Shown: positions 1-32,000 of the stretch, piece after piece
Numbering within the stretch: the first letter of the stretch is position 1
Layout: each line of letters opens with the position of its first letter
DNA from: an uncultured archaeon
Lineage (GTDB): Archaea; Iainarchaeota; Iainarchaeia; Iainarchaeales; CSSED10-239
Length of the DNA stretch: 32,000 bases
Reading direction: 5' to 3'
Assembly: GCA_964496765.1 (NCBI GenBank)
Contig: CAZCAP010000002.1
Location: 60,001-92,000 of the forward strand
Program-made: the position numbers and the translations under genes
Notes under the pieces: generated by a model
Seen by the model: the letters and a program-made list of their open reading frames with translations, nothing else
Database searches by the model: none
What the model was told of the DNA's origin: nothing

Positions 1-15879: not shown

Positions 15880-18093
15880 TTAACTGCTTTTTTCTTCTGT
15901 GGATTTTTTAATCTTATTTTTCTTTGCGACTGGTGCTTTGGGTTTAATTACTTTTATAAGTTTTTCTTTTTTAATTTCTTCTTTTTTCTTAATCTTTTCG
16001 TCCTTTTCTTGTGCTTTCTTTTCTTTTGCGGCTACCTTTTCTTCTCTAGCTGCTTTTCTTTCTTCTATTTCTTTTCTCATTTCTTCTTTTGTTACACAGT
16101 TTGGGTTCAAGCACATCTCAAAATTAAGCCCTCTCTTTCCAGTCATCTTTATCATTGGTGCTTTACACTCTGGGCAAGCTCTATCCAATGGAGCTGCCTT
16201 TTTATTCTGAGGAAGTGGATAGGTTGTTCTACACTTAGGAAATCCAGAACATCCAACAAATTGCTTTCCACTAGATCCACCATATCTAATAACTAGATCC
16301 TTACCACAGTTAGGGCATTTACCAAGATATGAAGATGTGTGTATTCCACCCTTAAGTTCTTTAGCAATATCTTCTTTTTCTTTTAAAAGAATATCAACAA
16401 TTGTTTTTATGATATCTCTAGTCTTGTTTACAACATCATCTTTTTTTTTCTTACCTGCAGCAACTTCATCCATCTCTATTTCTGTGTTTGCAGTAAGAGC
16501 AGGATTAGTTATCTTTTCACAATATTTATTAAGAACAGAACAAACAGCAATTGCAATATCTGTTGGAGATATACTTTTTGCTCCTTCAATATAATTTCTA
16601 TCTTTAAGTTTTTGAATAATTGCTGGTCTAGTTGATTTTGTTCCTAAATTCTGTTCTTCCATTAATTTAATTAATCCACCTTCACTGTATTGTGCAGGAG
16701 GGGTTGTTTCTTTTTTATCAAGATTCATTTCATCTATGTTAACCTCATCTCCTTTTGCAAGATTAGGAAGGATGACTTCATTTAATTTAGAATAATAATA
16801 TATTTTTTTCCAACCAGCTTCAATAATTCTTTGACCAGAAACAGAAAAAGGTTCCTTCACAGCATCAATTACTGCTGATACATTTTCAGTAACTGCTTCC
16901 TTTGAAAGTGTTGCTAAGAATCTTCTAACAATTAATTCATATATTCTTTGTGAATTTCCAGTTAACCTATCTGAATATCCAACTGGGTGTATTGGTGGAT
17001 GATCTGTTGTTTCCTTATCCCCCCTTGATGGATGTAGAGGTTTTTTAATAATCTCATCAATATATTCTTTATATGTTCTATTTGTGGATAGGTTTTTCAA
17101 TATTTCTTTTAAATCTAGGCTCGGAGGATAAACTGTGTTATCTGTTCTTGGGTAACTAATTAATCCTTCTTGATATAGGTTTTCTGCAAGAGAAGAAGCT
17201 TGGCTAGTTCCAATTCCTAGAGAGCTTGCTGCTCTAAGAAAGCTAGTTGTATTGAAAGGTGCGGGTTTAGGAATTCTCTTTTCCTGTTTATCAACAGACT
17301 TTACAATTCCTGTTTTTGCATTTTTAATTATTTCATAAATTTTATTTGCAAGATTAAGATCAAACATTTTTCCATTTTTATGTATTCCTTCAAACTTAAT
17401 CCTGTGTTTTTCAAATATTATTCTAATCACATGATACTTTTCAGGAACGAATTTTCGTCTTTCTAGTTCTCTTTCAACAATGAGATTTAAAAGTGGGGTC
17501 TGTACTCTTCCAGCAGATAAAAACATCTTACCCTTTCTATTTCCAACAACAGAAAGATATCTAGTTAATATTGCTCCCCATAGCAAATCAATCTCTTGTC
17601 TTGTAAACACAGAATATGCAAAATTAAAATCAAATTGTCTTAGGTTTGAGAATGCATCTCCGACTTCCTTATCTGTTAATGCACTAAAATATGCTCTTGA
17701 AAGCTTTGCGTTCTTGTTTTTCTTAAGTAAATAGTTATAGGCCTCTAGTCCAATGGCTTCTCCTTCCCTATCTGCATCTGTTGCAATAATAATTTCATCA
17801 AGGTCTTTTCTTTCCTTTTCTAATTCTGAAATTATTTTTTTCTCATACCCAATATATGCGAATTTCTTATCCGCAAGTGCTTTGAGGGTATATATATTCC
17901 AATATCTGTCCTCATCAATGAAATCAACTGTATTTATGTGACCTCTGAGAGGAATAAGTAGATACTCTTTCCCAGTTGATCCCCATTTAAAGCAGGGAAA
18001 CCCTTTTTCTTGGTTTGTTTCGAAATTATTTTTTGAAAGTATTGCTGCAATTCTTTTTCCTGCAATTGGTTTTTCAGAAATAATTATTTTCAT
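15880..18093 (-). CDS. topA: DNA topoisomerase, type IA (TopA-like) with C-terminal zinc ribbons and K/E-rich tail
   Basis: Toprim domain (MKIIISEKP...ATDADREGEAIG), active-site ISYPRTDN, and zinc ribbons CPNCGK...CSGFPKC and CPECKA...CLNPNC. Confidence 0.9.
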   Translation of the reverse strand: MKIIISEKPIAGKRIAAILSKNNFETNQEKGFPCFKWGSTGKEYLLIPLRGHINTVDFIDEDRYWNIYTLKALADKKFAYIGYEKKIISELEKERKDLDEIIIATDADREGEAIGLEAYNYLLKKNKNAKLSRAYFSALTDKEVGDAFSNLRQFDFNFAYSVFTRQEIDLLWGAILTRYLSVVGNRKGKMFLSAGRVQTPLLNLIVERELERRKFVPEKYHVIRIIFEKHRIKFEGIHKNGKMFDLNLANKIYEIIKNAKTGIVKSVDKQEKRIPKPAPFNTTSFLRAASSLGIGTSQASSLAENLYQEGLISYPRTDNTVYPPSLDLKEILKNLSTNRTYKEYIDEIIKKPLHPSRGDKETTDHPPIHPVGYSDRLTGNSQRIYELIVRRFLATLSKEAVTENVSAVIDAVKEPFSVSGQRIIEAGWKKIYYYSKLNEVILPNLAKGDEVNIDEMNLDKKETTPPAQYSEGGLIKLMEEQNLGTKSTRPAIIQKLKDRNYIEGAKSISPTDIAIAVCSVLNKYCEKITNPALTANTEIEMDEVAAGKKKKDDVVNKTRDIIKTIVDILLKEKEDIAKELKGGIHTSSYLGKCPNCGKDLVIRYGGSSGKQFVGCSGFPKCRTTYPLPQNKKAAPLDRACPECKAPMIKMTGKRGLNFEMCLNPNCVTKEEMRKEIEERKAAREEKVAAKEKKAQEKDEKIKKKEEIKKEKLIKVIKPKAPVAKKNKIKKSTEEKSS

Positions 18094-18143
18094 TTTAATG
18101 TATCCATATATTTTGTTTATAACCCACTAGAAAAAGAAATAAA

Positions 18144-18614
18144 TTAGAAGGTTGTTTGTAAAATCTTACTTGGTAAGTTTTTGCTTGCCTTGTATTCTTT
18201 AATGTAGGTAAGTGTATTTACATTTGTGATTCCATCTATTGAATAAACATTATCCAATATTTTTTTAAGATTGTTTTTGTCGGTTGCAATTACCTCTGCA
18301 ACAAAATTGTATTGCCCAGTAACCCCCTTGAGTGCAATTACGTCTTCCATGTCCTTTAGTTTTTTAATAATCTCGTTTTGCTTTGGAGGATCAATCATTA
18401 TCAGCATTTCTATGTGTTCAGAAAATCCAATAATTGTGTAATCCACTTCTGCAAATATGGATTTAATAATTCCCTTTTGCTTTAGTCTTTCAAGGCGCTT
18501 CTTAATTGCAACATCTGTTAAATTTATTTCCTTAGCAATATTTGCAAAAGAAATTCTCCCATCTACTATTAATTTTTCAATAATGTGTTTATCTATTTTA
18601 TCTATCACTTGCAT
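18144..18614 (-). CDS. Lrp/AsnC family transcriptional regulator
   Basis: An N-terminal HTH (DKHIIEKLIVDGRISFANIAKEINLTDVAIKKRLERLKQKGII) is followed by a RAM/ACT-like domain. Length is 156 aa. A GAGGGTG SD lies upstream. Confidence 0.85.
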   Translation of the reverse strand: MQVIDKIDKHIIEKLIVDGRISFANIAKEINLTDVAIKKRLERLKQKGIIKSIFAEVDYTIIGFSEHIEMLIMIDPPKQNEIIKKLKDMEDVIALKGVTGQYNFVAEVIATDKNNLKKILDNVYSIDGITNVNTLTYIKEYKASKNLPSKILQTTF

Positions 18615-18634
18615 AATAACACCCTCTAGTTTAA

Positions 18635-19351
18635 TTATAATTGACTTCTTGGTTTTAATAATCTGTATTTGTTTAGATATACTTCTGTTTTAAGTATTTC
18701 AATATATGGAATTATAAATATCACAAATACAAATATTGAAATAATTGGACCCACAATACTTCCAAATGCAATATCAATAATATATGTTATGAACATTAAA
18801 AGAAATGCAGCAACAAACAAACTAATCATAAAGAACCAATTTCTTTTCCAATATTTTGTACTAATTATTATAGATGCGCCTATAGATTCCTTTTCCATAA
18901 TAATAACCTGTGGAACAAACCAAAGCATTAGTGTTATTATTAATAAAACTAATGATATGATAATATTATTCAATAGAAATAAATTGTATAGCACTACAGA
19001 TATTCCGTACATTAATAAAAAGAAAACCCAATTGAATTTAGTTAACTTAATGAAATGTGATTTAATATCCCTTGCCTGAACCCTATCACTAATCTTATAG
19101 TCTGATCCAATTCTATAAATTAAAACAGTTTGTATAAGACTGTACACAAAAATTATTACAAGACAGGATATTATTGTTAATATGATGTCTCCTGGAACCT
19201 GATCAAGAATATTATATGAAATATTAAGATTACCACCAAACACACTAAATATTGGATTTATTAAAAATAATAAAAACAAAAATAGTACGCTTAATGAAAG
19301 AATTATTTTATAATTTTCAAAATATTTTCTAAAAGTAATTCCAATATCCAT
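18635..19351 (-). CDS. polytopic membrane protein, unknown function
   Basis: 238-aa ORF with about 6 hydrophobic segments. It sits 20 nt upstream of the Lrp gene on the same strand. Confidence 0.65.
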   Translation of the reverse strand: MDIGITFRKYFENYKIILSLSVLFLFLLFLINPIFSVFGGNLNISYNILDQVPGDIILTIISCLVIIFVYSLIQTVLIYRIGSDYKISDRVQARDIKSHFIKLTKFNWVFFLLMYGISVVLYNLFLLNNIIISLVLLIITLMLWFVPQVIIMEKESIGASIIISTKYWKRNWFFMISLFVAAFLLMFITYIIDIAFGSIVGPIISIFVFVIFIIPYIEILKTEVYLNKYRLLKPRSQL

Positions 19352-19495
19352 ACCTGACCATCTTCTTTCTATGTTTTATTCAATATATAATATAATTTGT
19401 TTTCTATATAATTAGTCTATCAAATAATTTATATACTTAACATTTTTAGGGGATATTCTTTAGTTTTCATCCCAAGGGTGTTTTTTATTGCTTTT

Positions 19496-20716
19496 TTACC
19501 CAAGAAGATAGTATTCTTTAGACCCATTTATCTTGATTTTTGCTATGTTTCCTAGCTTAATTTTTCCATTTTTATTTGATTTTATAACAACAGGCAGATA
19601 TTCCTCTGTTTTTCCAAGAAATTCGTTTTTGTTTGTGGCTTGTTCGTTGACTAGAACCTGTTTGGTTTGTCCAACAAATATAACAGAATTGTTCCTTGCA
19701 ATCTCTTTTGCAACCTTCGCAAGAATTCTAGATCTCTCCTTCTTAATTTGTCCGTGGAGATCCTTTAGGTTATTTGCTTCTATTCCTTTTCTTTTTCCAA
19801 ATCTTGAAATATTAATTAATGGGGGTTTAATTTTTTTAATAAATTTTATTGTGTTTTCAAACTCTTTTTCTGTTTCTTCTGGAAAACCAACAATCACATC
19901 TGTTGCAATTGTTATTGTTGGGTGAACTTTTCTAAAATAATTAATAATGGTTTCAATTTCCTGCGTTTTATAATATCTATTCATTTTTTTTAGTGTGTTA
20001 TTATCTCCTGCTTGAATAGGGATGTGTAGGAACTTATAAATTTTTTTGTTTTTATATACTTTAGCAAGTTCTTTATAAAATTTAATTAGATGTTGTGGGT
20101 TTGCCATTCCTAATCTTATTCTAAATTCACCAGGTATTTTAATTATTTCTTTAAGTAGATTTACTATGTTTGTCTTAATATCTAATCCATAGCAACCAGT
20201 GTCCTGGGCAGTAAGTAATATTTCTTTTGATCCGTTTTTTAGTGCAAATTTAGTTTCCTCTAGTATTTCCTTAATTAGTTTACTTTTCAGTCTTCCTCTT
20301 GCAAATTTGACTGCGCAATAAGTGCATGCTCCAAGACAGCCGTTTGCAATAATTATTGCCTGAGTTATTTTTTTCTGAGATTTAATTTTACTTTTAGAAA
20401 AAATTAATTTTTTTAATTTTTTTACATCTTTTAACCCAAAATAGTTTGCTTTTGGGCACGTTCTTCTAAGTCCAGATGAATCAATATCAACAAGACACCC
20501 AAACAATATAATTTTTTTATCTTTCGTTCCATTTTTTTTAAGTTCCTGCAGATATTTAATTATTTTAAACTCTGTTTGTTCTTTAACCCCGCAGGTGTTT
20601 ATAAGAATAAAATCCGCAGAATTTATATTTTCTGTTAATATTGTATGATTGGTTAATTCTTCACTAGTTCTTTGATTTAGAGTGCATCCAAATGTTTTAA
20701 CAAATATAGTTTTCAT
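19496..20716 (-). CDS. radical-SAM methylthiotransferase, MiaB/MtaB (CDKAL1-like) family
   Basis: N-terminal UPF0004 domain (VKTFGCTLNQ), radical-SAM cluster CLGACTYCAVKFARG, and a C-terminal TRAM-like domain. A GGTGGAG SD lies upstream. Confidence 0.85.
   Translation of the reverse strand: MKTIFVKTFGCTLNQRTSEELTNHTILTENINSADFILINTCGVKEQTEFKIIKYLQELKKNGTKDKKIILFGCLVDIDSSGLRRTCPKANYFGLKDVKKLKKLIFSKSKIKSQKKITQAIIIANGCLGACTYCAVKFARGRLKSKLIKEILEETKFALKNGSKEILLTAQDTGCYGLDIKTNIVNLLKEIIKIPGEFRIRLGMANPQHLIKFYKELAKVYKNKKIYKFLHIPIQAGDNNTLKKMNRYYKTQEIETIINYFRKVHPTITIATDVIVGFPEETEKEFENTIKFIKKIKPPLINISRFGKRKGIEANNLKDLHGQIKKERSRILAKVAKEIARNNSVIFVGQTKQVLVNEQATNKNEFLGKTEEYLPVVIKSNKNGKIKLGNIAKIKINGSKEYYLLG
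19668..19685 (-). repeat. motif copy 5: TGTCCAACAAATATAACA (plus-strand reading), inside the MtaB-like CDS
   Basis: Exact 18-mer encoding ..NSVIFVGQT.. on the minus strand. It has the same orientation as the gene and lies ~330 nt upstream of the next minus-strand start (19351). Confidence 0.85.
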
Positions 20717-20763
20717 AAATATACTCCACCAATTGAATAGGTGTACAATAAAATATTATGAAA

Positions 20764-21162
20764 TTATTTTTCAGAAAAAATAATTCCAAATATCCCTGCT
20801 ATAATGAATTCTAAGAATGCTGAATCTAAAAGCATTTTAAAAAATTGTAATTGCATTGGCCAGGTTGGATTTAACAACTTAATCTGCCATGCATAAAATA
20901 AGACTGCAATATAGAATGCAAATACTCCTGCAATTGCAAAAATTATTGCAATCCAATACTTATTTTTATAATTAGTATATTTTTCTATTATTGGAGTTAA
21001 ATAATAAAATCCAATGAATCCAATAAGTGGAAGAAATATGTACATGGGTGTTGTGAAATAATTACTTTTCGTTAATAGATAAATTAAACCCTGTGAAATC
21101 ACAAAAGATATAATTAACCACACACTAAACCTAATAACTTTATTTCTTCTTTCTTTCTTCAT
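20764..21162 (-). CDS. small membrane protein (4 predicted TM), unknown function
   Basis: 132-aa ORF with four hydrophobic stretches. No family recognised. Confidence 0.6.
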   Translation of the reverse strand: MKKERRNKVIRFSVWLIISFVISQGLIYLLTKSNYFTTPMYIFLPLIGFIGFYYLTPIIEKYTNYKNKYWIAIIFAIAGVFAFYIAVLFYAWQIKLLNPTWPMQLQFFKMLLDSAFLEFIIAGIFGIIFSEK

Positions 21163-21287
21163 ATTAATTTTCCTAATAAATGTTGATATATATAGAACAA
21201 TAAAAAGTGTTATAAATATATTGGGTTATTATTTTAAGTGTAATATAGATATAATATATTGAAAATAGAACCTAGATTGCGATATTT

Positions 21288-22277
21288 ATGACTCAAAAGA
21301 ACGAAAACACCTTTCCCTGGACTGAAAAATACAGACCAAAGAGGTTAGCTGACGTGGTTGGGCAAAAACACATCCTTGAAAGATTAAAAAAGTATGTGGA
21401 GAAAAGATCAATTCCAAACATGTTGTTTTCTGGACCTCCTGGGGTTGGTAAAACTTGTTGTGCAGTTGCTCTTGCAAGAGAGTTATTTGGACCCACTTTT
21501 AATCAGGATTTTTTAGAACTTAATGCATCCGATGAACGTGGAATTGGTATAGTTAGAGGAGAAATAAAAGAATTCGCAATGACCATCCCTCTCGGAGCTG
21601 ATTTTAAAATTATTTTTTTGGATGAGGCTGATGCCCTTACTGTTGATGCTCAGCAGGCACTAAGAAGAACCATGGAAAAGTATACTGGAACCGTTAGATT
21701 TATTTTAAATGCAAACTATGCATCAAAATTAATTTCTCCAATTCAAAGCAGATGTTCTTTATTTAAATTTAAACCTCTATCTAGAGAAGAGGTTTCTGAT
21801 AAAATAACTGATGTAGTAAAACACGAAAATATAAAAATAGATGATGATGCAATAAATGCAATTTATGACATTTGTGAAGGAGATATGAGACTTGCTCTTA
21901 ATTATCTTCAAAGTTCAGCATCAACAACTGATCACATTAAAAAAGAAACAATATATAGTGTTTCAAATGCAGCACAACCAAAGGACATTTTAAATCTTAT
22001 TGATTCTTGTCTTGCAGGTAATTTTCTTGATGCTAGAAAGCATTTAGAAACATTATTATTTGATCAGGGGCTATCGGGAGAGGACATAATTAGTCAACTA
22101 TATAAAAAAATAGTTTCCTATCCTGAAGAAAAATTAAATATAAAACACAAAATACAAATAATAGATAAGATAGCAGAAATTAACTTTAGGCTAGTGGAGG
22201 GTGCAAACGATAGAATACAATTGGAAGCACTTCTAGCACAAATAATATTAATAAACCACATAAATAAGGGTGAATAA
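21288..22277 (+). CDS. rfcS: replication factor C small subunit
   Basis: PWTEKYRPKRLADVVGQ, LFSGPPGVGKT (Walker A), IIFLDEADALT (Walker B), SRC motif (IQSRCSLFKF). Confidence 0.95.
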   Translation: MTQKNENTFPWTEKYRPKRLADVVGQKHILERLKKYVEKRSIPNMLFSGPPGVGKTCCAVALARELFGPTFNQDFLELNASDERGIGIVRGEIKEFAMTIPLGADFKIIFLDEADALTVDAQQALRRTMEKYTGTVRFILNANYASKLISPIQSRCSLFKFKPLSREEVSDKITDVVKHENIKIDDDAINAIYDICEGDMRLALNYLQSSASTTDHIKKETIYSVSNAAQPKDILNLIDSCLAGNFLDARKHLETLLFDQGLSGEDIISQLYKKIVSYPEEKLNIKHKIQIIDKIAEINFRLVEGANDRIQLEALLAQIILINHINKGE

Positions 22278-22279
22278 AT

Positions 22280-24043
22280 TTGCCAACATATTTAGATGAA
22301 CTTGTTTCAAAATACAATAAACCAAAGGACGCAGGAACTCCAGAGGTGATCTCTGATTCCTCAAAACCAAAAACAGACTCAAATGATTTTAAAGAAAAAG
22401 TAATTTCAATTGATGCAATTTCACAAAACAAACCAGTTCAAAATATAGGTTCTATTTCACCTCCTGAAATTAAAAAAGAAGAAATAAAAGATATGAATCA
22501 ACTAACTTCCATTAAAGATTTAATTTCAAAGAGTACAAGCGATGAAAATAAAATAAACAAACTGGATGATTCATCAAATTTTGATGATTATTTGTCTGGT
22601 AAAAAAACAACCCTAATAACTAAGTATGGGCAAACAGAAATTTATAGAATCGAGGGTGAACAATTATTACATTATAAAATTCCAATTCCAAAACCAAATC
22701 CTTCTCAAAAACTTATTATAAACACATTAAAAGAAGCAACAACCAGATTGATTTCATCAGACCCCTATAAAATAAGGGATCCACTACAGAGAAGGAATAT
22801 CTATTATCAAAAAATAATTGAAATTTTAGAAAACGCATCTGAAATAAATATTCCAAAGCACATGTTTGATTTTTATGCGGATGCGGTTGTTAAAGAAATG
22901 ACTGGTTATGGAATAATTGAACCACTACTTCAGGATGATAAGCTTGAAGAAGTAATGATTGTTGGACCAAAAAAACCAGTGTATGTTTATCATTCAGAAT
23001 ATGGTATGCTTAGTACAAACATCGCTTTTAATACTGATGAAGAAATAGAAGAAATAATCGATAAAATCGCAAGAACTCTTGGTCGTCAGGTTGATATTTC
23101 AAATCCAATTCTTGATGCAAGACTACCAGATGGTTCTCGTGTTAATGCAACCATCCCTCCTGCATCCATTGATGGTGCAACAGTTACAATTAGAAAATTC
23201 AGAGCAGATCCCTACACAATTGTAGATATAGTTAATAAAAAAACAGTAAATGTAGAGGTTGCTGCATTTCTATGGTCTGTTGTTGAGGGTTTTGGAGCAA
23301 AACCAGCAAACATATTAATTTCTGGAGGAACAGGTTCAGGAAAAACAACTCTATTAAATGTTTTAGCAAATTTCATTCCTGAAAAAGATAGAATATTAAC
23401 AATTGAGGACACTGCAGAATTACAATTACCATTGAAGCATCTAATTAGATTTGAAGGGAGACCACCTGGAGTTGAAGGAAAAGGTGAATTAAGTTTAGAG
23501 ATATTAACTAAAAACACATTGAGAATGAGACCAGATAGAATAATTGTAGGAGAAATTCGTCATAAGGAAGCAAACGCATTATTCACTGCAATGAACACTG
23601 GTCACGATGGATGTATGGGAACTATCCATGCAAATTCAGCAAGAGAAACACTTGTAAGAATAACCTCTCCACCAATGAATGTGCCTATGCTTATGCTTGC
23701 AGGATTAGATTTTATAATTATTCAAAAAAGGATTGCTACACCAAAAGGCCAAGTTAGAAGAATCACTGCAATTGCAGAGGTTACCGGTGTTTTAGATAAC
23801 GATCCAAAAGCTAATATTATATTTCAATGGAATCCTCAAACAGATGAGCTTGAAAGGACAGATCTCCCAATACGCTATTTTGATACAATAAAAAACTATA
23901 CAAATTTATCAGATTTAGATATAAAACAAAAAATCGAATCAAGGATAAAGATTTTAAATGAGATGGTTACTAATAAAGTAAGAGACTTAACTGAAGTTTC
24001 AAAAATTATCCAAGGAAGTTATGCGAAAATCATATATAATTAA
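22280..24043 (+). CDS. type IV pilus/secretion assembly ATPase (PilB/ArlI/TadA-VirB11 superfamily)
   Basis: Walker A ISGGTGSGKTTLLNVL, Asp box ILTIEDTAEL, Walker B DRIIVGEIR, His box GHDGCMGTIHANS. A TTG start at 22280 sits 6 nt after GGGTGA. There is a ~120-aa S/K/D-rich N-terminal extension. Confidence 0.9.
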   Translation: MPTYLDELVSKYNKPKDAGTPEVISDSSKPKTDSNDFKEKVISIDAISQNKPVQNIGSISPPEIKKEEIKDMNQLTSIKDLISKSTSDENKINKLDDSSNFDDYLSGKKTTLITKYGQTEIYRIEGEQLLHYKIPIPKPNPSQKLIINTLKEATTRLISSDPYKIRDPLQRRNIYYQKIIEILENASEINIPKHMFDFYADAVVKEMTGYGIIEPLLQDDKLEEVMIVGPKKPVYVYHSEYGMLSTNIAFNTDEEIEEIIDKIARTLGRQVDISNPILDARLPDGSRVNATIPPASIDGATVTIRKFRADPYTIVDIVNKKTVNVEVAAFLWSVVEGFGAKPANILISGGTGSGKTTLLNVLANFIPEKDRILTIEDTAELQLPLKHLIRFEGRPPGVEGKGELSLEILTKNTLRMRPDRIIVGEIRHKEANALFTAMNTGHDGCMGTIHANSARETLVRITSPPMNVPMLMLAGLDFIIIQKRIATPKGQVRRITAIAEVTGVLDNDPKANIIFQWNPQTDELERTDLPIRYFDTIKNYTNLSDLDIKQKIESRIKILNEMVTNKVRDLTEVSKIIQGSYAKIIYN

Positions 24044-24058
24044 ATTGATTGAATTGAT

Positions 24059-25201
24059 ATGGATGACAAAAAATTAATTAGATTAAAAGAAGACACCATA
24101 AAGAGTCCAACTAAAAAGAGTAACGTAGACTTGGATGTGGTTCAAAACATTGTTAATAAGATGAAAAAGAAATCTGCTGCCCAGGGGACGGCTGGAAATG
24201 TTTCTGAAGTTCATTTGAAAGAGCTACGAGAAATAATTTCTGAAGGGAAGTTATCTAATCTTGATGCAGACACAGAATCTAAATTAGTATCTGGGAATGA
24301 TTCTTCTTTAGAAAAAAGTTTAGTTAAATTTTATAAACCATTTAAAGCATTTATTAATTACATAGTGATGCTCATTGCAAAAAATTCAATTGGTAAAAAA
24401 ATATCTTTTTATTTAACATCTGCTAACATTAAAAAAACATTAGTTCAACATTTGGTTTTTTCAGTATTATTTTCTATGTTAATTTCTGGATTTATTTCTT
24501 TATTATTAGTTTTATTATTTACCTATTATAATCCACTTCTATTGATTATAATTCCATTTGTTTTTATTGGTCTTTTAGCCATATTAATTTTAATGTTTGC
24601 ATATTTGTTACCTATGCAAAAAGCGAAAATAAGAGGGGTTTTAATTGATGTTGAATTACCCTATGCTCTTCGTCACATAGCAACAGAATTGCAAGCAGGA
24701 ATTGGGTTATTTAAGGTTTTACAATCTGTTGCAAAGAATGATTATGGTGTTCTTTCTGAAGAAATGAATAGAACAATATTAGAGATTGAAAATGGAACAG
24801 ATACAAAAACCGCACTAAGACATGCTACTCTTAGAAGTCAATCTAAAAATTATAATATTGCGTTATTCCACATTGTAAGAACTCTAAACACTGGTGGTAA
24901 TCTTGCAGAAACAATTAATGGGGTTGCTGATTCTGTTTCTTTTGATTTAATGGAATCTGCAAAAGTATTCGGAGAAAAAATGAATTTCTTTGGAATTATT
25001 TTTATTTTTATGGCAATCGTTATGCCTGTGTTTGCTTCGATTTTAGGTGCAATTGCAAACTCACCATTGGGTCAGGATGGGTCTCTATTCCTTCCTGGAG
25101 TGATGACACCAACTATATTGAGTTTAATTTATTTAGTTGCTTTACCAATAATATTTATATTTTTAATATTGTATATTAAAATGATAGAACCAAAGATGTG
25201 A
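24059..25201 (+). CDS. T2SSF-domain pilus platform membrane protein (TadB/TadC/ArlJ-like), copy 1
   Basis: One T2SSF-like cytoplasmic domain (ELPYALRHIATELQAGIGLFKVLQSVAKNDYGVLSEEMNRTILEIENGTDTKTAL) is flanked by TM helices. There is a ~110-aa N-terminal soluble extension. Confidence 0.8.
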   Translation: MDDKKLIRLKEDTIKSPTKKSNVDLDVVQNIVNKMKKKSAAQGTAGNVSEVHLKELREIISEGKLSNLDADTESKLVSGNDSSLEKSLVKFYKPFKAFINYIVMLIAKNSIGKKISFYLTSANIKKTLVQHLVFSVLFSMLISGFISLLLVLLFTYYNPLLLIIIPFVFIGLLAILILMFAYLLPMQKAKIRGVLIDVELPYALRHIATELQAGIGLFKVLQSVAKNDYGVLSEEMNRTILEIENGTDTKTALRHATLRSQSKNYNIALFHIVRTLNTGGNLAETINGVADSVSFDLMESAKVFGEKMNFFGIIFIFMAIVMPVFASILGAIANSPLGQDGSLFLPGVMTPTILSLIYLVALPIIFIFLILYIKMIEPKM

Positions 25202-25205
25202 TTAT

Positions 25206-26099
25206 ATGAAATTTTTAGAAAGATATCAAATATATCTTTATGGACAAAAAATAAAAATACCAGCATTATATTGGTTAGGTATAATTTTTACGTTTTCTCT
25301 TTTGCTTGGAATAGGAGGATATTTCATAGATGCAAAAATTGGATTCCTATTATTTGTAATATTATTAGATTTAGGATATGGTATTCCCATATACCTTTAT
25401 GATAGTCACATTAAACAAATAGAAAGATACTGGCCTGAAGCACTTAAACTAATTGCTGACACCATGAAAGCTGGATCCTCATTTGATTATGCATTGAGAG
25501 AAGTTTGTGTTGCTGATTTTGGGCCCCTATCATTCGAAATAAATGAAGTTATTAGAAGAATAGAAATGGGAGATACCACTGTTAAAGCACTTGGATTTTT
25601 ATCCTATAGGGTCGAATCAAAAGTTGTTAGAAGAACAGTTACATTAATTCAGGAATCATTGAGAACTGGTGCTCCATTAGCAGATGTTTTAGAAGAAATT
25701 GCTAATGATACAAAATACATTTATAGAATTAAAAAGGAAAGACAAACAAAAACAATGCTTCAAACAATATTTATTGTTGCTGCTGGTTCAGTTGTTGCTC
25801 CTTTCATTTTTGGATTAACAAGAGTAATTACAGAATTTTTAACAAATGTAGCAACTGACACCGGAATTGCGTCTGCTTCTGCATTGGTAGTTGCAATGCA
25901 AACCCAGGCTACAATCTTTTTACTACTTGATATTTATATTATCTTAGAGGTTCTTGCTGCTTCCGCAATGATTAGTATGATGAGAGAAGGTAAGCTAAGT
26001 CCAATGTATGTATTTTTTCCTGTAATGATAACCATTGCATACACTGTATATCTCATAGCCCAGGTTGTTTTAAGAGGAATGCTTGCAGGAATGATATGA
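25206..26099 (+). CDS. T2SSF-domain pilus platform membrane protein (TadB/TadC/ArlJ-like), copy 2
   Basis: One T2SSF-like domain (WPEALKLIADTMKAGSSFDYALREV...INEVIRRIEMGDTTVKAL...TGAPLADVLEEIAND) is flanked by TM helices. It starts 4 nt after the stop of copy 1. Confidence 0.8.
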   Translation: MKFLERYQIYLYGQKIKIPALYWLGIIFTFSLLLGIGGYFIDAKIGFLLFVILLDLGYGIPIYLYDSHIKQIERYWPEALKLIADTMKAGSSFDYALREVCVADFGPLSFEINEVIRRIEMGDTTVKALGFLSYRVESKVVRRTVTLIQESLRTGAPLADVLEEIANDTKYIYRIKKERQTKTMLQTIFIVAAGSVVAPFIFGLTRVITEFLTNVATDTGIASASALVVAMQTQATIFLLLDIYIILEVLAASAMISMMREGKLSPMYVFFPVMITIAYTVYLIAQVVLRGMLAGMI

Positions 26100-26109
26100 A
26101 ATTTCGTAG

Positions 26110-26295
26110 ATGATGTTTATGAGAGAAAAACTTAAAAAAATTATAAAAGAAGAAAAGGCACAGGTGTCTTTGGAGTTTTTAATTATACTTGGAATTGTTG
26201 CTCTTGCTGCAGTTGCTGTTGGGTTTTATTTAAAGCAGGTATCTGCAAAGAATGTTAAAAATGCAACAAGTACACAAGCTGATGCAATGAAGTAA
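26110..26295 (+). CDS. very small class III signal-peptide pilin-like protein (Flp-sized)
   Basis: 61 aa. EEKA-QVSLEFLIILGIVALAAVAVGFYL fits the (K)(G/A)-Q-x-(A/S)-x-E-(Y/F) prepilin motif followed by a hydrophobic helix. Confidence 0.75.
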   Translation: MMFMREKLKKIIKEEKAQVSLEFLIILGIVALAAVAVGFYLKQVSAKNVKNATSTQADAMK

Positions 26296-26429
26296 ATCAA
26301 TTAGGTTAACTTTCCTAAACAGAAATATATATAAATCTGACGTTCTTATATATAGTAAATAATTATTATATCTTGAAAAAAGATTATAATAAAAAAACTT
26401 AAAAAAACAAAATAAATAGGTGAAATAAA

Positions 26430-26903
26430 ATGATGAGAAAAATTAAAGGACAAGGTGCACTTGAATACCTTTTGTTAATTGGTGGTGCTGTTCTAATTGC
26501 TGTAATCGTTATTGCTCTTCTTGTTGGAATGGGCGGACAGTCAAGAGAAACAGCTCAAGATCAATCAACAAAAGCTCAACAATCATTAGATCAGCCACAG
26601 GCAGCAACAATCGTTAGTATAACACCAATAGATAATTGTAATGGAACTACAGGTTCTGTCACAATAAATTGGGCAAAAGTTGGAGATGGTGGTGTATATG
26701 AGTTAAGGATGTTTGATTATTCAGGAACACAAATTGGAAGTAATATCGATATAACAGATCAAAATGCATCATTTAACCAAGCATTTGCTTCTATTGGTGG
26801 TAGGGCTTGTCAAGATTCGTTCTGGGGACAAATTATAACTTCAAAGAATGATATGACTGTAAGTTCTGCAAGAATGAAATGGAATTGGCCATCACTAAAC
26901 TAG
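26430..26903 (+). CDS. type IV pilin-like protein with class III signal peptide (candidate major pilin)
   Basis: MMRKIKG-QGALEYLLLIGGAVLIAVIVIALLV, then a ~110-aa beta-rich domain. It has a strong AGGTGA SD, its own AT-rich upstream region and a strong downstream hairpin. Confidence 0.85.
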   Translation: MMRKIKGQGALEYLLLIGGAVLIAVIVIALLVGMGGQSRETAQDQSTKAQQSLDQPQAATIVSITPIDNCNGTTGSVTINWAKVGDGGVYELRMFDYSGTQIGSNIDITDQNASFNQAFASIGGRACQDSFWGQIITSKNDMTVSSARMKWNWPSLN

Positions 26904-26921
26904 TTTGAGATTTGAAAATTT

Positions 26922-26964
26922 AAAGAAATGGACTAATCTCCATTTCTTTAATTTATTTTTTTTT
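26922..26964 (+). terminator. stem-loop plus T-run downstream of the first large pilin gene
   Basis: A perfect 11-bp stem AAAGAAATGGA (26922-26932) / TCCATTTCTTT (26939-26949) encloses a 6-nt loop. It is followed by AATTTATTTTTTTTT. Confidence 0.7.
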
Positions 26965-27006
26965 AAAATCAAATTATACTTATAATTTAATTTAAACGGA
27001 ATAATT

Positions 27007-27447
27007 ATGTTTACTAATAATAAAAAAGCACAGGGTGCACTTGAATATCTTTTAATTATAGGTGGAGCTTTACTGATTGCAGTTATTGCAGTAACTATAA
27101 TTGTAAGTCTTGGTAGTGGTAACCGTGAAACCGTTGATGATAGTCAGCAAGGTTATCAGGAACTTGTTGATAATCAAGTTATTGCTCCAATAATAAATGA
27201 TATTGAATGTTCAATTGGCACAATAACAATTTACACAGCTGGATCTCCAACCACAGGAGTTTCCAATTACAAAATAAGTTTAGATGATGGTCTCTATGTT
27301 AATGTAACAACCATAGATATCCCAAATAGAGAAATTACTTATAATAAGGTGAGCGTAGTTGGAACAAAATATGAAGTTAGATTAGTTTCAATTAAGAATA
27401 ATTTAAGATCAACACCAACACTACCTTTTGATTGTGTTGTTAAATAA
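27007..27447 (+). CDS. type IV pilin-like protein with class III signal peptide (paralog of 26430-26903)
   Basis: MFTNNKKA-QGALEYLLIIGGALLIAVIAVTIIV. The N-terminal ~45 aa align with the preceding pilin, including the shared ..RET..D.. segment; the C-terminal domain has diverged. Confidence 0.85.
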   Translation: MFTNNKKAQGALEYLLIIGGALLIAVIAVTIIVSLGSGNRETVDDSQQGYQELVDNQVIAPIINDIECSIGTITIYTAGSPTTGVSNYKISLDDGLYVNVTTIDIPNREITYNKVSVVGTKYEVRLVSIKNNLRSTPTLPFDCVVK

Positions 27448-27457
27448 GATCCAGAAG

Positions 27458-27658
27458 ATGGGAGTTATGAATATTTTTTTAAAATTACTTAATGATAAAA
27501 AAGCACAACTCTCTGTTGAATATCTTATCATGATTGTATTTGGAATGATGCTTGTAATTACAACAGGTATTGTTATTATTAATTTAAGTGGCCTTGTTAG
27601 TGTTGCAAAAGCAAAAATATTAACCTATAGAGATAATATACTTTCAACATTTTCATAA
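27458..27658 (+). CDS. very small class III signal-peptide pilin-like protein
   Basis: NDKKA-QLSVEYLIMIVFGMMLVITTGIVIINL. About 66 aa from ATG 27458 (alternative ATG at 27467). The track's TTG at 27428 overlaps the previous gene. Confidence 0.7.
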   Translation: MGVMNIFLKLLNDKKAQLSVEYLIMIVFGMMLVITTGIVIINLSGLVSVAKAKILTYRDNILSTFS

Positions 27659-27693
27659 ATTCTAAACAACGCTAATTACTTTGGAGTAACCCT

Positions 27694-28827
27694 ATGTTTA
27701 ATTTTGCATTATATTCTTTTTTAGTTACCCTACTATTTCTATTTATTTTTTGCATATTTGATTTAAAATATAGAGAAATACCTAATTATCTTGTTCTTCT
27801 ATTTTTTGGGATTGGTTTGTTATCTAGTTTAGTAATTAGTTTTTGGCTATGGCAATTTTCATATATTTTTAATTCATTAATTTCAATTGCAATTACTTTC
27901 ATTATAACCTTTATTCTTTGGGAGCTTGGTTTATTTGCAGGAGGGGATTTAAAGGTTTTTGTTGGGATTGCTGCACTTAACCCACTAAACCTTAACTTTT
28001 TAGGTTCTGCACTTAACTTTGGAGTGGTTAAGCAACCAATATTTGGAATCACCTTAATTATCGCAAGTATATTATCAACACTACCCTATATCCTCCTATT
28101 TACTAGCTATAAAATAATTTCTAAAAATTATTTCAAAGACCTAGTTATAACTTATTTTTCAAAAACCTACTTAATAACTATTTTTAATTCAATAATAATT
28201 ATTTTTCTAATTACCTCCTTTATGAATATTTTTTCATTAAAAACACCAACAATATTATTACTATTATTATCTTTTGTTTTGATTTTTTTATTTTCTAATG
28301 TACTTACCTATAGTAAAAAAGCATTTTATTTTTCTATCGGGATGCTTTATTTAATTTTATTTATTACGACCTGTTTATTAAAACATGTTCCTCAAAAGAT
28401 TTTTTTACTTTCAAACCTTTTTTCAATAATTTTATCAGTACTAATAATTTATCTATTAATCATGATTTATAGGTTCACAAAAGAAAAAATACTTGTTGAA
28501 GAAAAAAAAGTATCTGACCTGAAAGAAGGGGATGTTACTTTATATAATTATTATTTAATTAATAAAAAAGTAATATTTAAAAAAAGCACTTTTTTCTCTG
28601 CCATTAGAGATATGCTAACTGGAGTTTATTATAAAGACCAAATAATTGATTCTAGAAAAGCTGGTGGGTTAAATGTGAAAGAAGTTACCTTTTTAAATGA
28701 ATCCCACAATAATAAATTAATAGGTAATGTAATAAAAATCAAAGTCACTATTGCATTTACTCCAGCAGTATTAATTGCATATATCTTGCTTAATATTTTT
28801 GGAGACGTGATTTGGTTAATATTTTAA
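27694..28827 (+). CDS. A24-family prepilin/preflagellin peptidase (PibD/FlaK/EppA-like), enlarged
   Basis: The first catalytic Asp lies in CIFDLKYREIPN and the second in the GxGD-type motif FAGGDLKVFVGIAA. About 200 extra residues (additional TM helices plus a soluble KEGDV-containing segment) precede the last TM IAFTPAVLIAYIL. Confidence 0.85.
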   Translation: MFNFALYSFLVTLLFLFIFCIFDLKYREIPNYLVLLFFGIGLLSSLVISFWLWQFSYIFNSLISIAITFIITFILWELGLFAGGDLKVFVGIAALNPLNLNFLGSALNFGVVKQPIFGITLIIASILSTLPYILLFTSYKIISKNYFKDLVITYFSKTYLITIFNSIIIIFLITSFMNIFSLKTPTILLLLLSFVLIFLFSNVLTYSKKAFYFSIGMLYLILFITTCLLKHVPQKIFLLSNLFSIILSVLIIYLLIMIYRFTKEKILVEEKKVSDLKEGDVTLYNYYLINKKVIFKKSTFFSAIRDMLTGVYYKDQIIDSRKAGGLNVKEVTFLNESHNNKLIGNVIKIKVTIAFTPAVLIAYILLNIFGDVIWLIF

Positions 28828-28839
28828 ATGTGAAAAATT

Positions 28840-29304
28840 ATGAATTTAAGTAGAAAAGGACAAATTGCAATTGAATATATTATTTTTATAGCCATATTCT
28901 TATTATTTTTTCAAGCAGTGATTAAGCCATCTATTGATTTTGCAGAAAATATAATGAGTGATGTTCAATCTATTGCTATTACCCAAGAAAACGTAAGTAG
29001 GCTTGCTGATGGTGTTAGTTCCTTTGCATCATCTATGGGGACTGGAAAGGTAACCATGAATTTGTATTTACCAAAGAATGCAACAATTACGGATTGTAGT
29101 TCTAGTGCAATTACCTATACTATAACTATCTCTAACGTAAATCCGAAACCAGCTGCCTGTAATAATACTAATTTTTGCGAATTTACAAAAGCAATATTTA
29201 TTGGTAGTCACGATATTACCTGTGATTTAATAGGGCCTGGTTTTACAGGAGACGTACTTATTGAAAAACAAGCCACAGGAGATTTTGATGTTTCAATCAA
29301 GTAA
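28840..29304 (+). CDS. pilin-like protein with class III signal peptide (minor pilin candidate)
   Basis: MNLSRKG-QIAIEYIIFIAIFLLFFQAV, followed by a ~120-aa domain containing 4 Cys. Confidence 0.8.
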   Translation: MNLSRKGQIAIEYIIFIAIFLLFFQAVIKPSIDFAENIMSDVQSIAITQENVSRLADGVSSFASSMGTGKVTMNLYLPKNATITDCSSSAITYTITISNVNPKPAACNNTNFCEFTKAIFIGSHDITCDLIGPGFTGDVLIEKQATGDFDVSIK

Positions 29305-29641
29305 AGCCCAAACAAGCATAGAGTTCATTATTCTGATTGCAGTCCTATTATTAATAGGATTTTATTTTAGTGGTTCAATCTACAAAACCTTTGATAGTAA
29401 TTATGCAATTTATAAAGTTAAAAACAAAACTCTACAGCTCTTCTCAGAGAATGATAGTGGAGATGTGCTTTCTAAGGTTAGCTATGAATTGCACGATTCT
29501 CAAATCGTCTTGAAGTTAGATATTAAACAATCAAGTTCTGGATACATTTTAACCTCATCAAATTATGCTTCTGATATTCAAGACATAATTAAAAGAACTA
29601 GTTTCGATACAGTTGTTATTAATTTTAATTATATTTCTTAA
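29288..29641 (+). CDS. pilin-like protein with class III signal peptide (minor pilin candidate)
   Basis: MFQSSKA-QTSIEFIILIAVLLLIGFYF. ATG 29288 overlaps the upstream gene by 17 nt. The track's TTG at 29261 is less likely. Confidence 0.75.
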   Translation: MFQSSKAQTSIEFIILIAVLLLIGFYFSGSIYKTFDSNYAIYKVKNKTLQLFSENDSGDVLSKVSYELHDSQIVLKLDIKQSSSGYILTSSNYASDIQDIIKRTSFDTVVINFNYIS

Positions 29642-29654
29642 ATGGTGTGTGTAA

Positions 29655-30188
29655 ATGATAGATAAAAATATATTATATATTGAAATAATTTTTCTATTGG
29701 GTGTTCTATTAACTGTTTTTATTTCCAAAAATGTTTTTTTGAAAATCCTAATCGTAATTGTGTTGTTCTTATTCGTAATAAAAGAACTTGATGATTATAA
29801 ATATATTCAACAAAAATATCTTTATGTTGGATATGGGTTTGTTTCACTACTAGTGTTGTTCATTATTAATGAATATATTGTGAATATATATTTTGTTGCT
29901 GCCCTCATATGCCTTGTAATTATTTACTTGTATTTGTTCAAGGTTTTATTTAATACAACATATGGAAAAGTAACTAAAGTAACTGGAAGAAAAGTAAGTA
30001 TTCAAATCCTAGATCCCTTTTATAAAACAAAAAATGAATTAGTTCTTAGCTTTTCTGGAAAAGTTAAGAAAGGAGATGTTGCAATAATTGCGCTAACCAA
30101 ATTCCCAATAAATAAGAAAGCCATTAAAATAATTAAAGTTGTTACAGAACCTAAATCATTGAATAAAAATGTGAAAAAAAAGAAATGA
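29655..30188 (+). CDS. membrane protein (3 TM) with C-terminal small beta-barrel-like domain, unknown function
   Basis: 177 aa. Three hydrophobic helices are followed by GKVTKVTGRKVSIQILDP...VKKGDVAIIAL. A GGTG SD lies upstream. Its stop overlaps the next start (ATGA). Confidence 0.7.
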   Translation: MIDKNILYIEIIFLLGVLLTVFISKNVFLKILIVIVLFLFVIKELDDYKYIQQKYLYVGYGFVSLLVLFIINEYIVNIYFVAALICLVIIYLYLFKVLFNTTYGKVTKVTGRKVSIQILDPFYKTKNELVLSFSGKVKKGDVAIIALTKFPINKKAIKIIKVVTEPKSLNKNVKKKK

Positions 30189-30547
30189 ATGAAATTCTAT
30201 TCAAAAGAATAGTGATATTGTTTTCAATAGTTGGTCTGATTTTATTAGTTGTTTATTCATTCTTTTTTGTTCCTGAGGAACAATCTATTTCTAGTTTACC
30301 TACATTGAAAGAAGGTACAATTGTATCAACATCAGGGATTATAAAGGAATTAGCAGTAAAAGATAATCTTGTTCAATTTCAGCTTTGTGAATATTCTATT
30401 TGTATTCAGGCAGTTCTTTTCAATCCAAGTAATAGTCAATTAGATGTATTAAATAATCTAAGTATTACAAAAGAAAATACTAGACTATCTGGTCAATATA
30501 AATTATATATGGATAATCCAGAAATTATTGTATACAATATTGAATGA
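30185..30547 (+). CDS. N-terminally anchored protein with OB-fold-like domain, unknown function
   Basis: 120 aa. A single N-terminal TM (IVILFSIVGLILLVVYSFFFV) is followed by a pattern resembling OB folds (EGTIVSTSGIIKEL..VQFQLCEYSICIQAVLF..SGQYKLYMDNPEIIVYNIE). ATGA overlaps occur at both ends. Confidence 0.65.
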   Translation: MNEILFKRIVILFSIVGLILLVVYSFFFVPEEQSISSLPTLKEGTIVSTSGIIKELAVKDNLVQFQLCEYSICIQAVLFNPSNSQLDVLNNLSITKENTRLSGQYKLYMDNPEIIVYNIE

Positions 30548-31734
30548 CTATGTATTTAATTGAAATAATTATAGGGGTGTTGTTGGGGTTTGTTATTGGA
30601 TTAATTCCTAGTATACACATAAATACAATATCCTATTTTTTTTTGTTTATTGGAGGTTATAATCTTTTTTATAATAATTCATTTTTTTTTATATCTTTGG
30701 CGGTTTCCCAATTAGTAACTAGTTACGTTTCTATTTCTGTTTTTGGAGTTCCAAATGATTCAACAATCATGCATTTATTTCCACTTCAAAGACTGGCAAA
30801 GGAGGGACAATTAAAAAAAGGGATTTATCTTTGTTTAGTTGGTTCTTTCTTTGGAGGCCTATTCTCTCTACTATTATTTCCCATTCTTTTTTTACTATTT
30901 AGTGCTTTGTTTAATTTTAATTTATTTATTTATGGCTTGATTATTTTAATTTTAATTATGTTTATTATTTTAGAAAAAAACATTAAAAAAAGAATAGGAA
31001 TACTTGCAATAATTATTTTTTCTGGAACTCTTGGAATACTCACCCTTAAATATAATTATTTTCTTTCGGAACCACTAATGGTTTGTGTGGTGGGCCTGTT
31101 TGCATTCCCATTTATATTAGAATCTATTTTTTCTAAAAATAGGTTTGTTAAACAAAAAGATGAAGACCTGCAAATAAATCTAAAGGACACTGGTGTTTCT
31201 TCATTTCTTGGAACTTTGGGTGCAATGTTTATGATAATCGTGCCCTCATTTAGCTCATCACAGGCATCACTGCTATTGTCAAAGATTAAACAAAAACTAA
31301 ATTCAGAGGAATACTTGTTGATTTTTTCCAGTGTTGCCATTAGTTCTTTATTTTTTTCTTTTTTTCTTGCAATTAATTTTTATAAACCTAGATTGGGTTA
31401 CATTGCTATTCTTTTATCCAATAACATTCTTGGCAAGAGCATTTCTAACTTTAATCTTGCAATTACCTTATTTTTATCTTTATGTTTGTCAATATTACTT
31501 TTATCTTTTACCTATAAACAAATAGTTGATTGGATAACTAGATTTAATTTTAAATTAATTAGTGTTATTTTATTGCTTTTTATTTCAATCCTTATTATCC
31601 TATTATTTGGAATGAAAGCTATTCCTCTATTAATTCTATCAACCTCAATTGGATTTCTTCCTCTTGTGTTTGGAGTGGATCGAGTTATCCTAATGAGTTA
31701 CATTATGATCCCAACAATATTATTTTATGTGTGA
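30544..31734 (+). CDS. polytopic membrane protein (~10 TM), possibly TctA/DUF112-like
   Basis: 396 aa and highly hydrophobic. Two similar segments, GFVIGLIPSIHINT and GAMFMIIVPSFSSSQ, recall the duplicated TctA/DUF112 motif. The family assignment is tentative. Confidence 0.6.
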   Translation: MTMYLIEIIIGVLLGFVIGLIPSIHINTISYFFLFIGGYNLFYNNSFFFISLAVSQLVTSYVSISVFGVPNDSTIMHLFPLQRLAKEGQLKKGIYLCLVGSFFGGLFSLLLFPILFLLFSALFNFNLFIYGLIILILIMFIILEKNIKKRIGILAIIIFSGTLGILTLKYNYFLSEPLMVCVVGLFAFPFILESIFSKNRFVKQKDEDLQINLKDTGVSSFLGTLGAMFMIIVPSFSSSQASLLLSKIKQKLNSEEYLLIFSSVAISSLFFSFFLAINFYKPRLGYIAILLSNNILGKSISNFNLAITLFLSLCLSILLLSFTYKQIVDWITRFNFKLISVILLLFISILIILLFGMKAIPLLILSTSIGFLPLVFGVDRVILMSYIMIPTILFYV

Positions 31735-32000
31735 TTTTCTTGCTGCAAAATTAAACATCCAACTAACTATCCAAAATTGTAATAGCCACACAATAAACTT
31801 GTTTTTAAATCCAGCTATATACACACTACTACCTCTTTCTACCTTTCTAATGGATCTTTTAACTACCTTATTTACTCTCATCCAAAACATGTTTGGAACG
31901 TAATTTATGTTATAGCTTTTTAAAAAATTAGTTTTTACAAATCCTGGGCAAAGAGCTTGAAAGTGCACGTTGAAGTTATTTGCTTTCATTTCATCAATCA
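31720..32000 (-). CDS. short-chain dehydrogenase/reductase family protein, C-terminal part (N-terminus beyond window end)
   Basis: The frame stays open to position 32000 (..IDEMKANNFNVHFQALCPGFVKTNF..). The xxPGxVxTxF segment is typical of the SDR C-terminal region. It overlaps the 30544-31734 gene convergently by 15 nt. Confidence 0.6.
   Translation of the reverse strand, partial: IDEMKANNFNVHFQALCPGFVKTNFLKSYNINYVPNMFWMRVNKVVKRSIRKVERGSSVYIAGFKNKFIVWLLQFWIVSWMFNFAARKSHIK

Follow-up and report, generated by a model that had tools for sequence, protein, structure and literature searches.

Two questions are raised by a block of pilus genes in a 32,000-nucleotide stretch of DNA (the window) from an uncultured archaeon. 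What kind of filament does the block encode, and what do the three overlapping membrane genes at its 3' end contribute? The source assembly comprises 737,780 bp (0.74 Mb) at 86% completeness and its host belongs to the DPANN (Iainarchaeota), which bears out an earlier suggestion, made by a model from the sequence alone, that the organism is an archaeon with a small genome. Proteins of its relatives are named in databases as 'Candidatus ainarchaeum sp.' and 'Candidatus Diapherotrites archaeon'.

The same sequence-only reading had described a co-oriented pilus locus of 13 genes, and such a locus does exist. A check of the open reading frames recovered all 13 where they had been placed, tightly packed on the + strand between positions 22280 and 31734, and Pfam supports the core parts. 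The block encodes a secretion ATPase, two platform proteins, six prepilins, an A24 peptidase and the three membrane proteins. Neighboring genes either overlap (g11/g12 and g12/g13, by 4 nt each) or are separated by gaps of 4–35 nt, with the exception of spacers of 134 nt upstream of g05 and 103 nt upstream of g06. Relatives keep an identical gene order although their proteins are only 25–60% identical to those of the locus, and because the order recurs at such distances, a chance arrangement of the block can be ruled out. We infer that the whole 13-gene block is co-transcribed.

The first gene, g01 (22280..24043, + strand), encodes a CpaF/Epd-like secretion ATPase of 587 amino acids (Pfam T2SSE, E=1.3e-49) whose orthologs are 53–85% identical throughout the order; its first ~170 residues are poorly conserved. 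In bit scores against solved structures, which are the basis of its CpaF-like placement in lieu of a tree including EpdL, g01 is nearest to CpaF (249 bits), followed by AfGspE (230) and FlaI (182). The corresponding CpaF/AfGspE/FlaI scores of its three paralogs in the genome are 139/315/232, 107/184/127 and 106/102/80 bits. Two of these paralogs clearly favor AfGspE/FlaI; the third has diverged, and its scores are weak and near-equal. By this indirect measure g01 falls in the CpaF-like clade arCOG01819, distinct from the ATPases of the archaellum, Aap and Ups and the ATPase family of clade 1 pili that is annotated as the CpaF family (PMC4858521). Two adjacent platform genes follow, each with a single T2SSF domain (PF00482). 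Platform protein A, which is TadB/EpdJ-like, is the 380-aa product of g02 (24059..25201, + strand; E=1.3e-15, residues 203–329), and platform protein B, which is TadC/EpdK-like, is the 297-aa product of g03 (25206..26099, + strand; E=4.9e-14, residues 80–202). Just 4 nt lie between these genes, and g02 adjoins g01 in relatives too.

All six prepilins, which are likewise encoded on the + strand, carry the motif [KR][GA]/Q (the slash preceding position +1) and therefore have Gln at +1, together with Glu at +5. The gathering score of the Class_IIIsignal model is reached by g04 (31.7 bits), g05 (30.0 bits), g06 (31.1 bits) and g10 (27.0 bits), and is missed by g09 (21.0 bits) and g07 (17.2 bits). 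The short prepilin g04 (26110..26295; 61 aa; KA/Q) has a mature form of 44 aa that lacks a globular domain. It is followed by the 134-nt spacer (26296..26429), which is AT-rich, contains a TATA-like run at ~26326–26340 as read from the sequence, and is possibly an internal promoter for g05. The prepilin encoded by g05 (26430..26903) has 157 aa, with GALEYLLLIGGA at the N-terminus and a C-terminal domain rich in beta structure. A hairpin with a T-run is located 3' of its stop codon (~26920–26975), and g05 appears to have a promoter and terminator of its own. The next gene, g06 (27007..27447; 146 aa), is a paralog of g05, and the two share an N-terminal DNA repeat (repeat families D2 and D7). 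The g05 slot is variable: in relatives it holds proteins of between 53 and 624 aa, and one relative (G021, locus L033) also has a neighboring gene for 883 aa.

The short prepilin g07 (27458..27658; KKA/Q) is listed as an open reading frame from a TTG at 27428, and its probable start is the ATG at 27458 or that at 27467. Its mature form of 50 aa is the best-conserved pilin of the locus, with 72–80% identity inside the family and 35–43% across the order, where orthologs are 56–64 aa long. Most likely, g07 is the major filament subunit, with g04 as a possible alternative. Two minor prepilins lie beyond the peptidase gene. The first, g09 (28840..29304; 154 aa; KG/Q), keeps its position directly 3' of the peptidase across the phylum. 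The second, g10 (29288..29641; KA/Q), is listed from a TTG at 29261, and the ATG at 29288 is its likelier start.

Between these two groups of prepilins is g08 (27694..28827, + strand), which encodes a long-form prepilin peptidase of 377 aa with matches to Peptidase_A24 (PF01478, 4.2e-11) and Arc_PepC (PF06819, 1.9e-6), both above the gathering score. Its best NCBIfam match is EppA, and this match is full length (model positions 5–329 of 334). We call g08 EppA-type and not an equivalog of EppA because it scores 52.8 bits against an equivalog cut-off of 450. Its catalytic residues, D23 and D85, do not vary among 13 orthologs. Among its database relatives, PF06819 was found in 18 of 18 and PF01478 as well in 17 of them. 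The EppA of M. maripaludis needs Gln at +1 of its prepilins (PMC4371748), and the Gln+1/Glu+5 pattern of all six prepilins here conforms to the EppA substrate rule.

These parts can be compared with those of pilus types that have already been described. Two platform genes with one T2SSF domain each, and short major pilins, are common to the Epd-like and the Tad systems (Denise et al. 2019, PMC6668835). Archaeal clade 1 is characterized by a CpaF-family ATPase, two TadC-like genes, major pilins of ~70 aa, at least five minor pilins, a long EppA form with nine TM helices and extra membrane proteins (Makarova et al. 2016, PMC4858521); the long EppA of Thermococcus sibiricus, at 375 aa (PMC4858521), is nearly the length of g08. 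The sequence-only reading had considered the combination of split platform, Flp-sized pilins and enlarged peptidase to be outside the textbook types. This view fails, because these are the very features that define the published Epd-like type. The system, also called 'system 1', has already been reported in DPANN and as common there (Sivabalasarma and Albers 2026, PMC13705601).

The locus resembles the Epd system of M. maripaludis in its CpaF-family ATPase, its two single-T2SSF platform genes (as EpdJ and EpdK), its long EppA-type peptidase, its Gln+1/Glu+5 prepilins, its short major pilin without a globular domain, its several minor pilins and extra membrane proteins, and its lack of archaellum genes. 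There are also differences. M. maripaludis has epdJKL, the eppA/epdA-C cluster and the gene for its major pilin at separate sites, whereas here all genes form one compact, co-oriented block, and ordered pilus loci have been reported as rare in DPANN (PMC13705601). No DUF2341 adhesin is present among the ORFs scanned in this block, and Pfam identified neither a MinD/FleN-like (TadZ-like) nor a FlaH-like secondary ATPase among the 13 genes. Unlike in the Epd system, the three membrane genes g11–g13 are inside the operon, and the peptidase is far below the EppA equivalog cut-off. Bacterial Tad/Flp systems (CpaF/TadA, TadB, TadC, Flp, TadV) share with the locus a dedicated peptidase, Flp-sized pilins with Glu+5 and a split TadB/TadC-like platform, and CpaF is the closest solved ATPase. 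However, the host here is an archaeon, the peptidase is of the long archaeal EppA form, and Pfam and NCBIfam scans of the 13 genes yielded no secretin and no homolog of TadZ, TadD, TadE, TadF or TadG. In the published view, the Tad system descends from an Epd-like ancestor and not the reverse (PMC6668835).

Two other kinds of machine must be weighed at this point. The top NCBIfam match of g01 is the FlaI model (286 bits, against a cut-off of 550), and a gene for a KaiC/ArlH-like ATPase (PF06745, E=4e-60) is found 9 kb upstream at 12350–13051, both of which could hint at a degenerate archaellum and hence at motility. This we regard as barely credible. The sequence-only reading had already favored a type IV pilus over an archaellum, and its judgment is upheld: no match to the archaellin and ArlF/G family PF01917 was found genome-wide (86% complete) at E<=1, although four archaeal control genomes gave matches. 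Moreover, the platform is split into single-domain genes, g01 is nearer to CpaF than to FlaI, and the pilins have Gln+1, whereas M. maripaludis FlaK leaves substrates with Gln at +1 uncut and EppA leaves archaellins uncut (PMC4371748). The variability of the g05/g06 slot, in which relatives encode proteins of 342 and 624 aa with class III signals, beside the 883-aa gene, would suit a bindosome-like or T2SS-like machine, either a pseudopilus or a secretion device, that makes no long filament but displays or exports g05, g06 and their giant relatives. Archaeal binding proteins with class III signal peptides are described as widespread (PMC13705601). Yet the best-conserved subunits are Flp-like pilins of 44–50 aa, which are typical of Epd and Tad filaments, and none of the locus proteins scanned with Pfam has a substrate-binding-protein domain. 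We therefore give such a device only a slim chance.

The three membrane genes at the 3' end had been left unexplained by the earlier reading, and they are the informative part of the locus. They are also its more novel part. The first, g11 (29655..30188, + strand), encodes a membrane protein of 177 aa. An AlphaFold2 (AF2) model of this protein (pLDDT 89.2) has four TM helices (residues 4–22, 27–47, 52–72 and 78–98), a five-stranded basic beta-barrel (strands within 101–163) and a lysine-rich tail. Foldseek returned only weak OB/cold-shock-like matches (best E=0.008), and g11 matched no described family in Pfam or Foldseek searches. Its C-terminal domain has a pI of 9.1–10.6 in 20 of 20 orthologs.

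The second gene, g12 (30185..30547, + strand), encodes a single-pass membrane protein of 120 aa, for which the AF2 model (pLDDT 92.9) shows a TM helix (3–26) followed by an OB fold (b1-b2-b3-helix-b4-b5). With Foldseek there were 271 PDB matches at E<=0.001, and the top matches were STN1/RPA32, the PolD OB domain and the OB domains of AspRS, LysRS and AsnRS. Judged from this model, the OB domain is nucleic-acid-binding in kind, and it is predicted to face outside. By itself g12 has no Pfam match, PF01336 included, but PF01336 is matched by 41 of 49 members of its family. The domain is acidic here (pI 4.7), and the pI of orthologs varies around a median of 6.8. DUF4131 (PF13567) is a domain found at the N-terminus of ComEC, and one relative of g12 has a sub-threshold match to it (E=0.0018), which we treated as noise and not as a link to ComEC.

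The third gene, g13 (30544..31734, + strand), encodes a polytopic permease of 396 aa and is the only TctA-family copy in the genome (PF01970, E=2.7e-25, model positions 2–422 of 423). No match to TctC (PF03401) or TctB (PF07331) was found in the 86%-complete genome, and a bacterial TctABC tricarboxylate transporter was rejected because TctB and the periplasmic binding protein TctC do not accompany g13. To judge from their arrangement, the last three genes are translationally coupled and fused to the pilus operon.

Genomic context shows how durable this partnership is. Of 40 sampled Iainarchaeota loci, which represent ~24 families and TctA identities of 22–30%, 29–30 preserve the order ATPase ... 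EppA – minor pilins – (g11) – g12 – TctA, and the module is apart from pilus genes in 10. The flanking genes differ, but the fusion persists in at least two orders. Among 80 TctA-like loci from other archaeal lineages, none has a pilus gene within 6 kb and 17 have a g12-like gene directly upstream of TctA; neither these 80 loci nor the best 120 matches include a Methanococcales sequence. In one relative (G008), the TctA-like gene contains five in-frame TAG codons and the pilus genes are intact.

Clues to the function of the pair come from Methanococcus. Neither of two neighboring M. maripaludis genes, MMJJ_13020 (OB fold, one TM helix) and MMJJ_13030 (TctA-like), is dispensable for transformation, and each deletion could be complemented; a TctA-like homolog is likewise essential for transformation in Methanoculleus thermophilus, and natural transformation of M. 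maripaludis needs the Epd pilus too (PMC10133366). Judged by Pfam family, by domain architecture and by the adjacency of the genes, g12 and g13 represent the same two kinds of protein. In both organisms a single-pass protein with a PF01336-type OB fold precedes, in the same order, a permease of ~400 aa with PF01970 and without TctB or TctC, and M. maripaludis JJ also has an Epd-type pilus in the same organism as the pair. The Methanococcus pair is far from the pilus genes, whereas here the pair ends the pilus operon with 4-nt overlaps and is preceded by a third conserved partner, g11. The gene identities, folds and conserved synteny inside the phylum come from our analysis; the requirement for transformation was established by others, in Methanococcus only.

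We therefore put slightly better than even chances on the proposal that this is a type IV pilus of the Epd-like kind (clade 1 of Makarova, 'system 1' of Albers; sister to the Tad pilus of bacteria) to which a module for DNA import is coupled; the coupling is drawn from gene context. That no ComEC (PF03772) was found in this genome speaks for the module. Several points speak against it: no staphylococcal-type nuclease, which Methanococcus requires for transformation, was found in this genome, the OB domain of g12 is acidic, g12 itself has no Pfam match, 10 of the 40 Iainarchaeota loci keep the module apart from the pilus genes, and the TctA-like gene of G008 has in-frame TAG codons. In Methanococcus, too, where the OB-fold/TctA-like pair is the proposed DNA transporter, transport of DNA by TctA-like proteins is hypothetical (PMC10133366).

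A serious but distinctly less probable competitor is a pilus devoted to adhesion or host attachment, in which g11–g13 would be structural or assembly accessories (membrane anchor, base, pilin or glycan handling) with no part in DNA import. A role in host attachment is possible, and the Epd pilus does mediate surface attachment in M. maripaludis (PMC4371748). Loss of pili would also explain the transformation defect of the OB/TctA-like mutants; PMC10133366 never mentions their piliation or electron microscopy. Fusion to the operon is equally consistent with an assembly role, and the g12 OB domain is acidic. Against a purely structural function, the OB/TctA-like pair is widespread in archaea far from pilus genes (the 80 loci of other lineages and the 10 separate Iainarchaeota loci), the TctA-like gene of G008 looks broken beside intact pilus genes, and the fold of g12 belongs to a nucleic-acid-binding Pfam family. 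Furthermore, the portions consulted of the genetic work on the 11-gene epd cluster and epdJKL of M. maripaludis do not count the pair as pilus genes. It is also conceivable, though unlikely, that g13 is an ordinary organic acid permease riding with the pilus operon, with g11 and g12 as small subunits in place of TctB and TctC. PF01970 is a transporter family with a characterized bacterial member that imports citrate, and reduced genomes can have functionally unrelated operon neighbors. However, TctB and TctC themselves were not found in the 86%-complete genome, the partner g12 has a nucleic-acid-type OB fold and is no solute-binding protein, the fusion survives to 22–30% identity amid changing flanking genes, and Methanococcus genetics tie the family to transformation.

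The 13 proteins could work as follows. The peptidase g08 would cut the six Gln+1 prepilins, and g01 would act on the split platform of g02 and g03, polymerizing a thin filament from a short subunit, which is most likely g07 but may be g04, with g09, g10 and the variable g05/g06 serving as minor, priming or tip pilins. If the pilus is indeed coupled to DNA import, it would catch extracellular or host DNA, and the exposed OB domain of g12 would take it over, as ComEA does in bacteria. The TctA-like permease g13 would then pass the DNA through the membrane, as ComEC does, and the basic beta-barrel of g11 would receive it on the cytoplasmic side. We infer both DNA transport by g11–g13 and their membrane topology. 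The likeness to bacterial competence (type IV competence pilus, ComEA, ComEC) is one of proposed logic only, namely a pilus, an exposed DNA receptor anchored in the membrane and a polytopic channel. There is no homology; the receptor candidate has an OB fold instead of a helix-hairpin-helix and the channel candidate is TctA-like. Given that its last two genes are of the kinds that form the Methanococcus transformation pair, the locus may amount to a complete machine for archaeal DNA uptake.

The sequence-only reading had described a locus of 13 co-oriented pilus genes, and this description proved correct. Thirteen ORFs, all on the + strand, occupy positions 22280-31734 (g01 to g13, in order) and either overlap or are spaced by 4-35 nt, the exceptions being g05 and g06, which are preceded by gaps of 134 and 103 nt, respectively. 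The gene located 3' of g13 is in convergent orientation. The first gene codes for a T2SSE ATPase (g01; Pfam E=1.3e-49), g02 and g03 code for platform proteins with exactly one T2SSF domain apiece, and g08 codes for a peptidase with Peptidase_A24 and Arc_PepC matches. Class III signal peptides are carried by six small proteins (g04-g07, g09, and g10), four of which score above the Pfam cut-off and two below, and all six display [KR][GA] directly before a Gln at +1, with Glu at +5. Furthermore, the catalytic aspartates of g08 (D23 and D85) are invariant in 13 orthologs. It is the Pfam assignments, the pilin motif, and these invariant residues that confirm the locus. A promoter and a terminator of its own seem to flank g05, so that transcription of all 13 genes as a single operon is an assumption.

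The source assembly (737,780 bp in 26 contigs, 86% complete, ∼29% G+C) encodes four T2SSE ATPases, at least three split platform gene pairs, and three A24 peptidases, among which g08 is the only long form. No archaellin was found in this 86% complete genome. Related proteins in the database bear the names 'Candidatus ainarchaeum sp.' and 'Candidatus Diapherotrites archaeon', which assigns the genome to Iainarchaeota, a DPANN lineage.

A split platform together with Flp-sized pilins and an enlarged peptidase had also been regarded as a combination outside the textbook archaeal types. This view was wrong, and an unusual pilus type is ruled out by the published definitions of what is variously called the Epd-like, clade 1, or system 1 pilus, a known type already reported in DPANN archaea. 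Both Epd-like and Tad systems have two platform genes with one T2SSF domain apiece and short major pilins (Denise et al. 2019, PMC6668835). In clade 1, the ATPase is of the CpaF family (arCOG01819), two genes are TadC-like, the major pilins are ∼70 aa long and accompanied by at least five minor pilins, and there are additional membrane proteins; the long 9-TM form of EppA, which is 375 aa in T. sibiricus, is confined to clade 1 organisms (Makarova et al. 2016, PMC4858521). EppA is known to require Gln at +1 (PMC4371748). When compared with solved structures, g01 scores 249 bits against CpaF (the Tad ATPase), 230 against AfGspE, and 182 against FlaI; by the same measure, two of its three paralogs favor AfGspE/FlaI and the third is divergent. 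The best NCBIfam match of g08 is EppA over the full length, yet the score is far below the equivalog cut-off. Transmembrane helix counts (6-10 for the peptidase, 9-13 for TctA-like orthologs) come from a crude Kyte-Doolittle analysis and were not used as evidence.

We therefore hold with high confidence that the locus encodes an Epd-like pilus. This outcome is ordinary, and it confirms the published view of such pili in DPANN: System 1 is listed for Nanobdellati (DPANN), and 1990 DPANN genomes carry system 1 pilins, although ordered loci are rare among them (Sivabalasarma and Albers 2026, PMC13705601). In contrast, the genes described here are fully ordered in one block, which is the only organizational peculiarity of the locus.

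Among the prepilins, g07 is a candidate for the major subunit; its mature form is 50 aa long and shares 72%-80% identity within the family. The slot occupied by g05 and g06 is variable. In one relative (G021, locus L033), an 883-aa gene lies there between the genes for two class III signal proteins, of 342 and 624 aa, and such variability fits a tip or adhesin role. A paralogous secretion ATPase of 626 aa is encoded on another contig of the source genome (G000:C6:24326-26206, - strand; L003:1153-3033). Its N-terminal residues 28-112 match an Fe-S-cluster (ferredoxin-like) hydrogenase subunit (E=2.8e-11), and the gene is followed by two polytopic membrane genes that were undetected as T2SSF in the search run. 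Three relatives have pilus ATPase orthologs within open frames that span 1572, 1109, and 1102 aa (G019:C1:80803-85455, G030:C2:66507-69332, and G058:C10:19431-22268, respectively), where long inserts near ATPase residues 380-446 part the matching segments. These inserts, located in the core of the ATPase, are most likely inteins.

Several features of the window lie 5' of the pilus genes. A KaiC/ArlH(FlaH)-like ATPase of 233 aa (12350-13051, + strand; PF06745, E=4e-60) is encoded 9 kb 5' of the locus, and a FlaH-like secondary ATPase is listed as adjoining Epd ATPases (Denise et al. 2019, PMC6668835). At 8630-11749 (+ strand), a corrinoid adenosyltransferase gene (BtuR/CobO family) is directly followed by the gene for an ATP-cone-bearing large subunit of ribonucleotide reductase (863 aa). 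This pairing suggests an adenosylcobalamin-dependent enzyme, and therefore that the reduced genome can still turn ribonucleotides into deoxyribonucleotides. A tyrosine recombinase that is XerA-like or an integrase (6675-7535, - strand; Phage_integrase family, E=1.2e-49) resides a few kilobases from a tRNA gene cluster at 2116-3838. Finally, the 19-20 nt sequence TTGTTATATTTGTTGGACA occurs with three or fewer mismatches at six sites in the window (180-198, 3884-3902, 7552-7570, 12215-12233, 15731-15749, and 19668-19686), versus 0.07 expected, and is absent from the pilus locus.

The three genes at the 3' end of the locus overlap by 4 nt at each junction (g11/g12 and g12/g13). The last of these, g13, belongs to the TctA family (Pfam E=2.7e-25) and is the sole member in the genome, in which no TctB or TctC was found. 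Neither g11 nor g12 has a Pfam match; a DUF4131 (PF13567) match at E=0.0018 in one of the 49 g12 family members was taken as noise. An AlphaFold model of g12, built with 11 orthologs (pLDDT 92.9), has a TM helix at residues 3-26 followed by the order b1-b2-b3-helix-b4-b5. Foldseek returned 271 PDB matches for this model at E≤0.001, and the top matches listed are all nucleic-acid OB folds, including STN1/RPA32, the PolD OB domain, and the anticodon-binding domains of AspRS, LysRS, and AsnRS. Because K7 and R8 precede the helix and acidic residues trail it, the OB domain probably faces outward, as judged from these flanking charges. In the source genome, this domain is acidic (pI 4.7). The model of g11 (pLDDT 89) comprises four TM helices and a five-stranded barrel (residues 101-163), followed by a lysine-rich tail. 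All 20 orthologs compared have a basic barrel (pI 9.1-10.6). Its Foldseek matches are weakly OB- or cold-shock-like, and we left it unclassified because none reached E≤0.001.

To our knowledge, archaea lack ComEC, and the only candidate for moving DNA across the membrane during archaeal natural transformation is a permease of the TctA-like kind paired with an OB-fold protein. This proposal rests on genetics in two methanogens (PMC10133366). In Methanococcus maripaludis JJ, a transposon screen with clean deletions showed natural transformation to depend on the Epd pilus genes and also on an adjacent gene pair elsewhere on the chromosome; deletion of either member of the pair abolishes transformation, and both deletions were complemented (PMC10133366). 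The TctA-like homolog is likewise essential in Methanoculleus thermophilus, and the authors proposed this protein as the missing archaeal DNA transporter (PMC10133366). The g12-g13 genes resemble the M. maripaludis pair in Pfam family, architecture, adjacency, and gene order. Unlike that pair, they are located at the end of the pilus operon.

This arrangement is conserved. The whole 13-gene block recurs within the family, including the upstream RFC gene, and across the order there recurs a tail consisting of EppA, two minor pilins, in some cases a 4-TM g11-like protein, a TM+OB protein, and TctA. Forty TctA-like loci were sampled from about 24 families of Iainarchaeota, including two families that belong to other orders. 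Of these loci, 29-30 have co-oriented genes from the ATPase to TctA within ∼8 kb, and in the other ten g12-TctA stands alone, with or without g11. In at least 31 of these 40 loci, a recognizable g12 immediately precedes the TctA-like gene. We also sampled 80 TctA-like loci outside the phylum, of which 28 are from Methanomassiliicoccales and the remainder mainly from Woese-, Pace-, and other Nanoarchaeota, Aenigmatarchaeota, and Nanohaloarchaea, plus Altiarchaeota and Methanocellales; Methanococcales are not represented (profile scan of genome contigs, 6 sequences). Within 6 kb, none of the 80 carries a gene for a pilus ATPase, a platform protein, EppA, or a pilin with Gln at +1. A g12-like gene is located directly upstream in 17 of them, and several more have one nearby. 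In two profile searches of the protein database, the matches listed were confined to DPANN, Thermoplasmata, and metagenomic sequences. Since g12-like genes precede TctA in outside loci as well, the OB/TctA-like pair occurs widely across the sampled archaeal lineages, and its fusion to a pilus operon is specific to Iainarchaeota among them.

Some relatives carry unusual TctA-like genes. The ortholog in G008 (L030, G008:C1, 9483-10652) contains five in-frame stop codons, all TAG, which are opposite differing residues in orthologs and around which the local alignment is disturbed. The neighboring pilus genes are intact, and some end in TAG as a normal stop. This ortholog is probably a decaying pseudogene, and the all-TAG pattern is odd for a genome of ∼30% G+C. 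Loss of the TctA-like gene in genus g27, with retention of the pilus, was considered and rejected because a polytopic protein of 320-327 aa fills the slot after the g12-like gene (L169, G041:C1, 7908-9231; L170, G063:C6, 7533-8844). It has no Pfam match and aligns with the TctA-like profile at the profile level only (hhalign probability 59%, E=9e-5), and it probably represents a divergent homolog. Located 3' of this slot are a JAB/MPN-domain gene and four or five others whose products begin with hydrophobic, pilin-like segments.

On balance, we lean modestly toward a functional coupling of the pilus with a module for DNA import formed by g11, g12, and g13. In such a module, g12 would serve as an external OB-fold receptor, g13 as a TctA-like channel, and g11 as a third component that had gone unnoticed, combining four membrane helices with a basic β-barrel in the cytoplasm. 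Weak points of this proposal include the apparently separate promoter and terminator of g05, the acidic character of the g12 OB domain, and the lack of SNase family matches in the genome, in which no ComEC family match was found either. The main rival explanation, which we consider rather unlikely, assigns the trio a role in building or anchoring the pilus. It would also account for the Methanococcus mutant phenotype, given that piliation or electron microscopy of the OB and TctA-like mutants is never mentioned in that report (PMC10133366). However, the OB/TctA-like pair mostly occurs apart from pilus genes, and the pilus genes of G008 are intact beside an interrupted TctA-like gene.

If DNA import is indeed the function, then the locus could tentatively be viewed as an archaeal competence operon complete in itself, and as the first case of a single unit encoding both an Epd-type pilus and a candidate archaeal DNA translocase. 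The locus is new in pairing an Epd-like pilus operon with the candidate archaeal DNA-uptake pair and a new third partner, g11. No report of this linkage was found in the literature searched, and TctA is not mentioned in the 2026 T4F census (PMC13705601).

Gene context provides evidence on archaeal DNA transport that is independent of methanogen genetics. Across a whole DPANN phylum, the pair is joined to the end of an Epd-type pilus operon, which is the pattern expected if pilus and pair cooperate. The same context nominates g11 as a conserved third partner and supplies a compact 13-gene set that is open to testing in M. maripaludis, making the question of the archaeal DNA translocase more testable. 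It also leads to the prediction of natural competence or DNA scavenging in Iainarchaeota. These organisms would take up environmental or host DNA, either as genes or as a nucleotide source, in parallel with the tiny-genome Saccharibacteria, for which natural competence has been reported.
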